Source: a virus
IMG/VR virus record: IMGVR_UViG_3300020190_000008
Length of the DNA stretch: 64,000 nucleotides
Direction: 5' to 3' (one strand)
Shown here: piece by piece, positions 1 to 64,000 of the stretch
How the letters are laid out: each line of letters opens with the position of its first letter
Position numbering within the stretch: position 1 is the first letter of the stretch
Translations under genes and position numbers: made by a program
The notes under the pieces: model-generated
The model's database searches: none
What the model was told of the DNA's origin: nothing
The model's input: only the letters and a program-made list of their open reading frames with translations

Positions 1-2795
1 ACATTAAATGTATTTCCAGAATTTGTTGTAAATGTTGCAATACCAGTAGAATTATCATAAGTACCTCCAGTTACTGTCATATCTGAAGAAAGTATTGCTA
101 AACTTACTGTGTAATCGTTACCATCATTAACAGACGCTGTTAAATCAAATGTTCCATTGTCAAATGTTAATCCAGTTAAAAAGTAATCTGTTTGAGAAGC
201 TACTGAAACAACATTACCAGACGCATCAACACCTAAATTTGAAACTGGTGTTGTTACACCAACTGTTTGGATATTTAATTGTGGAACATAAATTGTGTCG
301 TTTGTTGTACCAGTAATATTTTGTCCACCAATTACAGCTGATCTATTTCCTGTTACAACGTTTTGGTATCCACCAAGAATCATAGAACATAAACCTTCTG
401 CTATATTTTCTCCACCACCCGTGATAGCTGAACTATTTCCTATTGCCGTGTTTTTTACACCACCAAGTACCGAAGATTCAAAATTAAGCGCTGTGTTACA
501 TCTACCACCAGCAATTGTTGATCTATAACCAGATGCGGTATTTTTATATCCACCACTTATTGTGTTGTTTGTGCCATATGATGTATTAAATGAACCACCA
601 CCCACATTTGATCTAAAACCAAACGCTGTGTTATGTAAACCACCACCTACTGATGATTGTAAATTATATGTTTCATTACAATATCCACCACCAATTACCG
701 AAGCAAAACCATATGCTTTATTTCCAAATCCACCACCAATTGCGATACTTCCACCACAACCAGTATTACAACAACCACCAGCAACAGTATCACCCAAATT
801 ACAAGTTACATTTGTTCTACCACCACCTATAACAGTGTAACTACTAAATGTTTTATTATTACAACCACCATTGACTGTTGACCAATAACTATTACCACTT
901 ATAGAATTGTTTGCACCACCATTTATTACACCCATATATCCAAAGTTGTTGTTAGCAAAACCACCACCAACAAATGAATAACCACCACTAGCTTTATTAA
1001 CATAACCACCGGCAACAACATCACTATTACTATTTGCTTGGTTTAGAACACCACCACCAATTGTACTTGCGTAACCATTAGCATTATTATTATAACCAAA
1101 AACTGTAGTATATTGATTATTGGCATTGTTTGCTGTATTTTTTCTAACCGTAGATGAAACACCACCACCTTGTACTATTACAGCATCTTCAATTCCAGTT
1201 ATATCAACGATACCATTTTGTTGTTGGATTGTAAGTGTTGACGTTGATGGGGTGTAAAAACCACCAGTAACGTAAGTATCGGTATATCCAGTTAAGAAAC
1301 CAGTTACACTAAATGTACCACCAGAATTATTTGTAAATGTTGCGGTACCAGAATTTAAATCATATGTACCACCAGTCACTCTTAAATCACCGGCTAAAAT
1401 ACCTAAATTAACTGTGTATGCACTATAATTGTTTAATTCAACTGTTAAGTCGTAAGTACCTTGGTCAAATGTAAACCCAGTTGTAAAATAATCTGTTGCA
1501 CCAGTTGTAAATCCTGTGACAACAAAAGAACCACCTTGGTTATCTTCAAATGTTGCAGTACCTGTTGAATTATCGTATGTACCACCGGTAACATAAGTAT
1601 CAATAGATGTGAATCCAGTTACAAGAACTGTTGAGCCATCTGTATTTGTTAAAGTTAAATCACCAGCAGTAAATGTACCACCAGTTAAATATGTGTCTGT
1701 GTATCCAGTTGTAAATCCAGAAATTTGAACTGTATTTCCAGATGTATTTATAAATGTTACAACGCCAGTGTTAGCATTGTAAGTTCCACCAGTTAAACCT
1801 AAGTCAGTAGCTAAAACACCAAGATTAATTGTATCTGTAAACCCATCGTTTCTTCCAATAGTTAAATCAAAATTATTTGTGTCAAATGTTACACCAGTAA
1901 AATACTTATCTTGTAATCCAGAAATTGAAACATTTGTTCCGTTTTTCATTTCTAAAGTGAGTCCACCGGCATTATAGTTAAATGTACCACCAGTTACGTA
2001 ATTATCTTCTGTAACAAAACCAGATTGTACTACGTTACTACCATTACTATTAATTAATGTTAAAATACCAGTAACATTATCTAATGTTGAAGCACTTAAA
2101 AATATATCATTGTCACTACCAATCACAACATTGCCTTGAACATCAATACCTAAATTATTAATAGATGCCGTTGCTCCAACATTTTTAATGTTAAATTTAG
2201 GAACATAAACGGTGTCTGCGGATGTACCTGTTAAACCAGCACCACCAAGTATTACTGATCTTGCACCAGTTAATACGTTTGAATTTCCACCAATTGTTCC
2301 GGAATAATTACCACTAACTTTATTTTCTTGACCATTACCAACAAAAGAATTTACACCTCTTGCAATGTTATTATCCCCACCAACAATTGTTGAACCGGAC
2401 ATTGCTGTGTTATGGTCACCACCAAGAACATTAGATTTTAAATTTAGTGCTGTGTTATAATAACCACCACCAACAATTGTATAATCTGATTGTGCTGTGT
2501 TAAACGCACCTGCATTAACAACTGAAGATTTTCCATTTGCAAAGTTATTACACCCACCACCAATATTACTTAGTAATCCGTTAGTACGATTTAAGTAACC
2601 ACCATTTATGGTAGAATAATTACCGTTTGCTGTATTTCCTCTACCACCGGCTACTGTAGAATATTCTTTTTTTGCTGTATTCCCCCTACCCCCAGAAACG
2701 GTAGAATAAAGAGCTGAAGCAGAATTTGTTTGTCCACTTCTAACTGTTGTTGTTAATCCACCTACTGGATCTGTAATAATAACGTAATTTGGCAT
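1..2795 (-). CDS. Large repeat-rich fibre/adhesin-like virion protein, runs off the left edge (>931 aa); not in the ORF track
   Basis: Hand translation from ATG at 2795 (MPNYVIITDPVGG...) stays open to position 1. It has two blocks of ~14-aa SxIxGGxxNxAxG repeats (YadA-head/Hep_Hag-like) alternating with TGGTY/TGFT repeat blocks. Confidence 0.8.
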   Translation of the reverse strand, partial: MPNYVIITDPVGGLTTTVRSGQTNSASALYSTVSGGRGNTAKKEYSTVAGGRGNTANGNYSTINGGYLNRTNGLLSNIGGGCNNFANGKSSVVNAGAFNTAQSDYTIVGGGYYNTALNLKSNVLGGDHNTAMSGSTIVGGDNNIARGVNSFVGNGQENKVSGNYSGTIGGNSNVLTGARSVILGGAGLTGTSADTVYVPKFNIKNVGATASINNLGIDVQGNVVIGSDNDIFLSASTLDNVTGILTLINSNGSNVVQSGFVTEDNYVTGGTFNYNAGGLTLEMKNGTNVSISGLQDKYFTGVTFDTNNFDLTIGRNDGFTDTINLGVLATDLGLTGGTYNANTGVVTFINTSGNTVQISGFTTGYTDTYLTGGTFTAGDLTLTNTDGSTVLVTGFTSIDTYVTGGTYDNSTGTATFEDNQGGSFVVTGFTTGATDYFTTGFTFDQGTYDLTVELNNYSAYTVNLGILAGDLRVTGGTYDLNSGTATFTNNSGGTFSVTGFLTGYTDTYVTGGFYTPSTSTLTIQQQNGIVDITGIEDAVIVQGGGVSSTVRKNTANNANNQYTTVFGYNNNANGYASTIGGGVLNQANSNSDVVAGGYVNKASGGYSFVGGGFANNNFGYMGVINGGANNSISGNSYWSTVNGGCNNKTFSSYTVIGGGRTNVTCNLGDTVAGGCCNTGCGGSIAIGGGFGNKAYGFASVIGGGYCNETYNLQSSVGGGLHNTAFGFRSNVGGGSFNTSYGTNNTISGGYKNTASGYRSTIAGGRCNTALNFESSVLGGVKNTAIGNSSAITGGGENIAEGLCSMILGGYQNVVTGNRSAVIGGQNITGTTNDTIYVPQLNIQTVGVTTPVSNLGVDASGNVVSVASQTDYFLTGLTFDNGTFDLTASVNDGNDYTVSLAILSSDMTVTGGTYDNSTGIATFTTNSGNTFN

Positions 2796-2876
2796 TATTT
2801 ATTTTTTTTCTGTTTATTTTATCTATTTAATAAATATTAGGAATTATACAAAGTATCGATTTTTGTATAAAAAAAA

Positions 2877-5741
2877 TCAAGAACCAATTTCTGTTGCAAG
2901 ACAAATTTCCCCATTTTCTCTGATAAGTCTTGTCATATCATTAAATGATATATACGCATGACCACCAATTCCCCAAGATTTTCCCCAACTATTTTTTATT
3001 CTAAAAACTTTTTTTGTTAAATCAACACCATTTATAAGATAAGCATGTCCACCAACAAATTTACCAGTTAATTTTATGTTTCCAGACTTATTTGGGTAAA
3101 ACATTCCATTGTACCAGTTTGTACCAACTACGACTGGACCAACTTTTAAAACTGTATTTACAAGTGTTGGTAAATCAAATGCCCAATAATAAGATTTTAC
3201 TTTACCAATTTGTTGTAAATATTTTACACCACCCCTAACTGAAGTACCATTATAATTTTCACCAGGCCATTGGTCTAATTTTTGTGCGTTAAAATAAATT
3301 GTACTTGGTTTTACAACTGGCGGTATTCCAGATTGTTGTACCGGACCATCTTCTAACCAATGGGCCCAAGAATACCCAACACATTGTGGTAGGCTACCTT
3401 GATTTCCCCACCAACCATTTGCATCCCAAAATCTTTGTGTTAATATTTGTGGTTTTGATGAAATCGATTTAATTACACTTTGATTATTTTTTATTAAATA
3501 ATTTAAATCTCTTTTATCTTCAACATAGATTCTACCTAATTCAAATGGGATTGTTGTTGAACTTAATGGTGGTGTTTCAGTTTCACCACTTATTGTGTAT
3601 GTAAAATCATTTGTTAAACAAATTTCTGTATCACAATCTGGACAGAAAGGATTAAATAATCTGAATTTATCTTTTAATATATTAAAGTTATGTCTTACTT
3701 CTGATGAATCGAGTGGTTGGACATACATTCTGAATTGTGAAATAGCACCTTCAAATGTTCCACCAAATTCTTTTTCCAATAATATATTTGTTGTAAGACC
3801 AGACAATGATGTGCCAGATAAAACAGATGTTGGGAATAATTCAGGGTCCTGAATAAAATCACTACTTAAATTTTCACAAGTTGATGGAACTAAATTTTCG
3901 TGAAGTCCTTGTGTTCCACCACCCCAAGAAATATTAAAAGGAACACCAATTTGTTTTTCTTTATCTGTTGATAAAGCTCTTGGTATAATTTCTTCGAAAT
4001 CTTTTATTGTATAAATTAATTTTCCATTCACATATATTAAAAGTTTACCTTTTCTATATTTTTCATCTAAAACCCAAGTATCATTTAAATTTACGAGTTC
4101 TATTTGTTCCGCATCTTTTTTATCATTTGAATATGGTGGACTAATTAAACTAAATGTATTATTTGCTAAACTTTCTAAATAAAATTTCTTTGTTATATCA
4201 CCTAAACCACCGTACCACCACAAATCACAATTATCTAAATTTGTATTTCGTTTCCAAATAACATCTAATAAAAACCAATGTTCTTGTTCTATAAAAGCTG
4301 GATTTTGTTGTTCACAATAAGAATATATTGGTGGTGTACACCATTCTTGTATTGTGTAACCAGTAACAAAAGTAGTTCCAGTACCAGTAATTGTATTTCC
4401 AGTTGTCATACATTCACCAGTAAATCTTAAAACTTTAATACCAATTCCTGGATTTTGTGGGTCACCAGATAATTTGAATGAAATGTTATTGGACATCGAA
4501 TCAAATAACGGATTTTTTTCACAAGTATCTTCTACTGAAGTAAACCCAGATGTTGGACAATCTAAACAATCAACACACTTTTCACAAGTAGTACAAGTTG
4601 GTGTGCATTCTGGCAGTGGTGTATCACAACTTGGTGTTGGACTAGGAAGTGGTGTAGGTGTGGGTGTTGGTTGTATTACATCACCACAATAATGTGTCTG
4701 ACATTCCCAACCACAAGTTTCACAAGCAAATTGATTACAACCACATCCACAAGTTACCGCACTCATAGGATTACCTTTACAAGTACCACAACCATAATTT
4801 ATATGTGGGTCGTGAATACCATTTAACGAACGTGGTGGATAAAGATATATACACCTACTATTTGTAATATTTAAATTACAACAAGCACAAGTCTGTAAAC
4901 AATTAGCAAGTGGTGTTGTAACTCTTGTATAACCAGTAAAACATCTTGGTGTCCCATCGGCATAGTGGTAAAACTTATTTTCAGCTCTGGTCCCCCAATA
5001 AAAAAAAGTGTTTTTATTATTTGGGTATAATTCGTTTAATGTGGTTTCACCAGAATTAGGAATAAATTCGTCACATAATCTCGGTTTCAAAAGTAATTCA
5101 ATGCTCCAACCTTTATTCATTCTTTCTGGAAAAATATCATAATCAAAACCAAATAATTTATAAAAACCTTGATAGAACCCACCATATAATTCGTGGTAAA
5201 CACCTTCTGTTATTCCAGTCTTACTTATTACTTCGTATAATGTTTGAGCACTAAAAGCTTCAAACCTATTTAAATTTGTTGTGTGTCCTGTAACTTGAAA
5301 TAATTTTAATCTTCTATCATAATACATTCGATTAAACTTAACGCTATCTTCAAAGATACCATTTGTAAAATATATTGTTTGACCGCTCATTGTATCAACT
5401 AATCCGTTATCAATTCCAGTAAAACCAATATCACAAGATGTTGAGGCTGTTAATAAACAAAAATTTGAATTTTCTGGATTATAATAATTTTGTGAAACAA
5501 AAATATTATTTTTATTGTAATTTTTATATTTTAAATTAAGTTTTTGCGCTGTTAGGGTGTCGTTTATATCAAAATAAAAAGGAAGTTTATTACCATATGT
5601 TTGTGCAATAATATATGGTGAAAAAATAACCTCTTCTTTATAGTCTCTTTCGTCCGAAGCTAAGGACATATCCATACTATCAGATACTAAATCTATATTG
5701 ATTTTTTTATAAACATATTGATTAATATTCTGTTGGGACAT
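2877..5741 (-). CDS. Putative virion protein: LamG/concanavalin-like region with Cys-rich and Pro/Thr inserts, fused to a C-terminal papain-like (C1) cysteine peptidase
   Basis: LamG-like ending (IYVNGKL...FEGAISQFRMYVQPL). C1 motifs NQGSLPQCVGYSW, GGHAYLING and IKNSWG. Start moved to MSQQ (5741), which follows the TATTTAT motif. Confidence 0.7.
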   Translation of the reverse strand: MSQQNINQYVYKKINIDLVSDSMDMSLASDERDYKEEVIFSPYIIAQTYGNKLPFYFDINDTLTAQKLNLKYKNYNKNNIFVSQNYYNPENSNFCLLTASTSCDIGFTGIDNGLVDTMSGQTIYFTNGIFEDSVKFNRMYYDRRLKLFQVTGHTTNLNRFEAFSAQTLYEVISKTGITEGVYHELYGGFYQGFYKLFGFDYDIFPERMNKGWSIELLLKPRLCDEFIPNSGETTLNELYPNNKNTFFYWGTRAENKFYHYADGTPRCFTGYTRVTTPLANCLQTCACCNLNITNSRCIYLYPPRSLNGIHDPHINYGCGTCKGNPMSAVTCGCGCNQFACETCGWECQTHYCGDVIQPTPTPTPLPSPTPSCDTPLPECTPTCTTCEKCVDCLDCPTSGFTSVEDTCEKNPLFDSMSNNISFKLSGDPQNPGIGIKVLRFTGECMTTGNTITGTGTTFVTGYTIQEWCTPPIYSYCEQQNPAFIEQEHWFLLDVIWKRNTNLDNCDLWWYGGLGDITKKFYLESLANNTFSLISPPYSNDKKDAEQIELVNLNDTWVLDEKYRKGKLLIYVNGKLIYTIKDFEEIIPRALSTDKEKQIGVPFNISWGGGTQGLHENLVPSTCENLSSDFIQDPELFPTSVLSGTSLSGLTTNILLEKEFGGTFEGAISQFRMYVQPLDSSEVRHNFNILKDKFRLFNPFCPDCDTEICLTNDFTYTISGETETPPLSSTTIPFELGRIYVEDKRDLNYLIKNNQSVIKSISSKPQILTQRFWDANGWWGNQGSLPQCVGYSWAHWLEDGPVQQSGIPPVVKPSTIYFNAQKLDQWPGENYNGTSVRGGVKYLQQIGKVKSYYWAFDLPTLVNTVLKVGPVVVGTNWYNGMFYPNKSGNIKLTGKFVGGHAYLINGVDLTKKVFRIKNSWGKSWGIGGHAYISFNDMTRLIRENGEICLATEIGS

Positions 5742-5793
5742 CTTTTTTATTAATAAATACAACAAGTCAAAGTATTTATATTAAAACTGTTTT

Positions 5794-6909
5794 ATGATTG
5801 AGTTAGATAAAGAATATTTTAAAAAACCTTACTATTTCTTTTTGAAAGATAAAGGAAGTAAAATTTCATTGTATTATTCGGTTTCTAACACATTAAATGA
5901 AGCCAAGGAAAAAGATGAAAAAATCGATATACCGAAAACACAAGAAAAAAAAGTTAAAAATATTGTTGGCAATATTCTTAAAAGTGACAAAACATTTACT
6001 GCATCATCAATTAAAAATGCTTTTAAAAAATTGTTGGGTGATGCAAAAAAAGAAGTAGGCGAAACAAAACTTTTGGCTAAAATAATTGCTAAGTCTTTAA
6101 ACTCATACATTAAAGAAGGTGATTTAAATTTAGATGATGATGATGTTACATTTATAAAATCACAATCTAAAGATTTATTAAAAATTTTACCAATTGTTGT
6201 TTTTCAAGTTGTACCTGGTTCTACTATTGCAACACCATTTATTATCGCATTAGCTGAAAAAGTTGGTTTAAAGTTAACCAGTAAAATTCCAGAAAAATAT
6301 AAAAAAGAATCTAAAAAAGAAGGTGGTGAAATTGAAGAATTTGTTGACGTTGACGGTAGTATGTCAAGTTCTAACATTCCAATTTTAGATATGGGTCAAC
6401 ACACACAATGGACACAAGATATGAGAGCAACTCTTACTAGAATGGCCAGTGGTAATTTTCCATTTAAAGCTAGAATTTATTTTGGTGAAGGTAAAAAAAA
6501 TAAAAATATATTAGATGAAGAAGATTTTTCTGACGCATATGGGTATGAAGAAATTGATGATGACAATATAAAAACATTTAAAGGGTGTATTAGTGTTTTT
6601 AAAAATTTAGAAATCAAAGACCCGTTCGAAAGATATGAAAGATGTATGTCTTTTGGTTTTGACCCAGAATTAGACGAAGAAGGAAAACAAAGAATTGTTG
6701 AATTGAGGAAAGAAAAAATGAAACAAATGATTGATGAACTTCTTTTAAGTAAAAAATCAAAGGATAAGGACATTAAAACAAAAGATAGCGAAGACGATTC
6801 TCCAATTAATAAAATTTTGATGAGAAATTTAGAATCAATAAAAAAACTAGCAGATAAAGAAGGAATAAGTTTAGATAAATTAATAAAACACCTAGAAAAA
6901 AGTGAATAA
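5794..6909 (+). CDS. Hypothetical protein with an internal LETM1-like hydrophobic segment
   Basis: 371-aa ORF; QSKDLLKILPIVVFQVVPGSTIATPFIIAL resembles the LETM1-family motif. Confidence 0.55.
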   Translation: MIELDKEYFKKPYYFFLKDKGSKISLYYSVSNTLNEAKEKDEKIDIPKTQEKKVKNIVGNILKSDKTFTASSIKNAFKKLLGDAKKEVGETKLLAKIIAKSLNSYIKEGDLNLDDDDVTFIKSQSKDLLKILPIVVFQVVPGSTIATPFIIALAEKVGLKLTSKIPEKYKKESKKEGGEIEEFVDVDGSMSSSNIPILDMGQHTQWTQDMRATLTRMASGNFPFKARIYFGEGKKNKNILDEEDFSDAYGYEEIDDDNIKTFKGCISVFKNLEIKDPFERYERCMSFGFDPELDEEGKQRIVELRKEKMKQMIDELLLSKKSKDKDIKTKDSEDDSPINKILMRNLESIKKLADKEGISLDKLIKHLEKSE

Positions 6910-7372
6910 AGATTTATACGGAAAAACAATCCAGTTACCAAAAGAAATAACTGAATATCTTGAAACTTGTTTTAACCACGTTAGTAACTCTGATGCAAAC
7001 ACAGAAGGGCACAATAGAAATCAAGAATTAAGAAACACGGGTTATGTAACTTATCAACAACTTGGTAGAATAAAAAATTGGTTTGATAATTATAGTGGTG
7101 ACGGAAAAGATGCTCCATACATATTAAATGGTGCTGACTATATGAAAAGTTGGGTTGACAGAACACTTGACTCAATTAGAAATGGGGATCAAATGTCAAA
7201 ACAAATAAGGCAAGACTATCATCCAGAACCAATTGATAATAAATTAGTTGATGATATGGGTTGGTTAGCAGATATGAATAGACCATCAAAAGAACATAGT
7301 AAGTTCCAAGATGATATTAAAATAACAGAAAACCTTAAAAGGATAAACGAAATAATGAAAAAATTACTCTAA
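6902..7372 (+). CDS. Hypothetical protein
   Basis: 156-aa ORF, GTG start overlapping the upstream stop; C-terminal ITENLKRINEIMKK motif. Confidence 0.7.
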   Translation: MNKDLYGKTIQLPKEITEYLETCFNHVSNSDANTEGHNRNQELRNTGYVTYQQLGRIKNWFDNYSGDGKDAPYILNGADYMKSWVDRTLDSIRNGDQMSKQIRQDYHPEPIDNKLVDDMGWLADMNRPSKEHSKFQDDIKITENLKRINEIMKKLL

Positions 7373-7659
7373 TGGCAACAAGTGAAAGATTAGATTTTAG
7401 TCAACCAATGAATGATCTTGGTATGATTGGTGAAGATCAAAGAAAAAAATTAATCCCAAAAAATGACTATAAACCAACAAATTCATATTCAGCAACAAAT
7501 AAAGATGCAATATCTGATGGTGATGAATTTGGAAAAGGTACAGGAACTTTTTTGGATACCGCTAATGGTGGTTCGTCTACCGACATTTTTGAAAGGATTA
7601 ACGAAATAAAGATTAATGAATATCAAAAAGACAAACCATACACCACTCCAACGGCTTAA
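7372..7659 (+). CDS. Hypothetical protein
   Basis: 95 aa, TAATG coupling on both sides. Confidence 0.7.
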   Translation: MATSERLDFSQPMNDLGMIGEDQRKKLIPKNDYKPTNSYSATNKDAISDGDEFGKGTGTFLDTANGGSSTDIFERINEIKINEYQKDKPYTTPTA

Positions 7660-8039
7660 TGAAACTTTACAATGTATATAATAATCTTATTGTTGAAATA
7701 GCGTCTATAAATACAATTGTAGATGCTATTAAGAAACGACAACGGGTTATTGTTTACTATGATGGTGATGAACCAGGTGGTAAAGGTTTAAGAATTATTG
7801 AACCGGTTTGTTATGGTTATAGTAAGGCTGGTAATCCAGTATTAAGGGCTTGGGATTTGGAAGGTTCTTCGCATAGAGCGTATCTGGGTAAAAAACCGTT
7901 ACCGAGTTGGAGAATGTTTAGAATTGATAAGATTATAACCTTTAAACCTACAACTGAAACTTTTGACGAACCAAGACCAAATTATAATCCAGCTGGAGAT
8001 AAAAGTATGACAAGAGTAATAATAAACGCAGTATTTTAA
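7659..8039 (+). CDS. Stand-alone WYL-domain protein
   Basis: YY...RIIEPVCYG...LRAWD...WRMFRIDKI, WYL-domain pattern; no HTH. Confidence 0.75.
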   Translation: MKLYNVYNNLIVEIASINTIVDAIKKRQRVIVYYDGDEPGGKGLRIIEPVCYGYSKAGNPVLRAWDLEGSSHRAYLGKKPLPSWRMFRIDKIITFKPTTETFDEPRPNYNPAGDKSMTRVIINAVF

Positions 8040-8044
8040 ATTGT

Positions 8045-8638
8045 ATGAAATCAGAACAAGATATAATAAACAAACTTATGATTTCCAAAAAAATAATGGA
8101 AAAACATAATGAAATCGGTAGGGGTGGTTTACCACAACAAACAAATTTTAACATACCACAGGTTGACGAATTTCAACCAGTACAAGGAAATTACAACATT
8201 CCAAAAGAATTTTTATTAGAAAGTGAAGTAAAAATCCAAAATAATGTTTCACAAGGGACAACAGAAGAAAGAATCAAAAATTCAAAGTTACCTGACGAAA
8301 TAAAAAGACTTATGTTGGAACACCCAATTGAACAACCAACATCTTATAATGGTAGTGCAACATTATCTGATGAACTTGTTGAAAAAGCATCAAGATTAAT
8401 GGGGACAAATCAAACTCAAACACAAAACCCAGTTACACAACAAAAAACACAACAAATAAATACTAAAATAGATTATAGTGAAATTAGAGATATTGTTAGA
8501 GAAACTGTAGAAGATGTGTTGAAAGAAAATGGTTTACTTGTTGAATCAACAACAAGGTCTAACGAAGCTTTTAAATTTAGAGTTGGTAATCATATTTTTG
8601 AAGGTAAAGTAACAAATATTAAAAAAATACAGAAGTAA
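8045..8638 (+). CDS. Hypothetical protein
   Basis: 197-aa ORF in the operon, followed by a terminator. Confidence 0.7.
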   Translation: MKSEQDIINKLMISKKIMEKHNEIGRGGLPQQTNFNIPQVDEFQPVQGNYNIPKEFLLESEVKIQNNVSQGTTEERIKNSKLPDEIKRLMLEHPIEQPTSYNGSATLSDELVEKASRLMGTNQTQTQNPVTQQKTQQINTKIDYSEIRDIVRETVEDVLKENGLLVESTTRSNEAFKFRVGNHIFEGKVTNIKKIQK

Positions 8639-8659
8639 TTTAGTTTTTGCGTATCATCG

Positions 8660-8688
8660 AACCTCAACATAATTGTTGAGGTTTTTTT
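8660..8688 (+). terminator. Rho-independent terminator
   Basis: aacctcaaca-taat-tgttgaggtt followed by a T-run. Confidence 0.8.
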
Positions 8689-8743
8689 ATATTTAATAAA
8701 TTACCTTTTGATATTACTGGACTATTTATAAATAAAAATAGTT

Positions 8744-9658
8744 ATGGGTAAAAAAATTAATTTAGATGAAGATTTAGTAATTAAAGAATATTTGTCAGGT
8801 AAAAGTTCTTTAGGGCTGGCAAAAGAATTTAATGTGTCAAAACCAGTAATTCTTGGAATTTTAAAAAAAAATAATGTAACAAAAAAACGAGATAGGTGTA
8901 AATCACTAAAAATTGAAAAGGTTGGTGAAAAGTATATAACAAAAAGGATTTGTCCTAATTGTAAAAAAGAAACTGATGTTGCAACAACACACCCAACAAC
9001 AACTTGTAGAAACTATTTTAAAGCGCTCAATGAAAATTCTGTATGTAAAAAATGTTTGAGTGATGTTATGGTTGGGGAAAGAAATCCATTTTATGGAAAA
9101 AAACATTCAAAAGAGACAAAAGAACAAATTTCTAAAAGTAGAATAGGTAAAGCGACTGGTAAAAATAATTCTATGGCAAATCCAGAACATAGGAAAAAGG
9201 TAGCTGATATGATTAGAAAAAAATGGAAAAATGGCGAAATGGAACACGTTAGAAAAATTTTTTCTGAAACAATCAAAGAAACCAAAAGATTGGGAAAAAT
9301 TAAATCTGTAATAAGATCTAAAACAGAAAAACAAATTTTAAATAAAATAAAAAAATTAGGATATGAAGTAATTCATTCTTTTAAAATTGATACAAAAATT
9401 TGTGATATTTTTTTACCACAATTAAACTTAATAATAGAATACAATGGTGATTATTGGCATTGTAACCCAAACAAATATAGTAAAGAATATTTTCATCAAG
9501 TAAAAGGTATGACCGCTGAACAATTGTGGGAATACGACAAAAACAAGATTGACTTAATAAAAAATAAGGGTTATAATTTAGAAGTGGTTTGGGAATCAGA
9601 TTATAAATCAGATAAAACCATAATAAATAATCTAATTAAAAAATATGACAGAAAATAG
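8744..9658 (+). mobile_element. Free-standing homing endonuclease (NUMOD3 DNA-binding motif plus Vsr/DUF559-like nuclease domain)
   Basis: GERNPFYGKKHSKETKEQIS (NUMOD3), CxxC pairs, C-terminal IEYNGDYWHCNP...VVWESD. Confidence 0.75.
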
Positions 9659-10892
9659 CCCCTTGAATGGTCGTGAAAGAATCAGAGTATTGGTTCTCCC
9701 AAGTGACCAGTCGGGGGTTGGCTGAGGTAAATTCCGATCAGTTGACCCCCACGTTAAATTACAAAATATGTATCCAGATGAATTCCATGTGGATATAGAT
9801 TACGAACCAAAAATAAATGATATAAATTACTGGAAAAAATATCAAATTGTTCATTTCCATAGAAGTATTGGTACCGATTACGATAATTGTACAAACATTA
9901 TTAAAATGTTAAGGTCATTGGGTATTATTGTTATTGCAGACATTGATGATTATTGGTTACCAACAAAAGAACACCCAATACATCAATTAATAATTCAAAA
10001 TAAATTACACGAAAAAATTATTGCAAATTTAAAAGTTTCTGATTATGTTATTACAACCACAGAATTATTTGCAAATGAAATTAGAAAGTTCAACAAAAAT
10101 GTTATTGTATTACCAAATGCTGTTGACCCAGCTGACCCGCAATTTAATGAACAAACACCAAAGTCTGATAAAATTAGAATTGGTTGGTTAGGTGGTTCTT
10201 CACACCTACACGATTTACAACTTTTAAATGGTATGGTTTCAAAACTATCAACGATTCAAGACAAGTTACAATATTACGTTTGTGGTTTTGATATTCGTGG
10301 TACTGTAACAGAAATTAACCAACAAACAGGACAAAAAACACAAAGATCAATAAAACCAGAAGAAACTGTTTGGGTTAAATACGAACAAATTTTTACGGAC
10401 AACTATAAAATTATAACACCAAAATATAAAGATTATTTAGATACATTTACAGAAAATGATTATCCTGGTGTTTTAGATGAGAACTATGTAAGGGTTTGGA
10501 CAAGACCAGTTACAAGTTATGCAAAAAACTATTCTAAATTTGATATTTCTTTAGCACCAATTAAAAACCATATTTTTAACAGAATGAAGTCTCAACTTAA
10601 AGTTATTGAAGCTGGTTTTTATAAAAAAGCTTTAATTGCTTCTAATGTTGGTCCATATACTATTGATTTAAAACATGCACTTAAAAATGGACAATTTACA
10701 GATGGAAACGCATTACTTGTAAATGAAAATAATAATCATAGTGATTGGGCAAAAAATATTAAAAAGTTAGTTGAAAACCCAAATATGATTACAGATCTTG
10801 GTGAAAGACTATATGAAACAGTTAAAGACAAATATGATTTAAACCGAGTGACAGAAACAAGAGCACAATTTTACAAATCTTTAATTAAATAA
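9645..10892 (+). CDS. GT-B glycosyltransferase with an in-frame TGA at codon 27 (9723-9725); the track calls only 9768..10892
   Basis: ATG 9645 gives MTENSPLNGRERIRVLVLPSDQSGVG*GKFRSVDPHVKLQNMYPDEF..., in frame with 9768. GT-B motifs DIDDYW, IGWLGGSSH, FNRMKSQLKVIEAG. Confidence 0.75.
9713..9750 (+). promoter_or_regulatory. 13-bp RNA hairpin enclosing the in-frame UGA (candidate recoding signal)
   Basis: GGGGGUUGGCUGA (9713-9725) pairs fully with UCAGUUGACCCCC (9738-9750), including 3 G-U pairs. Confidence 0.65.
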
Positions 10893-10893
10893 A

Positions 10894-11595
10894 ATGATAA
10901 ACATACCTATAACAAAAATATTATTCTTGGATATTGAAACCGTTGGTGGTTGTCCGGATTATGAATCTTGTCAAAAGTTTAGTCCAGAAATTGCAAATCA
11001 ATTTGATAAATATTTTGATTGGTTTTTAAAACGATTTCCAGAAGATTTGGGATTATCAAAAGATGAAGTTTTTAAAAAACGAGCAGCTCTTGTACCAGAG
11101 TTTGCAAAAATTGTTTGTGTATCAGTTGCATTTGTTTTAGAAAATGGCGAAACAAAAAAACAATCTTTTTCTGGTGAAGATGAAAAAAAATTATTAAAAG
11201 AAGTAAGAACATTACTTGATAGATGTGAAAAACTTGGATTCTATCTTTGTGGACATAATTTAAAAAATTTTGACATCCCAATGACAGCAAAACGAATGAT
11301 TATAAATGGGATTCGTCCTTCAAAAATTTTACCATCTTATGATACAAAACCTTGGGAAATAAAAGCAATTGATACAAAAGAAATTTGGCAATATGGTTCT
11401 TACACATCAATTGGTTCATTAGATTTATTATGTTCTTGTTTAGATATACCAACACCAAAGGATGGTGAAATAACTGGAGATTCAGTACACAAAGCATATT
11501 GGGAAGAACAAAAAATGAAAGAAATCACAGAATATTGTGAAAAAGATGTGGATGTTTTAATTGAAGCAATAATGAAATTAAAAAGTTTAGAATGA
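10894..11595 (+). CDS. DEDD 3'-5' exonuclease (PolB exonuclease-like)
   Basis: FLDIET, GHNLKNFDIP and YCEKDV exonuclease motifs. Confidence 0.85.
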   Translation: MINIPITKILFLDIETVGGCPDYESCQKFSPEIANQFDKYFDWFLKRFPEDLGLSKDEVFKKRAALVPEFAKIVCVSVAFVLENGETKKQSFSGEDEKKLLKEVRTLLDRCEKLGFYLCGHNLKNFDIPMTAKRMIINGIRPSKILPSYDTKPWEIKAIDTKEIWQYGSYTSIGSLDLLCSCLDIPTPKDGEITGDSVHKAYWEEQKMKEITEYCEKDVDVLIEAIMKLKSLE

Positions 11596-12155
11596 GTGAT
11601 AATATAGAAAATTTGTTTGACGATTCAATCGCAGATATTGATTACAATAAAATATTAAATGAATTTGGAATAGATGTTGAAACCCTTGAAAAAGAACTTG
11701 GTGTTTATCAACCAACAATAGATTTAAGGTTTTCAAAAGAAACTGATGAAGTTGTTACGCCAAATTACGCATACCCTTCAGATTCTGGTTTTGACTTACA
11801 TTCAACTGAAGAAATCTATATTGAACCTTTTGGTAGAGCTTTAGTTCCAACTGGTTTACGTTTGGATATTCCTGAAAACTACGAAATTCAGGTTAGGTCT
11901 AAAAGCGGTCTTGCTTTAAAACAGGGACTTATGGTTTTAAATTCACCAGGAACTGTAGATCAAGGATATACCGGTGAAATCAAAGTAATATTATTTAACA
12001 CAACAAATGGTAAAATTAAAATAGAAAAAGGTCAAAAAATTGCTCAAGGCGTTTTATGTCCTGTTGTTAGCGGAAGGTGGGTTAAAATAAAAGAAGTTAA
12101 AAGCGTTGAAGACAAAGATAGGTCTGATAAAGGATTTGGAAGTACGGGAATATGA
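11592..12155 (+). CDS. dut: Trimeric dUTPase
   Basis: SGFDL, RSKSGLA, GTVDQGYTGEI, KIAQGV, RSDKGFGSTG. Confidence 0.95.
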   Translation: MSDNIENLFDDSIADIDYNKILNEFGIDVETLEKELGVYQPTIDLRFSKETDEVVTPNYAYPSDSGFDLHSTEEIYIEPFGRALVPTGLRLDIPENYEIQVRSKSGLALKQGLMVLNSPGTVDQGYTGEIKVILFNTTNGKIKIEKGQKIAQGVLCPVVSGRWVKIKEVKSVEDKDRSDKGFGSTGI

Positions 12156-13675
12156 TTACAATAGGATACTCAACAAGAAAACATAATCCAACACTAATAG
12201 AATATTACAAAAAAGCTTGTGGTGGTGGAAAGAAAATTGAAGTTATTGAAAAGGTTAATAATGGTGAAAAGGGTCTTGCTCAAGTTTATAATGAAATATT
12301 AAATGAAGCAAAAAATAATATTGTTGTTTTTTGTCACGATGATATTGAATTTGACACAAATAACTGGGGTGAAAAATTATTAAAACTTTTTAATAAAAAT
12401 CCAGAGTATGGTATTATTGGTATTGCTGGAACAACTGATTTAATTGATGGTCGTTGGTGGACACTAAAAGAATCTATGACTGGTATTGTTTCACACAAAC
12501 ACGAAGGAAAAAAGTGGACCAATACATATTCTCAAGACCAGGGAAATAAACTAAAAGAAGTTGTTGTTCTTGATGGATTATTTTTTGCTGTTGATAAGAA
12601 AAAGATTCAAAGAAGGTTTGATGAATCATTTGAAGGATTTCATTTTTATGAAATTCCTTTTTGTCTTGAAAACTATTTGAATAATGTTAGGCTTGCTGTT
12701 ACAACACAAATTCGTGTAACACATATGTCTATAGGTCAAACAAATGAACAGTGGGAAAAAAATAAAATTAAGTTTGAAGAAAAGTATAAAGAAGTAATAC
12801 CAGTTAGATTAACAAGTAATAAAACTTTAGAAGAAAAGATGATTCTTGATATATCTAAGGTTGGTATTGGCATGACCACATATAAAGCTGAGCATAGGAT
12901 AAAACAATCGGCATTTACTGTACCAAAATGGATGAAAAATTTTGTTATTGTAAATGATGGTACACCATACGATAGTTCTTCGTACCCAGAACAAGCACAC
13001 ATAATCCAACACGAAAAAAACCAATGTGTTGGTGCTGCAAAAAATACCGCAATGAAATATCTTTTAGAGCAAGGTTGTGAACATATATTTTTAATGGAAG
13101 ATGATATTTTAATTAAAGATGAAAAGGTATTTGAAGAATATATAAAACATTCAGTATTATCTGGTATAAAACACTTAAATTTTGCTCTTCACGGACCCGC
13201 AAATAAAAAAGGTTCTACTAGGTTTACAACACTTGAAGATAGGAAAGACGTTGACGGTGAGCCAAATCCAAGAATGGTTATTCCATATCCAGATGGTATT
13301 AAAATTGTTTTATATCCAAACTGTGTTGGTGCATTTTCTTATTATCACAAGTCAGTTTTAGATAAAATTGGTCTGTTTGACCCAATGTTTAAAAACGCAT
13401 GGGAACACGTAGAACACACATACCAGGCAATTAAAAATAAATTCCACCCACCTTTCTGGTATTTTGCCGACATTGAAGATAGTTGGAAGTTTTTGACTGA
13501 TATTCCAAATTCAATTCAAGAAAGTACAATTGCAAGGACACCTGAATGGAATGATAATTTTAAAAGAGGAACCGAACACTATAGAAAAAAACATGGGATG
13601 ACACCAACGGAAACTCCTACAATGTCACCAGAATTTGTTTACAATACAATAAATTTTATGTATAATAAAAGATAA
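12152..13675 (+). CDS. Two-domain GT2-like glycosyltransferase
   Basis: Two GT-A domains (FCHDDI; VNDGT...LMEDDI). Confidence 0.8.
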   Translation: MITIGYSTRKHNPTLIEYYKKACGGGKKIEVIEKVNNGEKGLAQVYNEILNEAKNNIVVFCHDDIEFDTNNWGEKLLKLFNKNPEYGIIGIAGTTDLIDGRWWTLKESMTGIVSHKHEGKKWTNTYSQDQGNKLKEVVVLDGLFFAVDKKKIQRRFDESFEGFHFYEIPFCLENYLNNVRLAVTTQIRVTHMSIGQTNEQWEKNKIKFEEKYKEVIPVRLTSNKTLEEKMILDISKVGIGMTTYKAEHRIKQSAFTVPKWMKNFVIVNDGTPYDSSSYPEQAHIIQHEKNQCVGAAKNTAMKYLLEQGCEHIFLMEDDILIKDEKVFEEYIKHSVLSGIKHLNFALHGPANKKGSTRFTTLEDRKDVDGEPNPRMVIPYPDGIKIVLYPNCVGAFSYYHKSVLDKIGLFDPMFKNAWEHVEHTYQAIKNKFHPPFWYFADIEDSWKFLTDIPNSIQESTIARTPEWNDNFKRGTEHYRKKHGMTPTETPTMSPEFVYNTINFMYNKR

Positions 13676-13676
13676 T

Positions 13677-14438
13677 ATGATAGATTTTAAAGACGTAACA
13701 TTTATTATACCAATACGGTTTGATAGTGAAGATAGAAAAAGAAATTTTGCTGTTACAATAAATTTTTTAGAAAAAAATTTTGACACAAATATAATTGTTA
13801 TGGAATCTGACAAAACCTCAAACGAAAGTTTTGTAAAAAACATATCAAAAAAAATTCATTACGTTTTTGAAGAGCATGAAAGTAACCTATTTCATAGGAC
13901 AAAAATGTTAAATGACATGACAAAATTGTGTAAAACAAATATTATCGCAAACTATGATGTTGATGTATTATTTACAATAGAACAGTATTTAGCAACAAGA
14001 TTTGCATTAAACACGGGAGTTGATTTTGTTTTTCCATATGGAGGTAAGTTTTATGATATACCCCAAAGATTTTTTAGTTTATTAACTGAAAATAAATTCA
14101 ATGAAATTGATTTGAATGATTGTACACTATTTAATCCTAATTCAATGGGGGGTGCTATATTTTTTAATAAAGACGCTTACACAAAAATTGGACTGGAAAA
14201 TGAAAATTTTATTTCATGGGGACATGAGGATTGGGAAAGAGTTGGTCGTATAGAAAAGATGGGGTACAAAATTTATAGAACACCAGGTGTGTTATATCAT
14301 TTAACACATTATAGAACACACAATAGTTCAGGGTCAAATCCAATGTATAACCATAATGGTAATGAATACAGAAAAGTTATGTCAATGTCTAAAGAACAAT
14401 TGACAGAACATATAAAAACTTGGAATTGGATAAAATAA
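13677..14438 (+). CDS. GT2/GT7-like glycosyltransferase
   Basis: FIIPIR, YDVDV, ENENFISWGHED. Confidence 0.8.
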   Translation: MIDFKDVTFIIPIRFDSEDRKRNFAVTINFLEKNFDTNIIVMESDKTSNESFVKNISKKIHYVFEEHESNLFHRTKMLNDMTKLCKTNIIANYDVDVLFTIEQYLATRFALNTGVDFVFPYGGKFYDIPQRFFSLLTENKFNEIDLNDCTLFNPNSMGGAIFFNKDAYTKIGLENENFISWGHEDWERVGRIEKMGYKIYRTPGVLYHLTHYRTHNSSGSNPMYNHNGNEYRKVMSMSKEQLTEHIKTWNWIK

Positions 14439-14462
14439 AAAAATAAAAAAAATAAAATTATT

Positions 14463-15092
14463 ATGAGTGGAATTAATTATCAATGGGCAAAAACTTTTAT
14501 TAACAAAGAAACGCCTATAATATTTGACATTGGGGCACATAACTTTAACGACAGTATAAACATAAAGATAAATTTTCCAAGTGCAACGGTTTACGCTTTT
14601 GAAGCATACAAAAACAACTGTGAAAAATTTGGAACTAATGCAATAAATCACAATATTCAGGTTTTTAATTTGGCAATATCTGATAAAGTAGGTAAAACAA
14701 AATTTTACAATTCTGAAACATTGAACGGAATGGAATGGACTTGTTCTGGTTCTATATTACAACCAACAAAAGAAGAAGGTGTAACTATCCATCCAGGGTT
14801 AATATATAATAGAGAAGGAATTGATGTTGAAACAGTTACTATTGAATATTTTTGTGAGGAAAATGACATTGATAATGTGGACTTCATTCACATGGACATA
14901 CAAGGGGCAGAATATTACGCAATAAAAGGTATGGGTGAAAGAATAAAACCAAAAATAATTTATTGCGAAACCTTTGAGTATGATTCATATGAAAATTCAT
15001 TGAGTAGAGATGATTTAGATAACCTTTTGTTTTCACTTGGTTATTCTATAAAAGAAAGATTTGAATACGACACACTATACATTTTAAATTAA
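14463..15092 (+). CDS. FkbM-family methyltransferase
   Basis: FDIGAH, YAFEA, HMDIQGAE. Confidence 0.85.
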   Translation: MSGINYQWAKTFINKETPIIFDIGAHNFNDSINIKINFPSATVYAFEAYKNNCEKFGTNAINHNIQVFNLAISDKVGKTKFYNSETLNGMEWTCSGSILQPTKEEGVTIHPGLIYNREGIDVETVTIEYFCEENDIDNVDFIHMDIQGAEYYAIKGMGERIKPKIIYCETFEYDSYENSLSRDDLDNLLFSLGYSIKERFEYDTLYILN

Positions 15093-15104
15093 AAAAATAT
15101 ATTT

Positions 15105-15728
15105 ATGGAATTTTATTCACAATATGGTCAAGATAAGTTTTTATTTGAAAACTTTTTTAAAGAAAAAAATAATGGGTTTTATTTAGATATAGGAGCACAC
15201 GACGGTATAACTTTAAGTAATACTTACTTTTTTGAAAAATTGGGTTGGGATGGGGTTTGTATAGAACCGATACCAAACGTGTTCAATAAATTAAAAGAAA
15301 ATAGAAACTGTAAATTATTTAATTGTGCTCTATCGAATAAAAAGGGTACTGAAAATTTTCTATTACTTGAGGGTTATACCGAAATGTTGAGTGGTTTATT
15401 AGAAAATTACAATCCAGCACATTTATTAAGAATAGAAAATGAATTAAGAATGATGGGAGGTAATAAAAAAATTATAACAACAGAAACTATAACTTTTGAC
15501 GAATTAAATCTACCAAAAAATATAGATTACATGAGTTTAGATGTTGAAGGTTCAGAAATGAAAATTTTAGAAACTATTGATTTTAATAAAAATCAAATAA
15601 ATTTGATTTCAATCGAAGTAAATCACAATTCAGATTTTATATCTAATTATTTAGAATCGAAAAATTTTGAAAAGATTACTACTTTAGGTTGTGATTACAT
15701 ATACAAAAATAAAAATTTCAACATTTAA
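15105..15728 (+). CDS. FkbM-family methyltransferase
   Basis: YSQYGQD, LDIGAHDG...SNT, IEP, SLDVEGSE. Confidence 0.9.
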   Translation: MEFYSQYGQDKFLFENFFKEKNNGFYLDIGAHDGITLSNTYFFEKLGWDGVCIEPIPNVFNKLKENRNCKLFNCALSNKKGTENFLLLEGYTEMLSGLLENYNPAHLLRIENELRMMGGNKKIITTETITFDELNLPKNIDYMSLDVEGSEMKILETIDFNKNQINLISIEVNHNSDFISNYLESKNFEKITTLGCDYIYKNKNFNI

Positions 15729-15731
15729 AAA

Positions 15732-16361
15732 ATGAAAAAAAATCTTAAATTACCATTTACAGATTACGACAAAATAGAAAATAACTATAGTCAGGCAGCA
15801 CAAGATTTGTTTGTACTTTCTTGTTTGAAAGGGAAAAAAAATGGTACTTTTTTGGATTTAGGTTGTGCTCACCCAACTCATATAAACAACACCTATTTAC
15901 TTGAAAAAGATTTTGGTTGGGATGGGTTGTCAATTGACATTGACGAAAGTTTAACATCAAAATACCCAAGTCATAGAAATACTAAATCAATAACAAGAGA
16001 TTGTACTTCTTTAGACTTTGAAGAAGTTTTAAGTTATTATAATAGTAATCATATTGATTATTTATCTCTAGATTTAGAGCCAGCAAATGTAACACTAGAA
16101 TGTCTAAAAGCAATTCCATTTGATAAAATAGAATTTTCTGTTATAACTTATGAACATGACAAATATAGGTTTGGAGATCAATACCGAAAAGAATCCAGAA
16201 AAATATTTAAACAAATGGGTTATGAATTAATTTCTTCTGACGTTTGTAGTAATAATTTTCCTTATGAAGATTGGTATTACAACCCAAAATATGTAAATTA
16301 CGAATATATTAAAATTTTTGAAAAAAATAATAGTGAGTGGGATTTAATTATTTACGAATAA
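15732..16361 (+). CDS. FkbM-like methyltransferase
   Basis: YSQAAQD, LDLGCAHP...NNT, YLSLDLE, ITYEHD. Confidence 0.75.
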   Translation: MKKNLKLPFTDYDKIENNYSQAAQDLFVLSCLKGKKNGTFLDLGCAHPTHINNTYLLEKDFGWDGLSIDIDESLTSKYPSHRNTKSITRDCTSLDFEEVLSYYNSNHIDYLSLDLEPANVTLECLKAIPFDKIEFSVITYEHDKYRFGDQYRKESRKIFKQMGYELISSDVCSNNFPYEDWYYNPKYVNYEYIKIFEKNNSEWDLIIYE

Positions 16362-16362
16362 A

Positions 16363-17130
16363 ATGGTTAGCACAAATTTAGCCGGCGGTTTGGGTAATTT
16401 TATGTTTCAGATTTCTGCGGCATATTCTTTAGCTTTAGATAATAATGATGAATGTGTTTTTGATATACAAACAAGTAAAATCGGACATAAAAAAATAGAA
16501 ACGTACATACCGAATATTTTTAGAGATTTAAAATTTGGACAAGTAAAACCTGATTTTTTTTACAACGAAACAAGCTTTACGTATGAAAAAATACCACACA
16601 TAAAAAATCTTTTATTGAATGGTTATTTCCAGAGTGAAAGATACTTCAAAAATAATAGAAATAAAATTCTAGATTTATTTTCTATTGACAAAAATTCATT
16701 AAAGTACATTAATGAAAAATACAAAGATATTGATTTTTTAAATTCTACATCGTTACATATAAGACGTGGCGATTATAAAAATTTACCATTACATCACCCA
16801 ATATGTGAAATGTCATACTATCATAAAGCAATTGATATTATAAAACCAGAAAACTTATTAATTTTTTCTGACGATATTAATTGGTGTAAAGAAAGTTTTA
16901 AAAATTATAAAAATAAAATAATTTACATAGATGGTAACCCTGACTATATTGAATTATGGTTAATGTCTATGTGCAAAAATAATATAATTGCAAATTCTAC
17001 ATTTTCTTGGTGGGGTGCCTGGTTAAATAATAACAATGAAAAGATTGTTGTGGCACCAAGTAGATGGTTTGGTTCAGCAATAAAACACGAAATAAAAGAT
17101 TTATTATTAGAAGAATGGATCAAAATTTAA
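16363..17130 (+). CDS. Alpha-1,2-fucosyltransferase (GT11)
   Basis: GGLGNFMFQ, GYFQSE, HIRRGDY, FSDD, ANSTFSWWGA. Confidence 0.92.
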   Translation: MVSTNLAGGLGNFMFQISAAYSLALDNNDECVFDIQTSKIGHKKIETYIPNIFRDLKFGQVKPDFFYNETSFTYEKIPHIKNLLLNGYFQSERYFKNNRNKILDLFSIDKNSLKYINEKYKDIDFLNSTSLHIRRGDYKNLPLHHPICEMSYYHKAIDIIKPENLLIFSDDINWCKESFKNYKNKIIYIDGNPDYIELWLMSMCKNNIIANSTFSWWGAWLNNNNEKIVVAPSRWFGSAIKHEIKDLLLEEWIKI

Positions 17131-17963
17131 ATAAAATAAAATTAAAAATTGTTGATGCTGCCTTTTCACATTGTGAATACAGTAATAACCCAACACCTCC
17201 ACTACAAAAATCACAATATCTTTATTGGGATAGGTCACCAAACATTAATCAAAACGAAACATTGTTTGTTACAGAGTCTAACATTATGAATCAATCAATA
17301 ATAAATCTACCCATTAAAAAAATAGCTTGGCTTTTAGAATGTAAGTTTTTTTCACCTATGAACTATTATTGGATAGAATCAAATTATAAAAAATACGACT
17401 ATGTATTAACTCACGATAAAGAAATTATACCTAAAATTCCAAACTCACTTTGGTTACCTACTGGTGGTTGTTGGGTAAGTGATTCGGACTGGTCTTGTGA
17501 ATACCAAAAAAATAAATTAGTATCAATGATGATTTCTAATAAAACACAATTAGAAGGACATAAATTGAGACATAAAATTAAAAACGAAAACTTACCAATT
17601 GATATTTTTGGTAGAGGCTTTAATTACATTGAAAATAAAATAACAGCTTTAAAAGATTACAAATTTCACGTAACAATTGAAAATTCAAGGGTGCCTGGGT
17701 ATTTTACAGAAAAATTAATAGATTGTTTTGTAACAGGAACTGTACCAATTTATTGGGGGGATCCAAAAATTGACGAGGTTTTTGACACTTCTGGGATGAT
17801 AATAGTAAACTCTTTTGAAGAAATTAATGAAGTTATAAATGAAATTCAAAAAATTGATTTTGAATTGTACAAAACTGGGATAAAAAATAATTTTGATGAA
17901 TCAAAAAAATATATTTTATCTGAAAATTATCTTTATGAAAATTACAAATTTTTAATACAATAA
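17115..17963 (+). CDS. GT10-like (alpha-1,3-fucosyltransferase family) glycosyltransferase
   Basis: YKFHVTIENS...YFTEKLIDCF..GTVPIYWG; start likely MDQN at 17115. Confidence 0.8.
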   Translation: MDQNLNKIKLKIVDAAFSHCEYSNNPTPPLQKSQYLYWDRSPNINQNETLFVTESNIMNQSIINLPIKKIAWLLECKFFSPMNYYWIESNYKKYDYVLTHDKEIIPKIPNSLWLPTGGCWVSDSDWSCEYQKNKLVSMMISNKTQLEGHKLRHKIKNENLPIDIFGRGFNYIENKITALKDYKFHVTIENSRVPGYFTEKLIDCFVTGTVPIYWGDPKIDEVFDTSGMIIVNSFEEINEVINEIQKIDFELYKTGIKNNFDESKKYILSENYLYENYKFLIQ

Positions 17964-17965
17964 AT

Positions 17966-18571
17966 ATGAAACAACAAATTAATGAATGGTTTGCGGCAAA
18001 TGGAGATTCGACGTTAAGATTAGATTATCAACTTGATGAAAATTCAATAGTGTTTGATTTAGGTGGATACGTTGGTGACTGGACAAGTAGAATATGGGAA
18101 AAATATAAATGTAATATATTTGTTTTTGAACCAATACCACATTTGTCAGAACAAATTAAAAATAAATTTTTAGGTAACGAAAAAATTAAAGTATTTAATT
18201 TTGGTTTATCAAATGAAACTAAAAAATTAAATATAAATTATTCAGAAGATGGTAGTAGTTTCCATTCAAACGTAGGTAAACAAATTATTGAATGTCAAAT
18301 AAAATCAATTTGTGATTTTATTTCAGAAAATAAAATAGAAAAAATTGATTTAATAAAAATTAATACTGAAGGTGATGAATTCGAAACATTAAAATCACTT
18401 ATTGAAAATAATCTGATAGAAATTTTTACAGACATACAAGTTCAGTTTCATAATTTTATACCAGACGCAGAAAATTTAAGAAATGAACTTCAAGAAAAAT
18501 TACTTAAAACACATAAATTAACTTACAATTTTGACTTTGTTTGGGAAAATTGGCAAAAAAGAATAAATTAA
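17966..18571 (+). CDS. FkbM-family methyltransferase
   Basis: FDLGGYVG, FEP, KINTEGDE, QVQFH. Confidence 0.85.
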   Translation: MKQQINEWFAANGDSTLRLDYQLDENSIVFDLGGYVGDWTSRIWEKYKCNIFVFEPIPHLSEQIKNKFLGNEKIKVFNFGLSNETKKLNINYSEDGSSFHSNVGKQIIECQIKSICDFISENKIEKIDLIKINTEGDEFETLKSLIENNLIEIFTDIQVQFHNFIPDAENLRNELQEKLLKTHKLTYNFDFVWENWQKRIN

Positions 18572-19486
18572 ATGAATAATAAAATTTTAATTACTGGTGG
18601 TTATGGTTTAGTTGGGTCTGAATTTACTAAAGAAAATTATATAAAAATATCATCAAATAATGTTGATTTAAGAAATACTTTAGATGTTGATAATTTTTTT
18701 AACCAAACAAATTTTGATGGTATAATACATTGTGCTGCTAAAGTTGGTGGTGTTGGTAGTAATATGAAATACAAAGGTGAGTTTTTTTACGATAACATTA
18801 TGATGAATACTAATGTTATTGAACAAGCTAGAAAATACAAAATTAAAAACCTTGTAGCTTTTTTGTCGACTTGTGTTTTTCCAAACGATGTTGAATACCC
18901 ATTAACAGAAAAAAAAATACATCTTGGTCCACCGCATTTTTCTAATGATGCTTATGCCTATTCTAAAAGAATGTCGGACATTCAAATTAGGGCTTACAAA
19001 GAACAATATGATTTAAATTATAAGTCTGTAATACCAACAAACATATATGGTCCAAACGATAATTACAATATAGAAAACGGACACGTAATTCCATCATTAA
19101 TTCACAAATGTTATCTGGCTAGAAAAAACAAAACTGATTTTACAATTTGGGGTTCTGGAAAACCATTAAGAGAATTCATATTTAGTCGTGACGTTGCAAA
19201 ACTTACAGAGTGGGTTCTAGAAAACTACACCGAAAATGAACCAATTATTTTATCAACTTCAGAAGAAATCGCAATTAAAGATGTTGTTGAAATTATTGTT
19301 GAACTTATGAACTTTAAAGGTTCCGTAAAATGGGATTCATCAAAACCAGATGGGCAATTTAGAAAACCAAGTGATAATAGTAAAATTAAAAATTATTTAC
19401 CAAATTTCAAATTTACACCAATATATAATGGTTTAAAAGAAACTATTGAATATTTTGAAAAAAACTATAATCTTATAAGAAAATAA
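18572..19486 (+). CDS. fcl: GDP-L-fucose synthase
   Basis: TGGYGLVG, HCAAKVGG, YAYSKR, PTNIYGPNDN, WGSGKPLREF, KPDGQFRK. Confidence 0.93.
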   Translation: MNNKILITGGYGLVGSEFTKENYIKISSNNVDLRNTLDVDNFFNQTNFDGIIHCAAKVGGVGSNMKYKGEFFYDNIMMNTNVIEQARKYKIKNLVAFLSTCVFPNDVEYPLTEKKIHLGPPHFSNDAYAYSKRMSDIQIRAYKEQYDLNYKSVIPTNIYGPNDNYNIENGHVIPSLIHKCYLARKNKTDFTIWGSGKPLREFIFSRDVAKLTEWVLENYTENEPIILSTSEEIAIKDVVEIIVELMNFKGSVKWDSSKPDGQFRKPSDNSKIKNYLPNFKFTPIYNGLKETIEYFEKNYNLIRK

Positions 19487-19488
19487 AA

Positions 19489-20493
19489 ATGAAAAAAATA
19501 GCGCTTATAACAGGAATAAATGGTCAGGACGGATCATATCTTGCGGAATTTTTACTTAATAAAGGGTATGAAGTTCACGGAACATTAAAAAGAAATTCTG
19601 TTTCAGAAAACCAAACATCAAGACTTGATGATATTTATAACCAATTAAAATTACATTACGGCGATTTAACAGATTTATCATCTCTAATTAGTGTTATACA
19701 AAAAACAAAACCAAACGAAATATATAATTTGGCAGCACAATCACATGTAAGAATTTCATTTGACCAACCGATATATACGGCTAACGCAACTGGGATGGGA
19801 ACACTAAATATGTTAGAAGCTATTAAACTTGTTGACCCAACAATTAAATTATACCAAGCGTCTTCTTCTGAAATGTTTGGAAACAACATTGATGATGATG
19901 GGTATCAAAGAGAATCGACACCGATGTCTCCGGTATCACCCTATGGATGTGCAAAAGTATTTTCATATAACATTTGTAGAAACTATAGAAATTCTTACAA
20001 TATGTTTATATCAAATGGTATTTTATTTAATCACGAATCGCCAAGACGTGGTACAAATTTCGTAACAAACAAAGTTTGTAAAGAAGCTGTAAAAATTAAA
20101 TTAGGTTTATCTGATCAATTAAAACTTGGTAATTTAGAGGCAACAAGAGATTGGGGGCATGCAAAAGATTACGTTGAAGCTATGTGGTTAATATTACAAC
20201 AAGAAACACCAGATGATTTTGTTTGCTCAACAGGAATTTCACATTCTGTAAAAGAACTTGTTGAGTATGTATTTAATAAATTAGAATTGGACTGGAAAAA
20301 ATACGTTACAACAGATGAAAAATTTTTTAGACCCGAAGAATTAAATGATTTGAAAGGCGATTCAAAAAAACTAAAGTCTACAACTGGTTGGGAACCAACT
20401 TATACATTTGAAACGATGTTAGACGAAATGATAGACTATTGGCTAAACAAATTAAAAAAAGACTATGAACAGAAAGAAAGTTACACAGAATGA
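19489..20493 (+). CDS. gmd: GDP-mannose 4,6-dehydratase
   Basis: ITGINGQDGSYLAE, NLAAQSHV, YQASSSE, FNHESPRRG, RDWGHAKDYV. Confidence 0.97.
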   Translation: MKKIALITGINGQDGSYLAEFLLNKGYEVHGTLKRNSVSENQTSRLDDIYNQLKLHYGDLTDLSSLISVIQKTKPNEIYNLAAQSHVRISFDQPIYTANATGMGTLNMLEAIKLVDPTIKLYQASSSEMFGNNIDDDGYQRESTPMSPVSPYGCAKVFSYNICRNYRNSYNMFISNGILFNHESPRRGTNFVTNKVCKEAVKIKLGLSDQLKLGNLEATRDWGHAKDYVEAMWLILQQETPDDFVCSTGISHSVKELVEYVFNKLELDWKKYVTTDEKFFRPEELNDLKGDSKKLKSTTGWEPTYTFETMLDEMIDYWLNKLKKDYEQKESYTE

Positions 20494-21196
20494 TGATTCC
20501 GAATCAAAACCGTTTTCAAGAAAAGAATACATTAATTCCGTAATTAAGAAAAAACAAAAAAATAAATTTTTAACTGAACACCAAGAAGATTATTATAATA
20601 TTTTAAAATCAAACGAAATAACAATTGCTTCAGGGCCGGCAGGTGTTGGTAAATCATATATAGCAATGAAAGCAGCTGTTGATTTACTTATGGATCCAAA
20701 TAATTCTTATGAAAAAATTATAATTGTAAGGCCAGCTGTTGAAGCTGAAGAAAAACTTGGTTCATTACCTGGTAATTTAGAAGAAAAGTTAGATCCTTAT
20801 ATTTTTCCTTCTTACTACTTATTGAATAAAATTATCGGTAAGGAAGCTAGAGAAAAATTAAAGGATGCTGAAATTATAGAAGTTTTTGCTCTTGCATATA
20901 TGAGAGGTATGAACATAGATAATTCAATATTAATTTTTGAAGAAGCACAAAATTCAACACCAAATCAAATGAAACTTTTATTGACAAGAATAGGTTTCAA
21001 TAGTAAATTCTTTATATCAGGTGATTTAGAACAAACTGACAGATATAAAGATAAAAAACAATCAGGTCTTTATGATGCAATACAAAGATTTACTGATATT
21101 CCAAATATTGGTGTTTTTGATTTTAGAGGTGCAAAAAATGTTCGTAACCCATTAATAGGTAAAATATTGTCAAAATATGAAGAGAATAGGGATTGA
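20465..21196 (+). CDS. phoH: PhoH-family ATPase
   Basis: GPAGVGKS, RPAVEAEEKLGSLPG, AYMRG, EEAQN, GDLEQTD. Confidence 0.92.
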   Translation: MNRKKVTQNDDSESKPFSRKEYINSVIKKKQKNKFLTEHQEDYYNILKSNEITIASGPAGVGKSYIAMKAAVDLLMDPNNSYEKIIIVRPAVEAEEKLGSLPGNLEEKLDPYIFPSYYLLNKIIGKEAREKLKDAEIIEVFALAYMRGMNIDNSILIFEEAQNSTPNQMKLLLTRIGFNSKFFISGDLEQTDRYKDKKQSGLYDAIQRFTDIPNIGVFDFRGAKNVRNPLIGKILSKYEENRD

Positions 21197-21839
21197 AATT
21201 AATGGTGTTTTAAGAGACACCATAGAAAAATTTAAACAAGTTTATGAAAAACATTTAATTTATAGCAACCAAAATGAATTTATAGGTCAAACATATAAAC
21301 TTGATATGTCTGGAAATACTGAAGAAGAAACAACACCAGAACCATTTAACTATGAAATAATTAGTGATGTCAATTCTTTAGATTTAATGAAACATTTTTC
21401 ATTTCAAAATAAAGAAGAATTATATTCATTTATGTATGAAGAATATACAATGGAATTATTTGGTCACGCACCATCAACAGAAATGAACACATTTAACATA
21501 TTAAATGATTTGTACTACGAATTAAGAGATGAATTCGAACTTTTGATTGTTTCCGATGAAATTGGTAAATCAAAGCCAGCATCATTATTTTTTTTAGCAA
21601 AATTTGGATGTTTATTAGAAAAGGTTGTTTTTTATAGTGAAGTTACAAAATCTGAAATGTGGGACGAAGTAGACATATTAATAACATCGAATCCAGATTT
21701 AATTAAAAATAAACCAGAAAATAAGACTGTTATAAAATTTATTCGTGAATATAATAAAGAAATTAATTGTGACTTTGAAATATCCACTTTATCTGATTTT
21801 AACTTATTATTAAAAAAAATAAAAGAAGAATATGTTTAA
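21177..21839 (+). CDS. HAD-fold (5'-nucleotidase-like) protein with a degenerate catalytic motif
   Basis: N-terminal RIGIEINGVLRD, where DxDGV is expected. Confidence 0.5.
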   Translation: MKRIGIEINGVLRDTIEKFKQVYEKHLIYSNQNEFIGQTYKLDMSGNTEEETTPEPFNYEIISDVNSLDLMKHFSFQNKEELYSFMYEEYTMELFGHAPSTEMNTFNILNDLYYELRDEFELLIVSDEIGKSKPASLFFLAKFGCLLEKVVFYSEVTKSEMWDEVDILITSNPDLIKNKPENKTVIKFIREYNKEINCDFEISTLSDFNLLLKKIKEEYV

Positions 21840-22134
21840 AATATTTAATGAAAACTATTACATTGACATTGATGCAGTTGATGAATATGTACAATTTACG
21901 GCTGAACTTAAAGAAGAGCTTGATGGTGGCGACGTTGATATGGCAACAGAAAAAAAGGAAGAAAAACAAATTCATTTAGTAAAATATGAATTAATTAAAA
22001 ATTTTTTAGAAACAGTATTAACAGAATCAAATGAAGTTGATGAAGATTTAGGTATGAAATCAAATGAAGTTTCAATACCATTTAAAATTGCATTTAATTC
22101 ATTATTAATTAAGAAAATAATAAATAAAATATAA
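21832..22134 (+). CDS. Hypothetical protein
   Basis: 100-aa ORF, coupled to its neighbours. Confidence 0.7.
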   Translation: MFKIFNENYYIDIDAVDEYVQFTAELKEELDGGDVDMATEKKEEKQIHLVKYELIKNFLETVLTESNEVDEDLGMKSNEVSIPFKIAFNSLLIKKIINKI

Positions 22135-22139
22135 AAAGT

Positions 22140-23201
22140 ATGAATGCCGAACAGATAAAAAAATTAGAAAAAGCAGTTCAAAGTATGAAGGACAAAAAAT
22201 CCAGATTATACTTTGTTGTCCAGGATACTAAAGGAAATGCGAAAGCTTCAGTTAGACTGACTTATCAAATCGCTATGGTCTTAAAAAAAGATGGTCACAA
22301 TCCTATAATATTACACGAAAACAAAGAATATATTGGTGTTGGTGAATGGTTAGGTGAAGAATATATGAATGAACTACAACATAAATCTATTGATGATGGT
22401 AATTTAGAAATTTCACCAGATGATATTTTAATTATACCAGAAATTTTTGGATATGTTATGGACCAAGTAAAAAAGTTACCTTGTGGAAAAGTTGTTATAG
22501 CACAAGCTTATGACCATATTTTTGAAACACTACAACCTGGACAAAACTGGCAACAATTAGGGTTTTTTAAATGTATCACAACTTCCGAAACACAAAAAAC
22601 CCATATTGAACAAATTATGAGAAAAGTTTCTTTCGAAATTATAAAACCTATAATAAGTGATTGTTTTGTTAAAAGTGAAAACCCAGCAAAAACTATCATT
22701 TCAATCCATTCAAGAGATCAAAGGGAAACTGTAAATTTAATTAAACAATTCTATGTTAAGTTTCCACAATATAGATGGATTACATTTAGAGATTTAAGAG
22801 GACTAACAGAAAAAGAATTTGCAACAGCACTTAAAGAAAGTTTTGTTTCGGTATGGATTGATCAAACAAGTGGTTTTGGTACATTCCCATTAGAATCAAT
22901 GAAATCTGGTGTTCCAGTTATTGGTATGTTACCACATTTACAACCAGAATGGTTGAACGAAGACAACGGAATTTGGTTAGCAAATAAAAATTCATTGGTT
23001 GAAGTTGTTGCCGATTTTACACAGAACTGGTTAGAAGATAATTTGAACCCAGAACTTTTTGATGCTATGGATAAAACTGTTGAGCAATACTCAAACATCG
23101 AAAACTTTGAAAAAAATGTTATTAGTGTTTTTTCAGAAATGATAGAAACAAGAATGAAAACATTTGAAGAACAACTAAATAAATTTGAAACAATTGATTA
23201 A
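22140..23201 (+). CDS. GT-B (GT4-like) glycosyltransferase
   Basis: SGFGTFPLESMKSGVPVIG, variant of the GT4 E-x7-E region. Confidence 0.7.
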   Translation: MNAEQIKKLEKAVQSMKDKKSRLYFVVQDTKGNAKASVRLTYQIAMVLKKDGHNPIILHENKEYIGVGEWLGEEYMNELQHKSIDDGNLEISPDDILIIPEIFGYVMDQVKKLPCGKVVIAQAYDHIFETLQPGQNWQQLGFFKCITTSETQKTHIEQIMRKVSFEIIKPIISDCFVKSENPAKTIISIHSRDQRETVNLIKQFYVKFPQYRWITFRDLRGLTEKEFATALKESFVSVWIDQTSGFGTFPLESMKSGVPVIGMLPHLQPEWLNEDNGIWLANKNSLVEVVADFTQNWLEDNLNPELFDAMDKTVEQYSNIENFEKNVISVFSEMIETRMKTFEEQLNKFETID

Positions 23202-23202
23202 T

Positions 23203-24009
23203 ATGGAAAGTAAAAACACAATATCGGTTATATTACCAATAAAATCTGGTAAAGCAGTAGACTTTGAAGAATTTTTTGAAAAGGCAATAACTTCTGTAAA
23301 AAACCAAGAAGGTTTAGTTAGTGAATTAATTATTGTTCACGTAGGAGAAAGTTATTTTCAAAATTTTGTTTCAAGTTTTGATTTTGGAACATTAGATGTA
23401 ATTATAGAAGAATTTGACGGAAGCCCAAGTTTTGCAAACCAGGTAAATTATGGTGTTAGTAAAGCAACATCTGAGTGGGTTTCTATTTTGGAATTTGACG
23501 ATGAATACTCCAAAATTTGGTTCAAGAATGCAAAAAATTATATGGACATTTATGGTAATGTTGACGCATTTTTACCAATAGTTGTTGATGTGGACTATAA
23601 AGGTGTTTTTGTGGGTTTTACCAATGAAGCAACTTTTGCTGCAAACTTTTCAACTGAAATGGGTTACTTGGATAATGAAACTTTACTTACATACCAAAAT
23701 TTCCAAATATCTGGAATGGTCATAAGAAAAAAATCTTTCGTTGATTTTGGAATGTTAAAAGATTCTTTCAAACTCACGTTTGGTTATGAGTTCTTGTTAA
23801 GAATGACAAATAACAATGTTAAAATTATGACAATACCAAGAATCGGTTACAAACATATGAATTTAAGAGATGGGTCAATTTTCTGGAATTACAAAAATGG
23901 TGATGATAGATTATCTGAAGATGAAGTTAAATTCTGGATTGACTCCGCTAAAAGAGAATATCTTTTTATTAAAGAAAGAGATATAAAATATGAACCACAA
24001 GAAGTTTGA
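23203..24009 (+). CDS. GT2-like glycosyltransferase
   Basis: ISVILPI, VNYGV...WVSILEFDD; start likely MESK at 23203. Confidence 0.75.
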   Translation: MESKNTISVILPIKSGKAVDFEEFFEKAITSVKNQEGLVSELIIVHVGESYFQNFVSSFDFGTLDVIIEEFDGSPSFANQVNYGVSKATSEWVSILEFDDEYSKIWFKNAKNYMDIYGNVDAFLPIVVDVDYKGVFVGFTNEATFAANFSTEMGYLDNETLLTYQNFQISGMVIRKKSFVDFGMLKDSFKLTFGYEFLLRMTNNNVKIMTIPRIGYKHMNLRDGSIFWNYKNGDDRLSEDEVKFWIDSAKREYLFIKERDIKYEPQEV

Positions 24010-24761
24010 TGTTAATTAATGAAGAAAATTGTGAACAATGTGATGATAAGAAAAAGAAAGGAAGAAAACCAAAAGTAAAAAACTATTTTGCCGAACAAGA
24101 AGAAATTGCGGTAAGAAACTATCTAAAAGCAACTACTTTTGAAGAAAAAAACAAAATATATAATGATTTTTTGAAACATCCTTTAGATAAAATGATATCG
24201 TCAATAATTAGACGATACAAATTATATAGAAAAGATATGGACTACGAAGAAATCCATATTGACACACATTCATTTTTGATGACCAAAATTGATAAATTTA
24301 AACCATCAAAAGAAAAAAAAGCGTATTCCTATTTTGGAACTATTTGTAAAAATTATTTGATGGGTCAAATAATGAAAGATCAAAAAGAAATGAATAGAAA
24401 AATTTCTTATCAAGACATTTCAACTGATTTACAAAATAGTCCAGATATGGTTTACTATATCGACAATGAAGAAATTACAAGTGAAGAAATTATGAAAAAA
24501 TTTCTTAAAAAACTTAAAACTTCATTAGAAGATAAAAAAATAACTGAACAAGAACAAAAACTTGGTCAATCACTTTTTGACCTTTTTGAAAATTATAAAA
24601 ATCTTTTTATTGAAACAAACAACAATAATAAGTTCAATAAAAATGTTATTTTATTTGAATTGAGGGAGATGACTAATTTAACAACTAAAGAAATTAGGGC
24701 ATCTATGAAGAGATATAAAAAATTATATGGTGAATTGTTACAGGATATTTTAAAAGATTAG
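24006..24761 (+). CDS. Late-transcription sigma factor (T4 gp55-like)
   Basis: KNYF..., KIDKFKPSKEKKAYSYFGTICKNYL resembles the region-2 motif of gp55-type sigmas. Confidence 0.6.
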   Translation: MMLINEENCEQCDDKKKKGRKPKVKNYFAEQEEIAVRNYLKATTFEEKNKIYNDFLKHPLDKMISSIIRRYKLYRKDMDYEEIHIDTHSFLMTKIDKFKPSKEKKAYSYFGTICKNYLMGQIMKDQKEMNRKISYQDISTDLQNSPDMVYYIDNEEITSEEIMKKFLKKLKTSLEDKKITEQEQKLGQSLFDLFENYKNLFIETNNNNKFNKNVILFELREMTNLTTKEIRASMKRYKKLYGELLQDILKD

Positions 24762-24772
24762 TATTTATTAAT

Positions 24773-25141
24773 ATGCCAAGACCACAAAAAAAACAAATTA
24801 ATCTTACAAAAGATTCTATGTTATCTTTGATGCAAGAAATTTATAATGAACTTGTTGAACAAAGAAATACAGCTATTAGGATTCAAAATAAAATGTTAAC
24901 AATGATGAAAGAACCAGAAGATATGACACTAATTGGTCCTGTTATTGAAAAACAACAAAAAATTATAAACGATTGTGTTGAAAAGAAACTTTCATTATCG
25001 AAACTACAAGCCCAAATTTGGCAAAAATCACAAGAAAAAGAAGAAGAGTTTACTCTTTCAGACTTAGATTTAGATGATGACGTTATGAAGTCATTAATAG
25101 AAAAAGATACTTCAGATAAAAATTATAAAATGAAAAAATAA
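24773..25141 (+). CDS. Hypothetical coiled-coil protein
   Basis: 122-aa ORF with the TATTTAT motif upstream. Confidence 0.7.
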   Translation: MPRPQKKQINLTKDSMLSLMQEIYNELVEQRNTAIRIQNKMLTMMKEPEDMTLIGPVIEKQQKIINDCVEKKLSLSKLQAQIWQKSQEKEEEFTLSDLDLDDDVMKSLIEKDTSDKNYKMKK

Positions 25142-27096
25142 TGGCAATTGATATTCAAGAAGGATATGAAACTATTGGTAGTTCGATACAAAAAAATCAA
25201 ACATATAAAAAACTTTCTAGAGACTATAAAAAATTAAAAAAGAAGCTTGGTACTTCTTTTGAAAAAAAGAAATCTAAAATAACCAAAAGATATCAAAAAC
25301 AAAAATCAAAATTTAATAAATGGCAAAAAAAACAAAATAGTCAATTAGACGAATTGTTGAAGATAAAATTTTTATCTGCTGATGACCAGTTTACCGATGG
25401 TTTAAAAAGTTTAGACCCAAATAAATTAGAAAAATATAAAAAGGGTGGTGATGTTAAAAAATACATAATTGGTAAATTTATTACAGCATTAAATGAATTA
25501 AAACCTAAAATTCTTAGTTTACTACAAGAAGAAGTTTTAAATACTGCTGGTTGTTCAGACGACCAGACATACCAACCAAATCAAGATTTATATATTAATG
25601 TAAAATCAATCGATTTTTTAGGTTTATTAAAAATTGATCCCACAACTGAAATTGGAAAAATTTCATATGAAAATGAAAATTTATCATACCCTTCCAACCC
25701 ATTCCCAATGAATAAAGAATTATATCAAAGAATTCAAAATATAAATCAAAATTTTTCAATTCAATATTCTTCTAACTTTCAAGGTATTTCATTACAAGAT
25801 TTATTTGATATTTCTTATACCGAAGTAGATAACAATGGTGTTTCAGGTAACTATTTTAAGGTAACGCCAAAACAAAGAGTTTCTGGTCAAAAGATAAAAG
25901 AATTTATTAAAGATTACTATAAGTCCATTGAAATTATAGATTTCAAAGCAATTTTTGCAAATTTAATGAATATATTAACTGGGGCGATTTCGATAGAAAA
26001 AGGTGATGGTAAAAATGACCTTGGTGATTTTTATAAAGTCTCTTTAATTGTACAGAGAATACTTGGTTTATGTTTTGACGGCAACAAAGAAATTGATGTT
26101 TCTGGTAGTGCTAAAGTTTCTGAAAACGACAATATTGACGATTCTTTTTTTGAATTTGATGAATTAGACACTTTATTTATTGACCAATCTATTTCAGACA
26201 CACTTAATGGTGTTGTAGAGTTTGAAGAATGTCAAACAATAAAATTACCTGTAGATACTTCCGCAATAATAACTAGTATAAATAACTTAAATTTTGTACC
26301 CGGATCAAATAATAATAATACAATAGATAATGCAACAAATATTACCGATTCATTAACAAAAAACCCAGATTGGTTACCATTACAAATAAACATTGACGAA
26401 TCAATGATTAAGGAATTTCCAAAGGCGGTTTTATTTTCAGTACTGTCACCTAAAGTTATTTTACCATTAGCAATTGTGCTGTTGGCTTTAGGTAATGAAA
26501 CTCTCAATTTAGTAAAATCATACGTTGATTTTTTTAAAAAATTCAAAGATTTTGCTGTAAATGTAACTTCAAAAATATATGGAATATTTATAAAAATTAT
26601 TTTTGATTTAGTCGTTCAAGACATTAAGCAATTAATATCAACAATAACAATTGATATTAAACTTGAAAAAAATAAAAAAACATTATCGGTTATATTTGCT
26701 TTAACACAAATTCTTTTAGTAATTGCAGATATCATCACTGATGTTAGAGAATGTAAAAGTGTTATAGATAATTTATTAAAATTATTAAAATTAGCATCTA
26801 GGGGTTTCGGAAATCAAATACCACTTCCTTTGTTATTAGCAACAAGATTTTTAAGTGGATTTTCTTCAACAAGAGCTTATCTTAATGTTATTGAAGAATT
26901 AGAAAAACTTGGGATACCGACAGGTCCATTACCTGACGGTTCTCCAAATGAATACTTACTAGCAATGAAGGCTATAATTGATGGTATGGATAAAGAAGAC
27001 GCTGAAAATAATCAAGTACAAATCGCAATTGATCCATTATCCATAACACCAATTGGTACGACATTACCTAGTATTGCTTTTGGAAAAAAATTATAA
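25141..27096 (+). CDS. Hypothetical protein, probably virion/baseplate-associated, hydrophobic C-terminal half
   Basis: 651-aa ORF upstream of the gp5-like gene. Confidence 0.6.
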   Translation: MAIDIQEGYETIGSSIQKNQTYKKLSRDYKKLKKKLGTSFEKKKSKITKRYQKQKSKFNKWQKKQNSQLDELLKIKFLSADDQFTDGLKSLDPNKLEKYKKGGDVKKYIIGKFITALNELKPKILSLLQEEVLNTAGCSDDQTYQPNQDLYINVKSIDFLGLLKIDPTTEIGKISYENENLSYPSNPFPMNKELYQRIQNINQNFSIQYSSNFQGISLQDLFDISYTEVDNNGVSGNYFKVTPKQRVSGQKIKEFIKDYYKSIEIIDFKAIFANLMNILTGAISIEKGDGKNDLGDFYKVSLIVQRILGLCFDGNKEIDVSGSAKVSENDNIDDSFFEFDELDTLFIDQSISDTLNGVVEFEECQTIKLPVDTSAIITSINNLNFVPGSNNNNTIDNATNITDSLTKNPDWLPLQINIDESMIKEFPKAVLFSVLSPKVILPLAIVLLALGNETLNLVKSYVDFFKKFKDFAVNVTSKIYGIFIKIIFDLVVQDIKQLISTITIDIKLEKNKKTLSVIFALTQILLVIADIITDVRECKSVIDNLLKLLKLASRGFGNQIPLPLLLATRFLSGFSSTRAYLNVIEELEKLGIPTGPLPDGSPNEYLLAMKAIIDGMDKEDAENNQVQIAIDPLSITPIGTTLPSIAFGKKL

Positions 27097-27098
27097 AT

Positions 27099-27308
27099 AT
27101 GGAAACGGTAACAAAAGAACAAATTTTAGAAATAGTTTCAAAGTATAAAGAAAAATCTAATAAAGATTTAGAAATTGCCCTTGAATTTATTAATACTGAA
27201 TTTGAAAAAACAAAAGAAAATCTTATTAAACTTACAGACCATCTGGACAAGTTAGAAATAACATATAACACAATACTTAAAGAATATAAGTCTAGAAATG
27301 CAAGATAA
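27099..27308 (+). CDS. Small coiled-coil hypothetical protein
   Basis: 69 aa, coupled to its neighbours. Confidence 0.65.
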   Translation: METVTKEQILEIVSKYKEKSNKDLEIALEFINTEFEKTKENLIKLTDHLDKLEITYNTILKEYKSRNAR

Positions 27309-28839
27309 TAGAATAATACTTCCTGGTAAAGTTTTAGATAATACTGATCCACTTATGATTGGTAGAATTAGAGTTGAACCCCAAACAAAGTTTGAAAATC
27401 AATCTATCCCCACAAATTCAGATGGGACACCAAAATCAGTTAGTGAATACGCTTGGACATCTGACGACCCTTTCATTTTTTTACCTTTATTACCTTATTA
27501 CATTAGTCAAGTACCTGAAGTCGGTGAATATGTCAACATTATGTATTCAACAAGAGTTGAACCTTTATCTAGTAATAAATTCTATATTCAAGGACCAATC
27601 AGTAGACCTTGGAATAATGTTCGTGAAAATTATAATAACGCACAATCAGTCTTAGATAATGGTGCACCACTTCAAAAAAGTTACGAAACAAGAAATAGTA
27701 AAACTGGTAATGTTCAAGAAATTGTAAAGGATATTTATCCGTTACCTGGTGATAACGCATTGTTAAGTCGTGGATCAACAGACTTAGTTTTAAAAAAAAC
27801 TGATGTTTTATTACGTGCTGGAAAATATAGAAAAACATTTGATTTAGATTTTACTGATACTGGCCAAATAACACAACCAGATGTAAGACCATATGATAAA
27901 AGATCATTCTTACAATTATCTATTTTTGACCAAGAATTAGTTGATACTGGTACTGAAACTATTGATATAACAAAGTTTGTCGATAAAGAAGTTAAAAATT
28001 TTGTTGAATGGGACATTTCAAACATAAACATTACTGCAAATACTGTTGATGGTTATGTACAAATAAATACTGTAAAAAATGTTACAACATATAATTTTAA
28101 TTTTGATACTGGGACTACTGTAAATTTTAATCTAATTCCTAATTCAAAATATGTTTTTACTGGACTAAGTATCGAAGATTCGATTAATTTTATTAATACA
28201 TACATTAGAGGTTTCAATAAAGGTGTTATTAATATTGAAGGGTATAACAAATACCCAAATTCTGGAAAATTAATTGACCAGTTTCCTTTTGTTTATGGGC
28301 CTAGTGTGTCAACTAATTCAAAAATCTTAGATATAAACCCAACAACAGATTTTACAGAAAATAATGTAGTAACTAACATTTATAATAAAATAAAACTTTT
28401 TGATTCAAGTACTGAACCTGGATTTGCTGTAATTTGGGATTATAATATCGTTGGGCCACAAAATATTGAAACATCCGTTGATGTTGAAAAATCTGAATAT
28501 AAGTCAAACCCAGTTACATACGCAACAATGGGTGGTGATTTTCTTTACTTTTTAACACATCAAACTACCGATGATGTTTTTACAATTGATTTGAAAAATA
28601 CTTTATATGGTATTGAACAACCAACATTTACTGATTACTTGAAAGGTAGGACAAATGCTATGGTTAGAGGTGATGAACTATATGAACTACTTGATAAGAT
28701 TGTTACTTTTATGACAGATCACGTTCATAATCCATTAAGACCGCCGGCCAAAAAAACTAGTTCTGGAATTAGTAAAGAACAGATAAGAGCTGAATTAGAA
28801 AGAAAAAGATATTTGAATCCAAATATTCGAATTAATTGA
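27298..28839 (+). CDS. Baseplate hub/central spike protein (gp5/VgrG-like)
   Basis: N-terminal OB-fold signature GKVLDNTDPLMIGRIRV...PEVGEYV; C-terminal HVH metal-binding motif. Confidence 0.7.
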   Translation: MQDNRIILPGKVLDNTDPLMIGRIRVEPQTKFENQSIPTNSDGTPKSVSEYAWTSDDPFIFLPLLPYYISQVPEVGEYVNIMYSTRVEPLSSNKFYIQGPISRPWNNVRENYNNAQSVLDNGAPLQKSYETRNSKTGNVQEIVKDIYPLPGDNALLSRGSTDLVLKKTDVLLRAGKYRKTFDLDFTDTGQITQPDVRPYDKRSFLQLSIFDQELVDTGTETIDITKFVDKEVKNFVEWDISNINITANTVDGYVQINTVKNVTTYNFNFDTGTTVNFNLIPNSKYVFTGLSIEDSINFINTYIRGFNKGVINIEGYNKYPNSGKLIDQFPFVYGPSVSTNSKILDINPTTDFTENNVVTNIYNKIKLFDSSTEPGFAVIWDYNIVGPQNIETSVDVEKSEYKSNPVTYATMGGDFLYFLTHQTTDDVFTIDLKNTLYGIEQPTFTDYLKGRTNAMVRGDELYELLDKIVTFMTDHVHNPLRPPAKKTSSGISKEQIRAELERKRYLNPNIRIN

Positions 28840-28859
28840 TATTTATATTAAAAAGATAA

Positions 28860-30317
28860 ATGTCAATTCATAATTCCTATTTTAGTAGAAACAATACTAT
28901 TGTTTATAGTGGTGAAACAAATACTGGTAGAAATCCAATAATAGAACTATATTATGCTGATGGTGGTGTAAAAGTACCTATTGGTTTTTCAAGATGTATA
29001 TTTGATATTGATTTATCAGAATTACAAGAAAAATATAATCAAAAAATTATTTCAACTGGTTGTACAACGAATATTAAACACATATTACGTATGATTAACA
29101 CTTCATCGTTCAGTCGTGATTTTTTAAACACAAAGACATCTGAAGAAAAAGAAAGGGCAACATCATTTGATTTAATTGTCTGGAGAATACCCTATGAAGA
29201 TTTCAACGAAACATTACCACAATATTGGGATGAGGGTGTTGGTTATGATTTTACGGACATAGATTCGGTACCTGGTGACAGAAACTTTTCAACAAGACCA
29301 TCAAATTGGTATTTGAGACAAACACTTACACCTTGGGAAGAAAAAGGTGTGTACAACAATGAAAACTATGGAAATTTTCCATTTTCAGCTTTAACAATTG
29401 TTGGTACACAGCACTTTGAATTTGGTAATGAAGACTTGGAAATTGATATGACAAGTGAAATTGAAGCCATTTTAGATGGTTCATTTGTAAATCCGGTGGG
29501 TTGGGGGATATCATTTTTGCCTCAACTCGAAAATTTAACTGGTACAACAGAATCATATTATGTTGGTTTCTTTTCAAGACACACTCAAACATTTTATGAA
29601 CCGAGGCTTGAAACGATATACGATGATTTAATCCAAGATGATAGAAATAATTTTTCTTTGGGAAAAGTTAATAAATTATATCTTTATACATATGAAGATG
29701 GTGATTTTGTTAATTTAGATGAAATACCAAAAGTAACAATTTCAGACCAAACTGGTACACCAATACCTGGACTTATTAATTTAGATAGTTGCCAAAGAAC
29801 AAAAGGTGTTTATGAAATTGCAATTCCTCCATTATTAAATTATCATTCGCCTTGTATTTTTACAGATACTTGGTCAAATATAAAATTAAATAATTTTTCA
29901 TTACCAAATGTTGTTAATGAATTTGTGATCAAACCATTGGAAAGTTCATTACAGTTTGGAACAACGACAAATGACCCATCAATTTATGGATTTGATTTTT
30001 ATGGGATTAAACAAGATGAAAAAATATTAGATACTGATATCAGAAAAGTTGGTGTAATAATTAAAAAAGCTTATACAAAAAACCAACAATTACCAAAAAT
30101 AGAATCTTATTATAGAATATATGTTAGGGAGGGTCAAACAGAAGTTCAAGTCCAGGATTGGACTAAACTAAATAGAACACCAAATGAATATTATTTTATA
30201 TTTGATACAAGAGATAAAATACCTAATGAATATTTTATTGATATTAAAGTGATTTCATCGGGAGAGATAAATACTTATAAGAAACAGATAAAGTTTCAAA
30301 TAGTTAATAAAAAATAA
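28860..30317 (+). CDS. Putative virion structural protein
   Basis: 485-aa beta-rich ORF, late-type motif upstream, structural context. Confidence 0.55.
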   Translation: MSIHNSYFSRNNTIVYSGETNTGRNPIIELYYADGGVKVPIGFSRCIFDIDLSELQEKYNQKIISTGCTTNIKHILRMINTSSFSRDFLNTKTSEEKERATSFDLIVWRIPYEDFNETLPQYWDEGVGYDFTDIDSVPGDRNFSTRPSNWYLRQTLTPWEEKGVYNNENYGNFPFSALTIVGTQHFEFGNEDLEIDMTSEIEAILDGSFVNPVGWGISFLPQLENLTGTTESYYVGFFSRHTQTFYEPRLETIYDDLIQDDRNNFSLGKVNKLYLYTYEDGDFVNLDEIPKVTISDQTGTPIPGLINLDSCQRTKGVYEIAIPPLLNYHSPCIFTDTWSNIKLNNFSLPNVVNEFVIKPLESSLQFGTTTNDPSIYGFDFYGIKQDEKILDTDIRKVGVIIKKAYTKNQQLPKIESYYRIYVREGQTEVQVQDWTKLNRTPNEYYFIFDTRDKIPNEYFIDIKVISSGEINTYKKQIKFQIVNKK

Positions 30318-30329
30318 AAAAATAAAAAT

Positions 30330-30947
30330 ATGACAAATTATTTAGTACGAAATTGTATTACTGAAGATACATTTATTGTTTCTTCGAGTGACACCTTAAA
30401 TCTAGGTGACTTTATAAGTTTATATTTTGGAGAAGCCATTTATTGCGGAGTAGTAGTAGAAGAAACCATAGATTCTTCCGATTCAGTCCTTGGGGACACG
30501 TATGGTACTTGTTGTGAATGTTTTCGAGAAAACGAATTAAATTTAGTATTTCAAATATGTGGAGAGGAAGAGGAACCAACAGAATTTATTATAAATTCAC
30601 AAGCTTTTTGTCCAGAATTTCAACCACCGTTTTTTTTATTCGACTATGCAGTCGATGATACCACAGTTTGTGCTCAACTTATTGGTGCTATTAGTGATGA
30701 CCCTACTGAAGGATACAGCTCACACGATTCCTCAATTTACGATGATTGTGATTGTACTACTACAACAACTACTACATCACCACCAAGAAGTGCAAATACA
30801 GAAAATTTTATTTGTATTCCAGATTGTGAATTTACTGGATCAACAGCTGTAACACCACCACACCCAGTATGGACAGATGGTTATGGAACACCTGTAACAC
30901 AATTAAATATGGTTGTCTTAGGAGGACCAAACGGATTAAATGCTTAA
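30330..30947 (+). CDS. Cys-rich acidic protein with a poly-Thr linker
   Basis: Many Cys (CCEC, CDC); TTTTTTTSPP. Confidence 0.7.
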   Translation: MTNYLVRNCITEDTFIVSSSDTLNLGDFISLYFGEAIYCGVVVEETIDSSDSVLGDTYGTCCECFRENELNLVFQICGEEEEPTEFIINSQAFCPEFQPPFFLFDYAVDDTTVCAQLIGAISDDPTEGYSSHDSSIYDDCDCTTTTTTTSPPRSANTENFICIPDCEFTGSTAVTPPHPVWTDGYGTPVTQLNMVVLGGPNGLNA

Positions 30948-30957
30948 CATATTAGAT

Positions 30958-31419
30958 ATGAATTTAGATAGAATAATTAGAAAGGTTTTAAGAGAAGAAG
31001 AACACGGGTCGTCAAGATATATGTTCTTTTCAAACCTACAACAAATGAGAAGACAATGTGATTTATTACTTGATTTAGATGAAGAAATGGTTGAGTCAAT
31101 TTTAGAAAATGGACATGACTGGGCCCAAGATCACATAGCTGAAGCAAAAAACAATATGGATCAAGTATTTGATTTTATTATGAATGAATCAAAAAAAGAT
31201 GGTATTGAAATGTCAATGAATATTGATGATAAAGATATGGTGATGGCTGAAGGAAGAAAAAAAACTGGAACAAAACTATGTGCCAGAGGAAAGGCAGCGG
31301 CCAAAGCAAAATTTGACGTGTATCCTAGTGCTTACGCCAATGGTTACGCCGTACAAGTTTGTAAAGGAACAAAACCAGGTCTTGATGGTAAAAAAAGATG
31401 TTCTGGGGCATATTGTTAA
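30958..31419 (+). CDS. Hypothetical protein with a KFDVYPSAYANG module (DUF5872-like N-terminal half)
   Basis: MNLDRIIRKVLREE start; LCARGKAAAKAKFDVYPSAYANGYAVQVCKG. Confidence 0.6.
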   Translation: MNLDRIIRKVLREEEHGSSRYMFFSNLQQMRRQCDLLLDLDEEMVESILENGHDWAQDHIAEAKNNMDQVFDFIMNESKKDGIEMSMNIDDKDMVMAEGRKKTGTKLCARGKAAAKAKFDVYPSAYANGYAVQVCKGTKPGLDGKKRCSGAYC

Positions 31420-31435
31420 AAATAACTTAAAATAA

Positions 31436-31468
31436 TTTGGAAGTATAATTATTTTTTTTATATCTTTG
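31436..31468 (+). promoter_or_regulatory. Bacteroidota sigma70-type promoter
   Basis: TTTG-N21-TATCTTTG upstream of 31487. Confidence 0.75.
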
Positions 31469-31486
31469 TGGAGTTAAGTTAAAGAT

Positions 31487-31918
31487 ATGATAAAAAGAAT
31501 AGTCAGATTTTTTAGGAGGTTAAAATTAAGATTTTACTTATTAAGTAAAAAAGGTAAAATGTTTAAAACATATGAAGAAGAAGTTTCATCTTATGAGAAA
31601 ACTTGTTTCCAAATTTGCCTTCAAGTGATAAAACACCCATCAACCAAATTTATGATTGCACCAATGTCAAATAAAAGGTATATTGAAAATAAAGAAATCG
31701 ACCTTTTTATTACTATGGATTATGGTAGAATCGATTTAACAAATCACATATATCATTATAGTGTTAAACTTACCGGTAGAGATTGGGAAAGAGTCACATA
31801 TATTTTTGATATGGAAACAGAAAAAAGAAGATTAAAATACGAAGAAACAATCAACTCTCAGATTAAAAATTCGTTACATAATGTATTAGAAAGAATTTCA
31901 AATAGTAATAACCAATAA
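31487..31918 (+). CDS. Hypothetical protein
   Basis: 143-aa ORF behind a host-type promoter. Confidence 0.7.
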   Translation: MIKRIVRFFRRLKLRFYLLSKKGKMFKTYEEEVSSYEKTCFQICLQVIKHPSTKFMIAPMSNKRYIENKEIDLFITMDYGRIDLTNHIYHYSVKLTGRDWERVTYIFDMETEKRRLKYEETINSQIKNSLHNVLERISNSNNQ

Positions 31919-31928
31919 TTTATATAAT

Positions 31929-32219
31929 ATGAAAAAGTTAGTTTTAGTTTTAACTTTATTATTTTCTTTTAATTCTTTTGGTCAAAAAGAAGGTTACCCA
32001 ACTGTAATGCCAAAGCCAAAACCGATTGAAAGGTCAAATATTGAAACGGTAAGTGTTAATAAATAAAAATTCTATATTAATGGTGTTGACTTTAGTGACT
32101 CTCACGATGGTGAAAAGAGTTTAGCTCTTGCAATGAACAAAATGTCAGATGAAGAACTTTTAGTTTTTATAAAAAAATATCTACTAGTTGATAGTGGTGT
32201 TCCAGAAAAAAAAGATTAG
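31929..32219 (+). pseudogene. Signal-peptide protein gene with an in-frame TAA (32064-32066)
   Basis: MKKLVLVLTLLFSFNSFG|QKEG...VSVNK*KFYINGVDFSD...PEKKD*; the frame stays open 50 codons past the TAA. Confidence 0.55.
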
Positions 32220-32626
32220 AAAATTGAATTCGGTAAGTTATAAGCAACCGAGCTATTTTCAAAAAAAGTAATCCATTTTTCTGAAGTTTGACCGCCTGCG
32301 TCAACACCGTTTTGCATTACTTTACAAAAATATGACGGTGTTGCTGTTGTTGACAAATAAATAATATATTTTAACGCCTCATTCCAATAAAAATTAGGAA
32401 GCCTACTTTTAATAAAGTCCATTATTTCTTGGTTTGGTTGTGATATTGTTAAAAATAATAATTCATTAGTTCGTTCTTGAATCCCATCATTTGGTATTGC
32501 ACTAGTTTTTATTTTTTTTATAGAAAATTGTCCTGGTTCTGTTTCACTAAAAAAAGTATAATCTAAATATTCTTTTTTATTACCATTTAAATAGTTGACA
32601 CATTTTAAATCTAACCTACCAATACC
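32216..32626 (-). pseudogene. 136-codon open frame continuing in frame past the stop of 32627..33739
   Basis: ...EDTNKI*GIGRLDLKCVNY...QEIMDFIKSRL...NSIF*; no ATG, GTG or TTG in the first 68 codons. Confidence 0.5.
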
Positions 32627-33739
32627 TTAAATTTTATTTGTATCTTCATTTAAAACACGTTTAACAATTCTTGTTAAATCATTTTCTGTTAATGTGATAA
32701 TTCTTCTTTTTATATTTTCATTCGTTTTTTTCGTATGTGATACCATTACTGGTTTTTGACCTTTTCCAGATTGTGTGTCATTTTTTTCGGCTCTTCTTTT
32801 TTGTTGACAAGCATTTCTTTTTTGTGAATCTGACATTTTTCCTGCCACACCTGCCGCTCTACATTTAGGATAAGAACCGGTGCTAGCGTCTGATCTACCA
32901 CAAGGTGGATGTTTACCATCTACTTTTCTACATATATCAACCCAAGGTCCTTTTGGTTCTGAAGAACCTTTTGGTTTTTTCTTTTTACCAAACCATACAG
33001 CAAGATCTTCATTCATTTTTTGTTTTTTAATAATATCTTTTTTTGTTACTGGTTTTCTTTTTAAAGGTCTATACCATTCAATAGGGTCATTTGTTAGTTG
33101 TCCTTTTGATAATTGTGATTCGTGTTCACCATCAACATCATATGTTGGAACCTCAAAGTTACCGTGTTGTGGTTCCCAACCACCAACTACTTTATGTACA
33201 TTTTTTTTTGTTGTTCTTTTTTTGAAGACATTATTTGGTGGATTATCGCTTTCAATATCAAAAGCACCTAGTTCTGATTTTTTCCATTTTCTTAAACCAA
33301 GTTCTTGTGGACCAGAATATTCACCAGCAGTTGTTGTTGTTGTTATTTCGTTAATTTTTGATTTATTTTTTTTATGTTTTACTGGGACTATTTCTAATTT
33401 TTTTGAATTTTCTTTACCACTTGGAGTTCTGTTCAAAACATTACCATCTTCATCACTATTAGTTGCTTCTGGATGCCTTTTTATAAAATTTGATATCTTT
33501 CTTGCTGTTTTTTCTAAACTTTGCCTTTGATTTTTAGTTAAATCCCAATCGTGGTCATAACTATCGTATGCAACTAAAGGACTTTTATAGTTTGTTAAAG
33601 AATCTGTAAAAGGTGCTAATTTTGATTTATCAAAATCACGTATTCCAGGTTGTAATGGTGGTGCAAAAGACCCCCTACTACCGGTTGAGTCACCAGTCGC
33701 TTCTTTAAGTACATTCTTTATTATCTCTTCTATTTTCAT
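32627..33739 (-). CDS. Multi-module hypothetical protein with a WF..KGPWVDIC...CGR...YPKCR module (DUF5872-like C-terminal half)
   Basis: 370 aa; modules separated by xNE sites; ends in the LTENDLTRIVKRVLNE motif. Confidence 0.7.
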   Translation of the reverse strand: MKIEEIIKNVLKEATGDSTGSRGSFAPPLQPGIRDFDKSKLAPFTDSLTNYKSPLVAYDSYDHDWDLTKNQRQSLEKTARKISNFIKRHPEATNSDEDGNVLNRTPSGKENSKKLEIVPVKHKKNKSKINEITTTTTAGEYSGPQELGLRKWKKSELGAFDIESDNPPNNVFKKRTTKKNVHKVVGGWEPQHGNFEVPTYDVDGEHESQLSKGQLTNDPIEWYRPLKRKPVTKKDIIKKQKMNEDLAVWFGKKKKPKGSSEPKGPWVDICRKVDGKHPPCGRSDASTGSYPKCRAAGVAGKMSDSQKRNACQQKRRAEKNDTQSGKGQKPVMVSHTKKTNENIKRRIITLTENDLTRIVKRVLNEDTNKI

Positions 33740-33740
33740 A

Positions 33741-33754
33741 TATTTATATAAATA
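33741..33754. promoter_or_regulatory. Palindromic double late-promoter motif between divergent genes
   Basis: TATTTATATAAATA is a perfect palindrome, giving TATTTATA on both strands. Confidence 0.6.
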
Positions 33755-33763
33755 TCATAATTT

Positions 33764-33982
33764 ATGGAAAATGAAAATAAACTATTCGGTAATTTATTTG
33801 GTTCTATTAACCTTTTAAGTGAAGATCATCTCGATGTAATTCTTACAACTATGGATAGAGAACATTCAATTTATTATTTAATTGAATCAGTAAAAGCAGC
33901 ACATAAAAGAGGTGCTTTTAGTATAGGTGAAGTTGAAGTAATTTCAAAGGCTATTAGAACGATTTCTAGTAAGGCTAAGTGA
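33764..33982 (+). CDS. Hypothetical protein
   Basis: 72-aa ORF. Confidence 0.65.
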   Translation: MENENKLFGNLFGSINLLSEDHLDVILTTMDREHSIYYLIESVKAAHKRGAFSIGEVEVISKAIRTISSKAK

Positions 33983-34414
33983 ATATAGTAAAACGTGTGT
34001 GTGATACGCAACCAAAGTAATTATTCCCCAAGTTTCAGCCCAGAACAATCCATGAAACAAAAACAAAGCCGAAATTAAAAATATCCCAAGGTAGTATCTG
34101 AATTTTTTTATACTCCAGAGTGACACACCAGAAAATATAAAAAATAGTATTGCAAAAATATTATGTAATACAAAATAATCTGTAACCGGAAACGATGTTA
34201 ATAATAAAAGAAGTAACGCTGGGATTCTCCATTTAGGTATTTTAAAAAAGAAAAAACTAACAAGAGCATTTGTGATAATAAATAAAGGTTGTAGTGGTGT
34301 GTCCCAAACTCTTGATATTGCGTGATTGTCACCGTATAGGAAATAAACAATGAAGGGTTGTGCTAACGCCAAAAACGATGTGAACAACCTTTCAAACATA
34401 TCCCATCTATTCAT
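33944..34414 (-). CDS. Multi-pass membrane protein
   Basis: About 5-6 hydrophobic segments. Confidence 0.7.
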   Translation of the reverse strand: MNRWDMFERLFTSFLALAQPFIVYFLYGDNHAISRVWDTPLQPLFIITNALVSFFFFKIPKWRIPALLLLLLTSFPVTDYFVLHNIFAILFFIFSGVSLWSIKKFRYYLGIFLISALFLFHGLFWAETWGIITLVAYHTHVLLYSLSLTRNRSNSL

Positions 34415-34428
34415 CTTCCTTAATTAGA

Positions 34429-35106
34429 TTATAATTTATTTGATTTTCGGATATTTTCATCACCCCACAATGGTTGTAGGTTGTCTAATGACCAACAAGA
34501 CATAAATTCGTTATCACCAATTTCTGTAATTTTAAAAGATGATATTGGTTTTATATGGTCTACGTGCCACTCACCATAATTGTCCCAAGTCATATTATCT
34601 TTGAATTTACTTTCTAAATGTTCTATTAAGTTTTCTGGTGAATATTTTAATATATCAAAATAATGTCCGTTTTTTTGAACTTGGTTTTCTTTTAATACTT
34701 GATAGATTGCCGTTCTAAAATTATTAATTAATTTATAAATTGGGTCATTTGCTTTACGGGTTCTTTCGTAGTTTCTTTTATTTTCACGAATTTTGTCTAT
34801 GTTTTTTTCGCGGTATTCTTTTAAATATTGTTTTCTATGTTCTTTGTTTTGTTCATACCAATTTTTAGAATTTAAATCTAATTTTTCTTTATTTTTTTGT
34901 CTATATTTTTTATCTGCAATTTTTTTACCACCTATAAATCTTCTTCCAGAAGGACCAACTTGAATACCACTTTCTTTCAAAATTCTTAAAATGATTTGTT
35001 GGTTTATATTTAATTCTTTTGAAATTGATTTAGAACCTAATAATTCATCATTATACATTTTAAGTATTACATCAATAATTTCTTGTGTTGGTACATATTT
35101 CTTCAT
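34429..35106 (-). mobile_element. Free-standing HNH endonuclease (homing-type) directly downstream of the major capsid gene
   Basis: MTWDNYGEWHVDHIKP...NLQPLWGDENIRKSNK; basic helical repeats; N-terminal HTH-like segment. Confidence 0.75.
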
Positions 35107-35160
35107 ATTAATAAATATGAACTATTCTATCTAAAAATCTATAGTTCCCATAATAAAAAT

Positions 35161-35191
35161 AAAAAAGGAGACAATTTATTGTCTCCTTTTT
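35161..35191. terminator. Bidirectional terminator after the capsid gene
   Basis: aaaaaggagacaa-ttta-ttgtctccttttt. Confidence 0.85.
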
Positions 35192-35212
35192 CTTATTTAG
35201 TTAAGATTTTGA

Positions 35213-37054
35213 TTATCTCAATTCTCTTAAATCAAATGTACGAACTCCATCAACGGTAACACGGGCATAGAAGCGGTTATTTACCATTTTTTTCGCATAT
35301 CTGGTCATAATACCTTTGATAGGCGTAAAGTTGAATGGGTTATACATTGTAGGTGTTAATTGAAGAGGTACATACGGAGCGTAGATGTATCCAGTGTCTA
35401 ATAAAGAAGTACCTTTATGACCCAACAAGATTGTGTTTGGTGGGAAGTAAGGGTCTCTATACACTTGGTAACGACCAGCTAAAGTACCAACTCTTTCAAT
35501 ACCCATGTTGTATTGGTCTTGCTCAGGAGACGCGTTAGATACGTGGAAGTATTCTAAGTCATCAAAGATTGCAGAAACTTCAGAAGATACAACAATCCAG
35601 TTAGCACCACCTCTCAAAGTTGATTTGTGAATTTGTGCAGACAATTGGTTGATTGCAGTAATCAAAGTTTGGTTCCAATCTTTTTGAGTATAAGAAGTTG
35701 TTAAAGACAATCTTCTCCATCCGTTGTAATCCCATCTTAAGTTCCAAGCAGCACCTTTTCTCAAATCTCTCATGATTTCTCTATCGATTTCAGCAGCAAC
35801 TTGCTCAGAAAGTAATGCTGTAAGTTCAGCTTCAGCATCGATGTTGTGGAACGCAGCAACGTCTTGAGCAAGCTCTGGAGACCATTGTGCTCTTAATTTT
35901 CTTTCAGTTACAGAAACTGTTACAGATTCCAAATCAAAAGAAACTTCTCCGATTTTTTCTTCGAATTCTAATTCTTCATATCTTCTCCATACAGCAGTAA
36001 ATGATGTTCCAGAAGTAATTGCAGAAATAGAAGAACCTGTGTATCCGTCAAGTGAATCAGAACCACAAGATGCACAAGCAGGGCAAGAAAGGTCAACTTC
36101 TAAGAAGATACAACCATCCGCATCACAGATATCGTAGAAAGATCCACCATTTCCAGTTGTTGGGAAAGTTGTTCCTTGTTGACTACCGTATTGAACGATT
36201 CCTTTACCATATTTTTGAGTAACAACTCTAAATAAAAGTGGTGTAGATGCAGTAGGTAATGGACATACGTTAGAAGCCGCAAACGCAAGACCTGTATTAG
36301 GTAAGATTTTCAAATCAGAAAGGAAAGTTTCAGAATCGATTTCATTACCATCAGGACCAATTAATTTACCAGCACCTAGTACGTTAGTCCATCCACAAAG
36401 TTTGATAAGAACTTTTCTTGTGTTACCAGTATAAGCATTAACTGTTGTTCCTATTGCATCAGCTAAATTACCATTTGACCAAACAACAACTGTGGCTGGA
36501 GCTGTAATTGCTGACCAACGACCTTTTGAGTAGTCAAATAAACCGGCAGGATCTAATCCTGGTTCTGCACCTTCATAGAATAAATCATAAAGATTTTTTG
36601 CATAAGGATACCCAGTATCATAACCTTGTCCTGGACTATTTTGTGTTAAATTAACAGCTTCTGGAGAACCAACTGGTGGATAATGAGCTGCGTCACCTGC
36701 TGCAACATCAGTAGAATATCCTTGGATTTTAGGTACAAAGTAGAACAATTTACCAATTGGTAAGTTCATAGCTTGTACAGATACGATATCGTTAGCTAAT
36801 AATTTAGAAAAAACTCTTCTAACGATAGGAAAAACAACAGTTTCGAAAGCTCCGTTTGAACCTTCAGAAGTTGCTTCGTTAATTAGGTGAGACGCTTGGT
36901 TTTCATACAACTGCGCAACGTTCTCTTTTAAATGTCCTCTAAGACCTTCTAGGAATCCTAATCTATCCCATTTGTTAATTGTATCTTCTTTGATAACTTT
37001 TAGGTGTTTTAGACCTATGTTACCAACAAGACCTGATTCTAATAATGCTCCCAT
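35213..37054 (-). CDS. gp23: Major capsid protein (T4 gp23-like) with a large Cys-containing insertion
   Basis: FPIVRRVF, SVQAMNLPIG, RKLRAQWSPELAQD, AEIDREI, YAPYVPL, GIMTRYA. Confidence 0.95.
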   Translation of the reverse strand: MGALLESGLVGNIGLKHLKVIKEDTINKWDRLGFLEGLRGHLKENVAQLYENQASHLINEATSEGSNGAFETVVFPIVRRVFSKLLANDIVSVQAMNLPIGKLFYFVPKIQGYSTDVAAGDAAHYPPVGSPEAVNLTQNSPGQGYDTGYPYAKNLYDLFYEGAEPGLDPAGLFDYSKGRWSAITAPATVVVWSNGNLADAIGTTVNAYTGNTRKVLIKLCGWTNVLGAGKLIGPDGNEIDSETFLSDLKILPNTGLAFAASNVCPLPTASTPLLFRVVTQKYGKGIVQYGSQQGTTFPTTGNGGSFYDICDADGCIFLEVDLSCPACASCGSDSLDGYTGSSISAITSGTSFTAVWRRYEELEFEEKIGEVSFDLESVTVSVTERKLRAQWSPELAQDVAAFHNIDAEAELTALLSEQVAAEIDREIMRDLRKGAAWNLRWDYNGWRRLSLTTSYTQKDWNQTLITAINQLSAQIHKSTLRGGANWIVVSSEVSAIFDDLEYFHVSNASPEQDQYNMGIERVGTLAGRYQVYRDPYFPPNTILLGHKGTSLLDTGYIYAPYVPLQLTPTMYNPFNFTPIKGIMTRYAKKMVNNRFYARVTVDGVRTFDLRELR

Positions 37055-37123
37055 TTTTATTTGTTTTTTTTGTTTTATTTTTTTATTTATGTATATTATA
37101 AATATACTGTTTTTTTAAAATGT

Positions 37124-38761
37124 TTATTTTATTTTCGTCATTAAGTCTTTCATTCGTAAAAATTGTGGATTTTCATACGTTTTTGATTCAATCAAATTTA
37201 CTGCAGATCCAGTAGATGGAGTAATTTCAACTCTTCTCTGTACCGATTCTGTAATCGTATTTTCACTTGTTTTTACATTTCCTAATTCAGACTTTAATGT
37301 TCTGTAAAGATTTTTAGATTCTTTTAAAGTTTCAACATTGTCAAATCTTCTAAGAATATTTATCTTTTCTTGTTTAGTTGTTGAATGCTCAGTAAATAGT
37401 CTTGTAGCGTATGCAAGGTTAGAATTAAATACCGCAACTTCATTTAATTTAGTTCTAAATAAATCAAGTGCTTTTCTGTATTCGTCATTCTTAGTTCTTA
37501 ACAATTCAAGTTCTTCTGTACTTTCTTTTCTTAGGTTAGCTGGTGCTGTTCTTCTTTTATTTACACCACCTTCACCCCAAGACTTACCATTACCTAAAGT
37601 TCTTGAAGCTTCTTTAAATTCTGATTTTCTAGAAGTTGGTTTTACCTTGAATTCACCATTTAAGTTTTCACCTTCTTTGTATTCAAATTTTGCTTTACCA
37701 GTACCCATAGTTTTGTTGGCATTTTTCTTAACAGTTTTAAAGCCACCATCCATATTTGGTTTTTTACTCATTTTATACTTAGAAGCATTACCCATTCCAA
37801 CACCTTTTGCTTTGAATCCTTTTGACTCCATCATTCTATGGTTACGAATATCTTCAAAATCGTCTTCCATAAATTCAATTGGGGTTTCAGAATCTTCAAA
37901 ATCCATCATATCATCATCCAATTCTAATTCATAGATGTTTTCAGTTCGTTCTCTAGAAGATTCTTGACCATTATCCATAGTGATTGTTTCTTTATCTTCC
38001 CCAAATTCTGAATAATCAAAATCATCTTCTTCTTCGAAATCAAAATCATCTTCTTCTTCGAAATCAAAATCATTAGATTTAAATCTTCCAGCCATAGGAT
38101 CTTGATTAAGCATTCCTTTTTTTCTAATACCCATATCCAATTTGTTCATAGGCATATAGTCGTCATCATCTTCTTCATCATATGACATAAAGCTGAAATC
38201 ATCGTCATCTTCAAATTCATCTTCATCTTCATCTTCACCATCAGAATGATGTGAATACATATCAAATTCAGATTTTCCAAATTCTTTCAATTCACTATCA
38301 TCCATCATCGATTCAGAAAGTTGGATAATATATTCTGTATCGTTTTCGTTATCTGATAAATGTATCATATTATCGTCTCTTTTTACAATAACACCATCGT
38401 TATCACCCATTGCTCTAAATACTCTTAAAACTTCAGCATCAGAAGCTCCGGTCATATCTACTGTGTCATCATCAGAAGGCATAACTGGTTGACCCATCAT
38501 TTCTTCATCATCTACATCATCTGTAGCATATACTTCGTCATCAGTTTCTTCTTCTTCATTATCAGTATCTGTGTCCTCAACGTCCACGTCAACTTCGTCA
38601 TCCTCAACCTCATCTTGTTCTGTCAGAGATTCTTTTACTAATGATTTGATTTCATCCTTCATTGTTGAAGAAAGTATTCCTTGTGCATTTCTTTGTAAAG
38701 ACTCTTCCAAATTCTTAATCTGGAATAACGCGTCTTCGATTTCTCTTTGATTTTTTGCCAT
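37124..38761 (-). CDS. Prohead core/scaffold protein (gp22-like), highly acidic
   Basis: Lies between the protease and the capsid gene; LNEVAVFNSNLAYATRLF...RFDNV coiled-coil C-terminus; start likely MAKN at 38761. Confidence 0.7.
   Translation of the reverse strand: MAKNQREIEDALFQIKNLEESLQRNAQGILSSTMKDEIKSLVKESLTEQDEVEDDEVDVDVEDTDTDNEEEETDDEVYATDDVDDEEMMGQPVMPSDDDTVDMTGASDAEVLRVFRAMGDNDGVIVKRDDNMIHLSDNENDTEYIIQLSESMMDDSELKEFGKSEFDMYSHHSDGEDEDEDEFEDDDDFSFMSYDEEDDDDYMPMNKLDMGIRKKGMLNQDPMAGRFKSNDFDFEEEDDFDFEEEDDFDYSEFGEDKETITMDNGQESSRERTENIYELELDDDMMDFEDSETPIEFMEDDFEDIRNHRMMESKGFKAKGVGMGNASKYKMSKKPNMDGGFKTVKKNANKTMGTGKAKFEYKEGENLNGEFKVKPTSRKSEFKEASRTLGNGKSWGEGGVNKRRTAPANLRKESTEELELLRTKNDEYRKALDLFRTKLNEVAVFNSNLAYATRLFTEHSTTKQEKINILRRFDNVETLKESKNLYRTLKSELGNVKTSENTITESVQRRVEITPSTGSAVNLIESKTYENPQFLRMKDLMTKIK
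38016..38070. repeat. 24-nt tandem duplication in the scaffold gene (DFDFEEED x2)
   Basis: tcaaaatcatcttcttcttcgaaa repeated. Confidence 0.8.
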
Positions 38762-38824
38762 TTTTTTTTTGACTTTATTCAAATAAATACATTGATTTTT
38801 GAAAAAGTTTGATTTTTGACAATA

Positions 38825-38858
38825 AAAAAAGGGAACAACTATTGTCATTCCCTTTTTT
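38825..38858 (-). terminator. Probable terminator
   Basis: aaaaaagggaa...ttccctttttt hairpin. Confidence 0.6.
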
Positions 38859-38878
38859 AATCTTTATTATTTTGGGTT

Positions 38879-39094
38879 TTATTCTATAACTTCATCAATT
38901 TTACTTTCTGTGATTGACGTAATTCTCCAATCCATTGTGTAATTTTCATAGATTTTAGTTACTTTAGCTTCAACATCCGTCGGCGTGTAACCCAAAACTA
39001 ATTTTTCTTCTTTTTGTTTTTTTACTCTTCCAGATTCCGAATCTAACAAATCTGATGTAATCTTTGCTACAAAATATTTTTCTCCTTGTTCCAT
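38879..39094 (-). CDS. Small protein, DUF4494-like
   Basis: YFVAKI...GRVKKQKEEKLV...TDVEAKV pattern. Confidence 0.5.
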   Translation of the reverse strand: MEQGEKYFVAKITSDLLDSESGRVKKQKEEKLVLGYTPTDVEAKVTKIYENYTMDWRITSITESKIDEVIE

Positions 39095-39102
39095 AATTTT
39101 TT

Positions 39103-39819
39103 TTATTTACCCAAATAATCGGATAATCTTTTCATTAAGTCAAGAGATTTGTTACCACTTTCACCAACATTTCTTTCCACGTTCATTCTTTTTTCTTCTT
39201 CCAAGTTTTCATCAAATTTTATTCTATCATTTTTATCTAAGAAAAGATAAGCACCTGGTGTTGACGGTGAAGATACAAGGTCAAAACAAATTAATTCAAA
39301 ATCATCTTGTACTTCGTTTTGTTCACCAACCTTTTTTAACGAACCAACACCACGAGAAGAAATACCAAGTGTGACTCCCTGTCTTAAATAGTTTGCAGCT
39401 AAGTCTCCCTTTGTTGAACAAACTCCTCTTTCGTGAAAACCAGGTGATGTTAATAGTTTCAATTTACCAAGTAATATCGGACCATCCCACCACACATCAG
39501 TAATAATGTGTGATACCCTATCAAGATCAATTAATGAAGATTCTGGGTGATTAAGTTCAGAAAGTGAAGTTCCCTTTTCAATTATTTTTTTATAATTTTC
39601 TACTTCCCTTTTTAATATCTTTTCTGGATACACTCTACCGTTTCTATTCGGGGTATCGTACTTTTGTAGAACAGCGTAAAATTCAAATGGTTTTGAATGG
39701 TCCAAAAAATTTTGGGATTCCATTATGTAATGATTATTTTGACTTCTTGGGTTTATATACCCAGCGTCATATTCGATAAGGATTCCTTTTCCAGTTTCGT
39801 TTGGTCCTAAAATTTTCAT
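39103..39819 (-). CDS. gp21: Prohead core protease (T4 gp21-like)
   Basis: NRNGRVYP, ELNHP, GISSRGVGS, FDLVSSPS. Confidence 0.93.
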   Translation of the reverse strand: MKILGPNETGKGILIEYDAGYINPRSQNNHYIMESQNFLDHSKPFEFYAVLQKYDTPNRNGRVYPEKILKREVENYKKIIEKGTSLSELNHPESSLIDLDRVSHIITDVWWDGPILLGKLKLLTSPGFHERGVCSTKGDLAANYLRQGVTLGISSRGVGSLKKVGEQNEVQDDFELICFDLVSSPSTPGAYLFLDKNDRIKFDENLEEEKRMNVERNVGESGNKSLDLMKRLSDYLGK

Positions 39820-39840
39820 ATTTAAATTTTATTATAAATA

Positions 39841-40308
39841 TTAAACTTTTTCGGTTTTTACTTTTAAAGGTTTAGTATTTCCATTTTTTGTGAAATAAAA
39901 TTTGAAATACTCATTGCCAAGAAATACATCTGAATAAATTTCTTTTGTTAGATTTTTAAGATATTTTTTTAATTTCGTTGATTTAAAGTCTATTTCTTGA
40001 TTTAAAAATAAAGTTATTTCTAAATTCATAAAAGATTTTTTCTTTATCTGTAAACCACTTGTTCTAAGGTCTAAATCTACAATAAATTTTACATCAAAAA
40101 TTTCTTTACTTATGTGATTATGAACGGAATGTTTAACACTTCTATTCATATTGAGAACAACCCTATTCCAGTTTTCGGATTCTTTTTTTGGCTCCACCCA
40201 AGTTTGGATGTTTAAATAAAGTGATTTAAAATTTTTGGAATCTACAGTTCCATAAGTTACTTTGGATGTACGAAATCCATTAATTTTTGAGGTTTTTCCC
40301 TTTTTCAT
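39841..40308 (-). CDS. Hypothetical protein
   Basis: 155-aa ORF. Confidence 0.7.
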   Translation of the reverse strand: MKKGKTSKINGFRTSKVTYGTVDSKNFKSLYLNIQTWVEPKKESENWNRVVLNMNRSVKHSVHNHISKEIFDVKFIVDLDLRTSGLQIKKKSFMNLEITLFLNQEIDFKSTKLKKYLKNLTKEIYSDVFLGNEYFKFYFTKNGNTKPLKVKTEKV

Positions 40309-40390
40309 AAAAATTTTTCATAGTCTCGATGTTTATTTTATTTAAATTTACATAATTTTGTAATATATATCAAATAAAATAAAATCATAT

Positions 40391-40576
40391 ATGTTAATAA
40401 TACAAGTAAAAAAAAACGACATCGAAAAAGCACTTAAAGAATTAAAAGGTAAGGTTATAAAAACCAGACAAAATTCCAATCTTAATTATAGAAAAGAATT
40501 TACAAAAAAATCAGTAGAAAGAAGACAAGTTCTACAAAAAGCAATTCACCGACAAAAATTTATGAACCAGAATTAA
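40391..40576 (+). CDS. rpsU: Ribosomal protein bS21, phage-encoded
   Basis: MLIIQVK..IEKALK..K.K.......L..RKEFTKKSVERR...QKA matches Bacteroidota bS21; on the opposite strand within the head module. Confidence 0.85.
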   Translation: MLIIQVKKNDIEKALKELKGKVIKTRQNSNLNYRKEFTKKSVERRQVLQKAIHRQKFMNQN

Positions 40577-41289
40577 AGACTTCTATTTAATTCTTGTAAT
40601 TTAAAAAAGGAAATTCTATCAAAATTTTCTTTTTCGACCTTGTTTATAGTTTCATAAATTGTCTTAACAACTTCTGAATCTGTTTCAGAAGTTTTCATAG
40701 TTTCTAACTTATCAATAACATCTTCTTTTAGAAGTTCATATTTAAGTTTCAATTTATTTTCATCTTCAGATAAAATTTTATTTAAAATTTTTTTACTTTC
40801 TTCGTTTAACGAATTAATAAATTTATCAACAGTTTTATTTGCAACATTTACTAATTTATTTACAGGTACATTACCAATAACTTCAAAATCTTCTGAAGTT
40901 TTCTTTAAATTTTCTAAAATAACCTTTTTACTTTTAATTTTGTTTTCTAATGTTAAAACACTACTTGAAAACAGATTATCAATATCTTCGTAATTATTTT
41001 TTGTTTTGATATGCCCAACCCAAAGATTAATTTCTTCTAGATTTTTTTTAGGAATTTTATTAATTGTATTTTCATATAATATTGTTGATTGGTTTATTAA
41101 TTCAGAAGCTGTAGATTCAGTTAACCCCTTACTACTTGATAATTCATCATACAAGTAATAAAGTTTACTAATATTTTTATTTTCCAATACCAATTCTTTG
41201 AATACAAATAATGTATTTTTAAAAGAATTTCTTTTGTATGACTCTGTAAGTAATTTTTCTATCTTACTTTTTATTAAACCAAATTTCAT
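40573..41289 (-). CDS. Hypothetical head-module protein
   Basis: 238-aa ORF next to the portal gene. Confidence 0.7.
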   Translation of the reverse strand: MKFGLIKSKIEKLLTESYKRNSFKNTLFVFKELVLENKNISKLYYLYDELSSSKGLTESTASELINQSTILYENTINKIPKKNLEEINLWVGHIKTKNNYEDIDNLFSSSVLTLENKIKSKKVILENLKKTSEDFEVIGNVPVNKLVNVANKTVDKFINSLNEESKKILNKILSEDENKLKLKYELLKEDVIDKLETMKTSETDSEVVKTIYETINKVEKENFDRISFFKLQELNRSL

Positions 41290-41312
41290 AATTATTTTTA
41301 ATTATAAATATA

Positions 41313-43094
41313 TCAATCTTTAAGTATTTTTAATAATTCGTTTTCAATATCACCAAGTGAACTATTTTTTATTATAAAATCATCATCATTAGATTCTAGT
41401 AATAAATTTTCTAATTTTTCTCTGTTTTCAGGTAACCCTTCAAGACCTCCTGCTGGTGGTGGCGGCGGTCCTCCTCCTGCTGGTGGTGGTCCTCCTCCCG
41501 GTGGTGGTGCAGCACCTGCTTCTCCACCTTCAGTTGTTCCACTTATTGTTTTATATAATCTATCAATGTTATCAAATAATCCAGTATGTGTTATAATTGT
41601 TGCAGTATTTGCAAGTTCTGCGGCAACAGCCCTTTCCATTCTTTGTCTTTGAGTATCAAGTTTGATATCTTCATCAGAAAATCCAAAAATATGTTTTTTA
41701 GCCCAAGTAGCTGATGTTGGTGCTAATGTATTTGGAATTTCTGTAACCATATCTTTGTATAGTGTTACCTTTTCTTTCCACACATCAACCATCAAAAGAT
41801 CCGCTTGTTTTGATGGATTATTTAAACCTAATGTAAAATTTTGTAATTCATCTTCAAACCCCAAAAGAAATAAATGTATAATTGCAATTTTGTTTAATTC
41901 TGATAAAATATTTTTTTGTATTCTATTAATTGTTCTTGCAAAACGAATATCAAGTAGTGATAAATTTTTTCCATCACCAACCGGTTCTTCAAAACCAAGG
42001 TAAGCTTTTGGTATTCTTAAAGCTGTAACAAGTTTCTTTTGGATATATTCAATATCAGCAATTTCTGAAAGGTTTGTACCACCAGGTAGAGTTTCAATTG
42101 GCATTGTTTGTGTAGCATCTCTAACCGGAATAAAATAATCCTGATCTACTGCCATTTGATTAAATCTTAAATCTACATTACCGGTTTTATTATCAACAAC
42201 CTGATCTCTTTTAAATTTATTTGCAACACGTTGTACGTAAGGTTCTACATCCTTATCATCCATATTCCCAACAAATACCTTGAACACCCTTCTTTCTGGT
42301 GCTCTTGATGTTCTATATATCAACATTGCATCTTCGGCCAAAACTAACTGTTTCCAGATTCTCCTTGCTTTTTCTAACATCGAAGTACCGTAGGGTAATT
42401 TTCTATCATCACCAAGTAATCTGAAATGTGCCACTTCAAAAGTGTTAAATTCCATATTTTTTTCTTTCCAATTAAATCTCAAACCTCTTTCATTAACTTT
42501 TACTTCGGTGTTTGGTGATTTAGGTGTCATACCTCGTTCGAATCTTTCAATTTCAATATTAGGTAGTTGAACACCACCAATAATTCCTTTTTCAGGGTCT
42601 AATTTTAAATAAACAAAGTTATCACCATATTTACAAGTGTTTCTAATCCACATTTGTAAGTTTGTATTAATATCTAAAGTATTGTTAAATAAATCCGCAA
42701 GTATTCCTTTTATTCTTTTTGATTCGGAATATATTTGTAAGATATAACCGTCTTCATTTGGGGTTGTTGATTCTTCAGCATATATATCTAAAGCCGTTGA
42801 AATTTCTGGTGTAAATTCCATAGATTCGTAATCATAAAACGCGGCAAGTCTTGTTGGTTCGTAATATATTGCTTGGGTATATAAATTACTTTCTATTTTT
42901 TGCCATTGGTTTGATAAATATAAAGTTTGTTGTGCTTGAAGTTTTTCTTTTTCAAATTCGGATTTATCCCTAGTTTTAAGTAATTCTTGTTTACTAAACT
43001 TGTGTGTTGGGATATCTTGACCCAATAAAGAATTTGGTCCAAATGCTTTATTAAGTCTTTGCCAAACTGTAAGTTGATTTGTATTTTGTTCCAT
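41313..43094 (-). CDS. gp20: Portal protein (T4 gp20-like)
   Basis: EDAMLIYRTSRAPERRVF, DYFIPVR, IETLPGG, ALRIPK; Gly/Pro-rich tail. Confidence 0.93.
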   Translation of the reverse strand: MEQNTNQLTVWQRLNKAFGPNSLLGQDIPTHKFSKQELLKTRDKSEFEKEKLQAQQTLYLSNQWQKIESNLYTQAIYYEPTRLAAFYDYESMEFTPEISTALDIYAEESTTPNEDGYILQIYSESKRIKGILADLFNNTLDINTNLQMWIRNTCKYGDNFVYLKLDPEKGIIGGVQLPNIEIERFERGMTPKSPNTEVKVNERGLRFNWKEKNMEFNTFEVAHFRLLGDDRKLPYGTSMLEKARRIWKQLVLAEDAMLIYRTSRAPERRVFKVFVGNMDDKDVEPYVQRVANKFKRDQVVDNKTGNVDLRFNQMAVDQDYFIPVRDATQTMPIETLPGGTNLSEIADIEYIQKKLVTALRIPKAYLGFEEPVGDGKNLSLLDIRFARTINRIQKNILSELNKIAIIHLFLLGFEDELQNFTLGLNNPSKQADLLMVDVWKEKVTLYKDMVTEIPNTLAPTSATWAKKHIFGFSDEDIKLDTQRQRMERAVAAELANTATIITHTGLFDNIDRLYKTISGTTEGGEAGAAPPPGGGPPPAGGGPPPPPAGGLEGLPENREKLENLLLESNDDDFIIKNSSLGDIENELLKILKD

Positions 43095-43134
43095 AATAGA
43101 AATTTAATTTATAATTGTCAAATATAAATATTCA

Positions 43135-43428
43135 TTAGTATATAATGTTTTCACCACTTTCTGTTAAGATTGCTTTTTGTAATTCCGTCAAAATATAGAA
43201 AGTTTCAACAATTGGTGTCGGACTTGGTGTAGGTGGTGTCGGACTTGGTGTAGGTGGTGTTGGATTTGGTTTAGGTGGTGGTAATTCTCTGAAAGTATCT
43301 TTTGGCGTTCCTCTTTTATATTTAAAAGATGGTGGAAAATTTTTAACTGAATATATAGGCTGATCTGGTACTATTAAATTAGAACCACCAAATATTCTTC
43401 CTGAAGTTTTTCTTCTATCTAATCCCAT
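43135..43428 (-). CDS. Small Pro/Thr-repeat protein
   Basis: PNPTPPTPSPTPPTPSPTP; C-terminal ILTE..ILTESGE. Confidence 0.65.
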   Translation of the reverse strand: MGLDRRKTSGRIFGGSNLIVPDQPIYSVKNFPPSFKYKRGTPKDTFRELPPPKPNPTPPTPSPTPPTPSPTPIVETFYILTELQKAILTESGENIIY

Positions 43429-43436
43429 TTTTATAA

Positions 43437-45209
43437 TTATTTTCTACCACCAAATAACCACCCGTATTTAATATAATCTTCTTTTGCCGGTCCAGAATTC
43501 ATTTTCATTCTTTCATTTAACATATGTCCATTTGGAATTACTGGGTCAAAATGAATTTGTTTTCCTACTGAATCGTTATTTGAAACAGTCCAAGATTCAA
43601 TCATTACTTTAGTTTTTTCAACGACTTTTTCCAACTTTGAAAATGAAGATTCCCCAACATAAATTGCCATAGAAATTGCCATTATAAGGTCATCGTGTTG
43701 TCCTTTTTGGTGGTCAGGTCTTCCATTAACATAAACAAAAGTATTCATTTCGTTGTATAATCTTGTACTTTTAATTTTAAATTTATGTCTGACATATTCT
43801 TCAAATGCCGCAATTATTTGTACACGTTTGTTATTAAAATTTATTCCTGGTATTTTATCTTGTGCTTTTGGATTATATGACCAAATGTTTGTTGAATCGA
43901 CACCATCAATATATAAATTACGATAACCAAGTTCTTGCATTTTTCTTACTGTCGTAATACCCATACCACCGGTAATATCGACAACACAAAATGCGTTATA
44001 CATAATACCCCATTTATAAGCAATTTCGGCTAAAGCGTCTGGTGGAATTTTTCCAACATATTCAAATACTTGTTCTCGCTCATCAAAATCAATAATTTGA
44101 ATCGATGAAAAATCTTCACTATCACCACGAGATACGTCAACACCCATAATGTATTTATGTCCTTGTTCTGGTTCTTTCCACATCCAAAGCGAATTTCCCA
44201 TTAATTTAGATGGTGCGTCTTGTATTGTACTTGTTTTTATATAATCTAATTCTTTAGCATCAAATACGTTATCTCCAGACCCCAGAAATTCACAGTTAAG
44301 CTCTTGGTTAATTTTTCGTTTATCGTATTTTAACTTTTTAACCATTTTTTCATACCAAGGAGAACAGGGTTTATATCCTTGATTAAAATATTCTTTTATT
44401 TTATCATAATCCCTTTCATAAGGGTCAGTATCAGTAAATGAAATATTTTTAGAATGGTCTTTTTCATCTTTATTTAATAGATAATCAACCATATCATCAG
44501 TTGGTACCAGATATAAATCTTTTGAGTATCTAGGGTCTTTCCACCAAAACATTTCAGAAATTTTAAAGTTGTTAACACCTTTAACCGCCTGATTATATAC
44601 ATCATAATAAATTGGGTCATAACCGTTTGGTGTTGATACAACAATTACTTTACCACCGGTAGAAAGTGATGCCATACAAGCTGCCCAAAAATCACCATCA
44701 GCTTCGATAAACGCGGCCTCATCAAATACAAGTACCGTAGGTGTATAACCCCTCAAGGCATCTCGTGATGTTGCAACTGCTTTTACTTCACAACCATTTG
44801 TTAGTTTGTAATGTCTTTGTGAATTTTTATCTGCAGAAAAAGAAGCGCCAACCCATTTAGGCCATTGGTCAACAAATGCTCTAATTTTATTTGCCATTTC
44901 CATTGACGTATCAAGTTTGTTTGCAATAATCAATATTTTTTCTGGACGTTCTTTTTTTGCAAACACAAGTTTTTTTGATATCCAAGCGGCAGTCACTGTT
45001 GACACACCAGCCTGACGATACTTTAATGCAATATTTTCTTCGTGTTCTTCATAGTCCTTCAGTAATGAAACCTGATCTGGAAATAATTCCAAAGGTACAA
45101 ATTGTGAAACCGTATTATCGTATGTCTGTAAGTATGTTCTTAATGCGTATGGTGTATCTTTCATACATTTTACATACTCTAGCATTATTTGTTCTTTTGA
45201 TAGACTCAT
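43437..45209 (-). CDS. gp17: Terminase large subunit (T4 gp17-like)
   Basis: KYRQAGVST (Walker A), VFDEAAF (Walker B), STPNG, GVDVSRG, HDDLIMA. Confidence 0.95.
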   Translation of the reverse strand: MSLSKEQIMLEYVKCMKDTPYALRTYLQTYDNTVSQFVPLELFPDQVSLLKDYEEHEENIALKYRQAGVSTVTAAWISKKLVFAKKERPEKILIIANKLDTSMEMANKIRAFVDQWPKWVGASFSADKNSQRHYKLTNGCEVKAVATSRDALRGYTPTVLVFDEAAFIEADGDFWAACMASLSTGGKVIVVSTPNGYDPIYYDVYNQAVKGVNNFKISEMFWWKDPRYSKDLYLVPTDDMVDYLLNKDEKDHSKNISFTDTDPYERDYDKIKEYFNQGYKPCSPWYEKMVKKLKYDKRKINQELNCEFLGSGDNVFDAKELDYIKTSTIQDAPSKLMGNSLWMWKEPEQGHKYIMGVDVSRGDSEDFSSIQIIDFDEREQVFEYVGKIPPDALAEIAYKWGIMYNAFCVVDITGGMGITTVRKMQELGYRNLYIDGVDSTNIWSYNPKAQDKIPGINFNNKRVQIIAAFEEYVRHKFKIKSTRLYNEMNTFVYVNGRPDHQKGQHDDLIMAISMAIYVGESSFSKLEKVVEKTKVMIESWTVSNNDSVGKQIHFDPVIPNGHMLNERMKMNSGPAKEDYIKYGWLFGGRK

Positions 45210-45232
45210 AAAGATATTTTAATATAAATATC

Positions 45233-45266
45233 AAAACCCCCAGTTATTTTCATAAAAGGGGGTTTT
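45233..45266 (-). terminator. Probable terminator
   Basis: aaaaccccc...gggggtttt. Confidence 0.55.
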
Positions 45267-45288
45267 GTAGGACAATATATTATTTAAT

Positions 45289-46665
45289 TTATAAACCTAG
45301 TCTTGTTAAGATATCATCATCTTCTTCATCGTCATCGTAGTCATCATCATCGTCATCACCTTCTTTATATTTTTTATAGTTAGCTTTTGCTTGTTGTAAT
45401 AATTCGTTGAATTTTTTCTTAGCTTTTTCATTATCAGATGGACTATCTGAAATAACATTTGCAATTACATTTTTTAAAAATTCTTCAGCTGGAATACTAT
45501 ATAACAATTGTTCAAAGAAAGGAATATATTTTTTACCTTCATTATCCAATGTTAATTCATCTGGAAGTAAGGTTCTTAATTTTCTTACAAGCTCACCACC
45601 AACACGGAAATTCATTGGTTCGTTTTGCATTGTATCTGTTTGACCAATAACTTGTGTTGCGATTTCTGGGTCCATATCTTTCCATTGTGCTCTTGACTGA
45701 ATCATTGAAAATGATTTGAATAGTTCGTGAAGTAAAATTGGAAATATTAAGCCATTAGCATAATATGTATCATTTCCATCTCCTTCTTCACCACCTTCAT
45801 CTTCGTCTTCATCGTCATCATTACTTTCTTGTTTTTTACCTGCAGCACCGGCGGCATTACCACCAAGAGCTTCAATCAAATCTTCATCTGTAAAATACAT
45901 AAGGTCATTAGCACCCATAATTTTATTATAAAGTGCGTATAGTCCTGGATCAATCGCGTCTAATCTATCCTTATACATTTGGTAAGCAAATTGACCACGT
46001 TTTCCTTTACCCATTATAATAGCATTGATAACATTTCTTTTTTCAATTTCCAATTGTTTTTGTTCTTCTGGTGTTAGTTCGTCGATATCAAAAGAAAAAT
46101 TTGGAGGTAATGGAAGTTTTTGTTCTTTTTGTGGTTTCATTTTAAAAATACTTGGGTCGATTGCTTGTTCCCCTAAAAATGTTAACATATTAACAAAATC
46201 AAATTCATAAACAACACCACCATCTTTTCTTTTTTTAATTACCAAACCTTTTTCAATTGCTTGTTCCATATTATCAGAATAAGGTAACCAACCTTCTTCT
46301 TTAGCCGCAATTTCAACCGCCAAATCTCTAAGTTGTTCTCTATATCTTGGTTCAAGTTGCATAGCTTGTCTAACTGCTTGCATCTGTGCCATTTGTATTG
46401 ACATTTTAACTTGTGGGTTTGTAATATTTTGTTCTGTACCAAAATATCTTTTTACATAGTCGACAATTTCTTTAAATCTTTTACCAGCAATTTTTTCAAC
46501 ATCAGAAGCACCACCCCTAAAAGCTCTATTCTTTGCGTAGATACCTTCTGGGTCCTCAATTCTTTGTTGTGTTCTAGGGTGCATTCTTTCAGGATAATCA
46601 CCATAATCAATTGGTGCTTCCTTAATTATTTTTCTTACAAGTCTTTCTAATTCTCTATTTCCCAT
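45289..46665 (-). CDS. Hypothetical protein (candidate head cargo)
   Basis: 458 aa; N-terminal ELERLVRKIIKEA motif; contains LLHELFK. Confidence 0.7.
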   Translation of the reverse strand: MGNRELERLVRKIIKEAPIDYGDYPERMHPRTQQRIEDPEGIYAKNRAFRGGASDVEKIAGKRFKEIVDYVKRYFGTEQNITNPQVKMSIQMAQMQAVRQAMQLEPRYREQLRDLAVEIAAKEEGWLPYSDNMEQAIEKGLVIKKRKDGGVVYEFDFVNMLTFLGEQAIDPSIFKMKPQKEQKLPLPPNFSFDIDELTPEEQKQLEIEKRNVINAIIMGKGKRGQFAYQMYKDRLDAIDPGLYALYNKIMGANDLMYFTDEDLIEALGGNAAGAAGKKQESNDDDEDEDEGGEEGDGNDTYYANGLIFPILLHELFKSFSMIQSRAQWKDMDPEIATQVIGQTDTMQNEPMNFRVGGELVRKLRTLLPDELTLDNEGKKYIPFFEQLLYSIPAEEFLKNVIANVISDSPSDNEKAKKKFNELLQQAKANYKKYKEGDDDDDDYDDDEEDDDILTRLGL

Positions 46666-46668
46666 TTT

Positions 46669-47595
46669 TTAGTTTCTTAAAATTGAAGTTATTGCTACCA
46701 TAAAATCATTTTTTTGTTCTTCTGCTTTTGGTTGTTCTTCAACACTAGGATTTGGGTCCTTAAATGGATTTCCCTTTCTTCTTGTCGGTGTTTTAGTTTT
46801 TTCCCTTTCTTTAGTTCTTTCTTTTTCTTTTGTATTTGCTTTTGGTTGTTCTTCAACACCAGGATTCGGATCCTTGAATGGATTTCCTTTTCTTCTTGTT
46901 GGTGTTTTAGTTCCAGGTTTTGTTTTAGTTCGTTCTTTTTCTTTTGTATTTTCTATCATCTCTTTTTCTTGAAACATAGTATTTTTCTTTGGGTTGTTCA
47001 ACATAAACTTTTCTGACTTATCAACTTTTTCTTGAATTGTTTTTAACAATTCTCCTTTTGTCATACTAGGTTCAATATGTTTTTCAATCATATTGAATAT
47101 TTGTTCTTCCAAATACTTTTCATAATTTTCATCGGTATTTTTTCTTGTTTTTCTTTTAACAGTTTTTTCTGGATGTTTTTTTTCTGGCATATCTTTGTAT
47201 TGTTTTTTTGACGTACTATCTGAAAATTCTCTAGCCATTTCACACCATTTTTTCTTTTTAACACCCTTACTTGTATTACACTTGGCCCAAAAGAATCCTT
47301 GTTGTGCTTTTGATTCAAATTTTTCACCTATTTCACGAGTAACAGTAAGACTTCCATCTGGATTTGGGGTTACTTCACCATCTTTAACATTTAAACCTTC
47401 CTTATTTTGTTTCATTTGATTAACCGTTGAAGAATCAACATTTTGGATTTCAAGGGTTTTTCGTGTTGTTTGGATAGCTTCTTTAGTTTCAAATTTTTCA
47501 GCAAGAATTCTTATTTGATTTGGTTTCATTCTTGAAACCGTGGTAAAATGAATACCATTTTCCAAAAGAATTTCAATGTATTTTTTAGTTTTCAT
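46669..47595 (-). CDS. Hypothetical basic protein with a 38-aa tandem duplication
   Basis: Start likely MKTKK at 47595. Confidence 0.7.
   Translation of the reverse strand: MKTKKYIEILLENGIHFTTVSRMKPNQIRILAEKFETKEAIQTTRKTLEIQNVDSSTVNQMKQNKEGLNVKDGEVTPNPDGSLTVTREIGEKFESKAQQGFFWAKCNTSKGVKKKKWCEMAREFSDSTSKKQYKDMPEKKHPEKTVKRKTRKNTDENYEKYLEEQIFNMIEKHIEPSMTKGELLKTIQEKVDKSEKFMLNNPKKNTMFQEKEMIENTKEKERTKTKPGTKTPTRRKGNPFKDPNPGVEEQPKANTKEKERTKEREKTKTPTRRKGNPFKDPNPSVEEQPKAEEQKNDFMVAITSILRN
46724..46951. repeat. 114-nt imperfect tandem duplication
   Basis: NTKEKERTK....TKTPTRRKGNPFKDPNP.VEEQPKA x2, differing mostly at synonymous sites. Confidence 0.9.
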
Positions 47596-47992
47596 AAACA
47601 ACTTTTTTTTCAAATTGCAACACGAGGTCTCTCTCGTATAATTTATCTTTTACATCCTGTTCTTGGTCCCCATATTTAAAAACCAATCTTTTAATCAACG
47701 AAAAATCAATTTCATCTTCTTTTTCCCAACCAAGGGCAATAACACCATCAATTGAATCTTGAACAGAAAAAACATCAGAATTTTGTACCAATTCCAATGT
47801 AATTTCATTGTGTGTTAACGACCCAACTTTTTTTACGTGTTCAACATCCGGAGGACTTGGATAACCGTTTGCAGGTCTTGCTTCCCAATTTTCACCCCAA
47901 ACATCTTCCAAAGAATCACCAAAAATAAATTCATAAATGTTTTCACCCCTATAATTAGGACCCAAACCATTTATGTATAATAAGTAACTCAT
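47585..47992 (-). CDS. Hypothetical protein
   Basis: 135 aa, coupled to its neighbours. Confidence 0.7.
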   Translation of the reverse strand: MSYLLYINGLGPNYRGENIYEFIFGDSLEDVWGENWEARPANGYPSPPDVEHVKKVGSLTHNEITLELVQNSDVFSVQDSIDGVIALGWEKEDEIDFSLIKRLVFKYGDQEQDVKDKLYERDLVLQFEKKVVYEN

Positions 47993-49524
47993 ATTTCCAT
48001 TCCGTTTGTTGTAATTTTTGTATTGACAACACCTTCTTTAAATACCAAACTTCCCTTATTAGTTTTTCCAATAAGAACTGAAACTGGATTTTTTTCCATA
48101 TATTTTAATGCCATTCTTTCTTGTTTAATATTTTCAGAAAGATTTTTAACATTACTGTAATTTGTTTCTTTGATTTTTTCGTATTTTTCTATTTTTTGTA
48201 TTTTTTTCTTTTCTTCAGAAATAATTTCTTTTTTCTGTGTTGTAAAATATTGTGAAATAATTTTATCAACTTTTGATTCGCCAAATGTTCCGTGTGAAAA
48301 ATGGTTATATGTGTGTCTTGGTTGTCTAGCACCATGTCTTCCATATTCTTCAAGTTCACCTGTAACCGGCATTTCTTTCATTTTATCAAACATTCTACCA
48401 GCGTATTGTTTTGATACACTGTTTTTAATTGCATCAGATAAACTTGCAATTTCACCAATTTCACGATATTCTGTTGTTTCACCACCAATAGGAGGTGGTG
48501 GTGGTAATGTCTCTTCTTCTTCATCAGATGTTGGTTCTGGTATTTCTTCGTCACTCATTTCTTCATCTTCTAAGTCTTCATCTTCTTCATCACCTTCTTC
48601 GTCTAAATCACCTTCTAATCTCGATATAATTTCTTCAAGATCGTCATCATCTAACAAATCAACATCAAGTGCTGATAAAATTGAATTAATAATGTATTTA
48701 ACATCATTTGGATCCATATCATCTTCACTATTAAATTTTCTAATTCTTTGTGCTAATTTGCCGGTAAGTTTTTGTATTACTTTAAATGTAGTTCCACCTT
48801 CTTTCTTTGATTTACCTTCATCTTCCATATCATCTTCTGGTGGCGGAGGCAATTCTTCTTCATCACCCATATCATCTTCTGGTGGTGGAGGTAGTCCTTC
48901 ATCACTTCCTTCCGTACCCATATCTGGTGGTGGAGGTAGTCCTTCATCACTTCCAGTTGCACCCATATCTGGTGGTGGAGGTAAAGCCCCTTCACCTTCT
49001 ACAGTCCCTGTTTCTGGTGGCGCCATACCCGCACCCCCCATATTATCCATAGGTGGTGCTGCCGGCATTGGTGCCGAAGCTGCTACTGGTTCTGGTGGAG
49101 GTAATGCTCCTACATCTCCAGTTGGTTCAGCTTTTTTTTTACCAGGAAGTTTTAGTTTGAACTTTTTTTTTTGCTCGGTAAATAAAGACATACCTTCTTC
49201 ATTTCCGTACATTTGATTAAAGTCTTTAGCCATAAGGTTTAACTTTTTCAATGCCTGTGAATACGAAGAAAAATACTTTCTATTTTGAATTGGTTCGATG
49301 TAATCAGAATTAATATCATCATAGCTTTCCTTGATTATATATCCTAATCTTTCTCTTACAATTGTATAAGTTTTTCCGTCTGCAAGTTCTGCAGTATATT
49401 CTGTTTTTTTATCTTCATTTACTGGTTGTGGAATTGATTCATTATATCTGGCAATTTCCATAATTCTACGGATTTTATCCATTCCTTCCAATTTTTCACT
49501 TCCGATAGGTCTTAATCCTCCCAT
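47989..49524 (-). CDS. Acidic Pro-rich hypothetical protein (LPPPP repeats)
   Basis: 511 aa; EGLPPPP(D/E) repeats at about 48830-48985. Confidence 0.75.
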   Translation of the reverse strand: MGGLRPIGSEKLEGMDKIRRIMEIARYNESIPQPVNEDKKTEYTAELADGKTYTIVRERLGYIIKESYDDINSDYIEPIQNRKYFSSYSQALKKLNLMAKDFNQMYGNEEGMSLFTEQKKKFKLKLPGKKKAEPTGDVGALPPPEPVAASAPMPAAPPMDNMGGAGMAPPETGTVEGEGALPPPPDMGATGSDEGLPPPPDMGTEGSDEGLPPPPEDDMGDEEELPPPPEDDMEDEGKSKKEGGTTFKVIQKLTGKLAQRIRKFNSEDDMDPNDVKYIINSILSALDVDLLDDDDLEEIISRLEGDLDEEGDEEDEDLEDEEMSDEEIPEPTSDEEEETLPPPPPIGGETTEYREIGEIASLSDAIKNSVSKQYAGRMFDKMKEMPVTGELEEYGRHGARQPRHTYNHFSHGTFGESKVDKIISQYFTTQKKEIISEEKKKIQKIEKYEKIKETNYSNVKNLSENIKQERMALKYMEKNPVSVLIGKTNKGSLVFKEGVVNTKITTNGMEI

Positions 49525-49598
49525 AGTATATTTTTTTGAATTAATTATTTTTCTTAATAAATATATCGATTATTAAGATTATTTTATTTTTTAATAAA

Positions 49599-50330
49599 TT
49601 ATTGGTTCATAGATAATTTCTTATCTATCAATTCAGTTGTAGAATCGTGTAATTTTTCAATATATCCGTTTCTTCTTAATATTTTAAAGACAAGGTTTTC
49701 TGTTGAATATTCACCGTCTTTTTCTAACCCACAAGTTCTATATTTTTTTAATTTATCTTTATATTTTTGAACAGTTTCTTTTGCTGTTGTTGCGTCATCA
49801 TCTTCTATCGTATCTAAAAGATTGTCAATGATATTCATCCATTGTTTTGCCTTTTCTTTAATTAGTTCTTTATCTATTGTAACATCTTCTTTTTTTGGAA
49901 CATTTGCCCATTCATCAAATAATATTGAATAAACACCACTTGAAAAGTGTGATTCTGTTTCGTTCTGAACATACAATTCAACTTCATACCCCTTTATTGT
50001 TATATCGTGTTTTTGATTAAATAACATTTTTTTCAAAGTGAAAAGTTTTTCGTATAATTCAATTTGATTTTCTTTATACTGTTGGAAATTCGCAACAATA
50101 TGTAAGTCAAAGTCTGAATATTTAGACCAATTATAATTAGAAAGTGAACCGGTAAGTATTATATCGGTAACAACAATTTCGACATCCAAAAAGTCAATAA
50201 ATTCGTAAGCAATTTCTAACAACCTTTCCCTTATTTCAGGTTTTAATTTAGGTTCTTTTTTATCGCCTACCCAAACTTTTGGATTTAATGCTTTTTGGGG
50301 TTCAAAACTTTTTAATAATTCGGTATCCAT
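49599..50330 (-). CDS. Pol-beta-superfamily nucleotidyltransferase
   Basis: LTGSLSNYNWSKYSDFDLH (GS...DxD) and VELYVQ. Confidence 0.8.
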   Translation of the reverse strand: MDTELLKSFEPQKALNPKVWVGDKKEPKLKPEIRERLLEIAYEFIDFLDVEIVVTDIILTGSLSNYNWSKYSDFDLHIVANFQQYKENQIELYEKLFTLKKMLFNQKHDITIKGYEVELYVQNETESHFSSGVYSILFDEWANVPKKEDVTIDKELIKEKAKQWMNIIDNLLDTIEDDDATTAKETVQKYKDKLKKYRTCGLEKDGEYSTENLVFKILRRNGYIEKLHDSTTELIDKKLSMNQ

Positions 50331-50355
50331 TAAATATAAATATTAAGAAAATGAA

Positions 50356-59283: not shown

Positions 59284-59613
59284 AAACAACGACTCTTCAG
59301 CTTTCTACTCCCAGCCCCGAGGAATTGTATATAACTTAGCCCATCTCACCGCTGTGTGGGAACTGAAGTTTACTAATGTCTTTTTCTTATGACAAACATA
59401 AACAATATAAATGATATTAACAATAGTGGTGTCATAATTTTTTTAATTTAAAAAAGGTGGAGATTTGAATCCAACGCATGATCACCCATACGCTTCGTTT
59501 CTTTTGTCTTAGGCACTCCACCATTGTAAGTTCTTCTTTGCTTGCGCCCCCATTCACGGACTTCCGATTTCCCAATGGGTTTTACCGTCCTATCGGAGTC
59601 AGGTAACCACTGT

Positions 59614-59717
59614 TGTCAGGACAGGATTCGAACCTGCACGGAATAAGTGTAATATTTACCTTATTCCAAGGAGTCTTGGGTATCTCTCCCAGCGTCTACC
59701 AATTCCGCCACTTGACT
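59614..59717 (-). tRNA. Atypical Leu-type tRNA or pseudo-tRNA with a 12-nt anticodon loop and very long variable arm
   Basis: D arm GCGGAATTGGTAGACGC; GGGAG-AGATACCCAAGA-CTCCT; GGAATAAG...CTTATTCC; GCAGG-TTCGAAT-CCTGT. Confidence 0.6.
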
Positions 59718-59830
59718 GTTTTTTTGTAGTTTAGTAGTTAAATCAAACTCTCGTTTCACTATCTTGATTTAACAGGTTGATACACTTTACGAGTTTCCCG
59801 TTTCTTACAACCACAATGTTTTTCAATATT

Positions 59831-59892
59831 TCAAAGAACCTTTATTCCTTATTTGTCTTACAAAGATATGTAGAATTTTTTAATCTACCAAA
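59831..59892 (-). promoter_or_regulatory. Host-type promoter plus boxA leading the small-RNA cluster
   Basis: TTTG-N20-TATCTTTG (59892-59861); GTTCTTTGA (59839-59831). Confidence 0.7.
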
Positions 59893-59996
59893 TCTTTTTT
59901 AAACTTTTCTTTTCTTGTGTATTTTTTTTTATTACGATACACATTTGGCCTTGTTGCCATCTTAATTTCCTCATATGTAATCTCAATTGTTTTCAT
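59880..59996 (-). CDS. Small basic protein (38 aa; not in the track)
   Basis: MKTIEITYEEIKMATRPNVYRNKKKYTRKEKFKKDLVD; overlaps the stop of the upstream gene. Confidence 0.5.
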   Translation of the reverse strand: MKTIEITYEEIKMATRPNVYRNKKKYTRKEKFKKDLVD

Positions 59997-60288
59997 CGTT
60001 ATATAATCTTTGAACGTGTTTAATTATTCTATTTATATCTTCTTTTGTTTGGTAACCTAGTACATCATTTGTTAATTCTGTATCATAACAAATTTCCCAC
60101 TGATCTTTTGTCCCCTTTAAAATTGCAACTTCAAAAGTATCATCATCTGTATATGATGAATAACGAAAATGCCCCGGAAATTTAAACCTAGCAATCGAAA
60201 GTCCATATCCACCAGGAAAGAAAATCAATCCGTGTAATCCATCACCAACTTTATGTGGTCCAAACTTTATATCATCAAATGTTACCAT
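59983..60288 (-). CDS. Hypothetical phage protein
   Basis: 101 aa; promoter TTTG-N20-TACTTTTG at 60324-60293. Confidence 0.7.
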   Translation of the reverse strand: MVTFDDIKFGPHKVGDGLHGLIFFPGGYGLSIARFKFPGHFRYSSYTDDDTFEVAILKGTKDQWEICYDTELTNDVLGYQTKEDINRIIKHVQRLYNDENN

Positions 60289-60353
60289 AAAACAAAAGTA
60301 TAAATAATTTTTTAATCTACCAAATTTATTTTTTGTATCTTAAGTAGGATTCC

Positions 60354-60854
60354 CTATTTAATTTCAAATGCCGATTTCATATGACGTTTTGTTTTGACTG
60401 CATCTTCAGGGTTACCAATAACAACACCGTCTTTGATTGTAAACGCATGTCCTCTGACCAATACAAAGAAAGTTCCTTTTGGGTTTTTCTTTACAAACGT
60501 ACCAACAGTCATTTGTCTTTTAACTTTTTCACCTTTAACTTTTATTTCATATGAAAGTGAATATGGATAAATTACACTATTACTTTTTGTACCAATAGGG
60601 ATAATTTTTTTATTATTAACTTTGATCACACCTTCAGATAATTTACTCATCTTAGATGCCGTAAAGTAGGTTCCCTTTCTTGGTTCTCTTTTAAACTCCT
60701 CTGCAACATACTTATGTGCATAATCATAAGTAACATCAAACGCCGAAGCAAATGCCCTAACAACACAATCATTTGTTTCTTTTCTTGCGGTTAAAGAATC
60801 ACTATAACCTTTAATCGCACTTCCTGTAGATTCGTATGGTAATTGGTTTTTCAT
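60354..60854 (-). CDS. Hypothetical phage protein (NDCVVRA...GHAF, possible Cys/His dyad)
   Basis: Start MKNQ at 60854, after promoter TTTG-N19-TATATTTG (60889-60859). Confidence 0.7.
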   Translation of the reverse strand: MKNQLPYESTGSAIKGYSDSLTARKETNDCVVRAFASAFDVTYDYAHKYVAEEFKREPRKGTYFTASKMSKLSEGVIKVNNKKIIPIGTKSNSVIYPYSLSYEIKVKGEKVKRQMTVGTFVKKNPKGTFFVLVRGHAFTIKDGVVIGNPEDAVKTKRHMKSAFEIK

Positions 60855-60901
60855 AATACAAATATACAAAAAGTTTTTTGATTGACAAAATTAAAAATTA
60901 A

Positions 60902-60974
60902 CACGTACACAAGGATTTAACCCCTAACCGAACGGGTTGAAGCCGTTTATGCTAAACCATTACACCAGAGACAT
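60902..60974 (-). tRNA. Degenerate tRNA with a UCA (opal-reading) anticodon
   Basis: D arm GTGT-AATGGTTTA-GCAT; AACGG-CT TCA AC-CCGTT; weak T arm TAGGG-GTTAAAT-CCTTG; mismatched acceptor stem. Confidence 0.5.
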
Positions 60975-61041
60975 AGTAGTGCCCGACCTAGCTCGGGACC
61001 GACTTCGGGTTGTACCCACCCAAAGTGTTTTTGAAAAAAAA

Positions 61042-61404
61042 TTAATATTCATCATTTTTTCCACCCCAAACTTCATCGTATTTTGGATTTTCAATCCAGG
61101 TATCTTCTTCACCCAATTTTTCATTTCGTAAGTATTCAATGTATTCTTCCAAACCATCAATTACTTGTTGGATTCTTTCTTTTCTTCCTTTTGGTGTTAT
61201 TTCTTTTTTTAATCTTTTTTCTTGTGAAAGGTATCCAAATTCACCAGATGGTGTAAAAATATTTGCACTATCATAACCAAAGAAGATATCATCCAATTTA
61301 TTTTTCATATCTAACTCTTGTTTGACTTCTTCTTCACTTTCTTTTACAATTCTTTTAATAAGTCTTGTAAGGTCTCTTTCTGTTAGTTTAATTACTTTTT
61401 TCAT
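61042..61404 (-). CDS. Hypothetical protein with an N-terminal LTExDL motif
   Basis: MKKVIKLTERDLTRLIKRIVKES. Confidence 0.75.
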   Translation of the reverse strand: MKKVIKLTERDLTRLIKRIVKESEEEVKQELDMKNKLDDIFFGYDSANIFTPSGEFGYLSQEKRLKKEITPKGRKERIQQVIDGLEEYIEYLRNEKLGEEDTWIENPKYDEVWGGKNDEY

Positions 61405-61432
61405 AATTTTTTATTTATAAATATTATATTAT

Positions 61433-61870
61433 TTAGTATTCCCAACTTTTTTTCTTTTTTGGTTTGTCTGAACAAACAATTGGCTGGTCTACAATGTCCC
61501 ACCTTCGGCTATAAACTTCTTCTGATATTGGCTCTTCTTCTTCGTGTGTTAACATATCATCCAGAATTTCAAATGTTCTTTCTATATTTTCACATATAAA
61601 ATCACTAACTTCTTCTGGTGTAGGACCATCTACTGGAAGTTCGGCTTTAATTCTTTCATCACCATATTCTTCATCAATACAGACAAGGATTGATCCATAT
61701 TGTCTATTTTCCATATCAGTTACTTTATTTCTAGCTACTTTGATTTTACAGGCTTCACCTGTTATTGGGTGGGTGTACTTAATATCTTCTTCGGAATACT
61801 TTTCTTCTTTAAGAATTCTTTTAATTAGACTTATTAATTCAGTTTCAGTTAGTCGTATTCTTTTCTTCAT
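61433..61870 (-). CDS. Hypothetical protein with an N-terminal LTExEL motif
   Basis: MKKRIRLTETELISLIKRILKEE. Confidence 0.75.
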   Translation of the reverse strand: MKKRIRLTETELISLIKRILKEEKYSEEDIKYTHPITGEACKIKVARNKVTDMENRQYGSILVCIDEEYGDERIKAELPVDGPTPEEVSDFICENIERTFEILDDMLTHEEEEPISEEVYSRRWDIVDQPIVCSDKPKKKKSWEY

Positions 61871-61967
61871 AAGAATAAATATCTTGAAGATATGAAAAAT
61901 AATCTTCAGAATTTATAAATTCATTATGTATTTGTTCAAATATATCTTCCATAATATTTTTTTTGTG

Positions 61968-62041
61968 TAGTCCCGCCAGGATTCAAACCTGGAATCTACT
62001 CATTAGAAGTGAGTTGCATTATTCAATTATGCTACGGGACC
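61968..62041 (-). tRNA. tRNA-Arg(UCU)
   Basis: GGTCCCG/CGGGACT acceptor; ACTCA-CT TCT AA-TGAGT; CCAGG-TTTGAAT-CCTGG; CCA not encoded. Confidence 0.9.
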
Positions 62042-62046
62042 GCATA

Positions 62047-62226
62047 TTAAATCTTTTTAACTTGATATTTATGACCAGAATCTGAATTTAATTCAAAAAT
62101 CTCTCTCATTTTTTCTGCTTCTTTTTCGGTATCAAATTCCCAAATTTCACTTTCGCTGTTAAGTAGTATAACTGGAACTCTTTTTTTGTTTTCGTCTAAT
62201 TTGATGTGTTTTACAATTACGTACAT
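62047..62226 (-). CDS. Small hypothetical protein (59 aa; not in the track)
   Basis: MYVIVKHIKLDENKKRVPVILLNSESEIWEFDTEKEAEKMREIFELNSDSGHKYQVKKI. Confidence 0.65.
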   Translation of the reverse strand: MYVIVKHIKLDENKKRVPVILLNSESEIWEFDTEKEAEKMREIFELNSDSGHKYQVKKI

Positions 62227-62266
62227 ATGATTTTTCTATAAAACATAAAAATTAAAACATAATAAA

Positions 62267-64000
62267 TCAAACTCTTAATGAATCTTTACCAATATTAAAA
62301 TCTTTGGTTTCTGAAATTTGTGGTTTTTTATTTACTGAAACACTCTTTGATTTATTCGCTAATGAATTTTTGTCTAATTGTTTTTCTGGTTTGTGGTTTT
62401 GTTTTACTTGACTAATTGGTGGTCTTTCTTTTATTTGTGATTTTGGTTTGTGTTTAACTTCTTCTATTATATAATTCCTAAAAGGTTGTGGTTCAACAGA
62501 TTTATTCTGTAATAAACTTAAAGGTGATATGTTTTTTTCAACCTTTGGTATGTTTGGACTTGTAATGTCTTTTCTTAATGTTGTTACTGTTTGTGTGTTA
62601 AGCATAATATATGGTTCTGTGACCATTTTAATTATTGGTCCGACAGAATTTCGTTGTCTTGCTAATTTTCCATAATGTGCTCTTAATTTTGAACCCATTC
62701 CGGTATCTGGTCTACTTGTTAAACCATTTTTATGTATTCTTCTATAAAAATTAATTTTATTTGTGAACTTAAATTTATATTGTTTTGTTCCATATAATCT
62801 ACCCATAAAATCAGAATCTGCGGCACACATCCAGGGTTCAAACCCGTTCATATAATCAAATATGTCTTTTCTAATTGCGAACACACCTTCACCAACGTGT
62901 TTTTTTGTTTGTGAATTATATGGTTTACCATCGACAAAATTTGTATAATATGGTTTTACACAATCGTGTGTCGTAAGACCCTTAATTGAATCTTCAACCA
63001 TATTTAAATCCATAATATCATCGGAACCAAAGAATAAAATGTTTTTTGATTTTGCTAATTTTGATAAAGTGTTAAATACAATATAAGGTCCGTTGTTCTT
63101 TCCAAAAAAGAAAAATTCAAAATAACCTGGATAACTATGTGATTCGATATGTTCTTTGGATTCAAGGCAAGAATCAATACCAACCAAAACTTGTACTTTC
63201 TTTTCACCAATTGAATTTATAATTGAATTAAAACAATCTTCTAAATATTTTGTGTTTAAATATGTTGATATTATTATTGTAAGTTCATATATGGATGTCG
63301 AATTTATTGAATTTTTTATATTGTATGGCCAACCTAAATCGTTAACACTTAAATTTGTTTTTGTAAAAATATTTGGTTTTGTATCAAAATATGATTCTCT
63401 GGAATGGCTTATGTTATTATGTCCCTGTGTGTCAATACTATCATTATATAGTTTATCGTCAAAATATCTTCTAAAATTTCTAGAAACTTGTTTACAAGAA
63501 ATAACACAATGGTTATATATGTAACCATCAATACCACTTTTAAGTTTAGAAAATGGTAAATTTTTCATATATTCCGTTTTAAGGGACATATTTAAATTTG
63601 TTAATCCTTTGAATTCATATAGAATTACTCTATCACTTATAAAAGAATAAAAATAACCTTTAGTTTGATCATACCAGTCATAATCTTCATTTACTATTTT
63701 TTCATAACTTATTTTAAGTCTTGATTTTGGTGAATAACAATCGGCGGCTTGGAGCATAAAACACTGAGATGTTGGGCTAACATTTTTTCCAATTTCAATC
63801 CATTTTTCAACAAGAGATACTTTTTCTTTTCCACTTATAAATAATATTTTAGAACATCCAACAGATTTTAATTCTTCTATATAATCATATAAAACATTTG
63901 GGAATATTGATTGTTCGTGTTCTTCTTCATATATGATAAGTTCCCAATTAAAATTTATATTTTCTTGTTTTACTAAACTTTCAAGACACACCCATGCTAT
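62267..64000 (-). CDS. Two-domain GT2-like glycosyltransferase, 5' end outside the window
   Basis: LQAADC and FFGSDDIM DxD-like motifs; GFEPWMCAADSDF; frame open to 64000. Confidence 0.75.
   Translation of the reverse strand: MAWVCLESLVKQENINFNWELIIYEEEHEQSIFPNVLYDYIEELKSVGCSKILFISGKEKVSLVEKWIEIGKNVSPTSQCFMLQAADCYSPKSRLKISYEKIVNEDYDWYDQTKGYFYSFISDRVILYEFKGLTNLNMSLKTEYMKNLPFSKLKSGIDGYIYNHCVISCKQVSRNFRRYFDDKLYNDSIDTQGHNNISHSRESYFDTKPNIFTKTNLSVNDLGWPYNIKNSINSTSIYELTIIISTYLNTKYLEDCFNSIINSIGEKKVQVLVGIDSCLESKEHIESHSYPGYFEFFFFGKNNGPYIVFNTLSKLAKSKNILFFGSDDIMDLNMVEDSIKGLTTHDCVKPYYTNFVDGKPYNSQTKKHVGEGVFAIRKDIFDYMNGFEPWMCAADSDFMGRLYGTKQYKFKFTNKINFYRRIHKNGLTSRPDTGMGSKLRAHYGKLARQRNSVGPIIKMVTEPYIMLNTQTVTTLRKDITSPNIPKVEKNISPLSLLQNKSVEPQPFRNYIIEEVKHKPKSQIKERPPISQVKQNHKPEKQLDKNSLANKSKSVSVNKKPQISETKDFNIGKDSLRV

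Follow-up and report, generated by a model that had tools for sequence, protein, structure and literature searches.

We identified a candidate ribosomal bypass near the start of a glycosyltransferase (GT) gene of a large uncultured phage, where ribosomes would stop-hop over a gap of a few nucleotides carried by an endonuclease-linked cassette. From comparison of natural alleles we give this reading a probability of about 0.8. The window analyzed is a stretch of viral DNA of 64,000 nucleotides, and the features that bear on the bypass are as follows.

8680–9760 (approximate), + strand: mobile cassette, comprising the endonuclease gene and the recoded 5' end of the GT gene (extension, stem-loop and gap), delimited by sliding identity
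8744–9658, + strand: free-standing homing endonuclease gene, 304 amino acids, from the ORF list with Pfam and PHROG matches
9645–9722, + strand: upstream coding segment of the GT, 26 codons from Met to the take-off Gly, comprising an extension of 9–10 residues, strand beta1 and the Gly loop
9656–9672, + strand: 5' arm of the family-wide stem-loop, inside the N-terminal extension, identified from the duplex table, covariation and the window fold
9705–9720, + strand: 3' arm of the family-wide stem-loop, in the codons for Asp-x-x-Gly-Val, its last base being the first base of the take-off codon
9713–9750, + strand: hairpin of an earlier note, with arms 9713–9725 and 9738–9750, kept only in the clade with TGA and a 6-nt displacement
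9720–9722, + strand: take-off codon GGC (Gly), the rarest Gly codon in the window
9723–9725, + strand: in-frame stop TGA, the entire non-coding gap of the window allele
9726–9728, + strand: landing codon GGT (Gly), after which decoding would resume at AAA 9729
9729–10892, + strand: downstream coding segment of the predicted GT-B (GT4-like) enzyme, 387 codons to TAA

The GT frame opens with ATG at 9645–9647, overlapping the endonuclease ORF, which ends with TAG at 9656–9658, and joins a 374-codon ORF. As the earlier note on this DNA had stated, its sole interruption is the TGA between GGC and GGT, in the context GTT GGC TGA GGT AAA. Independent metagenome assemblies contain the same GGC-TGA-GGT junction in 13 distinct alleles, which rules out an assembly artefact as the origin of the stop. 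A nucleotide search of deposited phage genomes with the window gave no match. The segment upstream of the gap is 26–28 codons long in 39 insert loci, compared with 17–18 in insert-free alleles.

The GT protein matches PHROG 7162 (glycosyltransferase). Its Pfam matches to group-1 GTs fall below the cut-off, and a PDB sequence search with the endonuclease and GT proteins returned nothing significant. An AF2 model of the nearest insert-free homologue (pLDDT 92.1, pTM 0.89) finds the GT4 enzymes GlgM, PglA, BshA, MshA and PimA as its best Foldseek matches in the PDB, with E-values down to 6e-12. On this model the enzyme is of the GT-B, GT4-like type, with two predicted Rossmann-like domains and an N-terminus consisting of beta1 (residues 4–9), a Gly-rich loop (10–15) and helix 1 (16–31). 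This layout bears out the proposal that the upstream part supplies the first beta-strand of the GT-B fold. S11, D12, G15 and R20 are invariant, and the insert falls between the last two of these, where helix 1 has its N-cap; the gap interrupts the most conserved loop of the enzyme. If translation began at Met 9768, beta1, the loop and helix 1 would be lost together with the invariant residues, which argues that the N-terminus is needed.

Most homologues encode GVGKFRS without an insert, and thousands of them read PSDxSGVGKFRS. The uninterrupted motif is found in nuclease-free genomes and the stop-containing insert in nuclease-linked ones, as had been predicted. We recovered 51 distinct insert alleles in 26 versions, of which 21 came from a pattern scan that required a G-rich arm, an RGY take-off codon and a stop, and only the 30 retrieved by homology are unbiased for those three features. 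All follow one plan, in which a take-off codon (GGY or AGY) is followed immediately by a stop, and a landing codon then abuts K/Y/F-F-R-S; without exception, the landing codon is followed by the conserved K/Y/F of K-F-R-S. The stop lies directly 3' of the take-off codon in 51/51 alleles (21 of them found by the scan that required a stop) and is TGA in 28, TAA in 21 and TAG in 2. Of the insert alleles retrieved by homology, 30/30 have GGY or AGY as the take-off codon, whereas 27/58 insert-free alleles have NNY at the corresponding position (p=5e-8).

Displacements of 5, 6, 7, 8, 9, 10, 11, 12 and 13 nt occur, corresponding to gaps of 2–10 nt (3 in the window allele). In 33 of the 51 alleles the two halves of the gene are in frame, whereas in the other 18 (displacements of 5, 7, 8, 10, 11 and 13 nt) they are not. 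The take-off and landing codons correspond, their first two bases being identical in 50/51 alleles. Full codon identity is seen in 21/51, and the remainder differ at the wobble base. In the one mismatch (L040), an AGT take-off codon is paired with a GGC landing codon, and the first position of the codon would have to form a G-U pair. The two codons co-vary as Gly/Gly or Ser/Ser, with a joint switch to Ser in a separate clade. In the 18 out-of-frame alleles, the protein can be restored only if the tRNA re-pairs at the landing codon.

Read-through of the UGA by a near-cognate tRNA (for example Trp) would produce a full-length GVG-x-G-KFRS protein with two extra residues. This would suit the window allele and the other in-frame alleles, and gene callers set to code 4 gave a 415-amino-acid read-through product for the window's contig and related contigs. 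However, it does not account for the out-of-frame alleles or for the free substitution of TGA by TAA and TAG, and it gives the landing codon no reason to track the take-off codon. Moreover, the residues encoded by the two 12-nt gaps would be unrelated (Q-N versus P-T), and any inserted residues would lie between invariant positions at the helix N-cap. The window contains a single tRNA gene, Arg-tct, and no suppressor tRNA, and TGA is a normal stop that ends 14/57 long ORFs, including the two genes directly after the GT. The out-of-frame gaps, the three stops and the co-varying codons thus exclude read-through as the mechanism of the family, and we regard it as improbable overall. The tRNA content and the ordinary use of TGA also led us to reject an alternative code with TGA as Trp. 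Selenocysteine insertion or another TGA-specific event was rejected on the basis of TAA and TAG at the same place in relatives; more generally, the occurrence of all three stops disfavors any codon-specific reassignment or read-through.

The coding sequence on both sides of the gap is conserved. The last 15 codons before the stop have a dN/dS of 0.12. The GT bodies of two alleles with a 13-nt displacement (L010 and L047) differ by 54.5 synonymous and 10.5 non-synonymous changes (dN/dS 0.04), and the 11-nt version has been retained over a pS of 0.5–0.7 with a dN/dS of 0.08–0.09. These values (0.04–0.12) indicate purifying selection on both halves of the GT, out-of-frame lineages included. Such selection argues against a broken gene, in which the stop would be a tolerated endonuclease lesion and the enzyme would be inactive or else start at Met 9768, lacking the first strand, loop and helix. 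A 374-codon ORF does begin at this Met and is what standard gene callers report. However, Met 9768 is present in 11/51 insert alleles and replaced by L, N, K, Q or F in the other 40, and in 25 alleles the first 15 codons after the gap contain no ATG, GTG or TTG. In addition, the upstream frame of 26–28 codons is intact in the 39 insert loci, the downstream segment is intact in every complete insert locus, and a dedicated covarying stem (described below) accompanies the gap in every allele. We consider a broken gene very unlikely.

Cases are known in which a homing endonuclease has split a gene and the parts reassemble (Manning and Atkins, bioRxiv 10.1101/2022.08.31.505936). By analogy with the topoisomerase encoded by T4 genes 39/60, a 26-residue peptide carrying beta1 and the loop might associate non-covalently with a separately initiated large fragment. 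However, no version has a start codon at or near the landing site, and the gaps are too short for an initiation signal. A split protein would also have no need for matched codons on either side of the gap or for a landing codon abutting the conserved Lys, and it appears even less probable than a broken gene.

We identified an RNA stem-loop immediately upstream of the gap that is specific to insert alleles. It is present in 51/51 insert alleles (21 of them found by the scan that required a G-rich arm) and in 0/58 insert-free alleles. In the window its predicted folding energy is -28.1 kcal/mol (z -3.1). The arm-arm duplex averages -24.8 kcal/mol in insert alleles and is at or below -16.8 kcal/mol in 51/51, whereas in insert-free alleles it averages -5.3 kcal/mol and is at or above -12.8 kcal/mol in 58/58. 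Covariation was assessed in two clades, in which 93–95% of cells are paired, compared with 23–53% when the partners are slid. Single base pairs of the stem take three or four pair types, and across clades there are six arm pairs that are complementary but differently written. The N-terminal extension that carries the 5' arm has a dN/dS of about 0.5, compared with 0.12 in the core, and looks to be constrained mainly as RNA. A nascent-peptide signal in the extension was rejected; its one argument is the presence of the extension, which evolves at the ratio just given.

The earlier note had proposed a different hairpin, at 9713–9750, as the bypass signal. This structure is real, with a 13-bp stem that includes three G-U pairs and has a minimum free energy of -24.8 kcal/mol (z -3.3 relative to dinucleotide shuffles). 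However, it is absent or weak outside the TGA clade, and within that clade its covariation is no better than in a shuffle control (93/500). We thus rejected it as a universal signal of the family, a role that falls to the upstream stem-loop. The two hairpins compete for one G-rich segment. It had also been suggested that the GC-ending codons of this stem reflect selection on structure. GGC and GGG (3.7% and 9.6% of Gly codons), CCC (4.7% of Pro) and TCG (5% of Ser) are indeed rare in the window, but the CCC and CAC of the 3' arm are common in insert-free alleles too. The GC content over 9650–9760 is 43–50%, compared with about 27% in the surroundings.

The G-run in the 3' arm invites comparison with prfB, which encodes RF2. 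In the +1 frameshift of prfB, the ribosome shifts by one base to an overlapping codon through anti-Shine-Dalgarno pairing; as in the GT cassette, the A site is occupied by a stop codon and there is a G-rich element 2–3 nt 5' of the P-site codon. The GT G-run differs in having a covarying upstream partner, with both arms changing, which points to a hairpin rather than to rRNA pairing. We set aside a prfB-like internal Shine-Dalgarno reading of the G-run because its partner in the N-terminal extension changes with it over six arm versions. Pairing of the G-run with rRNA may still contribute as an additional effect.

A strong, conserved stem that ends exactly at the break might also guide cleavage and ligation or editing of the mRNA, so that the gap is removed and the message is continuous before translation. 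The occurrence of endonuclease relatives next to group I introns in a related GT gene of other phages would fit removal at the RNA level. However, a search of Rfam over 8000–11500 found no family, intron or ribozyme, and we know of no splicing system that excises 2–10 nt. RNA removal would also leave the obligatory stop and the tRNA-matched codons unexplained, and we regard it as the least probable of the four alternatives.

The earlier suggestion of a stop-hop that restores GVGKFRS gains support from the out-of-frame relatives, the three stops and the co-varying codons. In such a hop, the ribosome would be positioned at GGC with UGA in the A site, and termination would be slow. The peptidyl-tRNA-Gly would release GGC, the mRNA would slide by 6 nt, and the tRNA would re-pair with GGU. 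Decoding would then resume at AAA, yielding a product with the normal GVGKFRS loop and the junction peptide VLVLPSDQSGVGK. The likely driving force is re-zipping of the stem-loop behind the ribosome; since the 3' arm ends exactly at the take-off codon, closure of the helix would pull mRNA from the exit channel. To our knowledge, there is no tested precedent for a stem that overlaps the E and P sites driving such movement. The occurrence and efficiency of the hop, the part played by the stem and the immunity discussed below are inferences. The window allele's own gap is in frame, and a hop is assigned to it by homology with its out-of-frame relatives.

The endonuclease contains a NUMOD3 motif (Pfam, E=1.6e-7) and a Vsr/PD-(D/E)xK-like C-terminal nuclease region, where the match to REase_MTES_1575 (Pfam, E=2e-4) is below the family cut-off. 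These are its sole Pfam matches. Its best PHROG is 3339, 'homing endonuclease' (E=1.8e-14). Full-length relatives are found at the same position in 29/47 assessable insert alleles, and the window's own record (127.7 kb, about 44% complete) contains one copy of the family. Among loci retrieved with the GT, a tblastn search located the endonuclease or a remnant at 14/15 insert loci, compared with 1/65 insert-free loci; for the fifteenth (L143), a 36-amino-acid remnant lies in L211, on the same contig. Endonuclease-positive alleles that have no insert also exist (L018, L019 and L021, and a group about 40% identical), so the gap is not the only way in which this nuclease family coexists with the GT gene.

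Sliding identity places recombination breakpoints at about 8680 and at 9740–9770. The window is 95–98% identical to other insert alleles over 9674–9740 and 78–87% identical beyond, whereas its identity to the nearest insert-free relative (L086) rises from 48–80% to 93–95% after about 9740. On the GT tree there are at least 12 well-supported changes of insert state, and the clustering of this state is no greater than that of shuffled labels. Nearly identical GT bodies are found both in loci that have the cassette and in loci that lack it (L146 versus L149, L151 and L153). These breakpoints and the scattered insert state agree with the mobile cassette put forward in the earlier note, and support the view that the endonuclease and the recoded GT 5' end behave as one, with horizontal spread.

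The arrangement resembles that of T4 gene 60 and the homing endonuclease MobA (Bonocora 2011, as cited in bioRxiv 10.1101/2022.08.31.505936). In both, a Gly take-off codon is followed at once by a stop and there is a matched landing codon; both also have extra N-terminal sequence and, 5' of the site, a stem-loop. In each system the gap interrupts a stretch of the target gene that is highly conserved, moves together with a free-standing homing endonuclease whose gene lies immediately upstream, and is retained where the nuclease has been lost. However, the gap of the GT cassette is highly variable and only 2–10 nt long (displacement 5–13 nt), compared with 50 nt in gene 60, leaving no room for an internal Shine-Dalgarno sequence or a forward barrier. 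The GT stem ends on the take-off codon, whereas that of gene 60 lies further upstream; a take-off hairpin is found in one GT clade only; and, unlike in gene 60, Ser codons can replace Gly. The host genes also differ (a GT4-like glycosyltransferase versus the split large subunit of topoisomerase II), as do the nucleases (NUMOD3 and Vsr-like versus the HNH enzyme MobA). In some gene 60 cassettes, however, VSR or GIY-YIG nucleases replace MobA (bioRxiv 10.1101/2022.08.31.505936), so nuclease type alone is not decisive for kinship. For MobA and gene 60, the gap has been shown to disrupt the endonuclease target in its own genome. By analogy, the probable value of the GT gap to the element is that it disrupts the target site and so protects its own genome from the adjacent nuclease. 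We saw no sequence homology between the GT and gene 60 cassettes.

Stop-hopping in E. coli, reportedly due to Weiss et al. 1987, is inefficient in its engineered form, at about 1%. Such synthetic constructs were the first cases of bypassing, in which a peptidyl-tRNA re-pairs with a like codon just past a stop (bioRxiv 10.1101/2022.08.31.505936). They share with the GT cassette the order of codon, stop and similar codon, the use of 8–9 or more nt for one amino acid, and independence of frame. In contrast, the GT arrangement is natural, is selected in an enzyme gene and has a dedicated RNA structure. The mitochondrial 'byp' elements of Magnusiomyces capitatus likewise interrupt essential genes with many short non-coding sequences whose take-off and landing codons match, and have apparently spread as mobile DNA (bioRxiv 10.1101/2022.08.31.505936). 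However, byps are 27–55 nt long, start with an unassigned sense codon instead of a stop and have no associated endonuclease.

For more than 30 years, efficient programmed bypass in phages has had a single example, T4 gene 60 with its direct homologues. According to a survey of 2022, no comparable case had been described in other phages and the gene 60 cassette "remains unique" (bioRxiv 10.1101/2022.08.31.505936), and we found nothing like the GT cassette in the literature searched. We think it likely that this is a second, independently evolved phage bypass family and the first natural stop-hop, in which hairpin re-zipping slides the mRNA by 5–13 nt and the endonuclease writes a harmless spacer into the catalytic loop of the GT. 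If so, an unrelated family with another gene and another nuclease would make the combination of endonuclease and bypass recurrent rather than a one-off. The system would be a minimal one of about 85 nt, and its dozens of natural variants in gap, stop, codon pair and stem would form a ready mutant set for studying how ribosomes release and re-engage mRNA. It would also allow a direct test of whether refolding of mRNA in the exit channel can drive ribosome sliding.

Genes of this kind are easily misannotated, as standard callers report only the downstream ORF or recover the gene by applying an incorrect genetic code. Separately, the introns that adjoin relatives of the endonuclease in the related GT gene of other phages are true group I introns.

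The glycosyltransferase (GT) frame is interrupted by a TGA between GGC and GGT, as the earlier note had described. The features of the locus, on the strand presented, are:

8744-9658: endonuclease ORF, 304 codons, overlapped in its last 14 nt by the GT frame
9645 (ATG) to GGC: upstream GT frame, 26 codons, ending at TGA
9656-9672 and 9705-9720: arms of an upstream stem-loop (fold of 9650-9725: -28.1 kcal/mol, z -3.1)
9723-9725: in-frame stop TGA, flanked by GGC and GGT
To TAA 10892: downstream GT frame, 387 codons, same frame as the upstream part

The 13-bp stem that the note had placed at 9713-9725 and 9738-9750 exists (fold of -24.8 kcal/mol, z -3.3), and the codons of this region are indeed rare, with GGC and GGG representing 3.7% and 9.6% of glycine codons and CCC 4.7% of proline codons in window usage. 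The segment 9650-9760 has a GC content of 43-50%, compared with 29.7% for the window overall. An alternative genetic code was rejected because 14 of the window's 57 long ORFs close with TGA, the next two genes among them; Arg-tct is the sole tRNA within the window. Likewise rejected was an assembly slip, since the identical junction is seen again in independent assemblies. Public gene calls for 9645-10892 and for the related contigs L001 and L002 give a truncated product of 374 aa or one of 415 aa, the latter arising where short contigs are called under code 4 (TGA = Trp). Both calls are annotation artefacts of the stop-containing gap. The window corresponds to G000:C1:38868-102867, minus strand, of a 127.7-kb IMG/VR record that is estimated to be 44% complete, so the phage genome is probably near 290 kb, which is jumbo size. 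These 127.7 kb contain only one copy of the endonuclease family.

A protein search recovered thousands of close GT relatives, most of which are 404 aa in length and read M-x-K-I-N-V-L-V-L-P-S-D-x-S-G-V-G-K-F-R-S. In a minority the N-terminus is longer and the two residues W-G are added, with TGA as the DNA codon at W. Homologous loci from related contigs (L numbers) were sampled, 160 by endonuclease or GT homology and 58 by DNA pattern. Removal of duplicates left 51 distinct insert alleles, which carry a take-off codon, the gap and a landing codon, and 58 distinct insert-free alleles. In 51 of 51 insert alleles, 21 of which derive from a pattern scan that presupposes a G-run, an RGY codon and a stop, the take-off codon is GGC, GGT, AGC or AGT and a stop (TGA in 28, TAA in 21, TAG in 2) follows at once. 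All 30 insert alleles retrieved through homology alone have an RGY take-off codon, and the insert-free alleles have NNY there in 27 of 58 (p = 5e-8). The landing codon is located directly 5' of a conserved K/Y/F-F-R-S in all insert alleles, and 18 of the 51 gaps are out of frame.

Distance from take-off to landing codon in the distinct insert alleles
5 nt: 5 alleles
6 nt: 30 alleles
7 nt: 3 alleles
8 nt: 5 alleles
9 nt: 1 allele
10 nt: 1 allele
11 nt: 3 alleles
12 nt: 2 alleles
13 nt: 1 allele

In the 5-nt versions the stop and landing codon overlap, as in GGT-TA-GGT. Bases 1 and 2 are identical between take-off and landing codons in 50 of 51 alleles, and both codons are AGY in a clade with serine at the junction position. 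The sole mismatch is L040 (AGT take-off, GGC landing), where a first-position G-U pair would remain possible. From these comparisons, one mechanism would account for the whole series of gaps, in which the peptidyl-tRNA lets go at take-off and pairs anew with the landing codon. The evidence is comparative throughout; for the window's own allele, which is in frame, we infer the hop by homology. L180, L186, and L216 carry the 11-nt version with an identical gap sequence, although over half of the synonymous sites have changed between their GT bodies. This points to either constraint on the gap itself or a recent transfer of the cassette between these backgrounds.

The upstream frame from ATG (26-28 codons) is kept in 39 insert loci, and the downstream frame (386-422 codons) is intact in every complete locus among them. 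The last 15 codons 5' of the stop have a dN/dS of 0.12 versus 0.165 in insert-free alleles, with dS saturated. L010 and L047, which share a 13-nt gap, differ by 54.5 synonymous versus 10.5 non-synonymous changes (dN/dS 0.04), three 11-nt carriers have a pS of 0.52-0.70 and a dN/dS of 0.075-0.093, and L014 and L211, with the 6-nt version, have a dN/dS of 0.044. Such substitution patterns indicate that strong constraint has acted on lineages that diverged with a common gap version, and that the genes are alive. Met 9768 is not conserved, and in half of the alleles the 15 codons past the gap include nothing that could serve as a start. An AF2 model of the insert-free relative closest to this GT, built with an alignment of 40 sequences (pLDDT 92.1, pTM 0.89), has a predicted GT-B fold closest to the GT4 enzymes GlgM, PglA, BshA, MshA, and PimA, with beta1 at residues 4-9, a loop at 10-15 and helix 1 at 16-31. 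Residues S11, D12, G15, and R20 are invariant across homologues of 40-85% identity, so the break lies within the motif of highest conservation, where helix 1 has its N-cap, and by this model initiation at Met 9768 would cost beta1, the loop and helix 1.

In the TGA clade, to which the window belongs, the hairpin of the earlier note folds strongly (-18 to -25 kcal/mol); the other clades have a weak one or none (-5 to -14 kcal/mol). Within the TGA clade 94% of its pairs are kept, mostly through one-sided G-U/G-C changes, and its covariation score was equalled by 93 of 500 shuffles. All insert alleles have a 5' arm in the N-terminal extension that pairs with the S-D-x-x-G-V codons, and this upstream duplex reaches 0-3 nt into the take-off codon. 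The arm-arm duplex has a mean energy of -24.8 kcal/mol in insert alleles (n=51, all <= -16.8) and -5.3 kcal/mol in insert-free alleles (n=58, none below -12.8), with no overlap between the classes. Pairing covers 95.3% and 93.3% of cells in the ungapped alignments of two clades, and only 23-53% for slid partners. Individual pairs vary as AU/UG/GC or as four pair types, and the covariation score in these alignments was reached by 0 of 500 shuffles. The arms have been rewritten jointly between clades, in six complementary versions. The extension is under weak protein constraint (dN/dS about 0.5), and its main role seems to be supplying the 5' arm. L003 (L003:28-1266) is the only allele with the extension but no gap, and its stem has decayed (-12.8 kcal/mol, p 0.15); this locus probably lost the gap secondarily. 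The G-rich segment of the window could pair with an upstream or a downstream partner, the latter being preferred in free RNA, and a ribosome on the take-off codon would cover the downstream partner.

In the proposed hop, UGA in the A site would be decoded slowly, and the inner part of the stem would re-form after its 3' strand clears the exit channel. The remaining 8-12 bp, ending at the take-off codon, would zip up and draw the message forward, with an extent of pull that would fit the observed displacements of 5-13 nt. At the first codon that matches, tRNA-Gly (or tRNA-Ser) would pair again and decoding would continue. A similar driver, pairing on the exit side, has been proposed for gene 60 of phage T4 (10.1101/2024.12.09.627546). 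The logic of gene 60 recurs in the GT family, but gene, nuclease type and gap length differ, with no recognisable sequence in common. Full-text literature searches for phage bypass cassettes returned only gene 60 and its homologues. A 2022 survey found homologues of that cassette all within topoisomerase genes, and stated that nothing similar was on record from other phages (10.1101/2022.08.31.505936).

The protein encoded upstream has a NUMOD3 motif, weakly matches a Vsr-like nuclease, and belongs to PHROG 3339, 'homing endonuclease'. The predicted link between nuclease and insert was borne out: by tblastn, an endonuclease or remnant lies directly upstream in 14 of 15 insert loci found by GT homology versus only 1 of 65 insert-free loci. 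The fifteenth, L143, has a 36-aa remnant in L211, another locus of that contig. Over 9674-9740 the window matches other insert alleles at 95-98% identity, and from about 9740 on its closest match is the insert-free L086 (93-95%). On the GT-body tree the insert state takes at least 12 changes over well-supported branches, and its clustering does not exceed that of shuffled labels. In about 18 insert alleles the nuclease has left a remnant only, or no trace, so the gap outlives the nuclease; among those inspected, the ORF usually seen is about 180-220 aa long and stops 90-240 nt short of the GT start. Full-length endonuclease relatives (38-53% identical) also occur at the equivalent site upstream of GT genes that have no gap, extension or stem (L018, L019, L021, L023-L029, L036-L038, L041-L043, L045, L050, and L052). 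These carriers may avoid self-cleavage through a different target or synonymous changes. By analogy with MobA, the gap might shield a genome from its own nuclease.

Other elements have invaded the same or related genes. The GT of the serine-codon clade (L022, L030, L048, and L054; e.g. L048:3624-5960) contains an intein-like insertion with a LAGLIDADG-type domain, located directly after a conserved G-W-L-G-G-S motif and followed by Cys, which places a hop cassette and an intein in one gene. A different GT-like gene carries a group I intron (Rfam RF00028) at L074:3527-3837 (93.5 bits) and L077:3582-3873 (89.8 bits), with distant endonuclease relatives just upstream of the gene. The intron follows S-D-H-P-L-T, the equivalent Gly-loop region, and thus the equivalent loop hosts an intron in some phages and the hop cassette in others.
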